A stretch of 46,345 nucleotides of DNA, from NCBI GenBank assembly GCA_964592375.1, contig CAZQDP010000007.1, positions 1-46,345 on the forward strand, read 5' to 3'. Made by a program: the position numbers and the translations under genes. The notes under the pieces were generated by a model, which worked only from the letters and a program-made list of their open reading frames with translations, searched no databases and was not told the origin of the DNA. Positions 1 to 46,345 of the stretch are shown in pieces (the stretch's first letter is position 1; every line of letters starts with the position of its first letter). The stretch comes from an uncultured Eubacteriales bacterium. GTDB lineage: Bacteria; Bacillota; Clostridia; RUG12999.

Positions 1-3000
1 AATACAACCTCGTCCGGCACATCATTGGTATAATGAATATCCACTGATTTTGTTTCGGAGTATTCATCCGTATCTAAACGAACACTGTAGGTAACAGGAG
101 CGGTAGCATTGTCCGTTGTCAATATATCATAAACAATGCAAATACCATTGGCATCTGTTTTCCCAGAGTATTCTTTACCCGTAACCGTACTACGCACGGA
201 GACCAATGCATCCGCTGCAGGCATAGCTCCTTTTGTAGCGGTAACCTTTAATCTTCCATATGGAATGTATTTGGGGTCAAGTGCGATATTATTCTGATTA
301 AATGTTGCACCATTTTGCAGGTCGGCATTAGCAACACTAATCACTTTATTGATGCCACCAATATCCTTGGCATATGTAACCTTATATTGCGCGTCACCTT
401 CTGCTCTTACTTTGTAGCTACCAACATCAATGGCTCTAAATAAAAACTCTCCGCTGTAGCCACTATAATAATAGCCCTTATCGACATAAGTGCCTTCTGT
501 TCCGCTTGGTGAATACTCAAGGACAATCTTTTTATTAACACTATAGCTCCCATCTGCAGATACTGCGCCTTCAATAATCACCCTATTCATCTGCACATAC
601 ACAGTAAATATTTGATCGATGGATTTTGCCGGAACGCCGCTATCTGTAGCTCGTATCTTAACGGTGAAATATTGATTGATGTCATAATTAAAAGCAATTG
701 TATTGGAGAGATAATACTTTCCTGCATTACTCACAATGGCAAACTTCTGATTATCATACACATTGGGCAACAGCGCGTATGTTAATGTGTTTCCCGCATC
801 CGGATCAACACCGGTCAACTGACCTATCATTTCGTTGGCCTTATTTTCCAAAACAGTATTGGAAGAAAGATATACCTTTGTAGGGGCATCGTTCTGGTCC
901 AAAATGCTGATATTGATGATTTTTTCATGATACAAACCACCATTGTCTGTTGACCTTACTTTGATAGAGTATACACTTTTTGCTTCATAGTTAAATATCA
1001 AAGCAGCTTTCAGTTCATTACCGACAATGGTAAATTGTGCATTATCGCCATATCCCGAAACCAAGGTATAGGTAAAGCTTGCTCCGGCATCCTCATCGGT
1101 TGTTGCAAAAGTACCTACATTTGTACCAACTGGCATATTTTCAACCACAGTCGTTCCAACAAGGCTAACATCGGTAGGTGCCTCATTTAAGTTATTCACT
1201 GTAATAGTAAACTCCTTGGTAAAGAAATTAGTAGGTTTTGTGGGGTCGGTTGCCTTAACAGTCACTCTATAGGATGTTTTGGCTTCAAAATTTAAGTTTG
1301 TGTTTGTCTTCAAGGTGCGGCCATCAATCACAAAAGCTCCGGCAATTTCCTGCGTGTCAATTGTGAATTGGTAACTGCTATCCCCATCGTGGTCAACAGC
1401 AGCGAACCTGCCAACGACCTTACCGTTTTCAGCATTTTCGTCGACATCAAGCTTGGAAAGACTTAAATCTTCAGGTGCTTCATTCACATCCAGCGAGAAA
1501 ATCAATAGCTCATTTTGGATTACGACTGATCCTAATGTTGCTTTAATCTTTACGGAATACTTATTTTTAGATTCAAAGTTCAGCTTTTGAGTGTTTTTAA
1601 GAGTATTTCCTTCAATGGTAAATAACGAAGCATCACCAAAGCCCGGAACGATTTCATATGTAAATGTGCCAATCGCACCAACAACTGAAAGTGTTCCTAT
1701 ATTTGCGTTAATAATGGTTTCATCCACAGTATTAGTGGATATTGTAATATACCCATCATCCGCACTATCTGTAATTGCAATTGTTGCATTTAATGTAGAA
1801 GACAGATTGCCTGTATCCTTGGCAATAATCGTGAGACTGTAGGTTTTTGGCATTGTCTCATAATCAAATACTTTTTTGGTTATCAGTCTGTTCCCAATGA
1901 TTTCAAATTCTTGGCTGATGCCTTGAATTTCATATACCATAGTTGACACATCGCCATTGTCCTGGTCTGTTGCAGAAAGTATACCTACAACCGTACCTTG
2001 CGCCAACATTTCCGAGACTGTAGTATTAGAAATGGCTACATTAGACGGTGCTTCATTTTGATTGGTTACATCAATGCTAAACACCTGTTCAATATAACGA
2101 TTATCAGCAAAGGTTGCTCTGACTTTCACAACATATTGACACTTTGCTTCAAAGTTCAATGCATTCTTCGCTCGAAGGCTTGCTGCAGAGATGTCAAAAA
2201 CCTCAGCATCTCCGAAACCAGCTACAATGCTGTAAACCGGCGTGTCGTTTTCAGGGTCCATAACGGACAAGGCCCCAATGACAGCGTTTACTTGGTTGTT
2301 TTCTTCAATGGTTCTATTGCTAAGTGCAATTGTACCCGGCAATTCGTTTATATTATTGATAAGAATAGTAATGTCTTTTTCATAAGTCAGTTTAGCTGTA
2401 CCAAAAAGCGAATCGCCATTATCGGTTACTCTTACTCTGATGGTGTATTGCTTAATCGGACTCTCGTACTCAAACGCCACCTTAGTTTTTACCTGAGACC
2501 CATCAATGCCTGTTGCCAAAAACTCATTGCTGTTTAAAATCTCATATGTAAGCTGCGAGCCTGTGTCAACATCAACCCCCTTAAGGGAACCTACAAACGA
2601 ACCTATCGGCATTTGTTCATCTATCTTATCATTCGATATGGTAATGTCCGTAGGTGAATCATTCATATCTAACACATTAATGGTTAAGGTTTTTTCAAAA
2701 CTAAGCTGTGGGGTTCCATTATCCGTTACTTGAATTCTGACCAAATGGCTATTGTTTGTTTCGAAATCCAAAGCGCTTTGGGTTTTCAGCTTATCGCCTA
2801 CAACTGTAAACAACGCAATGTCTCCACCCACAACGGAATAAGTAAGCTGCGATGCAAAATCGGAATCCAAGGCACTAAGGGTACCGATTTCAAAACTCAC
2901 ATCATTTTCATTCGCAATGTTTTGGGATAATACAAGGTCGCTCGGTGCTTCATTAATATCATTGATGCTAATGGTAAATTTCTTTTCAAAACTCCCTGCC

Positions 3001-4508
3001 GGAAAACCATTGTCTGTTACTTTAATTCTGACACTGTAAGAGGATGCTTGTTCAAAATTAAAAAGCGTATTTGTTCTGATTGTATCACCAGCTATGGTAA
3101 ATTTATTATTATCCGTTGCACCGTCACCCGGAGCAAGCTGATATGTAAATGTCTGTCCTGCATCTGCATCCGTGGTGCTAAAAGCACCTATCGTTGTACC
3201 GATCGGGCTATTCTCATTCACTGAGGTTTTTGACAGCGCAATGTCTGTAGGTGCTGTATTTGCAATTTCACCGTTATTGACAACGACATTAAACTCTACC
3301 ACTGCTTTCTCCGGAGAGTTGTCATTGCCATCGCCACTCATTGCGTTTCTATATCCCACAATTTTCACAGGTTCTGTGGGGGTATATTCCTTTGCATTTA
3401 ATGCGATAAAGTATTGAATTACACCATCAATAGTCTCACTGTTTACAGATACGCCAAGCTTTGTATTGTCCGATGAGTAATACTCCATTTTGCCAGACAA
3501 ATCAACCGAAGCCTTATTTAATGCAGCTGTAAATATTCTATACTCATTTGTGTCCCCTTTTTTAATGTATAGGGTCCCGCGATTATATGTCTGGGTTACA
3601 CCAACCTTGGGAGCCATATAAAACTTGATTGCAGGCATTCCTGCATACTCCTCATTGTTAAATGAAACTACATTGGAAGAAACCGCAGAGCATTTGTAGC
3701 TTGCATCAATAATGCCTGACAGTTCATAAACCTTGTCAATAAAGCTATCGGAATCTGTTTCAGAATCAGGCAACCAGTTAGTTGCTTGATTAATTTTTGT
3801 TTTCAGCGCTAATAAATCCGCATCAGCCGTTGATGCAAAAATATTATACACGGACTTAATCATATGTTCATGTAAGATATCCGTATAGCTTTTCGTGTTA
3901 CTTAAAAAGAATAATTGCCGCGCAGTGTTGTAAAACTGCGAGAGTTGAATTTCGTAGCTAAACTTTGCCCTAAGCTCGTCCATCAGCTTTGTGCATGCAC
4001 TACCACTAACACTGGCACCCAAGAGTGTTTCAAGACTTGTAAGCGTTGAAGACTCAAACCTGTCCACGGCAGTGTTGATATTTGATCTCCCACAGAAATA
4101 TAAGCTTGCAAATCCATATATAACATTTGCCGCTTCTTTTTTTGCAGCTATTTCACTTCCGCAGTTGGTCTTCATTTGCTCGGTAATCATCCCACTGAGC
4201 AAGCTGTCCCACCTTGGATCTAGGGTGCTGCTGGGATCCATTGCAGTAAGTGTTGCATTGCGAAATGAATCCATTTGCGCTTCCTGTCCATCGATTAAAT
4301 TTGAATAATCATATGTCATGCGGTTGATGAGTTCTGTTTTAAAGCTTGAACGATCAGAACTCGGAAAGCCAAGAATGGATGGTGTATCGCTGATTGTTGC
4401 AATTTGACCTGCATCCTTTTGTTCGGCTAATATACCCATCGGCAACAAGGTCGAGAATAACGTTGCAACGAGTAATACCGAAAGATACTTAAAAATTTTC
4501 TTATTCAT
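1..4508 (-). CDS. Large secreted cadherin-repeat surface protein/adhesin (partial, 3' end beyond left edge; >1500 aa)
   Basis: Translated by eye from ATG at 4508 (RBS AGGAG upstream). MNKKIFKYLSVLLVATLFSTLLPMGILA signal peptide, then ~410-aa unknown region, then 9 cadherin-like repeats (NxAP...ENxxxG...DxD...L/FNFE...V.ATD motifs, ~590-3260), then beta-rich Ig-like region. No stop seen; same frame confirmed at several points. Confidence 0.9.
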   Translation of the reverse strand, partial: MNKKIFKYLSVLLVATLFSTLLPMGILAEQKDAGQIATISDTPSILGFPSSDRSSFKTELINRMTYDYSNLIDGQEAQMDSFRNATLTAMDPSSTLDPRWDSLLSGMITEQMKTNCGSEIAAKKEAANVIYGFASLYFCGRSNINTAVDRFESSTLTSLETLLGASVSGSACTKLMDELRAKFSYEIQLSQFYNTARQLFFLSNTKSYTDILHEHMIKSVYNIFASTADADLLALKTKINQATNWLPDSETDSDSFIDKVYELSGIIDASYKCSAVSSNVVSFNNEEYAGMPAIKFYMAPKVGVTQTYNRGTLYIKKGDTNEYRIFTAALNKASVDLSGKMEYYSSDNTKLGVSVNSETIDGVIQYFIALNAKEYTPTEPVKIVGYRNAMSGDGNDNSPEKAVVEFNVVVNNGEIANTAPTDIALSKTSVNENSPIGTTIGAFSTTDADAGQTFTYQLAPGDGATDNNKFTIAGDTIRTNTLFNFEQASSYSVRIKVTDNGFPAGSFEKKFTISINDINEAPSDLVLSQNIANENDVSFEIGTLSALDSDFASQLTYSVVGGDIALFTVVGDKLKTQSALDFETNNSHLVRIQVTDNGTPQLSFEKTLTINVLDMNDSPTDITISNDKIDEQMPIGSFVGSLKGVDVDTGSQLTYEILNSNEFLATGIDGSQVKTKVAFEYESPIKQYTIRVRVTDNGDSLFGTAKLTYEKDITILINNINELPGTIALSNRTIEENNQVNAVIGALSVMDPENDTPVYSIVAGFGDAEVFDISAASLRAKNALNFEAKCQYVVKVRATFADNRYIEQVFSIDVTNQNEAPSNVAISNTTVSEMLAQGTVVGILSATDQDNGDVSTMVYEIQGISQEFEIIGNRLITKKVFDYETMPKTYSLTIIAKDTGNLSSTLNATIAITDSADDGYITISTNTVDETIINANIGTLSVVGAIGTFTYEIVPGFGDASLFTIEGNTLKNTQKLNFESKNKYSVKIKATLGSVVIQNELLIFSLDVNEAPEDLSLSKLDVDENAENGKVVGRFAAVDHDGDSSYQFTIDTQEIAGAFVIDGRTLKTNTNLNFEAKTSYRVTVKATDPTKPTNFFTKEFTITVNNLNEAPTDVSLVGTTVVENMPVGTNVGTFATTDEDAGASFTYTLVSGYGDNAQFTIVGNELKAALIFNYEAKSVYSIKVRSTDNGGLYHEKIINISILDQNDAPTKVYLSSNTVLENKANEMIGQLTGVDPDAGNTLTYALLPNVYDNQKFAIVSNAGKYYLSNTIAFNYDINQYFTVKIRATDSGVPAKSIDQIFTVYVQMNRVIIEGAVSADGSYSVNKKIVLEYSPSGTEGTYVDKGYYYSGYSGEFLFRAIDVGSYKVRAEGDAQYKVTYAKDIGGINKVISVANADLQNGATFNQNNIALDPKYIPYGRLKVTATKGAMPAADALVSVRSTVTGKEYSGKTDANGICIVYDILTTDNATAPVTYSVRLDTDEYSETKSVDIHYTNDVPDEVV

Positions 4509-4558
4509 TCTTTCACTCCTCTTTTACTTTATAAAATATTTGTTTCCTTTTACATACC

Positions 4559-5722
4559 TTATTGGGTAAGCTTATTAAACTTCTTCAGAGCATTATATAT
4601 AATCTGCGCCGTTTCTACTCGCGTTGCCGATGCAGACGGTTCAAACACATTGCCCGGATACCCATTGATAATGCCCAAAAGCCGCATGGCATACACTGCT
4701 TCCTTGGCATAACCTGCAATTTGAGTGTCATCAATAAAAATTTGCTGGGAAGGGTTTAACTCTCCATGGAGATTGAGGAAAATAATTAACCGATGCATGA
4801 TAACTGCCATGTCTTGCCTCGGAATAAATGTATCCGTCCCAAACATGCCATCTCCAATCCCATTGACAATGCCTATTTTAGTAAGGCTTGCAACGTATTG
4901 ATAATACCATTTATCTTTTGGTACATCTTTAAAATCACATTCGGCTTTATCGTCATATACACCAAATGCCATGACAACAAGCTTTGCAAATTCCTCTTTT
5001 TTTATTTGTCGCAATGGTTCAAAGGTGCCTTCGCTCGTGCCTGCAATAATGTTCATCTTTTTGAGTGCCGACACTGCCTGCAATCCCCATTCCACGGTAT
5101 TCATATCTATAAACCCTGTGTCATTGTTTGGGTTTGGGGTAGATAAAGGATTTGCCGTAGGGGTACCGATTGGTCCTGCAGTTGGTGAAGTAACAATAGG
5201 AACGCCACCGTTACTTGAGTCAGAACCTCCACCTTCATTTTGCTCTACGCTTTTAATGACGTTTAGAGCAGTCGCTTTAATATCGGTATACAGCGTGTTA
5301 AACCGTGCCGGAATTCTACCTGCAAGCGCCTCGGCTTCCGCTTCGGGATACGCTTCAATCAGTAAATTCGCCAAGTGATAGTATTTTTCTTTCAGTAAGC
5401 TTTTCACATATGGCTTTGCGATTGCATCAATGTTTTTTTCAGTAACTGCACCCTTTGCTCCTTTGTAATTGACGATGTAATCCATTGTGTCTTTTATAAA
5501 TGCCTTAATGTCGTACTCAATCGTGCCTGGCGTCGATATGTCCCCCTTCGGGTAATCGTATGTAACACCAGCAACCGTCAAATCATCTATCAAAACATCA
5601 CACTTTGCTCGTATGCCCGCATATACCGAATCGAAATCATAACTTCTTGCACCTAGAACAAAAGGATTAGAAGCAATCATCATTAAAACAAATACGACCA
5701 ACAAACTGAATAACTTCTTCAT
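4559..5722 (-). CDS. S-layer homology (SLH) domain protein
   Basis: Signal peptide, ~140-aa unknown domain, G/S/P/T linker, three SLH repeats (FIDM...FEP...KKEEFA; FKDV...RQDMA; FIDD...FEPSASATRVETA). Confidence 0.9.
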   Translation of the reverse strand: MKKLFSLLVVFVLMMIASNPFVLGARSYDFDSVYAGIRAKCDVLIDDLTVAGVTYDYPKGDISTPGTIEYDIKAFIKDTMDYIVNYKGAKGAVTEKNIDAIAKPYVKSLLKEKYYHLANLLIEAYPEAEAEALAGRIPARFNTLYTDIKATALNVIKSVEQNEGGGSDSSNGGVPIVTSPTAGPIGTPTANPLSTPNPNNDTGFIDMNTVEWGLQAVSALKKMNIIAGTSEGTFEPLRQIKKEEFAKLVVMAFGVYDDKAECDFKDVPKDKWYYQYVASLTKIGIVNGIGDGMFGTDTFIPRQDMAVIMHRLIIFLNLHGELNPSQQIFIDDTQIAGYAKEAVYAMRLLGIINGYPGNVFEPSASATRVETAQIIYNALKKFNKLTQ

Positions 5723-6101
5723 TTGCTTCCCTCCCTAACTAATCTATGAGTACACTGTAAGTATACGCATAATTATAAATTCAAACAGACGACTTACTGC
5801 ATTTATTCATCGCAATCTTCTACAAAAGCGCATGAATGCTATGGATTTATGCATAACTAAATAGATTATGAATAGATGCAGACTATTATGCTATTGTATT
5901 ATATATCATTTTTCAAGAATATTCAATACTTATTTTAAATTTTTTTTGATATTTTCATATGTGTTAATGCATAGCGATCCTCCACCTAAAATTTTCATGA
6001 ATATTTTAAACACTTTCATTAAAAAACACTGTCAAAGAAAATTAAATGTATTTCGTCATTTTTATTTAACAAAAACACTTTCAAATAAGCAAAAAAAACA
6101 C

Positions 6102-6130
6102 TTGACATATGGCCAGAAAAGTGGTAGTAT
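6102..6130 (+). promoter_or_regulatory. Sigma-A promoter of tRNA pair
   Basis: TTGACA (6102-6107), 17 bp, TAGTAT (6125-6130) with upstream TG and A-rich UP-like tract. Confidence 0.8.
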
Positions 6131-6156
6131 GTTATAGCACTCGAAATTGAGCTTTT

Positions 6157-6244
6157 GCCGGAGTGGCGGAACTGGCAGACGCCCAGGACTTAAAATCCTG
6201 TGGGAGATTCTCCCGTACCGGTTCGACCCCGGTCTCCGGCACCA
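6157..6244 (+). tRNA. tRNA-Leu (UAA)
   Basis: GCCGGAG/CTCCGGC acceptor stem, CAGGA-CTTAAAA-TCCTG anticodon arm, long variable arm, GTTCGAC T-loop, encoded CCA. Confidence 0.97.
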
Positions 6245-6259
6245 AATCATTTTTTATAT

Positions 6260-6336
<77 letters not shown>

Positions 6337-6338
6337 TT

Positions 6339-6380
6339 AAAAAAGCCCTTAGACAGTAATGTTTAGGGGCTTTTTATTTT
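6339..6380 (+). terminator. Intrinsic terminator after tRNAs
   Basis: AAAAAGCCCTTAGAA-like arm ...GTTTAGGGGCTTTTT hairpin followed by T tract. Confidence 0.8.
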
Positions 6381-6543
6381 ATTAAATATGGCATACAATT
6401 TAAAACGGTTACTGAATGTTTTCAGTATCCGAGATTTATTATGTAAACTTTCAGAAATGAAGGTAAATAGACAACAACATAGGTGTGGTGCTCAGGGGGT
6501 TTTTACCATTTTTAGGAGCGTGCTAATAAGGATTGTAGATTAG

Positions 6544-6576
6544 GTTTTTACACAACCTGACGTGCCCACCAACCCC
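6544..6576. repeat. 33-bp imperfect direct repeat, copy 1 (copy 2 at 7627-7659)
   Basis: GTTTTTACACAACCTGA identical in both copies, then CGTGCCCACCAACCCC vs GGTCCCCATCAAACCC; 29/33 identical. Abuts the stop codon of the 290-aa gene. Confidence 0.85.
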
Positions 6577-7449
6577 TTAATTTTTGGTGTAATACTCATC
6601 AATAGGCACTTGGTTTGAATCCCAAGTATAGTATATCATCTCTTGACTTGAAGGCAAATATTTCACAGTACTTTCATTGCCATTATTATATTTAAGCAAT
6701 ATTTTGTCCTCGTATCTTAAAATATAAGTGCCTTCATATTTGGCCGTTTCGTCTGTTGTTATGCCAACATATCTACTAAATGTGCCATTGGCATTAAGTG
6801 TTAATTTACCGCCGTACTTAATGCCTGTGCCATATAAATCTTGGAGTGGGTAATCTTCCCCAGCAGTTCCTGCTCCACGGGTTTTGGCGTATTGGATATT
6901 CCAAACTCCTATTATATAATTCGGAATACCGTTTGTTATGTTGCGTGTTCGCCATTCATTGTAGTTTTCCTCATAATAATACCAATTTGGCTCTGTCATA
7001 GGCTCTAATTTAGTAAGAAATTGCAAAGTTGGTTCGTTGCCGTTGATGGAATACGCAATACCGCAACCATTATCTAAATTAGCCCACCTCTGAAAGTGGA
7101 TTGTATTACCATCTCTTCCAATTACGCTATAACCTCGTTTTTTTAGCGTATTGATTGTCGTAGCTACCTCAATATCATCAATCTTTACGGTTGTTCCGGC
7201 ATTAGACATTTCGCCACTTTCCATGGTGGAGGGAATATATACAGTATCATAACCGGAATTGGTAAGGTAGTTTGTGACGTTAGTTAATAGTTCTTGGTCT
7301 TTGGTGAAAATGGTTTCCATCTTTTCTTTGCCAATGGGGGAATTAAAAAAGCCACCACCTATAATTATACCACCAACAGCTATTTTTGCTACATAAACCA
7401 ATATAGCAAGAGTAACCGCTATCAAAGAATAAATAACAATCTTTTTCAT
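6577..7449 (-). CDS. Hypothetical membrane-anchored protein (C-terminal lipocalin-like beta domain possible)
   Basis: 290-aa ORF with GGAGG RBS, N-terminal hydrophobic anchor, IIGVW...LTLNANGTF...EGTY pattern near the C-terminus. Confidence 0.75.
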   Translation of the reverse strand: MKKIVIYSLIAVTLAILVYVAKIAVGGIIIGGGFFNSPIGKEKMETIFTKDQELLTNVTNYLTNSGYDTVYIPSTMESGEMSNAGTTVKIDDIEVATTINTLKKRGYSVIGRDGNTIHFQRWANLDNGCGIAYSINGNEPTLQFLTKLEPMTEPNWYYYEENYNEWRTRNITNGIPNYIIGVWNIQYAKTRGAGTAGEDYPLQDLYGTGIKYGGKLTLNANGTFSRYVGITTDETAKYEGTYILRYEDKILLKYNNGNESTVKYLPSSQEMIYYTWDSNQVPIDEYYTKN

Positions 7450-7470
7450 ATTTACCTCCCCTTATAAGTG

Positions 7471-7643
7471 TTAAAGCCCTCTATCCTCTCCTTCTATATA
7501 TCTACCCATTTCTTCACCTGCTCCTATGTTTTCTACATAAATATTATAGCATAAAATCATTGATTTTTCAACAGTTTTATGCTATAATATGGTGAAATTA
7601 ATCATTTTTACCGATTGGTAAATTTAGTTTTTACACAACCTGA
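7471..7643 (-). mobile_element. Probable IS1182-family left-end remnant with truncated transposase start
   Basis: On the minus strand: TCAGGTTGTGTAAAAAC terminal-repeat-like end, TTGAAA-17-TATAAT promoter, AGGTGA RBS, then MGRYIEGEDRGL* (7509-7471), resembling the recalled IS1182 transposase N-terminus (M..(Y/F)IEGEDR.Q). Confidence 0.55.
7541..7590. promoter_or_regulatory. Palindromic bidirectional sigma-A promoter
   Basis: Perfect 16-bp inverted repeat ATATTATAGCATAAAA/TTTTATGCTATAATAT. Plus strand TTGATT-17-TATAAT and minus strand TTGAAA-17-TATAAT, both with extended TG. Confidence 0.75.
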
Positions 7644-7659
7644 GGTCCCCATCAAACCC
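7627..7659. repeat. 33-bp imperfect direct repeat, copy 2
   Basis: GTTTTTACACAACCTGAGGTCCCCATCAAACCC; see copy 1 at 6544-6576. Confidence 0.85.
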
Positions 7660-7812
7660 TTCTCCGCATGAGTAAAAGCAAGGTTATTATAACCCACGCT
7701 TTTAATTATTTCAAGTAAAATAACATACTACTGAAAAGGGAACACCTCAAAAGGGGTGTGCTTTTTTGTTTTTTTAGCTGCTGGTGAGGTTTTTGCAGGG
7801 GACACCTTTCCC

Positions 7813-8238
7813 TTAATAAATTTCTTTGTTGCCTATGTATTCATCAACTTTTCTCCATCTGACTTTTTCTGCGCATAACCATGTTCCTTCATACTGTTCT
7901 CTTTGTTCTTTAAACCAATCTGAATCTCCCCAATAAATTCTTCCATCTTCAAAAAACATTGTTGCATCAAGTATTTCGCAAGTGTATGATTCATCATTAG
8001 GACATAAATTCAATTTTACTAAACCGTAAAATTCTAGTTCAATAACGGTAAAATTTTCATATTGTCTTTGAAATACAATATATAATTTTCTTTGGTCATT
8101 TATTGGGTGCATTCCTAAATTTTGATTTACAAAAGCCCCGCTGATATATCTCAATTCCTTTAAACAACAATCATGAAAACCTCCGTATAATTCAAGAAAA
8201 TTATGCAATTCTTGTTCATTATTAATTTCATTCCACAT
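7813..8238 (-). CDS. Hypothetical protein, possible polymorphic-toxin immunity protein
   Basis: 141-aa acidic/aromatic-rich ORF with GGAGG RBS and an N-terminal GGFHD motif reminiscent of FHD-type immunity families; follows a toxin-tail-like fragment. Confidence 0.7.
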   Translation of the reverse strand: MWNEINNEQELHNFLELYGGFHDCCLKELRYISGAFVNQNLGMHPINDQRKLYIVFQRQYENFTVIELEFYGLVKLNLCPNDESYTCEILDATMFFEDGRIYWGDSDWFKEQREQYEGTWLCAEKVRWRKVDEYIGNKEIY

Positions 8239-8327
8239 TATACCAAAAACCTCCTATAAGTTAGTGAACCACAATCGAAATTTTTAAATTTAACTTTCGA
8301 CATTCTCAATAATAGTTTAAATAATTA

Positions 8328-8411
8328 TTAAGGAGTAGCTACATTGGCAGGTATAGTCCACCATAATGGCGGCAAAAGAGACGGAAGCATTCTTACTCTA
8401 CGATAAATGAA
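8328..8411 (-). pseudogene. 3' gene fragment resembling a Rhs/YD-repeat protein C-terminus
   Basis: Reads FIYRRVRMLPSLLPPLWWTIPANVATP*, which resembles recalled Rhs tails (YRGxRMxPSLxPPLWWTIPAN). No plausible gene start; cut at the repeat tract. Confidence 0.5.
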
Positions 8412-8514
8412 CTTGTTGGGGGAGCTTGTTGGGGACGGAGCTTGTTGGGGAGCTTGTTGGGGACGTGCCTCTTTCGTAACGGGAGCTTGTTGGGGACGTG
8501 CCTCTTTCGTAACG
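8412..8514. repeat. Short tandem GGAGCTTGTTGGGG(AC) repeat tract
   Basis: Five copies of CTTGTTGGGG (8412, 8425, 8441, 8453, 8486), including a perfect 33-bp tandem duplication 8449-8481/8482-8514. Confidence 0.95.
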
Positions 8515-8692
8515 TTTTTTTGTTACATCTCGCAATTATCCCCTCGATAAACCCTTTATTCTTTTAATTGTGTTATATAGTCACCAAGCACCATCTCTAT
8601 TGCTCTTATAACTTGCGCTATTTTTTCTCTTCACGCTCATACAAATTGTACCACATGTCATAAATTGTGTTAATTTTTATTTTGCCATAAAA

Positions 8693-8743
8693 ATACCGAC
8701 CTCCTACTCGTTAGCTTTTTAGTCTAACCTTTGGGGGTCGGTA
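8693..8743. terminator. Hairpin/terminator downstream of dpaB
   Basis: ATACCGACCTCC...GGGGGTCGGTAT inverted repeat with an A-run on its left (U-tract on the minus strand). Confidence 0.55.
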
Positions 8744-8829
8744 TACAATCCGTCCTCTTATATTTTCTTATATGTACTTCTTTGGCACCATGCCGCCCTT
8801 ATGAGAATAAACGGCATGGCCATGATTGA

Positions 8830-9420
8830 TTATGTTTTACTGCCAAGTACAAGCGGCTGAATTTGTTTGCCCTGCAATGCCATACTGAGCGTTTCGGGGA
8901 TTAGCTCCATATGGGCAACCATAGATGTTTGTTTGCTTTCCGGATCATCTTGCCCAAAGGGCACCATAAATATATTTTTTGAATTGAGTAGCAGGCCCAT
9001 ATTTTTCGCACTGGCTCCGAGTGCATCATTGGTGGAAATTGCAATGATGACGGGTCTTAAGTTGCGCAAATGCGCTTTTGCCGCCATTGCCACGGATGTA
9101 TCGGTAATTCCTGCTGCCAATTTTGAAATTGTATTGCCTGTGCAGGGCGCGATGATGAGCGCATCCAACAGTTTTTTCGGTCCTATGGGTTCTGCATCCT
9201 TGATGGAGGAGATCACAGGACGACCTGTGATATCTTCTAGCTCTGTTTTAAAATGCAGGGCTGTTCCAAATCTTGTATCGGTTGAAGCCGCTGTTTCACT
9301 CATAATGGGAATAACAGTGGCACCATTTTCTACAATCCGCTTCACTTGGGGGATGACTGCATTAAAGGTGCAAAATGAACCTGTTAGCGCAAAGCCTACC
9401 GTAAGGCCGTTTAAATACAT
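8830..9420 (-). CDS. dpaB: Dipicolinate synthase subunit B (SpoVFB)
   Basis: GFALTGSFCT, APCTGNT, TNDAL and PFGQDDP motifs; directly downstream of dpaA. Confidence 0.96.
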   Translation of the reverse strand: MYLNGLTVGFALTGSFCTFNAVIPQVKRIVENGATVIPIMSETAASTDTRFGTALHFKTELEDITGRPVISSIKDAEPIGPKKLLDALIIAPCTGNTISKLAAGITDTSVAMAAKAHLRNLRPVIIAISTNDALGASAKNMGLLLNSKNIFMVPFGQDDPESKQTSMVAHMELIPETLSMALQGKQIQPLVLGSKT

Positions 9421-9423
9421 AGG

Positions 9424-10302
9424 TTATACCCCCAACTCGCTTATTATGTTCAATATTGTTTCTTTGATAATTTCCCCTGCGGATACCGCCGCAACCTTGC
9501 CGGGCAACGACAGTGCCCAAATGACCCTACGCCCAAGCTCTTTGGCGCTTTCAAAATCCACACCGCCCGGCTTTGAAGCAAGGTCTATAATGAGGCAATC
9601 TTCCCTAAGCAGGGATAAACGTTCCTTGGTAAATACCTTTTCGGGAATGGTATTGAAAATGACATCATACTCACCCGCATCATGTTCAAAATCTTGTAAG
9701 GTAATCGCATGGTATCCATAGCTTTTGATCCATGCCAAATCCTCATATTTTCGTGCACTGCAGTCTACCTTGACACCAAGACCCCATAGCATTTTAGACA
9801 GCACTTTTCCAATGCGGCCAAAGCCTGCCACAAGAACACGACTACCATGCAATGTAATCGGGATTTCCTCCATGGCAATTTGAATGGCACCCTCTGCCGT
9901 GGGGATGGCATTGAGGACTGTAAGCTCCTCTCGCTCCAGATAATCTACTGTATATATGCCGTAATCACGGCACATCTTCCACATTTTTTCAGATATTTTC
10001 CCCCCGGTTAAAAATGCACCGGGTGATAAATTTTCTAAGACTTCTTGTATATATATTGGCTTTCCCGAAAAAGGTGCGTGCAGAGTAATATCATCACTCG
10101 AAGCTGGAAGTCCCAAGATCACGACTTTTGCGCCGCTAAGCGCATCCTTGAACATCGGTGAATTATGTAAGCCCTGCGAGGTGAGGTCATGCCCGTCAAA
10201 CCCTGCAAGTTTAACTTCAAATCCTGACTTTTTTAGGCCTTTTGCCACTTCCAACTGCCGCAAGTCTCCTCCGATTACCGCAAATACTGTGTTCATGTTC
10301 AT
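9424..10302 (-). CDS. dpaA: Dipicolinate synthase subunit A (SpoVFA)
   Basis: IGGDLRQ, NAIPTAEGA, GFGRIG, DLASKPGGVDF and LPGKVA motifs. Confidence 0.96.
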   Translation of the reverse strand: MNMNTVFAVIGGDLRQLEVAKGLKKSGFEVKLAGFDGHDLTSQGLHNSPMFKDALSGAKVVILGLPASSDDITLHAPFSGKPIYIQEVLENLSPGAFLTGGKISEKMWKMCRDYGIYTVDYLEREELTVLNAIPTAEGAIQIAMEEIPITLHGSRVLVAGFGRIGKVLSKMLWGLGVKVDCSARKYEDLAWIKSYGYHAITLQDFEHDAGEYDVIFNTIPEKVFTKERLSLLREDCLIIDLASKPGGVDFESAKELGRRVIWALSLPGKVAAVSAGEIIKETILNIISELGV

Positions 10303-10351
10303 TCCACCTTCCCACTTAAAAATGACAGGGCAATGCTACCCCTGCCAGTAT

Positions 10352-10381
10352 TATATTATGCGAAGAGTCGCTAAATCGTGC
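10352..10381 (-). promoter_or_regulatory. Putative sigma-K promoter of dpaAB
   Basis: Minus strand GCAC-N17-CATAATAT fits the sigK consensus (AC...CATAnnnT); spoVF is sigK-dependent in Bacillus. Confidence 0.6.
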
Positions 10382-10477
10382 GAAGCGGGTGGGTAAAAAA
10401 AGGCAGAGGACAAAGCCCATATCAAAACACGCAAAAGTCGCGCAACAAAGAAGGGATAAAGGAATGAAATTTTATCG

Positions 10478-10524
10478 TTGACAAAATCAAAAAGAAGTTA
10501 TACAATATGAATGAGTGCTCATAT
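10478..10524 (+). promoter_or_regulatory. Sigma-A promoter with overlapping ArsR/SmtB operator
   Basis: TTGACA (10478)-17-TACAAT (10501); ATATGA-N8-TCATAT palindrome at 10505-10524 resembling SmtB/CzrA operators. Confidence 0.8.
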
Positions 10525-10553
10525 ATTCATATATCAAAAAGAATGGAGGATCT

Positions 10554-10925
10554 ATGATGGAAGAAAAACAACTTGACCAGGATATTTGCCGGTGTACTAC
10601 CGTGCACGAGGAAGTGATACAAACGGTAAAAGCACAAATGCCTGCTAAGGAGCAGCTGGATGGGCTTGCAGATACTTTTAAGGTATTTGGCGATTTGACG
10701 AGAATACGCATTTTATCTGCCCTTACAGATGCTGTGATGTGCGTATGTGATATTGCTGCGCTCCTTGAGATGAGCCAATCTGCCATCTCTCATCAGCTAA
10801 GGGTGCTAAGGCAAGCAAGGCTGGTAAAATATAAAAAGACCGGAAAGGTTGTTTATTATTCCTTGGATGATGAACATGTAAGGCAGATTATTGAATGCGG
10901 CTTGTTGCATATCAACGAAAAATAA
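10554..10925 (+). CDS. ArsR/SmtB family metal-sensing repressor (CadC/SmtB-like)
   Basis: FKVFGDLTRIRIL, MCVCDIA, SQSAISHQL and LDDEHV...H motifs; ATG at 10554 behind GGAGG. Confidence 0.93.
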   Translation: MMEEKQLDQDICRCTTVHEEVIQTVKAQMPAKEQLDGLADTFKVFGDLTRIRILSALTDAVMCVCDIAALLEMSQSAISHQLRVLRQARLVKYKKTGKVVYYSLDDEHVRQIIECGLLHINEK

Positions 10926-10937
10926 GACTCCGGGGGG

Positions 10938-13022
10938 ATGAATATGAAAACAACATTGCAAACGGAAGGCTTGCATTGTGCAAGCTGTGCCGAAAAAATA
11001 GAAAAAGAGGTGCGCTGCATTGAAGGCGTACGTGCAGCAGGGCTGGACTTTGCAACCGGCATGTTGACCATTGATGCATGGGGAGATTTGAAAAGCATTA
11101 CAAAGGTGGCAACAGAAATAATCATAAAACACGAGCCGTCTGCAAGCGTGAGGCAAGTGGGCGAAAAGGCAGTGGCGGGAGCACCTTTTATGGCAGAGCT
11201 TGTTCGATTTTTCGCGGGAATTTCTTTATTGCTGCTGGCACTGTTTTATCCGCTATCCCCATGGGGCACGATGGGTCTTTACATTGCCGCCTATCTTATT
11301 ATCGGAGCGAAGGTACTGCTTCGTGCAGGTAGGAATATCGCGAAAGGACAAATCTTTGACGAGAATTTTCTCATGTGCATAGCGACTCTTGGGGCGTTTG
11401 CCATTCGGGAATATCCCGAAGCGGTTGCCGTTATGATTTTTTACGAGGTGGGTGAATTTTTACAAGGTTTGGTGGTTAATCGGTCCAGAAAATCCATCAG
11501 CGCACTGATGAACATTCGTCCGGATTATGCGAATATCAAAGCCCGCAATGATTTGCAAAGGGTATCGCCGGATGCTGTGCATGTGGGCGATGTGATTGTG
11601 ATCCTGCCGGGCGAAAAAATACCCTTGGACGCTACAATCATTGAAGGCACTTCCACACTTCATACCTCCGCCATTACGGGAGAATCCATGCCGAGGGATG
11701 TTTCAGTGGGCTCCCAGATTTTGTCCGGAACCATCAATCAAAGCGGCGTTTTGCATGCAATTGTTACCAAGGAATTTGACCAATCCACCGTATCCAAAAT
11801 TTTGGAGTTGGTGCAAAATGCAAGCAGTAAGAAAGCAAAAACACAGAATTTCATCACGAAATTTTCCAAGGTGTATACACCCGTCGTGGTGAGCGTAGCG
11901 ATTGCAATGGCAATCATTCCCCCTCTTGTCTTTGCAGGTGAAGCTTTTTCTACATGGGTTTATAGAGCGCTTGTATTTTTGGTGGTCTCCTGCCCTTGTG
12001 CATTGGTGATTTCCATTCCATTAGGCTTTTTTGGAGGTATTGGCGGTGCCGCGAAGCAGGGTATACTGATGAAGGGCGGTAATTATTTGGAAGCCTTGCA
12101 TGCAGTTCATACAGTTGTATTTGACAAAACAGGCACCCTCACAAAAGGTGCCTTTACGGTAACAAAAATCAATTGCCTGCCCCATATCACTCCGGAGCAA
12201 TTGCTCTATGCGGCGGCCTATGCCCAGAGCTATGCAAACCATCCCATTGCAACGTCCATTATTCGTGCATACGGCAAGGACATTGACAAAAGCAAAGTCA
12301 GTGAATACGAAGCCATAGCAGGCCAGGGCGTGAAGGCCCTCGTGGATGGGAAGCAGGTGCTTGCCGGCAATGCACGGCTGATGGGAGCGCTTTTGCCCCC
12401 CATTACAGCTGCGGGAATAGGGACCGTTGTGTATATTGCCATTGATGGCAGGTATGCAGGCAGTCTATTTATTTACGATGAAGTAAAAGAAGATGCGAAA
12501 AAAGCTTTGGCGCATCTCAAAGCACTTGGCGCGGTGCATATCGTCATGCTCACGGGGGACAGCACGGAGGCGGCACAAAGGGTCGCACAGGAACTGGATA
12601 TCCATGAGGTGCACGCTGCACTTTTACCTCATCAAAAAGTAGAGATGGTAGAAATGCTCAGCCAAAGAAAACCTAAGAATGCAACCCTCGTTTTCGTTGG
12701 CGATGGAATCAATGACGCACCCGTGCTCAGCCGGGCAGACGTAGGCATTGCCATGGGAGGCATTGGGTCGGATGCGGCCATTGAAGCGGCGGATATTGTG
12801 GTAATGGGCGACGAACTCTCTAAAATTCCCGCAGGAATACAAATTGCAAGAAAAACGCGAAAGATTGTGTGGCAAAATATTCTCTTCACCCTTACCGTGA
12901 AGGGGGCCGTCCTGATACTAGGTGCCATTGGCATCGCAACAATGTGGGAAGCGGTATTCGCTGATGTAGGCGTGGCACTGCTGGCAGTGCTGAACAGTAT
13001 GCGCATGATGAAGCGCAATTAA
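10938..13022 (+). CDS. cadA: Heavy-metal (Zn/Cd) translocating P1B-type ATPase
   Basis: HCASC metal-binding domain, TGES, SCPC, DKTGTLT, HP, GDGINDAP and FADVG motifs. Confidence 0.93.
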   Translation: MNMKTTLQTEGLHCASCAEKIEKEVRCIEGVRAAGLDFATGMLTIDAWGDLKSITKVATEIIIKHEPSASVRQVGEKAVAGAPFMAELVRFFAGISLLLLALFYPLSPWGTMGLYIAAYLIIGAKVLLRAGRNIAKGQIFDENFLMCIATLGAFAIREYPEAVAVMIFYEVGEFLQGLVVNRSRKSISALMNIRPDYANIKARNDLQRVSPDAVHVGDVIVILPGEKIPLDATIIEGTSTLHTSAITGESMPRDVSVGSQILSGTINQSGVLHAIVTKEFDQSTVSKILELVQNASSKKAKTQNFITKFSKVYTPVVVSVAIAMAIIPPLVFAGEAFSTWVYRALVFLVVSCPCALVISIPLGFFGGIGGAAKQGILMKGGNYLEALHAVHTVVFDKTGTLTKGAFTVTKINCLPHITPEQLLYAAAYAQSYANHPIATSIIRAYGKDIDKSKVSEYEAIAGQGVKALVDGKQVLAGNARLMGALLPPITAAGIGTVVYIAIDGRYAGSLFIYDEVKEDAKKALAHLKALGAVHIVMLTGDSTEAAQRVAQELDIHEVHAALLPHQKVEMVEMLSQRKPKNATLVFVGDGINDAPVLSRADVGIAMGGIGSDAAIEAADIVVMGDELSKIPAGIQIARKTRKIVWQNILFTLTVKGAVLILGAIGIATMWEAVFADVGVALLAVLNSMRMMKRN

Positions 13023-13039
13023 GCTATTTTCTGATACGA

Positions 13040-14164
13040 TTAGTAAATGTAGCTGAGATACGAGGCGGATGACCAACCAATAATATTGTTATACTGAATT
13101 TGCATCCATTTTCCGTCTGAAGAATACCCGATGACCTTCGCATATTGATATTTTTTGAGCGTACCGACTATAGAGGATGTGACCGTAGGAGAAATGCGGA
13201 TATTCAGCATCTCTGTGTTTTTTATGCTTACATATATGCCGCTTGGAATATTTGCGAGATACAGACCCCATACCCAGCCAATTTGGCCGTTATAGGACAC
13301 CTGATACCATCCGGCAGAATAGCTTTTCACATAGAGAATGCCGCCGGAGGGTATGGTTGCTAAAATGCCGGCCTGCGAGGATGCGGAAGATCGAAGATTG
13401 AGGTTTCCGGTGGTTTTTGCGAATATTCCGGTTTGCACAGGCTGAGGCAGTGCAACTTCCTCCTGGATGTATTTATACCTGGCTGCAATATATCCGGAGT
13501 TGATGGTATTCATACTGATAAAGTACTTCTTTGCCCCCTGAATACCGCCATAAATGGTGCTGGCGGTGGATTCGTACGTAAAGGCTCCACTAAGGCCATT
13601 AAGCGTTCCCCATGAGTCAAAGATTACCACATGATCCCCAGGAAGATCCAAAATATCCATATGCTTGATATCGCTCAGGGAAATAGGTGTAAAGTACTGA
13701 TTGAGCAGACTGGTTGTGGATTGTTTGTAATCTTTAATTTGAAAGGTGGCTTGTACAAAGCCGGAACAATCCAGTCCCGCAGTACCGGGGATATACCCCA
13801 GTGCGCTGATGGAATTGGTATTGCCGGTATACGCGCCTTTTTTTACGGCGTCTGCAAAACCGCTCCAGGTCTGATTGTAAGAAGAAGTGTCTAACCCATC
13901 AAAACCGCCCCAGCAATAGGGAATACCTGTCTTCTGGCCGGATACGCTTCCGAGCTGGGTAGGTTTTGTTATGCTCTTTAAGTACGAAGATGCAATGGTG
14001 CTGTTTGCTGTGGCAGAATAGGACCAAGTCATATTGATCATCGCCAGTGCTCTTTGCTCTGCAGCACTTCTTGTAATGGCGGTTTGGGTTGCCGCCGTGG
14101 CGGGCAGGGGAAATGTACAGATAAACATGGATAAGACGGTGAATAGCATCAATAACCTTTTCAT
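13040..14164 (-). CDS. Secreted NlpC/P60-like cell-wall hydrolase with two C-terminal SH3b domains
   Basis: Start reassigned to MKRLL (ATG 14164, GGAGG RBS). Signal peptide, PYCWGG...GLDCSGFV...DHVV catalytic pattern, two LN(L/I)R...W..V/I.YN..GW SH3 repeats. Confidence 0.85.
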   Translation of the reverse strand: MKRLLMLFTVLSMFICTFPLPATAATQTAITRSAAEQRALAMINMTWSYSATANSTIASSYLKSITKPTQLGSVSGQKTGIPYCWGGFDGLDTSSYNQTWSGFADAVKKGAYTGNTNSISALGYIPGTAGLDCSGFVQATFQIKDYKQSTTSLLNQYFTPISLSDIKHMDILDLPGDHVVIFDSWGTLNGLSGAFTYESTASTIYGGIQGAKKYFISMNTINSGYIAARYKYIQEEVALPQPVQTGIFAKTTGNLNLRSSASSQAGILATIPSGGILYVKSYSAGWYQVSYNGQIGWVWGLYLANIPSGIYVSIKNTEMLNIRISPTVTSSIVGTLKKYQYAKVIGYSSDGKWMQIQYNNIIGWSSASYLSYIY

Positions 14165-14450
14165 GATAGGTGCCTCCAAAGTAAGTATTCCCAAATGCAA
14201 AAGCATAGGAGTTAAACCCATTATAAGCCGAAATATACACCTATTCAACAAGCATGTAATTCCACTATATATGCTTTTTCCCATAGGTGACAAGCTTTAT
14301 TAAAAAAGCTGCCTAAAAAGAGCAATTTCAAGGTAATTTATGATATATCCGGAATACTTTCCCACCCAAAAATATATCTTTACAAGCACCTTAATCGGTG
14401 ATAGAATAAAAAAATGAATATATGATCGAAGGCTACTTATTGCCATATGA

Positions 14451-15065
14451 ATGATAAAAGGAAGGTCTGCACAGTTGATATACCTTTTAAAAAACCATTC
14501 TCCCATGGAGGAACATATTTATCAGTACCTCTCCTGCCTGCCGTTTATGGATGAAAAATACCAAAAGAGGCAAAGCGGCGCGGGTGCACAATCGGTTGCC
14601 GCTCGCTCACTTTTGTGGTATGCACTGCAGAAAGAAAAGGTGCAGATGTGCAGGTTGTCGTACAGCCGGCATGGAAAACCATATTTAAAGCAGGCGCCGG
14701 AAGTGCATTTCAGTCTTAGTCATTGCAATGGCTATGCCGCGTGTATCGTGAGCAATAGTCCAGTGGGAATTGATATCGAAAAAATCCGTCCCGTATCGCC
14801 AAAGGCATATTCTCGGGTATGTACAAAAGAGGAATTGCAGCAAATCACATACAGCGCTAATCATCATGCCACTTTTATGAAGTTTTGGTGCCTGAAGGAA
14901 AGCTATGGAAAAGCCTGCGGACTGGGTCTTTCCTATGCGGCTTCTCATATTTCCTTTTCCATTCAGGATAATATGGTAAGGTCTACTGACCCTCGTTATT
15001 CTTTTTTTATAGAGGAGCCATGCGCAGGGTATATGCTGGCATGGTGCGAACGGGCGATGGTGTAA
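14451..15065 (+). CDS. Sfp-type 4'-phosphopantetheinyl transferase
   Basis: HGKPY, HFSLSH, VGIDIE and FWCLKESYGKACGLGL motifs; exact start uncertain. Confidence 0.9.
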   Translation: MIKGRSAQLIYLLKNHSPMEEHIYQYLSCLPFMDEKYQKRQSGAGAQSVAARSLLWYALQKEKVQMCRLSYSRHGKPYLKQAPEVHFSLSHCNGYAACIVSNSPVGIDIEKIRPVSPKAYSRVCTKEELQQITYSANHHATFMKFWCLKESYGKACGLGLSYAASHISFSIQDNMVRSTDPRYSFFIEEPCAGYMLAWCERAMV

Positions 15066-15219
15066 TCATGCCCTGCGAAGCTACCTACCGCACACCCCTA
15101 CACTCTTTTATATTTTATATGCTTTATTTGTCGTTTTGGATGCGTTTTTCGTTTTTTTTCAATAAAGTTGGTCATTTTTACTTGCAATTGATATTTTTTT
15201 TCATTCTTCATAATTTTTA

Positions 15220-15248
15220 TTGACATTTTGACAAAAATGTTATATACT
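15220..15248 (+). promoter_or_regulatory. Sigma-A promoter of sigH
   Basis: TTGACA (15220)-17-TATACT (15243). Confidence 0.75.
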
Positions 15249-15357
15249 ATCACTAAATTATCGGTTTTTTTAGGCACATTGTGAGAAGGAGATACACTGC
15301 TTTTTTCATTCAAATACTGGTGCGTGATAAAAATCGATTTCCGAAAGGGAGATTATA

Positions 15358-16005
15358 ATGGCCGATTATGACAGGTCGGCCGGTACTTCTGAAATATCCT
15401 CTTTAAGTGATGAGGAGTTGGTGGAAAGAGCCCGGTCAGACAATGAAGTTGCGTTAGAGGAGCTCATAGGAAGATACAAAGGTAGTGTCCTGTCCAAAGC
15501 ACGCACGTATTTTTTGATTGGCGCCGACAGGGAGGATATTATTCAGGAAGGTATGATTGGTCTTATCAAAGCCATTAGGGATTATAAGAGTGATCGCTTG
15601 GTCGTTTTTAGAGCCTTTGCAGAAATATGCATTACTCGCCAAATCATTACCGCCATTAAAACTGCAACCCGTCAGAAGCATATCCCTTTAAATTCATATA
15701 TATCTCTAAGTCGTCCTCTGTATGATGACGAGAATAACAACCAAACCTTGCTTGAGCTAATCGAAAGCGATGCCAGCTTCAATCCCGAAGAACGTATGCT
15801 TGTAACCGAAAGCTATAAAGGCGTTGACCAGAAGATATACAAGCTCCTCAGTAAATTTGAGCGGCAAGTTTTAGAGTATTATTTGAGTGGCAGAACGTAT
15901 CTTGAAATATCGGATGCTACGAAGAAGTCCGCAAAATCTGTGGACAATGCACTGCAAAGAATTAAACGTAAGTTAGAAAAATATTACACACCACGTAGGA
16001 AGTAA
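15358..16005 (+). CDS. sigH: RNA polymerase sigma factor SigH
   Basis: YFLIGADREDIIQEGMIGL, AIKTATRQKHIPLNSYISL and KSVDNALQRIKRKL hallmark sequences. Confidence 0.97.
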   Translation: MADYDRSAGTSEISSLSDEELVERARSDNEVALEELIGRYKGSVLSKARTYFLIGADREDIIQEGMIGLIKAIRDYKSDRLVVFRAFAEICITRQIITAIKTATRQKHIPLNSYISLSRPLYDDENNNQTLLELIESDASFNPEERMLVTESYKGVDQKIYKLLSKFERQVLEYYLSGRTYLEISDATKKSAKSVDNALQRIKRKLEKYYTPRRK

Positions 16006-16010
16006 TAGAT

Positions 16011-16084
16011 GCGGGCATAGCTCAATGGTAGAGTTTCGGCTTCCCAAGCCGACGGTGCGGGTTCGATCCCCGTTGCCCGCTCCA
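16011..16084 (+). tRNA. tRNA-Gly (CCC)
   Basis: GCGGGCA/TGCCCGC acceptor stem, TCGGC-TTCCCAA-GCCGA anticodon arm, GTTCGATC, discriminator T plus CCA. Confidence 0.96.
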
Positions 16085-16146
16085 CTATTGTATCTTTGCA
16101 GATGCCAAATAGGTATATTCGGCTCCTATAGAGAGCCTAAATATGT

Positions 16147-16211
16147 ATCCATGTAGCTTAATGGCAAGAGCACTGTGTTTCAGAGGTATCGGTTCAAGTC
16201 CGGTCGGGATC
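16147..16211 (+). ncRNA. tRNA-like element / pseudo-tRNA lacking a normal anticodon arm and CCA
   Basis: TAGCTTAATGGCAAGAGC D-arm, CTG-TGTTT-CAG mini arm, AGGT variable loop, ATCGG-TTCAAGT-CCGGT T-arm, bulged acceptor stem ATCC(A)TG/CGGGAT. Confidence 0.65.
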
Positions 16212-16238
16212 AATTATCAAAAAGTGAGGGGATATCCA

Positions 16239-16508
16239 ATGTACGAAGACAAAACTTTAGCCTGTAAGGATTGCGGAAGTGATTTCGTCTTTACAGCAGG
16301 AGAACAGGAATTCTATGCCGAAAAAGGGTTTCAGAACGAACCTACAAGATGCAAAGAATGCCGTGTAACTCGCAAGAACACCATCAGAGGCGAGCGTGAA
16401 ATGTTCACAATCACATGTGCTGATTGCGGCGCACCGGCTCAAGTACCGTTTAAGCCTAAGAATGACAAGCCTGTTTATTGTAGCGATTGCTTCTCGAAGC
16501 ATAAATAA
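16239..16508 (+). CDS. Double zinc-ribbon protein (zf-trcl plus CxxC-x17-CxxC domains)
   Basis: Start reassigned to MYEDK (ATG 16239, GAGGGG RBS). CKDC...FTAGEQEFY..KGF..EPTRCKEC followed by CADC...VPFKP...PVYCSDC. Confidence 0.92.
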   Translation: MYEDKTLACKDCGSDFVFTAGEQEFYAEKGFQNEPTRCKECRVTRKNTIRGEREMFTITCADCGAPAQVPFKPKNDKPVYCSDCFSKHK

Positions 16509-16539
16509 GCTTCATATAAATAGGTTGTACACAATAAAC

Positions 16540-16587
16540 GGGATATAAAAAAATGTGGACTTTTGTGTCCACATTTTTTTATATCCC
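16540..16587. terminator. Bidirectional terminator (perfect 21-bp stem)
   Basis: GGGATATAAAAAAATGTGGAC-ttttgt-GTCCACATTTTTTTATATCCC between convergent genes. Confidence 0.85.
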
Positions 16588-16892
16588 AATGGAAAATTAG
16601 AATGATCAATAAGCATGCTATGAACTTAGCAAGTTCAGCTTCTATCTTTTTCTATTCGTTGAGCGTGTTTGATCTTTTTTCAAAAAAAATGAGGCCCCAA
16701 TGGCGATATATCTTTTCAATAGAAGAAAATACTTTTAAAATCATTCCCTTCTGCATGAAAATTATTGTATTGAAAGTGATTTTTATGCGGCATGCATGGA
16801 AAAGGTACTGCAAAAGCTTTCGCTTTGATGCAGCACCTTTGGGTGAAGCGGCAAGGGGGAATGAATGCAGCCACCTGCCACCTATTATTCTA

Positions 16893-17855
16893 TCATGCAC
16901 TTCCGGTAATCACGAAAAAGAGATAACTAACATATCCTCCAATGAGCAATATACCTTGAATACGCGCTAACTTGCCACTTATAATTGAGGGTACAACCGC
17001 TATCACCATCAGTGAGAGTGTAACCGGAATGTCGCGTAGATATGTCTGTGGTTGCACGAAAAGTGTTCCGCCGGCCACGAAGCTGCAGGAGGATAATATC
17101 AAGGTAATGTCAATAATATTTGCCCCAAGTACATTGCCAACAGAAAGGGCGGACTCTTTTTTGGCAATAGCCATCAGCGTTGTCACAAGCTCTGGAAGAG
17201 ACGTACCTACCGCCATGACGGCAATGCCGATAACACTTTCGGATATATTCACCGCAAGGGCAAGGATTTTTCCATTATCGACCAAAAGCTTTGCTCCCAT
17301 GCCAACACACGCAGCTCCTACAATGAACTTTGCGCTGTTAACAATAATGGCTAAAGTTGCTGGTGAGCATGCTTTTTTCTTTTCAATCTCTATCTCTGAG
17401 GGAGCTCCAACGCCTACAAAATTAATCACGATAAAAACGCCGAGCAAAGCAATTAGTAGGAGGCAATCTACACTGCTTACGCTACCATCTAAAATCAGAA
17501 GTCCAAGCATGAGTGTAGAGAACAGCATTAATAGCGCTTTTTTTGAAAAAGAATTTTTCAAAATTACGCAAGGCATTGCTATCGCAGATATACCCATGAT
17601 AAGTCCGATATTGCTTGTGACCGATCCTACCGCATTGCCCACGGCCATATCAACCGATTCTCCTGCTGTTGCAAAAAGGGACACCAAAAGCTCCGGCATG
17701 GTAGTGGCTAAGCTAACAATGGTAGCACCTATAATAAATTTTGGAATGCCTGTTACATCGGATATCCACCTTGCGGCATCCACAAATACATCTCCGCCGC
17801 CGATAACAAGCACAAGGCCTACTACAAATAAGAGCACAGGTATGGTGATTTCCAA
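16893..17855 (-). CDS. Calcium/sodium antiporter (CaCA, YrbG-like)
   Basis: Two alpha repeats (ATTMPEL...GNAVGS; GTSLPEL...GNVLGAN) and about 10 hydrophobic segments; TTG start. Confidence 0.92.
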   Translation of the reverse strand: MEITIPVLLFVVGLVLVIGGGDVFVDAARWISDVTGIPKFIIGATIVSLATTMPELLVSLFATAGESVDMAVGNAVGSVTSNIGLIMGISAIAMPCVILKNSFSKKALLMLFSTLMLGLLILDGSVSSVDCLLLIALLGVFIVINFVGVGAPSEIEIEKKKACSPATLAIIVNSAKFIVGAACVGMGAKLLVDNGKILALAVNISESVIGIAVMAVGTSLPELVTTLMAIAKKESALSVGNVLGANIIDITLILSSCSFVAGGTLFVQPQTYLRDIPVTLSLMVIAVVPSIISGKLARIQGILLIGGYVSYLFFVITGSA

Positions 17856-17919
17856 GTTGATAAACCTTCCTTTTTAGCACACCGCGGCGATGCGTGATGA
17901 GGCAGAATGCTTTGGTATT

Positions 17920-18747
17920 TTAACTGCTAATTGTCATATTTATCTCAGGTTTTGATATGCTAATCACGTATTCAATATGATTGTCGTATTCATTTTTGAT
18001 GCTTGTGGCTTGCATGCCGGCTTTGTTCATCATATCCACGGCTCTGCGAACTGTATTGGAAAATATACGATCGTCCGCAGGCGCACGACCTTGCTTTTGC
18101 TTTTGAGCAAGCACTGTGCCATGACATAGCTTCTCCACAAGTTCCCGTGCCTGAAGCACACCAAGCCCTTTATCGATGATGATATAAATTGCACTGACCA
18201 TGCTCTCTTCATCCGGTAGCTTCAATAGCACATCTGCATATTCCTCACAAAGTCCGTAATCACTCATCAGGTCTCGAACCTTGCAGGATAACCGCATGAG
18301 CTTTAGTTTGCAGGCTATCGCCGTTTGTGGGATACCAAGCTGCGTGGCAATTTCTTGCCTGCTCAATCCCTTCTCCATAATAAGCCACGTATACGCATTT
18401 GCAATGTCAAAGCCGCTTAAAGTTTCCTTTTGGCTGTTTTCCACAATGGCCGCCATCATGGCATCACTTTCCTTCATGGTGACAATCAAGCAAGGAACAT
18501 GGGTTAAAGCGGCCATTTTGGCAGCTCTAATTCGCCTCTCTCCTGCAATCACCTCATAGCCATTTCCTTTTCTGCGCACCGTGATCGGCTGTAGAACGCC
18601 ATATTTTTTGATGGATCCAATAAGCTCCTCCAAGCCATCTGCATCGTAAAATCTGCGAGGATGGTGCGAACATGGTTGAATTTCTGCAATCGGAAGCTGT
18701 TTTAACTTGTGACTTTTTTTTCTCTTTTGAAAAAATGTAAAAAACAT
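17920..18747 (-). CDS. noc: ParB family protein, nucleoid occlusion (Noc)-like
   Basis: GVLQPITVR, IAGERRIRAA, HTH, and Noc-type C-terminus (RIFSNTVRRAVDMM...EYVISI). Start assumed at MFFTFF (18747); 18780 is possible. Confidence 0.7.
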   Translation of the reverse strand: MFFTFFQKRKKSHKLKQLPIAEIQPCSHHPRRFYDADGLEELIGSIKKYGVLQPITVRRKGNGYEVIAGERRIRAAKMAALTHVPCLIVTMKESDAMMAAIVENSQKETLSGFDIANAYTWLIMEKGLSRQEIATQLGIPQTAIACKLKLMRLSCKVRDLMSDYGLCEEYADVLLKLPDEESMVSAIYIIIDKGLGVLQARELVEKLCHGTVLAQKQKQGRAPADDRIFSNTVRRAVDMMNKAGMQATSIKNEYDNHIEYVISISKPEINMTISS

Positions 18748-19041
18748 TGGCTTCAATCCTTTCTTGCAAATGCGATCCATTTGGAATATATCAAATTATA
18801 CCATATAATGAATAAACATACCAAAATAAATCGTTCGTCATTTTTTTATGCTTGCATGTAAAAAAAAACCTGTTTTCTGACGATTACAGGAAGTTAAACA
18901 TGGTTTATTGGCGAATTTGAAAGAAAATGGGTTATGAAAGATGTTAGTAAAAAGAGAGAAGAAGCGTAAGAGATGTAAGAAAGACAAAAAAAGAAGAAAG
19001 GGATGAAGCTTATATCGTAAAAATGTACAAATAAGTCATTG

Positions 19042-19779
19042 CTAAATCACAAATCCACCATTGGGGCTGAGTACTTGACCGGTAATATAATCAGCGTTGT
19101 CAGAAGCCAAAAACAAGATGGCATGCGCAATTTCCAGAGGAGTGGCAAATCTTTGTAGCGGCGTTTGTGTGATGAGCGCTTCTCGGTCCTCCTCACATAA
19201 ATCCTTATTCATTTCCGTATCCACAATCCCGGGCGCGATGCAATTCACTTGTATATGAGATGGGCCCAGCTCCTTGGCAAGCGCCTTAGTGAACCCAATC
19301 TGTGCTGCCTTTGCAGTGGAATAATGAACTTCCATAGAGGCACCCACCATCCCCCATATGGAAGATACATTAATAATCTTGCCGCTTTTCTGATTTAACA
19401 TGCCAGGAAGTACACACTTTGTGCAGTGAAACATGCCACCCACGTGCACATTCATCATCTCATCCCATTGATTGCCACTCATTTCATCGAATAACACTTG
19501 ATTCGAGATGCCGGCATTATTGACGAGCACATCAATAGCACCAAAATGCCTACTTACCTTCTCCACCATTTCCTCTACCTGCCCACGGTTTGATACATCC
19601 GCACAGCACACCATGGCTGCATAACCCTGCGCGAGAAGTGCCTCACAAAGCGCTTTTGCTTCGCACTCACTATGGCGGTAGTTAATCACTACCTGATATC
19701 CATTTTCGGCAAAAAGTCGGCTCGTAGCTGCCCCTATTCCTCGGGATGCGCCGGTTATCAGTACAATTTTTTTTTGCAT
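19042..19779 (-). CDS. ymfI: SDR oxidoreductase, YmfI (EF-P 5-aminopentanone reductase)/FabG-like
   Basis: TGASRGIG, NNAG, and SSIWG..GASMEVHYSTAK typical of the YmfI clade; start reassigned to MQKKIV (19779). Confidence 0.75.
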   Translation of the reverse strand: MQKKIVLITGASRGIGAATSRLFAENGYQVVINYRHSECEAKALCEALLAQGYAAMVCCADVSNRGQVEEMVEKVSRHFGAIDVLVNNAGISNQVLFDEMSGNQWDEMMNVHVGGMFHCTKCVLPGMLNQKSGKIINVSSIWGMVGASMEVHYSTAKAAQIGFTKALAKELGPSHIQVNCIAPGIVDTEMNKDLCEEDREALITQTPLQRFATPLEIAHAILFLASDNADYITGQVLSPNGGFVI

Positions 19780-19929
19780 TTCACTTCTCCTATATAAAAG
19801 ACTTTTTGTCTTGTCACAGCATATTTCATGAAATGGTTTCAATAAAGACATTATATCAAATAAAATGAAATATGACAATACAGCCCAAAAGTTTTGTTTG
19901 TTTACGTTATAGACCCATACTATACAGAC

Positions 19930-19972
19930 AAAAAAGCCACACAAAATGATAACAATTTTGATGCGGCTTTTT
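19930..19972 (-). terminator. Terminator of alpha operon
   Basis: AAAAAGCC.CA.CAAAAT...ATTTTG.TG.GGCTTTTT hairpin just downstream of rplQ. Confidence 0.75.
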
Positions 19973-20005
19973 ATTGTTTAGATAGGGGATTTTGTTACAT
20001 TCCCT

Positions 20006-20350
20006 TTAGTCTACCAGCTCAATGATTGCCATTGGTGCTGCATCTCCACGGCGAGGTGAAGCTTTGATTATTCTTGTATATCCGCCATTTCTTTCTGCAA
20101 ATTTAGGTGCAGTAATATCAAACAGTTTAACGACAACTTCTCTCTTGGTAATATACCCCAAAGCCTGACGCTTTGCATGCAGGGTATTTGCCTTTCCAAG
20201 TGTTATCATCTTTTCTGCCATACAACGAACTTCTTTTGCTTTTGTTTCAGTGGTCATTATCCTGCCATGTTCAAGCAGGGAAGTAACCAAATTTCTAAGC
20301 ATCATTAGTCTATGAGCTGTAGGACGACCTAATTTTCTTGTGCCCGGCAT
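20006..20350 (-). CDS. rplQ: 50S ribosomal protein L17
   Basis: RKLGR..AHR..MLRN and RNGGYTRI...RRGDAAPMA motifs. Confidence 0.99.
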
Positions 20351-20385
20351 TACTCATCCCTCCTTATCGGTTATCAGTTTTCTAA

Positions 20386-21333
20386 TTATTCCTCTTCGCG
20401 GCGCAGGGCAAGTCCGAGTGCATTAAGCTTGCCTACAACCTCATCCAAGGATTTTCTTCCTAAGTTTCTTACCTTGATCATATCATCTTCCGTGCGGTTG
20501 ATTAAATCTTCCACAGTATTGATCGCAGCACGTTTTAAGCAATTGTACGCACGCACCGAAAGGTCAAGCTCTTCGATAATCATCTCCAGAACCTTTTCCT
20601 TTTTGCCTTCTTCCTTTTCAATGACAATTTCGGTGTTTTTCGCATTATCGGAAAGCTCAACAAAGAACTTCAAATAATCACTAAGGATCTTTGCGCTGAT
20701 ACTCATTGCCTCGTCCGGTGTAATCACGCCGCTGGTCCAGACTTCCATGGTAAGCTTGTCATAATCCGTAATCTGACCCACGCGAGTATTCTCCACCACG
20801 TAGTTGACACGGTGAACCGGCGTATAAATGGAATCAATATGAATGGTGCCAATATTATTGACAGGTCCTTTGTTGCGATCCGCAGGAACATATCCCCTGC
20901 CACGACTCACTGTGATTTCCATGCACAACCGCCCACCGGGTGCCAAGGTTGCAATATGCAAATCAGGGTTGATAATTTCAACGTCCGAATCAGTTTTAAT
21001 ATCCCCTGCGCAAAGCTCCGTATCGCCGACTGCATCAATTTTGAGGGTTTTAGGGCTTTCTCCATGAAGCTTTACAACAAGCTGCTTCATATTCAGAACG
21101 ATATCGGTAACATCTTCCTTTACACCGTCTATCTTCGAAATTTCATGCAAAATACCCTCGATTTTAATGGATGTAACCGCTGTGCCTTCCAAAGAGGAAA
21201 GCATAATTCTTCTAAGTGAATTTCCAAGGGTTATGCCATATCCGCGCTCCAAAGGTTCTACAACGAATTTTCCATATGTGCCGTCGGGACTAAGCTCCAC
21301 GCGTTCAATGCGGGGCTTTTCAATTTCTATCAT
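20386..21333 (-). CDS. rpoA: RNA polymerase subunit alpha
   Basis: [24 protein letters not shown] and [12 protein letters not shown]; start at MIEIEK behind GGAGG. Confidence 0.99.
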
Positions 21334-21398
21334 TCCTGACCCTCCTTTTTTAAGTTCTACTCTATTCTCACTCACTTTATGAGGGTTACAAAATACGA

Positions 21399-22025
21399 TT
21401 ATTTAGAGTAAAGTTCGACGATGAGATGTTCCTGGATAGGTAGCTCTATATCGTCTCTTTGTGCATATGCAAGCACCTTGCCGGTCATTGCATCTGCATC
21501 TAGGTCAACCCATTTTGGCTTTACTCTTGATGCAGTAGCCTCTAAATTGTTTTTGATTTTGTCAAGAGACATGCTCTTCTCACGCACACTCACAACATCA
21601 CCCGGTTTTACCAGAATAGATGAAATGGTGACTCTTTTGCCATTTAAATCAAAATGACCATGTCTGACTAACTGACGTGCTTCTGCGTGGGACACTGCAA
21701 AGCCCAATCTACAAACCACATTGTCCAGTCTGCTTTCCAAAATAGCCAAAAGGTTTTCACCTGTAATGCCTTTTTTAGAAGCTGCCATTTCAAAATATTT
21801 TTCAAATTGTTTTTCTAATACGCCATAATATCTTCTGGCTTTTTGCTTTTCACGAAGCTGCATACCATATTCAGAAACTTTCTTTCTTGACATGCCATGC
21901 TGCCCCGGAGCATACTGCCTTCTACCAATAGCGCATTTGTCGGTATAGCATCTGTCGCCTTTCAGGTAGAGCTTAAGCCCTTCCCTTCGGCAAAGTCTGC
22001 ATACCGCACCTGTATATCTTGCCAT
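21399..22025 (-). CDS. rpsD: 30S ribosomal protein S4
   Basis: [16 protein letters not shown] zinc-type N-terminus, LESRLDN, IVELYSK. Confidence 0.99.
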
Positions 22026-22057
22026 AAGACTTAACACCTCCAATTAATATTAAACAA

Positions 22058-22456
22058 TTATACACGCCTTCTCTTTGGAGGCCTGCATCCGTTGTGAGGA
22101 ATGGGGGTTGTATCCTTAATAAGGCTTACCTCAAGACCTGCTGTCTGCAAAGCTCTTATTGCTGCTTCACGCCCTGAGCCAGGCCCCTTTACATACACTT
22201 CAACAACTTTCAGACCATGCTCCATCGCAGCTTTTGCAGCGGTTTCTGCTGCTGTCTGTGCAGCAAAGGGTGTGCTCTTTTTGGAGCCTCTAAACCCTAG
22301 CCCGCCTGCGCTTGCCCAGGAAAGTGCATTGCCTGCCGTATCGGTAATTGTTACAATTGTATTGTTAAAGGTACTGCGGATATGAGCCGCACCTTTGTCA
22401 ATATGCTTTTTTTCGCGTTTTCTGCGCGTAACCTTTTTCGTAGCAGTCTTAGCCAT
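22058..22456 (-). CDS. rpsK: 30S ribosomal protein S11
   Basis: [16 protein letters not shown] and [13 protein letters not shown]. Confidence 0.99.
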
Positions 22457-22476
22457 ACTTACCTTTTCCCTCCCTT

Positions 22477-22845
22477 TTACTTCTTCTTGTTGGCCATGGT
22501 CTTCTTCGGTCCCTTACGGGTCCTTGCATTTGTCTTCGTCCTCTGGCCTCTTACCGGTAGTCCGCGTCTATGGCGCAGTCCACGGTAGCATCCGATTTCC
22601 ATTAATCTCTTAATGTTCAGAGCCACTTCTCTGCGAAGGTCACCCTCAACCTTACATTCTCTGTCAATGATCTCACGAAGCTTTGCTATTTCATCATCTG
22701 TCAGATCTTTTATCCTGGTATCAGGGTTTATGCCTGTTGCGCTAAGAATTTTGTTTGAGCTTGTTCTGCCTATACCAAATATATAGGTAAGGCCAATTTC
22801 AACACGCTTTTCCCTGGGTAAGTCTACACCCGCTATTCTTGCCAT
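22477..22845 (-). CDS. rpsM: 30S ribosomal protein S13
   Basis: [10 protein letters not shown]...[19 protein letters not shown]. Confidence 0.99.
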
Positions 22846-22954
22846 TTTAGCCTTGCACCTCCTGTTAGTTTGCATAAGGGTTTCTTTTATATATCATAGC
22901 ATCAGGGTCCATAAGCATTTGGTGCTTATTCAGCCGCTCCCTGCCGCTTTGAAG

Positions 22955-23068
22955 TTATCCCTGTTTCTGTTTGTGCTTGGGATTGTCGCAGATTACCATA
23001 ATTCTGCCTTTTCTTTTAATGACTTTACATTTTTCGCATATGGGTTTTACCGATGGTTTTACTTTCAT
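22955..23068 (-). CDS. rpmJ: 50S ribosomal protein L36 (zinc type); not in ORF track
   Basis: Translated by eye: [37 protein letters not shown]; GGAGG RBS. Confidence 0.98.
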
Positions 23069-23270
23069 GTCTATTTACCTCCTTTAATATAGCAGATTCT
23101 TTTTGCCAGCTTGCAATTGAAATGTCGTTTTCTCAATTGCAGGCAACCACATCCGTGGCAGTGCCGCCGGCACGCAAACGCCGTTTATACTATGTGTCAA
23201 CCGATTTGTGGTTGTGGTGCAGCGCACCTGTCTTTCAAAAGTGTTATGCCTTTGAAAATTCTTATAGTAC

Positions 23271-23489
23271 TTACTTTGCCCGCCAAGTAATTCTGCCCCG
23301 TGTGAGGTCATAGGGGGAAAGCTCTATTGTAACCTTGTCTCCCGGAAGGATTTTGATAAAGTTCATTCTGAGTTTTCCCGATATGTGAGCGAGCACCTTG
23401 TGCCCGTTGGGCAGTTCAACCTGAAACATAGCGTTTGGCAATGTGTCAACTACTGTGCCTTCAAATTCGATGACATCTTCTTTTGCCAT
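23271..23489 (-). CDS. infA: Translation initiation factor IF-1
   Basis: [11 protein letters not shown]...[30 protein letters not shown]. Confidence 0.99.
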
Positions 23490-23501
23490 TCATTTCCCTC
23501 C

Positions 23502-23771
23502 TTAAAGCTTGCGGTATTTGTTGATTTCTTTCCGAAGCATCCTATTGGTCAGCGTTTTATTTTCAAGCGCCTGCAAAATATCGGCCGATACGACCCCCAC
23601 AAGGTGCAGGTGCTTAAACTTTTTTCTTTTGGGCTTTTCAAGCGGCCTTGTTTTTCCGTCACATATGAGGGCGTATTGCCCTTCCACAGCAGTCACAAGA
23701 AAATATCCGCCTTGATCATGACCCGCTGCCGATTGTATAATCATGTCCGGCAGCACCTCTATCATTGCCAT
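23502..23771 (-). CDS. KOW-domain RNA-binding protein (L14e-like)
   Basis: SAAGHDQG...DGKTRPLEKPKRKK.KHL; conserved position between map and infA; start at ATG 23771 after GGAGG. Confidence 0.85.
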   Translation of the reverse strand: MAMIEVLPDMIIQSAAGHDQGGYFLVTAVEGQYALICDGKTRPLEKPKRKKFKHLHLVGVVSADILQALENKTLTNRMLRKEINKYRKL

Positions 23772-23806
23772 GCCAAAGTCCTCCCGCCGGCCGGTGCCCG
23801 GCACTT

Positions 23807-24571
23807 TTATAAGGGCTGATCATCTGTCTGCGTAATGATTTCAGGTTGACCCTTGGTAATCACAATTGTATTTTCATAGTGAGCGGATAAAAGTCCGTCA
23901 CATGTGACCTCGGTCCAACCGTTTTTCTCAGTGCGAACATCGAATGTTCCTTCGTTTACCATAGGTTCTACCGCAATGGCCATGCCTGCAATCAATCTTG
24001 CTCCCTTGCCGGCACTTCCGAAATTCGGTACATCCGGTTCTTCGTGCAACTTTGCGCCAATACCATGCCCCACAAGCTTTCGAACAACAGAATATCCATG
24101 CTGTTCTACATATGTCTGCACTGCATTTGAAATATCGCCTATTCGATATCCCGGCGTTGCCTTTTCAATCCCTTTATAAAAGCTTTCTTTTGTTACATCA
24201 ATCAAATGCTGTGCCCTATCCGATATTTGACCAACCGGAAAGGTTCTGGCAGCATCCGCATGATAGCCCTCAAAGCAGGCGCCAATATCAATACTAATTA
24301 TGTCGCCTTCCACAAGCTTGGCGTTTCCCGGTATGCCGTGCACCACTTGTTCATTGATGGATGCACATATGCTTGCGGGAAATCCACGATAATTCTTAAA
24401 AGAGGGCGTTGCGCCACATTCTCTTATAAAGCTTTCTGCCATCTTGTCCAGTTGTGCTGTTGTCATTCCGGGTGCAACTGCGCTTTTCAAATGCATCAGT
24501 GCTTTGGCTACAATTTCTCCGGCTTTTTTCATTAGTGCAATTTCACCTAGGGATTTTACATATATCATCAT
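23807..24571 (-). CDS. map: Type I methionine aminopeptidase
   Basis: CASINEQVVHGIP, DAART, GHGIG..LHEEP, AVEPMV and SAHYENT. Confidence 0.98.
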   Translation of the reverse strand: MMIYVKSLGEIALMKKAGEIVAKALMHLKSAVAPGMTTAQLDKMAESFIRECGATPSFKNYRGFPASICASINEQVVHGIPGNAKLVEGDIISIDIGACFEGYHADAARTFPVGQISDRAQHLIDVTKESFYKGIEKATPGYRIGDISNAVQTYVEQHGYSVVRKLVGHGIGAKLHEEPDVPNFGSAGKGARLIAGMAIAVEPMVNEGTFDVRTEKNGWTEVTCDGLLSAHYENTIVITKGQPEIITQTDDQPL

Positions 24572-25204
24572 CTATTCCCCAAGAGCACGCAATAGCTCAG
24601 CCGTTGTGTCCTCTATCTTCTCTCTGCCCCTAATGGTAAGGAGTATTGCTTTTTCCTGATAGTAAGCCTTGAGCGGTTCTGTCTGCGAGTGATATACTTT
24701 AAGCCTTGCTCGAATAGTCTCTACCGTATCATCTGCTCTGATAGACAGCTTGCTCCCGCAATTTTCACAATATTCGCCTTTTGCTGAGGGGTTATACTTG
24801 GTGTGGAAAATACTGCCGCATTCTTTGCATTCTCTGCGTCCCAATATTCTCTCGATAACCTCTTCATCCGGCACTTCAATGTTAATGACTTTATGAAATG
24901 TAATTCCCATTTCATCCACCGCTTTTGCTTGAAAAATGGTGCGGGGGAAACCATCTAATATATAGCCGTTTTCACAGTCCTGCTGAGAAATTCTCTCTTT
25001 GATAATGTCGATGACGACATCGTTTTCCACCAGCTGCCCTTTTTCTATGCTTGATTCTGCCTTTATGCCAAGTGGCGTTTTATCATGAATAGCATTACGA
25101 ATAATCGCACCTGTGGAGATTGCAGGAATATGATACTTTTGCGAAAGATTTGCGGCTTGGGTGCCTTTCCCCGCTCCCGGAGGCCCCATTAATATCAACC
25201 TCAT
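24572..25204 (-). CDS. adk: Adenylate kinase
   Basis: GPPGAGKGTQ, LDGFPRT, zinc LID (CKEC...CENC). Confidence 0.98.
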   Translation of the reverse strand: MRLILMGPPGAGKGTQAANLSQKYHIPAISTGAIIRNAIHDKTPLGIKAESSIEKGQLVENDVVIDIIKERISQQDCENGYILDGFPRTIFQAKAVDEMGITFHKVINIEVPDEEVIERILGRRECKECGSIFHTKYNPSAKGEYCENCGSKLSIRADDTVETIRARLKVYHSQTEPLKAYYQEKAILLTIRGREKIEDTTAELLRALGE

Positions 25205-25228
25205 CTTTTCATACCCACTCTTCATTAT

Positions 25229-26506
25229 TTATTCCAAGAACCCTTTATAATGCCTCATGAGCATTTGAGATTCTATTTGACGGTAGGTCTCAATGGCAAC
25301 ACCAACAAGAATCAGCAAGGATGTACCACCAAAAGCAAGTACCATATTGCCTCTACTCATTAGGATGGGAAGCACTGCGATGAGCGCAATGACAAGCGAT
25401 CCGATGATGGTGACCTTATTGATAACCTTGGAAATGAAATCCGAGGTTGGCTTGCCCGGACGAATACCAGGTACAAACCCGCCATTGTTCTTAATATTGT
25501 TCGCCATCTCTATCGGATTGTACATCATCGCCGTATAGAAGAAGGTGAAGAATATAATCAGCAGAAAATAGAATAATCCATAAAACCATGAGCTGGGCCC
25601 GATAAAGTTTAAGAACTTCAGGGTCCATCCTGTGGGTTCACCAAACATTCTGATAATGGTAGACGGGAATGCCAAAATGGAGCTTGCAAAAATGATCGGA
25701 ATAACGCCGGCCATTGCAACCTTCAGCGGAATATGTGTACTCTGTCCGCCGTAGACCTTCCGTCCTACCACTCTTTTCGCATACTGTATCGGTATTCTTC
25801 TCTCCGCGCTGTTGATGGTAACAACAAATGCAATTACCGCAAGACCAAGTGCAACAAGCAAAATCGTAGTAAACCAATTGAGTGTTCCTTGCAGAAGACC
25901 GTTCCAAATTTGCACGACCATTTCCGGTACGCGCGAAACAATCCCTGTAAAGATAATGAGCGAAATACCGTTGCCAATACCCTTTTCCGTAATCTGCTCG
26001 CCGATCCACATCAAAAATGCGGTACCTGCGGTAAAGGAAATGACAGTAGTTAAAAAGCTCATAACGCCTGCATCCATGGCTCCGTTCATGCTAAGGCCAA
26101 CATAAATGCCTGCAGCTTGAATAAAGCCTAAGATAACCGTTGCATAACGAGTCCATTTTGCCAGTATCTTTCTGCCTTCGTCGCCTTCCTTCTGCAATTT
26201 TTCAAGTGCAGGAATGGCCACGGTAAGCAGTTGCATAATAATAGATGCATTAATATACGGTGTAATACCCATGGCAAAGATGGATGCCGTAGACAGCGCA
26301 CCACCTGAGATAATGTTCATCAGGTTAAATAAGCTGTCGCCACTGCCGTCGGTAGTGATACCTAGCAGCTGTGCAATTGCTCCGGGTTTAACACCCGGCA
26401 CGGGAATAACAATTCCCAACTGAAATATGGTGAGCATAAGCAGTGTAAAAATGAACTTTTTTCTAAGATCGGGTAATCTCCATGCATTTATCACTGTCTT
26501 AAACAT
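25229..26506 (-). CDS. secY: Preprotein translocase subunit SecY
   Basis: SIFAMGITPYINASII, GIGNGISLII, GVIPIIFA, PGIRPGKPT and GGTSLLI. Confidence 0.99.
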   Translation of the reverse strand: MFKTVINAWRLPDLRKKFIFTLLMLTIFQLGIVIPVPGVKPGAIAQLLGITTDGSGDSLFNLMNIISGGALSTASIFAMGITPYINASIIMQLLTVAIPALEKLQKEGDEGRKILAKWTRYATVILGFIQAAGIYVGLSMNGAMDAGVMSFLTTVISFTAGTAFLMWIGEQITEKGIGNGISLIIFTGIVSRVPEMVVQIWNGLLQGTLNWFTTILLVALGLAVIAFVVTINSAERRIPIQYAKRVVGRKVYGGQSTHIPLKVAMAGVIPIIFASSILAFPSTIIRMFGEPTGWTLKFLNFIGPSSWFYGLFYFLLIIFFTFFYTAMMYNPIEMANNIKNNGGFVPGIRPGKPTSDFISKVINKVTIIGSLVIALIAVLPILMSRGNMVLAFGGTSLLILVGVAIETYRQIESQMLMRHYKGFLE

Positions 26507-26507
26507 T

Positions 26508-26948
26508 TTAAATCACCTCTGCCTTCCCACCGGCCGCTTCAATTTTTGCTTGAGCGGTTTTGGTGAATCGGGCTGCCTGTATGGTGAGCTTTTTGCTAAG
26601 CTCGCCGGTTCCCAGGACTACAATACCATCGTTTAGCTTGCTTACAATGCCGCTTTCTTTCAAAAGCTGACCGTTTATTACCACACCGTCATCAAATTGA
26701 TTAAGGTCACAAAGCTTAACCTCAGTATACTGCTTTGCAAATATATTTGTAAAGCCGCGCTTTGGAAGCCTTCTGTAAAGAGGCATCTGTCCGCCTTCAA
26801 AACCCGGACGCACGCCGCCGCCTGAACGGGCATTCTGACCCTTGTGCCCTCTTCCTGCTGTCTTTCCGTTACCGCTTCCGGGACCTCTTCCTTTTCTTTT
26901 TGGCTCCTTTGAGCGACCTGGTGCGGGGACAAGTTCAAACAAACGCAT
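26508..26948 (-). CDS. rplO: 50S ribosomal protein L15
   Basis: [19 protein letters not shown] and [18 protein letters not shown]. Confidence 0.99.
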
Positions 26949-26967
26949 TTGCCACACCTCCTCTTTT

Positions 26968-27147
26968 TTATACTTCTTTAACGTCTACCAGATGGATGAC
27001 CCTATTGATCATTCCTCTTATTGCAGGGTTATCCTCCTGCACAACACAGTCTCTTATCTTTTTCAAACCAAGCGCATGCAAGGTTGCCGCCTGTACATCC
27101 AAACGACCATTCGCACTTCTGGTTTGTGTAATCTGAAGTTTTGCCAT
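26968..27147 (-). CDS. rpmD: 50S ribosomal protein L30
   Basis: LQITQTRS...LGL...[13 protein letters not shown]; located between rpsE and rplO. Confidence 0.96.
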
Positions 27148-27159
27148 CAAAGTACCCTC

Positions 27160-27663
27160 CTAACCTAAAAGTTCCTCTACAGTCTTGCCGCGCATTTTTG
27201 CAACATCCTCTACATTCTTGAGGTTTGCAAGCCCTTGTATCGTGGCGTGGATCACGTTGCTTGGATTGTTGGAGCGAAGACATTTCGTTCTGATGTCTCT
27301 AATTCCGGCAAGTTCCAAAACGGCACGAACAGGTCCGCCGGCGATAACACCGGTACCGGGGCCTGCCGGCTTGAGCAGTACTCTGCCTGCGCCAAAGGCG
27401 CCAATGGTTTCATGGGTGATGGTTGTGTGGTCCATCGCCACTGTGATCATGTTCTTTTTGGCATCTTCAATTCCTTTTCTTACAGCATCCGGAATTTCAG
27501 CTGCTTTTCCCATTCCACAGCCTACATGGCCATTCTCATCACCAACAACGACCAGCGCGCTAAAGCGAAAGGTACGGCCGCCCTTTACCACCTTTGCAAC
27601 ACGATTTATGCTAACAACTCTTTCTTTGAGTTCTAAAACCGATGCGTCGATTCTTTCCTGCAA
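27160..27663 (-). CDS. rpsE: 30S ribosomal protein S5
   Basis: [12 protein letters not shown] and [18 protein letters not shown]; TTG start. Confidence 0.99.
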
Positions 27664-27680
27664 TCTATTCCCCTCCTTCT

Positions 27681-28037
27681 TTAGAATTTGAGACCACCCT
27701 CGCGGGCACCCTCTGCAAGCTCTGCTACGCGGCCATGATAGATGTATCCGCCGCGGTCAAAAACCACCTGCTCAATTCCCTTATCAAGAGCCTTCTGTGC
27801 AATAAGCTTTCCAACCTCGCGGGCTGCTTGCTTATTGCCGCCTGTCACATCTTTATTCTCTAATGTGGAGGCTGCAACAAGGGTTGTGCCTGCAACATCA
27901 TCAATTAACTGTGCGTATATGTTGCTAAGGCTTCTGTAAACACAAAGTCTGGGACGCTGTGCGCTCCCGCTGATCACCTTACGCACTCTTTTGTGCCTTC
28001 TGAGCCTTGAAACGTTGCTGCCGTTTTTTATTATCAT
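27681..28037 (-). CDS. rplR: 50S ribosomal protein L18
   Basis: RPRLCVYRS and [14 protein letters not shown]. Confidence 0.99.
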
Positions 28038-28056
28038 AAAAATCAGCCTCCCTTCT

Positions 28057-28608
28057 TTATTTCTTGCCTTTACCGCCGGTTTTACCTTCTTTGCGTCTTA
28101 CAACTTCCGTTGCATACTTAATTCCTTTGCCTTTATACGGCTCGGGAGGACGCTTTTCTCTAATCTTAGCTGCGATTTCTCCAACTACCTGCTTATCCGA
28201 ACCCTTGACAATAATTTTGTTGGGGGCCGGTACTTCAATGGTTATGCCTTCAATGGCTTCCATTTCTACAGGATGAGAGTAACCAAGCGACAATACAAGC
28301 TTTTTGCCCTGCATTTGCGCTCTGTACCCTACGCCGTTGATATCGAGCTCTTTTGTAAAGCCTTTGGATACACCTTCTACCATATTGCTGAGCAATGTCC
28401 TTGTCAGTCCGTGGAGTGATTTATGCTCCTTTTGCTCTGAAGGACGATTGACAGTAGCTATGCCATCGTTTATTTCAATGATCATATCCTTGTGAAGCGT
28501 TCTGGCCAGTGTACCCATAGGGCCCTTTACAGTCACTTCATTATTGCTGCCGATTTTTACATCCACACCCTGGGGTATGGCGATAGGCATTCTTCCTATT
28601 CTGGACAC
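28057..28608 (-). CDS. rplF: 50S ribosomal protein L6
   Basis: [15 protein letters not shown] and [11 protein letters not shown]; GTG start. Confidence 0.99.
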
Positions 28609-28640
28609 CTCGTGGCACCTCCTTTAAAAAATTTGACCGC

Positions 28641-29039
28641 TTACCATATGAAGGCTAACACTTCGCCGCCTACATTTTCTTTTCTTGCCTGCTTGTCGGT
28701 CATAACGCCCTTAGAGGTGGAGATAATTGCAATTCCAAGGCCTTTTAGTACCTTGGGAAGCTCTTCTCTGTTTGCATACACTCTAAGACCGGGTTTGCTG
28801 ACTCTTTTTAAGCCCGATATTACCTTGGCTTTATTTGGTCCGTACTTTAAATTTATTTTGATGACGCCTTGTTTGCCGTCTTCAACTAACTGATAATTTT
28901 TAATATATCCTTCGTTGCTAAGTATCTCTGCAACAGCCTTCTTCATATTTGAAGCGGGAACCTCCACGCTTTCGTGCTTTGCAGCATTAGCATTCCTTAT
29001 CCTTGTAAGCATATCTGCGATAGGATCGGTTATCTGCAT
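28641..29039 (-). CDS. rpsH: 30S ribosomal protein S8
   Basis: [21 protein letters not shown] and GGEVLA. Confidence 0.99.
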
Positions 29040-29072
29040 ACGGAAATACCTCCTTCCTTAACTGGTGGTGAA

Positions 29073-29258
29073 TTACCAACTTGCCTTTCTTACGCCAGGA
29101 ATCTGACCTTTGTATGCCAACTCCCTGAAGCAAATACGGCAAACGCTATATTTTCTCAGTACAGAGTGCGGACGTCCACATATTTTGCACCTTGTGTATG
29201 CTCTCGTACTGAACTTGGGTGTTTTCTGTTGCTTTAAAATCATTGATTTTTTAGCCAT
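29073..29258 (-). CDS. rpsZ: 30S ribosomal protein S14, type Z (zinc)
   Basis: 61 aa, RCKICGR...[15 protein letters not shown]. Confidence 0.98.
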
Positions 29259-29276
29259 TTAAAGTCCCTCCCCCCC

Positions 29277-29819
29277 TTAGCTTTTGCTAAACGGAGCACC
29301 CATAAGTGATAACAGTTCACGGGCTTCTTCATCCGTTTTTGCGGTTGTAACAATAATGATGTTCATCCCTCTTATTTTATCAACCTTATCATACTCTATT
29401 TCCGGGAAAATAAGCTGTTCTCTTATACCCATCGAGTAATTTCCTCTGCCATCAAAGGAATTGGGATTGATTCCGCGAAAATCGCGTACGCGGGGCAATG
29501 CTACATTAAACAGCCTGTCAAGAAATTCATACATGCGTTTCGCACGCATTGTTACCTTCAGGCCGATGTTCATACCCTCTCTGAGTTTGAAATTAGCAAC
29601 TGATTTTTTTGCTTTTGTAACCACCGGTTTTTGTCCTGTAATCAGTGCAAGGTCGCTACCTGCAGCATCCAAAGCCTTTGGGTTTTCTTTGGCTTCTCCC
29701 ATACCTATATTAATAATAATTTTTTCAATCTTAGGTATTTGCATGGGGCTTTTGTATTCAAACTTCTTCATCAGAGCAGGCGCTACTTCACTTAAATATT
29801 TCACTTTAAGCCGAGCCAT
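29277..29819 (-). CDS. rplE: 50S ribosomal protein L5
   Basis: [23 protein letters not shown] and LPRVRDFRG. Confidence 0.99.
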
Positions 29820-29842
29820 TTTCTGCTACCTCCTTTAGCCCA

Positions 29843-30166
29843 TTATTCGTCTAATAATTCTAAACACTTTTTGCAATATCTTGATTTTTGACCATCGTCA
29901 AGAATCTTCCGTCCGACACGAGTCGGTTGACCGCATTTGGAGCAAATGTGCATCACCTTGCAACCATAAATGGGAGATTCCTTACTGAGTCTGCCGCCCT
30001 CTTCACCTTGGCGGCGAGGTTTTGAATGACGGATAACCATATTGACCTTTTCAACCAGCAACTTTCCGCTATCGGGGTATACTGCCAATACTTTACCCTT
30101 TTTATCTTTATCTTTTCCGGACAGGACTATGACGTGGTCTCCTGTCTTTACATGATTCTTGCTCAC
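29843..30166 (-). CDS. rplX: 50S ribosomal protein L24
   Basis: KTGDHVIVLSGKDKDKKGKV KOW motif. Confidence 0.98.
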   Translation of the reverse strand: MSKNHVKTGDHVIVLSGKDKDKKGKVLAVYPDSGKLLVEKVNMVIRHSKPRRQGEEGGRLSKESPIYGCKVMHICSKCGQPTRVGRKILDDGQKSRYCKKCLELLDE

Positions 30167-30202
30167 TCTTTTTCGCCTCCCTGCCGTATTTTTACGTTTT
30201 TC

Positions 30203-30571
30203 TTACAGAACTTCGGGAGCCAGAGAGAGTATTTTCATATACTCCTTATCCCTGAGTTCTCGCGCTACCGGCCCGAATATACGGGTTCCGCGTGGGTTTT
30301 TATCTTCCCTTATGATAACTGCAGCGTTTTCATCAAATCTGATATATGAACCGTCACTTCTGCGCGCGCCTTTGACAGAGCGTACGATAACGGCTTTCAC
30401 TACGTCACCTTTTTTAACAACCCCACCGGGTGTTGCCTTCTTAACCGAAGCTACAACAACGTCACCTATGCTGGCATATCTTCTCTTTGAGCCGCCCAGC
30501 ACTCGGATACACATAAGCTCTTTAGCACCGGTATTATCAGCTACCTTGAGCATTGTCTGCTGTTGAATCAC
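30203..30571 (-). CDS. rplN: 50S ribosomal protein L14
   Basis: [20 protein letters not shown] and SLAPEVL; GTG start. Confidence 0.99.
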
Positions 30572-30602
30572 AAAAGTTCACTCCTTCCAATGCCATATAA
30601 GC

Positions 30603-30860
30603 TTATTGAGCCTTTTCCACGATTTCGATAAGACGCCATCTCTTGTCTTTAGAAATAGGTCTTGTTTCCATAACCTTGACTCTATCACCTATGCCACATT
30701 CATTTTTTTCATCGTGTGCTTTGAGCTTATACGTTCTCTTCACGATTTTCTTATACAAAGGGTGTTTAACACTATATTCGATAGCCACAACAACGGTTTT
30801 ATCCATTTTGTCGCTCACAACTCTTCCGGTTCTAACCTTCCTGTTGTTTCTTGCTTCCAC
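30603..30860 (-). CDS. rpsQ: 30S ribosomal protein S17
   Basis: [17 protein letters not shown] and [11 protein letters not shown]; GTG start after AGGAGG. Confidence 0.98.
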
Positions 30861-30908
30861 CTTATTTTGTCCTCCTTTCACTGCCGGTCAAAACAATGAT
30901 CTAAACCC

Positions 30909-31100
30909 TTAGACACGTTCTCTTTCACCTAATATTGTTTTTACTCTTGCTATTGTCTTTTTAACTTCCACCATCTTCATTGGATTTTCAAGCTGGTTGG
31001 TGGCATGCTGAAAGCGTAAGTTAAAAAGCTCCTGCATGAGATCCTTTAATTTGAGCTCCAGCTCTGCGCTGCTCAAATCGCGAATTTCATTAATTTTCAT
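30909..31100 (-). CDS. rpmC: 50S ribosomal protein L29
   Basis: MKINEIR...ELFNLRFQ...LENP...IARVKT. Confidence 0.98.
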
Positions 31101-31530
31101 CTGCGTCACCATCCGTTCTCGCTTCTTGCCGAACCACAAACTTACACTTCACAGGAAGCTTGTGTATGGCGCGTACCATGGCCTCTCTTGCCACGTCTTC
31201 TTCTACTCCCGCCACCTCGAACAATACTCTGCCGGGTTTTACAACCGCCACCCAGTATTCCGGTGAACCTTTACCGCTACCCATACGGGTTTCAGCCGGC
31301 TTTTCGGTTATTGGCTTATCGGGGAATATTTTAATCCATACCTGACCGCCCCTCTTGATATAACGTGTCATCGCAATACGGGCAGCTTCAATCTGGTTGC
31401 TGGTAATCCAGCCCGGTTCTAAGGCAACGATACCAAAATCTCCGTATACAACCTGATTGCCTCTTGTGGCTTTGCCTTTCATACGGCCTCTGTGTACCCT
31501 ACGGTACTTTACTCTTTTGGGCATCAACAT
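31090..31530 (-). CDS. rplP: 50S ribosomal protein L16
   Basis: [11 protein letters not shown] and [12 protein letters not shown]. Confidence 0.99.
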
Positions 31531-31533
31531 ACC

Positions 31534-32199
31534 TTATTTCCCTCCTTCCACCTTATTTGCCTTCTTATTCTCGGGAAGGACTTCACCTTTATAAATCCAA
31601 ACCTTAACACCTATTTTACCATAGGTCGTGTTTGCTTCATGAAAGCCATAGTCTATATCCGCTCTTAAGGTCTGTAAGGGTATTGTACCTTCGTGATAAT
31701 GTTCTGTACGTGCAATTTCAGCACCGCCAAGGCGGCCTGCAACACAAGTCTTTATGCCTTTTACGCCCAATTTCATTGCTCTGCCCATTGCAGATTTCAT
31801 GGCTTTTCTGAATGAAATTCTCTTCTCAAGCTGCGCTGCAATGTTTTCTGCAACAAGCTGTGCATTCATATCGGGGGATTTTACTTCCACGATATTAACG
31901 GACACATCTTTGCCTGTCATGCTCTCGAGGTTCTTCTTGGTTTTATCGATTTCAGAACCTCCACGACCAATGATGATACCCGGTTTGGCCGCATAGATGT
32001 TCACAAACACTTTGTTTACCTTGCGTTCAATTTCGATCTTCGGAACGCCTGCGGCAAACAGCTGCTTTTTTAATACTTTTCTGATTTTGAAATCTTCAAT
32101 AATATTATCGCCGAATGTTTTGCTGTCTGCAAACCATTTGGAATCCCAATCTTTAATTACGCCTACTCTAAGTCCGTGAGGATGTACTTTCTGACCCAA
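31534..32199 (-). CDS. rpsC: 30S ribosomal protein S3
   Basis: [22 protein letters not shown] and [12 protein letters not shown]; TTG start. Confidence 0.99.
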
Positions 32200-32220
32200 T
32201 CCGCTTACCTCCTTTACCTG

Positions 32221-32556
32221 TTACTCTTTCTCTTTGAGAACAATTGTGATGTGACTTGTTCTTTTGTTTATTCTGAATGCTCTTCCCTGTGCTCTTGGCA
32301 TAACCCTCTTGAGTATAGGACCCGGGTCTGCATATATCTGAGCCACATAGAGGGCTTCGACATTCATATTATAGTTATTCTCCGCATTGGCCGTTGCCGA
32401 TTTAAGCAGCTTTATGAGAAGCTCCGAAGCTGCTTTTGGTGTATTCTTTAAAATACCCATGGCCGCTCCTACCGGTTTGTTTCTGATTAAATCATTGACA
32501 ATTTTCACCTTACGCGGGGAAATACGAGCGTATCTGTGTATCGCGCGCGCTTCCAT
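32221..32556 (-). CDS. rplV: 50S ribosomal protein L22
   Basis: RISPRKV, ANAENN and [16 protein letters not shown]. Confidence 0.99.
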
Positions 32557-32585
32557 AATGTTCCTCCTTTCTTAAGAGCTTCCTC

Positions 32586-32858
32586 TTATCTGGATGATTT
32601 TGCTCCCGCATGACCTTTAAAAGTTCTTGTGGATGCAAATTCTCCTAGTTTATGGCCCACCATATCTTCAGAAACATAGACCGGAACATGCTTTCTGCCG
32701 TCATGAACCGCTATTGTATGGCCAACCATTTCAGGGAATATCGTAGATGCTCTCGACCACGTCTTTAAAACTCTCTTTTCGCCTGAATCATTCATCTTGA
32801 TAATTCTCTCCAAGAGAACTTCTTGGACAAAGGGTCCTTTTTTAAGCGATCTGCTCAT
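32586..32858 (-). CDS. rpsS: 30S ribosomal protein S19
   Basis: [18 protein letters not shown] and MVGHKLGEF. Confidence 0.99.
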
Positions 32859-32887
32859 TGATTGTTTCCTCCTTCCGGTCAATGGTA

Positions 32888-33721
32888 TTACTTGGCGCCT
32901 CTGCGCTTGATAATATATTTATCCGTTTTATTTTTCTTCTTGCGGGTTTTCAGACCCAGTGCAGGCTTACCCCAAGGTGTAACCGGACTTGGACGGCCAA
33001 TGGGTGATTTGCCTTCACCACCGCCGTGAGGATGGTCACAAGGATTCATAACAACACCGCGGACAGTAGGTCTCCAGCCCATATGACGCTTACGACCTGC
33101 TTTACCGATGGAAATGTTTTCATGATCCAAATTGCCCACCTGTCCGATGGTTGCTTTGCAGTTCATCAGAATAAGTCTTACCTCGCCTGATGGTAGTCTG
33201 ACCTGCGCGTACTTGCCTTCCTTCGCCATCAGCTGAGCAGAATTACCTGCGGATCTGACGAGTTGGCCTCCCTTGCCTGCCACAAGCTCAATATTGTGTA
33301 TGACAGTACCTACGGGGATTTCAGATATCACAAGTGCGTTACCGGGCTTGATGTCTGCGCCGGTGCCGGACATGATATTGTCTCCGACTTTAAGTCCATG
33401 TGGTGCAAGAATATATCTTTTTTCGCTGTCTTCATACTGCAGAAGAGCAATATTTGCACTGCGATTTGGATCGTATTCTATTGCAATGACCTGCGCTGTC
33501 ATTCCGTCTTTATCTCTCTTAAAATCGATGAGTCTGTATTTCTGTCTATTGCCGCCCCCTCTGTGGCGAACAGTGATCCTACCATACACATTTCTACCGG
33601 CACTCTTCTTCTGCGGCTCCAAAAGTGATTTTTCGGGCTGCTTTTTAGTGATTTCCTCAAACGTGGAAACGGTCATAAATCGACGTGCCGGAGTGGTGGG
33701 ATTATACTTTCTTATAGGCAT
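32888..33721 (-). CDS. rplB: 50S ribosomal protein L2
   Basis: [12 protein letters not shown] and [18 protein letters not shown]. Confidence 0.99.
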
Positions 33722-33753
33722 TTTTCATTCACCCTCCTTTTGATTACCTGCTA

Positions 33754-34044
33754 TCAGGACATGCTTTCAAAGAATTCTATTCCGCGGCTTGCGGGGGTGA
33801 GCTTCACAATGGCTTTTTTCCAATCCGCTCTTTTCCCCATGTTTGCACCCACTTTTTTGAATTTGCCAAGTACATTCATGGTGGTTACCTTATCTACGCT
33901 AACCCCAAAAATTTCTTCAACTGCTTTTTTTATCTCAATTTTATTGGCATCCCTTGCGACCTCGAACGTGTATTTTTTGTCCGCAGCAGCACCCATGCTT
34001 TTTTCTGTCACAATAGGTCTTCTGATGATTTCATATGCGGTCAT
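33754..34044 (-). CDS. rplW: 50S ribosomal protein L23
   Basis: PIVTEKS, ANKIEIKKAVE and WKKAIVKL. Confidence 0.99.
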   Translation of the reverse strand: MTAYEIIRRPIVTEKSMGAAADKKYTFEVARDANKIEIKKAVEEIFGVSVDKVTTMNVLGKFKKVGANMGKRADWKKAIVKLTPASRGIEFFESMS

Positions 34045-34667
34045 TATGCATACACCTCCTCAATCTTTGCAATGGCATCCTTCGTCACGATCATCTTTTC
34101 ATACTTGATGATATCATATACATTGATGGTGTTGACAAGTGTTGTTGTAACGCCCGGTATGTTTCTGGCTGATTTGAGCACTAAGTCATCCTTCTGAGAA
34201 AGTACGATCAGTGCCTTGCCATCTACATTTAGCTTGCTCAGCACATCAACCATTGTTTTGGTCTTGATTTCAGTAAGCGTAAGGCTGTCGAGCACAATCA
34301 TCTCGCTGTCTTGCACCTTGGTAGTGAGTGCGGATTTCAGTGCAATCCTTCTTAGCTTCTTGTTGAGCGAGAAACGATAGCTGCGAGGTTTTGGTCCAAA
34401 CGCAATACCGCCGCCCGTCCACTGAGGAGAGCGAATGCTTCCTTGACGCGCACGACCTGTGCCCTTCTGCCTCCAAGGCTTTCTGCCGCCGCCTCTTACC
34501 TCTGATCTTGTTTTTGTACTCTGCGTACCCTGTCTTTGGTTTGCCAGATAGTTGACAACCACCTGATGTATGGCATATTTATTAATTTCACTGCCGAATA
34601 TTCCATCAGAAAGTGCGATATCTCCTACCTGTTCACCCGACATATTATACAAAGCCACATTTGGCAT
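34044..34667 (-). CDS. rplD: 50S ribosomal protein L4
   Basis: [30 protein letters not shown]. Confidence 0.99.
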
Positions 34668-34694
34668 CGTTATTCCTCCCTTCTGCTTGGCCTA

Positions 34695-35330
34695 TTATTT
34701 GCCTGCCTTCACTGTATTTTTAATAAAAAGCAGCGCGCCTCTTGCACCGGGAACAGCTCCCTTGACAAGAATAATATTTCGATCGACGTCTACCTTTACA
34801 ACCAATAAATTCTGAACGGTAATTTTATCACAGCCATAATGGCCCGGAAGTCTTTTGCCCTTAAATACTCTGGACGGGCTGGAGTTGGCACCCATGGAAC
34901 CTACGCCCCTGTGGTAACCGGAGCCGTGTGTCATCGGACCTCTGTGCGTGCTCCATCTTTTAACTGTTCCGGTAAATCCATGACCTTTTGATGTGCCCGA
35001 AACATCCACAAACTCGCCTGCTTCAAACGCATCTGCCTTAATCGCATCTCCTACATTGTAGCTCGCAATATCTTCTAATCGAAGCTCGCGTAAATGCTTT
35101 TTCAGGCCGCATCCTGCTTTGCCAAAATGACCCTTTTGCGGCTTGTTGGCTCTGATTTCCTTTTTGTCTTCAAAACCGACCTGTATGGCATTATAGCCAT
35201 CTGTGTCTACCGTTTTTTTCTGAACCACCATGCAAGGTCCGGCTTCAATGACCGTAACCGGCACAACCTTGCCTTCTTCGGTAAAAACCTGTGTCATTCC
35301 AAGCTTTTTACCAATGATTGCTTTCTTCAT
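34695..35330 (-). CDS. rplC: 50S ribosomal protein L3
   Basis: [20 protein letters not shown] and VKGAVPG. Confidence 0.99.
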
Positions 35331-35427
35331 TTATGTTTGCACCTCCTCTGGTTATTGGTTGACGAACTTTGCCGCCAACATGACCTTAAGAACCATCGCC
35401 ATGACCCGATAGCCCCAAAAGGCTTGG

Positions 35428-35742
35428 TTATACTAACTTGATTTCGATTTCCACACCTGCGGGTAAATCCAGCCTTTTGAGTGCTTCCACTGTTTTGTGG
35501 CTGGGAGAGAGTATGTCAATCATTCTCTTATGGGTACGCTGTTCAAACTGCTCACGGGAATCCTTATATTTGTGTACCGCTCTTAAGATGGTGATGATCT
35601 CTTTTTCTGTGGGGAGTGGGATGGGACCGGATACCGAAGAACCTGTCCTCTTGGCTGTATCTACGATTTTGGCTGCCGAACTGTCTACCAAAGTGTGATC
35701 GTAGGATTTAAGCCTAATTCTCATTTTTTGTGTTGCTGCCAT
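35428..35742 (-). CDS. rpsJ: 30S ribosomal protein S10
   Basis: [16 protein letters not shown] and [12 protein letters not shown]; start at MAATQK (35742) after AGGAGG. Confidence 0.99.
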
Positions 35743-35959
35743 TGCAATTGTCGCCTCCTTCTTCTTTTGCCTTTTAGGCATTTCACTCGCTGCATCTTCG
35801 CGACATGAAAAATACTGCACACTAGTCCGGGTGTGTCATGCTCACCCGATAATATAACCCGGTGCTCTTTCGCTCTATATATAATGATATATATAGAATG
35901 GAAGACAACCGGGGGCAACACGGCAAAAAAATCTGCCATAGCAAATTGCTTGTGTACAG

Positions 35960-36052
35960 TGACTTGTCGCCCGGTTTCACGAATCGGACATTCTCCACGG
36001 AAATTCCCCGCCTCAAGGACGGCAACCTCCCGCTTCATCGTATGCCATAGTC
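35960..36052 (-). promoter_or_regulatory. S10 (rpsJ) ribosomal leader RNA, Firmicutes/Clostridia type
   Basis: Minus strand GAC...CGATGAAGCGGGAGGTTGCCG...GGGAATTTCCGTGGAG...CCGGGCGAC..GTC matches the recalled conserved rpsJ leader, just after the promoter. Confidence 0.65.
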
Positions 36053-36063
36053 ACAGCAGGAAT

Positions 36064-36092
36064 ATTATACATCATTATTGACCCAATAGCAA
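36064..36092 (-). promoter_or_regulatory. Sigma-A promoter of S10 operon
   Basis: Minus strand TTGCTA-17-TATAAT. Confidence 0.75.
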
Positions 36093-36158
36093 ATGTTTTT
36101 TATTTTCATTTTGTAGAATTTTTGTTTTCATCCGTCATATTTTATGTATATATTGCAC

Positions 36159-36205
36159 AAATAAGTGCGCGATGCAAGCAATCATTGCCCATCGCGCACT
36201 TATTT
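36159..36205 (-). terminator. Terminator after yfbR
   Basis: Perfect 16-bp inverted repeat AAATAAGTGCGCGATG/CATCGCGCACTTATTT right after the stop codon. Confidence 0.75.
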
Positions 36206-36207
36206 CT

Positions 36208-36789
36208 TTAAATTTCATCCAGCGTTAAAGAAAAACCTTCAATAAAAGTATCAATAAAATATGCTACCTCCGCTAGATCTGTGTTTTTTACAATTTGGTA
36301 CAATGCCTGTCCTGCTTTTTTAAACTCACTGTTGCCTGCGCCCTCTTCCTCAATGCATTTGATGTATGCAGAAAGCTTGTCTGCCGCCTTCACAAGTCTT
36401 TCAAGATAAGCATCCGACTCGAGGGAAGGAAAAAAAGCATCCCTGTATCCTTCTAAAAGCGCTGGTGGAAGAAGTGAAAGCTCCCTTTCCTTGGCAATAT
36501 CCTCAATGTTTCCGTAGGCCGACTTGATATTTGCATCATAATATTTCACAGGAGTTGGCAAATCGCCCGTAAGAATTTCGCCGACATCGTGGTACATAGC
36601 GATGACCACCGCCCGCTCCACATTGATGTTCTTGCCAAAGACATCCCTAGCAATGACCGCAAGGCAATGCGCAATCATCGCCACTTGCAAGCTGTGTTCC
36701 TGCACATTTTCCGGGTGAGAATTGCGCATCAGCCCCCATCTTGCGATGTATTTCATTCTGGATAACAATGCAATAAAATTAGATTTCAA
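36208..36789 (-). CDS. yfbR: 5'-deoxynucleotidase (HD domain)
   Basis: RMKYI.RWGLMRN...ENV.EHS, YHD...TGDLPTPVKY and VKAADKLSAYIKCIEE. Confidence 0.93.
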   Translation of the reverse strand: MKSNFIALLSRMKYIARWGLMRNSHPENVQEHSLQVAMIAHCLAVIARDVFGKNINVERAVVIAMYHDVGEILTGDLPTPVKYYDANIKSAYGNIEDIAKERELSLLPPALLEGYRDAFFPSLESDAYLERLVKAADKLSAYIKCIEEEGAGNSEFKKAGQALYQIVKNTDLAEVAYFIDTFIEGFSLTLDEI

Positions 36790-36828
36790 GTGTTACTCAT
36801 TCCTTTGCTTTCACGCCATATGTATTTG

Positions 36829-37965
36829 CTAAAATTTCGTCCAAAGCCTCAGCATTTGCCAAAAAGCCTTGAAAAATCCGATTTTCCCAACATCTTCACC
36901 TGCCACGATATCTGCATAGCAGGTTTCCTCATTGCCTGTCTTTACGCTCAGCGTACCAATTTTAGTACCCCTTAAAACGGGTGCTTTTACGAATTCATCC
37001 AATATGGCGGTAGATGTGGTTTCTCCTGCCGTTTTATTCACCACCACCACAAGGTCTGTGCCCACCACCGCTTTCACCGTTTTTTTACCACCCCGGGTGA
37101 CCTTGACCTCTCCGACCACATCACCCATCTTCGCCATATTTTTCATGGCAAAATTGCCATAGCCATACTCAAAGAGTTTTTTCGGCTCAGTAAAGCGTAC
37201 ATCTCCGCTTTTTGCGCCCAGCACAACCGCAATGAGCGGCATGCCGTCTTTTTCAGCCGTCGCTGCCAGGCAGTTTCCTGCATTTTCTGTATAGCCGGTT
37301 TTGAGCCCTGTGGTATATTCATAATTCTTTAGCAGTTTATTTGTATTGGCAAGTAGTGTTTTTCCACCACGCAGTGTATCCGTCCAAATCATGGAATACT
37401 TTTTAATGCTCGGATGTTTTCCCATCAGCTCACGAGAGAGGAGTGCAACATCATAGGCGCTGGAAAAATGCCCTTCCATATCAAGACCTGTCGCATTGAG
37501 AAAATGGGTATTGCGCATTTGAAGTTCCGCAGCTCTTTTATTCATCAGCCCCACAAATTCGCTTTCGGTGCCTGCAATTCTTTCCGCCATGGCAATGGCC
37601 GCATCATTTCCACTGTTGATAATAATCCCCTTAATAATATCTTCCACCGACATTTGCTCGCCCACATTCAGGAAAATGGTGGACCCCCCCGCATCCTTTG
37701 CATGCTGGGAGCCTGTTACCATATCGGTTAGCGCAAGCTTTCCGCTGTCGATTTCCTCCATGGTAATGAGGAGTACCATGGTTTTGGTCACGCTTGCGAT
37801 AGGCAGCTGCTCATGCATATTCTTTTCAAACAGCACCTTGCCTCCGGTAGGCTCCATGAGTACTACACTTTTGCTTTCAAAATCATCGGGCGAAAGCGCC
37901 GCACCAAAGGCCGCTTGGCCACATAGCAGCATCACTGCGCAGCAAAGTAAGCATATTCTCTTCAT
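36829..37965 (-). CDS. D-alanyl-D-alanine carboxypeptidase (peptidase S11, DacF-like)
   Basis: SVTK (SxxK), SGN (SxN) and KTG motifs, signal peptide, PBP5_C-like C-terminus; start at MKRIC. Confidence 0.92.
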   Translation of the reverse strand: MKRICLLCCAVMLLCGQAAFGAALSPDDFESKSVVLMEPTGGKVLFEKNMHEQLPIASVTKTMVLLITMEEIDSGKLALTDMVTGSQHAKDAGGSTIFLNVGEQMSVEDIIKGIIINSGNDAAIAMAERIAGTESEFVGLMNKRAAELQMRNTHFLNATGLDMEGHFSSAYDVALLSRELMGKHPSIKKYSMIWTDTLRGGKTLLANTNKLLKNYEYTTGLKTGYTENAGNCLAATAEKDGMPLIAVVLGAKSGDVRFTEPKKLFEYGYGNFAMKNMAKMGDVVGEVKVTRGGKKTVKAVVGTDLVVVVNKTAGETTSTAILDEFVKAPVLRGTKIGTLSVKTGNEETCYADIVAGEDVGKIGFFKAFWQMLRLWTKF

Positions 37966-38011
37966 ATTCAACACCTTCTTCTTTTTGAAATGCAAAATTC
38001 ATTTTTCAGGA

Positions 38012-38872
38012 CTACTCGCCACAATTCGCTTGTACCTGGGCAGCCTTGAGCGTATTTTTCATCAGCATGGCAATGGTCATGGGGCCAACACCACCGGGAA
38101 CGGGTGTAATGGCACTTGCTACCTGCAATACGCTTTCATAATCCACATCGCCACAAAGCGCACCGTCAGACGTGCGGTTCATCCCGACATCAATCACAAC
38201 CGCACCGGGCTTTACCATATCCTTTGTAATCATTTTTGCTCTTCCCACTGCCGCCACCAAAATATCCGCACGACGGCATACCTCTGCTAAATTCTGCGTT
38301 TTTGAATGGCAGATGGTCACAGTTCCATGCTGATGCAGCAGTAGCATGGCTTGCGGTTTTCCCACAATATTGCTCCTGCCCACAATCACGCACTCCTTGC
38401 CTGCAGGTGAAATGCCACTTTCGGCAATCAGTTCCATCACGCCGGCGGGAGTGCAGGGCAGAAAATCATAGTCGCCAATCATAATCTTGCCCACATTCAC
38501 AGGGTGAAACGCATCTACATCCTTCCGATAATCAATAGCATCAATAATAACCTTCTCATCAATTTGTGCCGGCAGTGGTAGCTGTACCAATATCCCGCTA
38601 ATTTCCTTCTTTTGATTCAGTGTTTCAATAAGGTGCAATAGCTCCGTTTGGGTGGTATCTTTTCCGAGCGCATATTCCTCCGAATAAATACCCACATATT
38701 CACAAGCCTTTTTCTTGTTGTTCACATACACTCTGGAAGCAGGGTCATCCCCTACGATTACCACCGCAAGCCCTGGCGCTATGCCTTTTTGCTTAAGATT
38801 TTGCACCTGAGCCTTTACCTCTTCCTTGATCCTTGCGGAAACTGCCTTTCCGTCTATTATTTTGCAACTCAT
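38012..38872 (-). CDS. folD: Bifunctional methylenetetrahydrofolate dehydrogenase/cyclohydrolase
   Basis: GILVQLPLP, KDVDAFHP, PCTP, GRSNIVGKP and TPVPGGVGPMT. Confidence 0.98.
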   Translation of the reverse strand: MSCKIIDGKAVSARIKEEVKAQVQNLKQKGIAPGLAVVIVGDDPASRVYVNNKKKACEYVGIYSEEYALGKDTTQTELLHLIETLNQKKEISGILVQLPLPAQIDEKVIIDAIDYRKDVDAFHPVNVGKIMIGDYDFLPCTPAGVMELIAESGISPAGKECVIVGRSNIVGKPQAMLLLHQHGTVTICHSKTQNLAEVCRRADILVAAVGRAKMITKDMVKPGAVVIDVGMNRTSDGALCGDVDYESVLQVASAITPVPGGVGPMTIAMLMKNTLKAAQVQANCGE

Positions 38873-40697
38873 TTTGTTTTCCTCCCATTGGTTTTATTAA
38901 ACACTCCCTGCCATAACCGATAAGATCTCCCCTTCCGGCTTTGACAAGCGCCTTGTGTACCAAATGATAATTGGCCGGCAGGCTAAATTGCAGCAGTGCA
39001 CGTTGCATGGCCTTTTCCGCCGGATCTGTTGCCACATATACCTTTTTCATTGTACGTGGGTCAATGCCTGTATAGTACATGCAAGTTGATAATGTACCGG
39101 GGGTAGGGTAAAAATCCTGTACCTGCAGCGGCCTGACCCCTTCTTTTTTAAAATAAACAGCCAGCTCAACTGCATCTGCAAGGGTGCTACCCGGATGGCT
39201 GGATATGAAATAGGGCACCAGATACTGCTTCTTGCCTGCTTTTTGATTGGCTTTTTTATATCGGTCGCTAAATGTCTGATACACCGAATGCCCCGGTTTT
39301 CCCATATAGTACAGCACATGGTCGCTGATATGCTCCGGCGCTACCTTTAACTGTCCACTGATATGATGACGGCACATTTGCTCTAAAAATCCCGTCCCAC
39401 GGTCTGCCATCAAATAATCAAATCGCACACCTGAACGGATAAAGACCTTTTTTATGCCTTGTATGCTTTTCAGCTTATCGAGTAGCACCGAATAATCGCT
39501 GTGAGAAATGATAAGATTTTTGCAAGGCTCGGGAAATAAACATTGCCTATCGGCGCAACTGCCCGCAGTAAGCTGCTTTTTACAGGCACTTTGCCGAAAG
39601 TTTGCCGTGGGTCCTCCCACATCATGGATATATCCTTTAAAGTCCGGCAGTGCCTTAATGAGCATAGCCTCCTTTACGATGGCCTCATGACTGCGACCTT
39701 GTACAATGCGACCTTGGTGAAAGGCAAGAGAGCAAAAATTACACCCACCAAAGCATCCACGGCAAGAAAGCAAGCTAAACTTGACCTCCTCTATCGCAGG
39801 CACACCGCCCATTTCCTGATACATCGGATGATAGTCGTACATGTAATCCAGCGCATACACCCCATCCATCTCCGGCCCGGAAAGTGGCATTGCCGGCTTT
39901 TCCTGCACCAAAAACCTGCCCTCGCAGGGTTGAATAACCCTCTTGCCTAAAATAGGATCATTTTCTTGATACTGCGCGGCTATTGCCTTGGCATATTGCT
40001 TTTTGTCCTCTTGTACCTGTTCATAGGAAGCGATGGTTATTCCCTCTGTTTGGCTAATGTCCTCGGTGATATATGCTGTGCCCTCAATTCCCCTTAGCTC
40101 TGCTGCCTTTTTTCCGCTACGAAGCATGGCAGCTGCCTCGGTAATGGCCTTTTCTCCCATCCCATAGACCAAAAGATCCGCCGCACAATCAAATAAAATA
40201 GAGCGCCGCACCTTGTCATCCCAATAATCATAATGCGCAAAGCGCCGCAAGGATGCCTCTAGGCCCCCTACGATGATGGGAACAAATGAAAAATAGCGGC
40301 GAATAAGGCCACAATAAACCATCAGCGCCCTTGTAGGCCTTTTCCCACCATGGCCACCGGGCGAATAATCATCATTATGTCTGCGTTTTTTTGCGGCTGT
40401 ATAAGCCGCCACCATGGAATCTATATTTCCGGACGTGACCAAAAAGCCAAGCCGAGGTGTTCCCAATTTTCGGATATCGTCTCCCGTGTCCCAGCGTGGT
40501 TGTGCAATGATGCCAACCCGATATCCAAGTTTCTTTAGCAGGCGTGCAATGAGGGTAATGCCAAAGGAGGAATGATCCACATATGCATCGCCCGTCACAC
40601 AAATAAAGTCAACATATTCCCAGCCACGAGCCTTCAAATCCTCCATGGTTACGGGTAAAAAATCTTTTTTATCGGTTTCGCATTTCAAGATATTCAC
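38793..40697 (-). CDS. ygiQ: YgiQ family radical SAM protein (UPF0313)
   Basis: GDAYVDHSSFG, EASLRRFAHYDYW, RGCFGGCNFC (CxxxCxxC), LKVAPEH and QVQDFYPTP. Confidence 0.93.
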   Translation of the reverse strand: MNILKCETDKKDFLPVTMEDLKARGWEYVDFICVTGDAYVDHSSFGITLIARLLKKLGYRVGIIAQPRWDTGDDIRKLGTPRLGFLVTSGNIDSMVAAYTAAKKRRHNDDYSPGGHGGKRPTRALMVYCGLIRRYFSFVPIIVGGLEASLRRFAHYDYWDDKVRRSILFDCAADLLVYGMGEKAITEAAAMLRSGKKAAELRGIEGTAYITEDISQTEGITIASYEQVQEDKKQYAKAIAAQYQENDPILGKRVIQPCEGRFLVQEKPAMPLSGPEMDGVYALDYMYDYHPMYQEMGGVPAIEEVKFSLLSCRGCFGGCNFCSLAFHQGRIVQGRSHEAIVKEAMLIKALPDFKGYIHDVGGPTANFRQSACKKQLTAGSCADRQCLFPEPCKNLIISHSDYSVLLDKLKSIQGIKKVFIRSGVRFDYLMADRGTGFLEQMCRHHISGQLKVAPEHISDHVLYYMGKPGHSVYQTFSDRYKKANQKAGKKQYLVPYFISSHPGSTLADAVELAVYFKKEGVRPLQVQDFYPTPGTLSTCMYYTGIDPRTMKKVYVATDPAEKAMQRALLQFSLPANYHLVHKALVKAGRGDLIGYGRECLIKPMGGKQNELQNNRRKGSFRKDQGRGKGSGAKS

Positions 40698-42966
40698 TCC
40701 TGCCCATGGTCACTTGACGAGGCTTATTTGTGCCGTCATACGCCGAAATAACCTTATGTTTTTCCAGTACATCAATGAGCCTTCCCGCACGGGCATACCC
40801 TACCTTGAGCTTGCGTTGGAGCATGGAGGTGGAAATCTGATTGAGCTCAAAAGCAATTTCTGCCGCTTCATCCATCAGCTCGTCGTTTTCTGAGCTGTCG
40901 TCTTCCTTGGCGTGTTCGGCAATTGCTTTACTTTCAATGGTTTCAATCACATTTTCGCTATAGGTGCAAACCGCCTGGTCCTTAATAAAACCGGTTACGT
41001 TCTCCACATCCTTATCAGAAATGAACGCGCCTTGTACCCGGCGCATTTTCGAGCCGGTCATCATAAACAGCATGTCCCCTCGGCCCATCAGCTTTTCCGC
41101 ACCGCCACCATCTAAAATGGTTCGAGAATCCACCTGACTTGCCACTGCAAAGGCAATTCGAGAGGGAATATTAATTTTAATAATTCCCGTAATAACATCC
41201 ACGGAAGGACGCTGCGTGGCAAGTACCAGATGCATACCGGCCGCGCGAGCCATCTGGGCCAAGCGGCATATGTAATCCTGCACCTCGCCGGGCGCCACCA
41301 TCATCAGGTCAGAGAGTTCATCAATGATAATCACAATCTGGGGCAGCTTTTCGCCCTCTTCCTGTTCCATTTTTCTATTGTATCCCGCAAGGTCTCTTGC
41401 CTGAGACTCCGCAAACTTTTTATATCGATCCTCCATCTCCTGTACTGCCCAGCAAAGTGCTCCCGCGGCCTTGCGTGGATCGGTCACAATCGGCACCAAC
41501 AAATGTGGTATGCCATTATACATACCCAGTTCCACTTTTTTCGGATCCACCATCACGAAACGAACATCCTCTGGCGAGGATTTATATAAAATACTGGTGA
41601 TAATCGTATTGATACATACACTTTTGCCTGAGCCTGTGGCTCCCGCTATTAAAAGATGTGGTGCTTTGGCAATATCCATCACCACAGTTTTCCCTTCAAT
41701 ATCTCGACCCAGTGCCACAGCGAGCTTGGACGGGTGAGCACGGAATTCACTGCTCTCAATGATTTCCCTCAGATTAATAGCGGTTACACTATCATTGGAC
41801 ACTTCAATTCCAATGCTTCCGGCCTGCACCTCCATCCGCACATTGGAAGCCGGAAGGCGCAATGCAATGTCCTGATCCAAAGTTGTAATTTTATTCACCT
41901 TCACGCCTGAAGCCGGTAGAATTTCATATCGGGTTACGCTTGCACCCTTGACGATATTGGTAATGCGAGCTTCTATGCCAAAACTCTCCAAAATTTCAAT
42001 CAGCCGTTGGGCATTGGCCTTGAGCAGTTCCACCTTGCCCGCTCCGGGCACAATCATACTTTTTTCGAGAAGTTCCGGCAAGGGATGCACATACTGAGCC
42101 TTCGGCGCTCCGTCAAGCTGGAGCTGCTCGTAATTTTCATCCGTCTGGGGCGACAGGTTTTCCGACTTTATGTATGCCGGAATATCTTCGCTCGCAGCTT
42201 GCATGGCTGCAATTTCCGTATCTGGAAGCGTGATTTGGTCCACCGGCAATTCTTCGAGTGGATGAGGGATTACAATCTCCTGATGCTCCTTCCACCGATA
42301 ATCCTCCAAGGGCGTGTCCGACTGCTTTTCCGCTTGCTTTTTCTTCTGTGGTGGCGCCTTTGGCTCCGGCTCCTCATAATTATCATAAGACTCCTTGAGG
42401 CTGGCAAAAAAATCTCGCACTTTTCTGCAAAAGCCTTTGAAAATTGCGATGACCGAAATTTCAAAAAAGAGCACAATCATGACAAGAAGAATAAGGATAC
42501 CCAGTATAAAGCTTCCAGAAAGCCCTGTGGCATAGATCAGCGGATCTGCAAAAATCCCGCCCAGTACGCCTCCGCCCGTCCCTTTTATTCCATCGCCGTA
42601 CAATTTTACAGCACCCCATATAATCTGCCCGTCGGCAACTCTGTGCATCAAATGACGCAACATGGACAGTTCAATGGGCAAAAGTGAAATGATCCACAGT
42701 TTTCTTTTTAATTTTTCGTTATAAAAAAAGGTAGTCATGACTCCCGCAATAATAATCAGAGGCAGTAAGTAGGCGACATCACCAAACAATCCTCTAAAAA
42801 ACAAAGTGATGCCTTCGCCAACACTGCCACCGGAACCAAACCATATGCTAATGGAAAGAAAGATAGCAACACCGGCGGATACCAGTGAGGTAATTTCTTT
42901 TGACACAAAGGCGGAATTTTTCCCACCACGTCTCTTTGCCGGATTTTTGAGTTTCCGTTTAGCCAA
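40669..42966 (-). CDS. ftsK: DNA translocase FtsK/SpoIIIE
   Basis: N-terminal TM segments, HLLIAGATGSGKS, IIIDELSDLMM, LATQRPSVDVITG and gamma domain (SMLQRKLKVGYARAGRLID). Confidence 0.97.
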   Translation of the reverse strand: MAKRKLKNPAKRRGGKNSAFVSKEITSLVSAGVAIFLSISIWFGSGGSVGEGITLFFRGLFGDVAYLLPLIIIAGVMTTFFYNEKLKRKLWIISLLPIELSMLRHLMHRVADGQIIWGAVKLYGDGIKGTGGGVLGGIFADPLIYATGLSGSFILGILILLVMIVLFFEISVIAIFKGFCRKVRDFFASLKESYDNYEEPEPKAPPQKKKQAEKQSDTPLEDYRWKEHQEIVIPHPLEELPVDQITLPDTEIAAMQAASEDIPAYIKSENLSPQTDENYEQLQLDGAPKAQYVHPLPELLEKSMIVPGAGKVELLKANAQRLIEILESFGIEARITNIVKGASVTRYEILPASGVKVNKITTLDQDIALRLPASNVRMEVQAGSIGIEVSNDSVTAINLREIIESSEFRAHPSKLAVALGRDIEGKTVVMDIAKAPHLLIAGATGSGKSVCINTIITSILYKSSPEDVRFVMVDPKKVELGMYNGIPHLLVPIVTDPRKAAGALCWAVQEMEDRYKKFAESQARDLAGYNRKMEQEEGEKLPQIVIIIDELSDLMMVAPGEVQDYICRLAQMARAAGMHLVLATQRPSVDVITGIIKINIPSRIAFAVASQVDSRTILDGGGAEKLMGRGDMLFMMTGSKMRRVQGAFISDKDVENVTGFIKDQAVCTYSENVIETIESKAIAEHAKEDDSSENDELMDEAAEIAFELNQISTSMLQRKLKVGYARAGRLIDVLEKHKVISAYDGTNKPRQVTMGRSEYLEMRNR

Positions 42967-43149
42967 TACCTTGCACCTTTCCTTTCACTTTGCGGTTATA
43001 TTGTGCGAATATGTGCACCTTGCAGGCACCCGCATGATACTTATGCGATTGCTAAGCCACACCCGCGTCTATCGCAGACATTTGTGGCTATTATAACATA
43101 ATGAAAACAGTTTTTCCATAGCTTTTTAAATTTTTTATGAATTTCTTAA

Positions 43150-43176
43150 ATAAAGAAAGATTATATACCATATACT
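43150..43176 (+). promoter_or_regulatory. Putative sigma-E promoter of ylmC
   Basis: ATA-N16-CATATACT fits the sigE consensus; lies upstream of a sporulation PRC-barrel gene. Confidence 0.45.
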
Positions 43177-43236
43177 TTAATGTGTATAATCGACTTTTTC
43201 TGATGTATGCACACAAAAAAAGGAGGATGGAGCGCC

Positions 43237-43479
43237 GTGAAAAAAGTATCTGATTTCAGAAACAAAGAGGTTATCAATGTATCGGACGGCAAAAGACTTG
43301 GCTTTGTTTGTGATGTGGAAATAGACTTTGAAAAAGGAAGCATTGATGCGATTGTCATTCCGGGCCCGGCGGGACTGTTTAATATGTTTGCTCATACCGG
43401 TGACTATATCGTGCCATGGACTCAAATTAAAAAGATCGGAGAGGATATTATTTTGGTGGATTACCCCGTTGCAAGATAG
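43237..43479 (+). CDS. ylmC: YlmC/YmxH family sporulation protein (PRC-barrel)
   Basis: KEVINV.DGKRLG.V.D.EID...IVPW.QIKKIGEDIILV; GTG start after GGAGG. Confidence 0.9.
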   Translation: MKKVSDFRNKEVINVSDGKRLGFVCDVEIDFEKGSIDAIVIPGPAGLFNMFAHTGDYIVPWTQIKKIGEDIILVDYPVAR

Positions 43480-43560
43480 CTTTGCATCACCTATTATATT
43501 GAAATTTTAAACGAAATAGATGTATTTTTAGTAAAAAGATGGGCAAAACACGCTTTTGTA

Positions 43561-43589
43561 TTGACAAAGCGAAAAAAATTTAGTATACT
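43561..43589 (+). promoter_or_regulatory. Sigma-A promoter of rpmH operon
   Basis: TTGACA-17-TATACT. Confidence 0.8.
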
Positions 43590-43632
43590 ATGAAACGATA
43601 TTCGCTTTTTTTAAGAACAGGAGGTGTTTCGC

Positions 43633-43767
43633 TTGCTTAGAACCTATCAGCCTAATAAAAGGCATCGTCAAAAGGAACATGGGTTTATGAAAAGAATGTC
43701 CACTCGTAGCGGGAGAAAGGTTTTGGCCCGCAGAAGGCTCAAAGGGAGAAAAGTTTTATCGGCTTAA
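43633..43767 (+). CDS. rpmH: 50S ribosomal protein L34; not in ORF track
   Basis: TTG start after GGAGGTG; [44 protein letters not shown]. Confidence 0.98.
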
Positions 43768-43909
43768 TCGGCAGATGGCCTTTTGAGGCCGAATACCAAG
43801 CGGGCTTGCCCGCTTTTGTAATATAGCAGGTTGCTTTTCTTCGGCGGAGTATCCGCCAAGTGCACCACTCATTGGATTTTGGTGCACGGCCAATCATTGG
43901 AGGTTTTTT

Positions 43910-44242
43910 GTGGTAGCTTTGTCGCTTAATAAAAATGTTTTATTTAAACGGGTTTATTCCAGAGGGAAAAGTATTGTAGACCCGTTTGTGGTAATGTATT
44001 TTTTACCGAACCGCAAAGGCGTCAACCGTTTGGGAATTACTGTGAGCAAAAAAATCGGAGGCGCCGTTGTGCGCAGTCGAGCAAGGCGACTCATCAAGGA
44101 AGCCTTTCGGCTGCAGGAGGACAAGTTCTCTTTAGGGTATGACCTTGTATTTGTCGCACGGGGGCGCATGGTTGGCACCGGACTTGCCAAAATCATGACC
44201 TCCATGGAGCGCATTGCAAAAAAAGGCGGACTGATGCAGTAA
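43910..44242 (+). CDS. rnpA: Ribonuclease P protein component
   Basis: [10 protein letters not shown] and [25 protein letters not shown] (RNR motif appears as RSR). Confidence 0.96.
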
Positions 44243-44273
44243 ACTGCCTGCGGCGGCAAAAAGGCGGAAGTGT

Positions 44274-44483
44274 ATGAAATGTGTGTTGATTTGGCTCATT
44301 TCTTTTTATAGAAAGAATATATCACCTCTCAAAAAACCTTGCTGTAGGTTTTATCCTACTTGTTCGCAGTACGCAATAGAGGCATTTGAAAAGTATAATG
44401 TTTTTCGAGCCTCGTTTTTAACATTTTACCGCATACTTCGATGTAATCCGCTAAACAAGGGCGGTTATGATCCGCTCAAATGA
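44274..44483 (+). CDS. yidD: Membrane protein insertion efficiency factor
   Basis: [11 protein letters not shown] and RILRCNP...GGYDP. Confidence 0.96.
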
Positions 44484-44554
44484 AAAAGGGGCGCATTTTT
44501 GCATGCATTTTTGGCATTGCATAAATTGACAGATGTGTCCATCAAGAGGTGCCT

Positions 44555-45403
44555 ATGTTTCAAATTTTCGACCTACTGATTAATAGACCCTTGGGGTTTA
44601 TCTTAAGCTATATATACAGCTTCACCGGCAATTATGGTGTTGCCATTATTATATTTACACTTTTTACAAAGATTATTTTGTTGCCGTTTTCCATTAAACA
44701 GCAGAAATCAACGCTTGAAATGCAGCGGATCAAGCCTTTTATGGATGAGATCCAGAAAAAATATAAGGATAATAAAGAAAAACAGCAGGAAGAAATGGTC
44801 AAGCTGTATTCCGAACATGGTGTCAATCCCATGGCGGGCTGTTTGCCAATGCTCATTCAGCTTCCGATTATATTTGGTTTGTATCAGGTCATAATCAAGC
44901 CATTATCCTATATATTGGGCTATTCCGCAGAACAGATTGCGGAGCTCACTGCCAAATATGCCGATATGACCTTTGGCTACAGTGCGCAAATTTCTATTGC
45001 TAATTTGGAAAAGCTGGTCAATTTCAATTTCATATGGCTTGATTTATCAGCTGTTCCTCAATTTGACATGAATAATATTGCAGGCTCTATCAGCCTCATA
45101 TGGATTATTCCATTACTTGCCGCAGGCTCTACCTACTTTTCCAGCAAATACATGTCGTCTCAAATGGCAAGTGCTTCGCCTGAGCAGGCGCAGACCAGCA
45201 ACATGATGAATATGTTAATGCCAGTGATGACTTTGTGGTTTTCCTTTACAATGCCGGCAGGTTTGGGCCTTTATTGGACAGCCAGCAATCTGCTTCAAAT
45301 GGCTCAGCAGTTTGCTATGAATATGTACTTTATACCAAAGCTTAAGGAAGGAGCGCTGACCGCAAATGATAAGAAAAGTAGAGAAAAGCGGAAAAACAAT
45401 TGA
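44555..45403 (+). CDS. yidC: Membrane protein insertase YidC/SpoIIIJ
   Basis: NYGVAII, GVNPMAGCLPMLIQLPI and PAGLGLYW..SN; ATG 44555 after GAGGTG. Confidence 0.96.
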   Translation: MFQIFDLLINRPLGFILSYIYSFTGNYGVAIIIFTLFTKIILLPFSIKQQKSTLEMQRIKPFMDEIQKKYKDNKEKQQEEMVKLYSEHGVNPMAGCLPMLIQLPIIFGLYQVIIKPLSYILGYSAEQIAELTAKYADMTFGYSAQISIANLEKLVNFNFIWLDLSAVPQFDMNNIAGSISLIWIIPLLAAGSTYFSSKYMSSQMASASPEQAQTSNMMNMLMPVMTLWFSFTMPAGLGLYWTASNLLQMAQQFAMNMYFIPKLKEGALTANDKKSREKRKNN

Positions 45404-46034
45404 TGAGGCTATTTTAGCAGCACTTCAGGAACTGAACATCGAAAGAGAAGATGCTCAGGTAGATATTGTAGATGAAGGAAGCAAAGGTTTTCTTGGCATT
45501 GGCAGCAAGGATGCCGTGGTGAGTGTAACTGAAATTAATCGCTATGAAAAGACCGCAGTAGACTTTTTAAAAACCGTCACCGGGCATATGGGAATTGACG
45601 TTACCTGCGATATTCAAAAGGAAGGCAATCGGTTGGATATCACTTTAGAGGGCACGGATATGGGGATTGTTATCGGTCGCCGTGGCGACACCTTGGATGC
45701 ACTCCAGTATCTCACTAGCCTTGTGGTTAATAAAAACGCCAATGAATATGTGAAGATTGCACTGGATACCGAAAATTATAGGGCAAAGCGCCAGGAAGCG
45801 CTGATCATTCTTGCACGCAAGGTAGCCGGCCAGGTCATCCGCACCGGCAGAAGCTCTACTTTAGAGCCCATGAATCCGAACGAGAGAAGAATTATTCATG
45901 CCGCCTTGCAAGGAAATCGCTCGGTATATACTTACAGTGTTGGCGATGAGCCAGATAGAAAGATTGTAGTGGCATTAAAGGATAGACAAAAACCCGCCTA
46001 TGGCGCAAAGAGCGAAACGGAAAGTGCTGAATAG
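45366..46034 (+). CDS. jag: RNA-binding cell elongation regulator Jag/EloR (KhpB)
   Basis: Jag_N (GKTIDEAI..AL), KH (IGRRGDTLDALQYL) and R3H (ERRIIH) domains. Confidence 0.96.
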   Translation: MIRKVEKSGKTIDEAILAALQELNIEREDAQVDIVDEGSKGFLGIGSKDAVVSVTEINRYEKTAVDFLKTVTGHMGIDVTCDIQKEGNRLDITLEGTDMGIVIGRRGDTLDALQYLTSLVVNKNANEYVKIALDTENYRAKRQEALIILARKVAGQVIRTGRSSTLEPMNPNERRIIHAALQGNRSVYTYSVGDEPDRKIVVALKDRQKPAYGAKSETESAE

Positions 46035-46065
46035 ATTTTTCATTATCAATATATTATACCGATGT

Positions 46066-46095
46066 GGGGGTGCACTTGAAGCACCCCCTTTGTTT
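46066..46095 (+). terminator. Terminator after jag
   Basis: GGGGGTGC-acttgaa-GCACCCCC followed by TTTGTTT. Confidence 0.8.
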
Positions 46096-46345
46096 ATTGA
46101 AATAAAAGAACAATGTGCACCATCTTGGTTGAAATCGCTTCCTATTCACGCATATATTGGTGCAAAAATAAAACAGAGTCTGCTCTAAAAGAACAAACTC
46201 CATTTTATGCATCCATCAAGTAGTCAGATAAGTAAGATGTCCGTATTCATGATTTTCCTTTTCTATGCTTTGTGATAATGTGCTTGCTATCCATGCATTT
46301 TTAGAAATCTTTGCTCCCATACACATTGCAATTTGCACAGGAGGG

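Follow-up and report, generated by a model that had tools for sequence, protein, structure and literature searches.

Organization of the locus

The window, i.e. the whole analysed stretch of 46,345 nucleotides from an uncultured Eubacteriales bacterium, contains a small zinc-ribbon gene with a 65-nt tRNA-like element in its leader. A genuine tRNA-Gly(CCC) and sigH lie upstream on the same strand. The features of the locus are as follows.

15358..16005, plus strand: sigH, sporulation/transition-phase sigma factor H (NCBIfam SigH equivalog NF006148, 290.5 bits against a cut-off of 208)
16011..16084, plus strand: genuine tRNA-Gly(CCC) with CCA encoded (ARAGORN; Rfam tRNA, 68.7 bits)
16121..16137, plus strand: small hairpin GGCTC-loop-GAGCC between tRNA-Gly and the element (sequence; present in the MFE fold)
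16143..16146, plus strand: 5' flank A-T-G-T (-4 to -1), the local form of the A-T-A-T-before-G context (flank counts)
16147..16211, plus strand: tRNA-like element, derived from tRNA-Thr(GGU), 65 nt (Rfam tRNA, own covariance model R1, MFE fold, covariation)
16147-16153/16205-16210, plus strand: acceptor-like stem of the element, 6 pairs, A16151 bulged
16154-16155, plus strand: U8-A9 of the element
16156-16171, plus strand: D arm, stem 16156-16159/16168-16171, loop AATGGCAA
16173-16183, plus strand: stub hairpin CTG-TGTTT-CAG in the anticodon-arm slot, 3 bp and 5-nt loop, variable
16188-16204, plus strand: T arm, stem 16188-16192/16200-16204 (5 bp), loop TTCAAGT
16211, plus strand: discriminator C16211, followed by AAT, no CCA
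16212..16238, plus strand: A/U-rich linker with Shine-Dalgarno (SD) GAGGGG at 16226-16231 (sequence)
16239..16508, plus strand: zinc-ribbon gene, 89 aa, zf_Tbcl + zf_Tbcl_2 / CxxC-x17-CxxC (Pfam, NCBIfam)
16540..16587, no strand: long A/T-flanked inverted repeat with a 20-pair stem and a T run after it on either strand, probable bidirectional terminator closing the unit

The structural details given in the preliminary description (U8-A9, D arm, T arm, bulged acceptor, stub and CCA-less end) were all present, and the gap of 27 nt that it had placed between the end of the element at 16211 and the start codon at 16239 was confirmed in the sequence. No terminator or promoter was seen between the element and the zinc-ribbon gene in the window, and the spacing from the matched stretch to the ATG was 19-41 nt in other members. 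sigH is a conserved upstream neighbour: in 103 of 120 loci, some of which were duplicates, the zinc-ribbon gene had a SigH homologue on the same strand at a distance of less than 700 nt upstream. Consensus promoters (TTGACA/TTGACT-17-TATAAT) were found 25-50 nt upstream of the element in the related loci L107 and L118, which places the element inside the transcript. Genes downstream varied by locus, and no conserved downstream partner gene was found. In many relatives, a hairpin was seen by eye a few nucleotides upstream of the mimic. An in-frame ORF at 16143-16508 runs through the element as an N-terminal extension; it was attributed to chance because the version in the relatives is 88 nt long and so differs from it in length by a number of nucleotides that three does not divide. 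All of the zinc-ribbon homologues began at the methionine of MYEDKTL or MFEDKTL after a strong SD.

Anatomy and model scores of the element

The Rfam tRNA model RF00005 matched the element from end to end (model positions 1-71) with 31.6 bits, just above the threshold of 29 (E 0.0083 for the window), and ARAGORN made no call; the tRNA likeness named in the preliminary description was recovered by the first program and not by the second. RF00005 alone reached the gathering score of Rfam 15 over 16147-16211, and sub-threshold matches to Plastid-ycf2 and TP53TG1_1 at the window were dismissed as chance. The element was the weakest of the 29 RF00005 matches in the window's genome, where the next lowest had 48.1 bits, and only 3 of 13 tRNA-like leaders passed the RF00005 threshold when 20 related loci were scanned. 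Our own covariance model R1 gave the window element 68.3 bits. Elements of this family lie at the tRNA detection threshold, so that one program will label them tRNA, another pseudo-tRNA and a third will pass them over, which calls for caution in annotation. The cloverleaf was the MFE fold of the window element (-11 kcal/mol), with a folding energy no better than that of shuffled sequence (z +0.84); it was the model scores and the relatives, not the folding energy, that set the element beyond chance.

A normal anticodon arm (5-bp stem and 7-nt anticodon loop) was absent, and a 3-bp stem with a 5-nt loop was found instead. The regular 7-bp acceptor stem was also absent in the window element, and the relatives had a bulge or mismatches at positions 5-6. 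CCA was encoded in 62 of the 63 real tRNAs of the carrier-group genomes, compared with none of the 28 3' tails of the mimics, which were read by eye.

Distribution and covariation

Searches with model R1 revealed one copy per genome in 12 of the 151 genomes of the class sample, distributed over 5 families of gut Clostridia, and one copy per genome in 6 of the 25 genomes of the window's own order. Eight of the 12 carrier genomes in the class sample were outside the seed of the model. All matches of 44 bits or less in the class sample were real tRNAs, and no copy was found in 150 other genomes of the phylum searched with the same model. The zinc-ribbon gene was immediately downstream of the element in each of the 15 loci examined.

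Overall, 86.2% of the cells were paired, a value reached by none of 500 shuffles. The outer pair of the T stem alternated between GC and AU (14 and 10 cells), and the closing pair of the stub alternated between UA and CG (17 and 6). The outer 4 bp of the acceptor-like stem were fully paired in 24 of the 28 non-redundant members, compared with a mean of 13.3 and a maximum of 20 when the 3' tails were permuted among members (2000 trials). The unaided MFE fold was the cloverleaf in most of the 31 members, as judged by eye from the folds, and 18 columns of the alignment were invariant. Among members, the stub was anything from absent (0 nt) to over 50 nt long, and its loop sequence was not conserved. 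Covariation, which the preliminary description had wanted checked in the D and T stems, was found in the acceptor-like stem, the T stem and the stub stem, with the anticodon arm replaced by the variable stub. Its suggestion of a selected tRNA-like RNA held against random decay, since the missing anticodon arm recurred in 5 families before the same gene and the stems covaried. The element is a conserved cis-element of the zinc-ribbon gene transcript that is selected, and not a randomly decaying tRNA. No description of it was found in the literature, although the supplements of large motif catalogues, e.g. PMC8040213, could list it.

Origin of the element

The best real-tRNA matches of the element were tRNA-Thr(GGT) genes, two of which were located directly after tRNA-Gly(CCC) (related loci L030 and L133). 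The mimic also comes after tRNA-Gly(CCC) in the window's genome and in the related loci L121 and L122, at a distance of 6-8 nt in the latter two. A genuine tRNA-Thr(GGT) was encoded elsewhere in the genome in all five of the carrier genomes checked. These matches and gene orders show that the ancestor of the element was a tRNA-Thr(GGU) gene, which formed an old pair with tRNA-Gly(CCC) on the downstream side of sigH. The fallback of a decaying tRNA, e.g. Thr(UGU), that was offered earlier was right as to descent from a tRNA-Thr and wrong as to the isoacceptor, which is GGU after tRNA-Gly(CCC). The parts that have been kept are G+1, the acceptor-like helix stacked on the 5-bp T stem, the U54/A58 T loop, the D arm and the A-U-A-U 5' flank. 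These are the parts of a tRNA that processing enzymes read, whereas the parts that have been lost, the anticodon arm and CCA, belong to decoding.

The 5' flank and processing enzymes

The flank of the mimics (n=28) had A at -4 in 24, T at -3 in 23, A at -2 in 19 and T at -1 in 22, and was followed by G at +1 in 24; in the real tRNAs of the same DNA (n=63), the same bases were found at positions -4 to -1 in 35, 42, 29 and 49, all of these flank statistics being drawn from related, non-independent genomes. The complete ATAT at -4 to -1 was present in 15 of 28 mimics, compared with 9 of 63 tRNAs and 27 of 3655 background sites. The 5' flank of the mimic resembles a genuine pre-tRNA flank, which fits the earlier idea that the element directs mRNA processing. 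The reading of ATAT as a -10 promoter box was rejected because, with the hexamer immediately before +1, transcripts would begin within the closing stem, which covaries. The motif might serve otherwise, as the tail of a sigH terminator or as a site for another nuclease. An RNase P RNA of type A was found in the window's genome (288 bits). RNase Z (TIGR02651), one of the two enzymes named in the preliminary description, was under the cut-off in the window's genome and in 5 near-complete carriers, at a cut-off that only 9 of 14 control genomes pass.

The zinc-ribbon protein and other leaders of its gene

The gene product matched Pfam zf_Tbcl PF13451 (93.3 bits against 24, E 8.6e-27), zf_Tbcl_2 PF23477 (73.2 bits against 27, E 1.3e-20) and NCBIfam TIGR04272 (71 bits against 36), and 11 aligned relatives were 71-85% identical to the window copy. 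The AlphaFold2 model of the protein had a mean pLDDT of 86. No PDB structure was matched by Foldseek at E <= 0.001, a profile search of the PDB sequences returned chance zinc-finger matches only, and a protein atlas search returned the protein's own family only. About 15 basic and 14 acidic residues were counted by eye. By a count also made by eye, 73 of the 150 genomes sampled from the class had a full-length homologue. The locus gives a first handle on this very widespread, uncharacterised small zinc-ribbon protein. For CxxC-x17-CxxC proteins of M. mazei, the part of the report used here shows zinc binding and no function (PMC12704099).

In the leader of a paralogue in the window's genome (C2:12577-12843), a hairpin pairs with the gene's own SD. 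The paralogue encodes an SRGGSRGG linker, which we take to resemble RNA-binding RGG motifs. A sub-threshold Rfam trpB match at the paralogue was regarded as chance.

Genes of this family were repeatedly found behind structured leaders. In 6 of the 8 genera of the window's own order, single-sequence MFE folds show a rod-like hairpin that has replaced the cloverleaf and has no T arm, so the tRNA shape is dispensable there. The -1 base of the rod-type leaders was mostly A or G, and RNAalifold on a MAFFT alignment of 16 of them gave 0 pairs because the alignment was poor. In other lineages, unrelated leaders preceded the zinc-ribbon gene. Among them was the raiA RNA, which occupied the same slot in Christensenella-like loci (182.5 and 175.2 bits) and was the sole non-tRNA Rfam family in the 20 related loci; it is described as an abundant trans-acting RNA in the part of PMC11706538 drawn on here. 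Sequestration of the SD by the element was rejected as a general mechanism: an anti-SD (CCTC) was present in one subgroup only, and the MFE fold of the window leaves the SD free.

Discussion

We put at about an even chance that the element is a bacterial "t-element", i.e. an RNase P site that would define or shield the 5' end of the zinc-ribbon mRNA. As judged from its sequence, it has one of the marks of a t-element, a tRNA-like fold without decoding capacity inside a predicted mRNA precursor. It would be transcribed jointly with the upstream sequence, either by read-through from tRNA-Gly/sigH or from a promoter of its own 25-50 nt upstream. A cut by RNase P at the 5' end of the element would release the upstream tRNA-Gly or leader and leave a zinc-ribbon mRNA whose 5' end is defined, carries a monophosphate and lies buried in a helix. 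Since no RNase Z was detectable, a cut is expected at the 5' side alone, and the tRNA-shaped module would probably remain attached to the mRNA; it would form a compact 5' structure about 10-30 nt before the ribosome-binding site and protect the message from 5'-end-dependent decay. In 30 of 106 loci, a T-arm-like hairpin was present at no more than 120 nt from the ATG, compared with 0.5 in shuffles, and the reduced forms of the leader keep exactly the acceptor-like stem and the T arm. Against a t-element, nearly every member had an irregular acceptor-like stem (positions 5-6), and the 3' CCA with which RNase P RNA normally makes contact is missing; both could weaken cleavage. The rod-like leaders of the window's own order, the unrelated leaders of other lineages, the unremarkable folding energy of the window element, the relatedness of the genomes behind the flank statistics and the other uses that ATAT might have also count against it.

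Two other explanations also grant the element a function. It may be a tRNA-shaped operator that binds the zinc-ribbon protein for autoregulation, or another tRNA-binding factor, so that binding beside the ribosome-binding site would tune translation to the tRNA pool. We consider this unlikely, even though the distance from the end of the element is 27 nt to the AUG and 14 nt to the SD, genes of the family are often under post-transcriptional control (as with the paralogue leader hairpin that pairs with the SD), the linker of the paralogue looks RGG-like, and an anticodon arm free to vary would be expected if only the elbow and acceptor were read. The protein remained 64-85% identical across lineages while rods, reduced forms, raiA RNA or other hairpins took the place of the leader, unlike a co-evolving pair of protein and operator. 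Moreover, the protein is not strongly basic, no tRNA-binding structural relative, solved or predicted, was found by Foldseek or the PDB profile search, and the conserved pre-tRNA-like 5' flank would be left without a reason. Quite unlikely is a separate small RNA, cut out on both sides into a stable tRNA-like molecule that would act in trans and merely share the transcription unit. Such folds are stable, the slot is filled by the trans-acting raiA RNA in Christensenella-like loci (PMC11706538, as far as the part used goes), and plant t-elements are released as stable RNAs according to the part of PMC1920247 drawn on. However, no terminator or promoter separates the element from the gene, the spacing to the ATG is short, and the element was never found away from the gene in the genomes searched with model R1. 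RNase Z for the 3' cut was not detected in the 6 carriers, with the cut-off passed by only 9 of 14 controls, and no conserved loop or stub sequence is available for target pairing.

The remaining explanations deny the element a new function. That it is a dead copy of tRNA-Thr(GGU) in slow decay, kept only by its compact and conserved intergenic position, is very improbable, although it is clearly tRNA-derived, working tRNA-Thr(GGT) genes exist elsewhere, the cloverleaf was lost in 6 of 8 genera of its own order, reduced and degenerate versions exist, and its folding energy is unremarkable. A relic would hardly retain the architecture, the 18 invariant columns and compensatory changes in three stems across 5 families in which the orthologous proteins are only 64-77% identical; the decay would have been selective, with the decoding parts alone gone, and the mimics adhere to the 5' flank motif more strictly than real tRNAs do. 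That the element is an oddly shaped tRNA still active in decoding is contradicted by the anatomy and scarcely conceivable. The Rfam tRNA threshold was passed, and the relative in L122 was called "tRNA-???" with a four-letter anticodon by ARAGORN, which rejected the window element. A stub that varies as described, with an unconserved loop, speaks against decoding, as do the irregular acceptor stem and the absence of a CCA that nearly all real tRNAs of these genomes encode.

An extension of the RNase P reading is improbable in about the same degree as the separate small RNA. It holds that a "tRNA cap" made by RNase P and retained on the mRNA would couple synthesis of the small, highly conserved zinc-ribbon protein to the tRNA-processing state at the sigH-controlled stationary-phase transition, either because this cut and the bulk of pre-tRNA would compete for RNase P, or through a tRNA-binding factor that reads the shape and could be the zinc-ribbon protein itself. 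If this were true, raiA RNA in the same slot elsewhere would suggest a shared pathway linking these RNAs and the zinc-ribbon protein. The element may be an mRNA that bacterial RNase P naturally cuts, and its predicted cut site is known to the base. It is also a clear, comparatively supported case of a bacterial tRNA gene turned into a cis-acting mRNA element.

Comparison with known systems

The acceptor, D and T arms of the element align from end to end with the RF00005 tRNA, but the element lacks both CCA and a normal-sized anticodon arm, and its acceptor stem has a bulge. The tRNA-like domains of tmRNA and of bacterial Y RNA (YrlA), and the mascRNA of MALAT1, which is cut from a longer transcript by RNase P, retain acceptor/T arm and elbow and have no anticodon function. 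The element likewise keeps the acceptor/T arm and elbow and has given up the anticodon function; those domains, however, are parts of non-coding RNAs with other modules or are released as such RNAs, whereas this element is located in a bacterial 5' UTR. The translational operator of E. coli thrS is a mimic of tRNA-Thr in an mRNA leader beside the ribosome-binding site. The mimicry of tRNA-Thr in a leader adjoining the ribosome-binding site is common to both, but the anticodon arm is what the operator of this synthetase gene mimics and what the present element has discarded, and the gene here does not encode a synthetase. The arrangement of tRNA-Gly(CCC), a Thr-type element and a protein gene, with operon-like spacing (6-8 nt in L121/L122), is also similar to that of tRNA-mRNA operons of the tyr-gly-thr-tuf type such as the E. 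coli tufB operon. The related locus L030 has this order, with tRNA-Tyr, tRNA-Gly(CCC), tRNA-Thr(GGT) and tuf. In contrast, the last "tRNA" here has ceased to be one, and it is followed by the zinc-ribbon gene instead of tuf.

Most of the tRNA-derived cis-acting elements known so far come from plant mitochondria, archaea and eukaryotic long non-coding RNAs. The t-elements of plant mitochondria are described, in the part of Forner et al. 2007 (PMC1920247) used here, as non-decoding tRNA-like structures with a conserved T arm inside mRNA precursors; the 5' or 3' ends of mRNAs fall at the ends of these structures, which are interpreted as cis-signals for RNase P/RNase Z. The present element, known from sequence alone, is likewise a non-decoding tRNA-like structure with a conserved T arm within a predicted mRNA precursor. 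It differs from those t-elements, so far as they are described there, in that no RNase Z was detected and in that it is bacterial and chromosomal, belongs to one gene family, is conserved and covaries across families and has an identifiable parent tRNA, Thr(GGU).

Structure of the tRNA-like element and its local unit

The tRNA-like element was located in a local unit of the window with the following features.
15358-16005, sigH, first gene of the unit
16011-16084, tRNA-Gly(CCC), after sigH
between tRNA-Gly(CCC) and the element, a small hairpin
16147-16211 (+), tRNA-like element
16239-16508 (+), zinc-ribbon gene, start ATG at 16239, SD GAGGGG upstream, zf_Tbcl and zf_Tbcl_2 (Pfam)
downstream of the zinc-ribbon gene, a terminator closing the unit

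The sequence of 16147-16211 (+) agreed feature by feature with the structure given in the preliminary description. The acceptor strands comprised 7 nt on the 5' side and 6 nt on the 3' side with A16151 bulged, U8-A9 was kept, and the D stem was 4 bp with GG in the loop. The anticodon-arm position was taken by a 3-bp stem with a 5-nt loop (the “stub”), followed by a variable region of 4 nt and a 5-bp T stem with the loop TTCAAGT. The discriminator was C without CCA, and the end of the element was 27 nt from the ATG. Of the tRNA searches suggested in the preliminary description, the Rfam tRNA model aligned with the element over its full length at 31.6 bits, above the threshold of 29, and ARAGORN made no tRNA call. 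Its score was the lowest among 29 genomic matches to the tRNA model; the remaining 28 were ARAGORN tRNAs, and no Rfam family besides tRNA matched the element. The cloverleaf was the MFE structure; its energy was ordinary for the composition (z +0.84), and thermodynamics alone did not set the element apart. An open reading frame running from ATG 16143 through the element into the gene (16143-16508 (+), 121 aa) was unconserved in relatives and was rejected as chance. Elsewhere in the window, an S10-Clostridia ribosomal protein leader (RF03136, 50.2 bits, threshold 35.1) was found at 35964-36046 (-), and tRNA-Leu(TAA) and tRNA-Met(CAT) stood in tandem at 6157-6336 (+).

A family of mimics in related genomes

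Searches with this stretch gave a match in 41/41 related genomes, and sigH was followed by the zinc-ribbon gene in the related loci read. With one genome scanned per species, 591 or more loci for the protein were obtained, and a tRNA-like leader recurred in the upstream regions of the best 80, which were analysed. Its consensus ran from a closing stem through TAGCTTAA-loop-AGAGC, a short stem whose closure was TTG/CAA or CTG/CAG and whose loop could have any length, and AGGT to the T arm. The covariance model of the family, R1, was built after an alignment of 23 leaders with 18 invariant columns (A2). With R1, the leaders scored 45-72 bits, and none of the real tRNAs exceeded 46 bits. Full members were present at 19 of the best 80 loci, the upstream DNA being too short to judge at three. 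The closing-stem irregularity at positions 5-6 was a trait of the family. In genus g5, one genus of the window's order, five genomes carried the same element at a length of 88 nt, with the additional bases all in the stub arm. Two members (L066:1057-1174 and L100:1082-1175) also had structured insertions in this arm, each roughly 35 to 60 nt long; the position tolerates, or serves for, extra domains. At L122:1500-1575 (-), ARAGORN called a family member 'tRNA-???' with a four-letter anticodon (attt), and inconsistent labels for the mimics are therefore to be expected from annotation pipelines.

Distribution of R1 members in independent samples
Own order: 25 genomes, 8 genera; members in 6 genomes (the window's genome and 5/5 of genus g5)
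Class: 151 genomes; members in 12, from 5 families, single copy each; one family 5/5
Rest of phylum: 150 genomes; members 0

Matches with E <= 1e-7 were present in 18 genomes of the class sample, and 12 of these reached at least 45.4 bits. Eight of the 12 carrier genomes had not been used in building R1, and the zinc-ribbon gene was directly downstream in 15/15 loci fetched. Nine weaker matches in the class sample were real tRNAs (3 Asn, 3 Thr-GGT, 3 Arg), as were both roughly 45-bit matches in the 150 genomes from the rest of the phylum. Since a protein homologue of some kind was encoded by 94/150 class-sample genomes, full-length in 73 (counted from the table), the full mimic accompanied roughly 1/6 of the gene carriers. 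A T-arm-like hairpin within 120 nt of the ATG was found at 30/106 assessable loci (shuffles: mean 0.5, maximum 3), counting reduced versions with closing stem and T arm that lacked the D arm or stub; one was a real tRNA-Gly.

Covariation and fold

When 26 members were fitted to the model, pairing amounted to 86.2% of the alignment cells vs 82.2% after shuffling, and 0/500 shuffles reached the observed value. The outer T-stem pair alternated between GC and AU (14/10), and the closing pair of the stub between UA and CG (17/6). The D stem said little either way because it hardly varied: 2/4 pairs never did, and none changed on both sides. The acceptor-like stem was tested separately because its 3' strand of 6 to 8 bases was misaligned. 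Its outer four pairs were complete in 24/28 non-redundant members, with several different sequences; swapping the 3' tails among members gave a mean of 13.3 and a maximum of 20 (2000 trials). A lack of covariation, which the preliminary description held would speak against a selected RNA, was thus not observed, as T-stem, stub and acceptor-like pairs varied in compensating ways. Unaided, the MFE structure was a cloverleaf in most of 31 members (folds judged by reading). Two caveats, selection of the seed by a tRNA-shaped pattern and relatedness among the sequences, were partly answered by the slid-partner control (29-60% paired) and by the matches in unseen genomes.

Origin from tRNA-Thr(GGU)

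The closest real tRNAs to the window's element were tRNA-Thr(GGT) genes. Such a gene directly followed tRNA-Gly(CCC) at the related loci L030 (tRNA-Tyr, tRNA-Gly, tRNA-Thr, tuf) and L133, and the mimic followed tRNA-Gly(CCC) in the window's genome, L121 and L122, with a gap of 6-8 nt in the latter two. A normal tRNA-Thr(GGT) was present elsewhere in 5/5 near-complete carrier genomes checked. By these observations, the mimic is a spare tRNA-Thr(GGU) copy that no longer decodes. The threonine ancestry suggested in the preliminary description was retained, and its UGU anticodon was replaced by GGU on account of the closest tRNAs and the position after tRNA-Gly(CCC).

Clues to processing

That the element exists, descends from this tRNA and is linked to the gene was well supported; its mechanism we infer from the following clues. 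Among 28 non-redundant members, the four bases preceding the mimic were A in 24, T in 23, A in 19 and T in 22, and +1 was G in 24; the corresponding numbers for 63 real tRNAs of the same DNA were 35, 42, 29 and 49, with G+1 in 52. Exact ATAT preceded +1 in 15/28 mimics, 9/63 tRNAs and 0.7% of background sites. Bacterial RNase P has a preference for U at -1 and recognises the leader via its protein subunit; RNase P RNA was found in the window's genome (288 bits). The mimic lies inside the transcript: two members without sigH upstream (L107 and L118) had consensus promoters 25-50 nt before it, and two had a tRNA 6-8 nt upstream. RNase Z, named in the preliminary description as recognising the elbow, was not found above the cut-off in this genome or five carriers, in keeping with the CCA encoded by 62/63 real tRNAs. 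Since RNase Z was not detected and CCA was encoded, a 3' cut at the discriminator is unlikely, and the mRNA probably keeps its tRNA-shaped module. No terminator was found between the element and the gene, and the matched stretch was 19-41 nt from the ATG (scripted measurement). Together, the flank, transcript position, RNase P, RNase Z and linker favour an RNase P site. Cleavage at the mimic would define the 5' end of the zinc-ribbon mRNA, which would then be buried by the tRNA-shaped module.

The zinc-ribbon protein and its other leaders

The gene product of 89 aa was confidently predicted to fold into two zinc ribbons (pLDDT 86), and PDB structure and sequence searches gave no informative relative. 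Archaeal CxxC-x17-CxxC proteins are described as binding zinc in the retrieved text of PMC12704099. A paralogue in the same genome (57% identity, SRGGSRGG linker; contig C2:12440-12843, locus L143:641-1044) had the promoter TTGCAA-17-TATAAT and a leader of about 120 nt, which matched no Rfam family and whose 3' hairpin paired CTCCTAA with the SD region.

R1 had no match in 6/8 genera of the window's own order. Three features were retained by the homologous leader there: TCC...GGA as closing stem, a CTTA motif and a CTG...CAG hairpin. It folded as a rod, with the strand of the former D stem paired to what had been the T-loop region, and its closing stem was mostly preceded by A or G. Rod-like leaders with CTG..CAG as the apical hairpin were seen at L002-L009, L012-L017, L019, L020, L022 and L024, and a TATAAA-like box lay 2-9 nt upstream of own-order rod-like leaders. 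At two Christensenella-like loci, raiA RNA (RF03072; L039:942-1157, 182.5 bits; L042:942-1158, 175.2 bits) was directly upstream of the orthologous gene, in the slot held elsewhere by the tRNA-like element; L075 and L094 had the same arrangement by eye. This association was not found in the retrieved text of PMC11706538. Faecousia leaders were of a promoter-hairpin-stem type and may be mimic descendants, further reduced. Loci of this type (L056, L082, L084, L093, L098, L104, L106) had a consensus TTGACA/TATAAT promoter and, after the hairpin, the closing stem CCCTG...CACGGGGCA, which in L056 enclosed a GTTCAAT-like stretch. Many Oscillospiraceae had a short hairpin leader.

Across these leader types, the common denominator is thus a compact structure before the ribosome-binding site, for which the tRNA shape is one of several solutions. 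The alternative leaders speak against a strict need for the tRNA shape. They also bear on the autoregulatory site for the zinc-ribbon protein proposed in the preliminary description: the leaders change type while the protein keeps 64-85% identity throughout, and this fits shielding of the 5' end better than a specific protein-operator pair.

Comparison with known systems

No description of the element was found in the literature searched, nor by term search in the retrieved text of the 224-motif paper (PMC5737381). The closest known systems to the mimic are the organellar t-elements, as presented in the retrieved text of PMC1920247.
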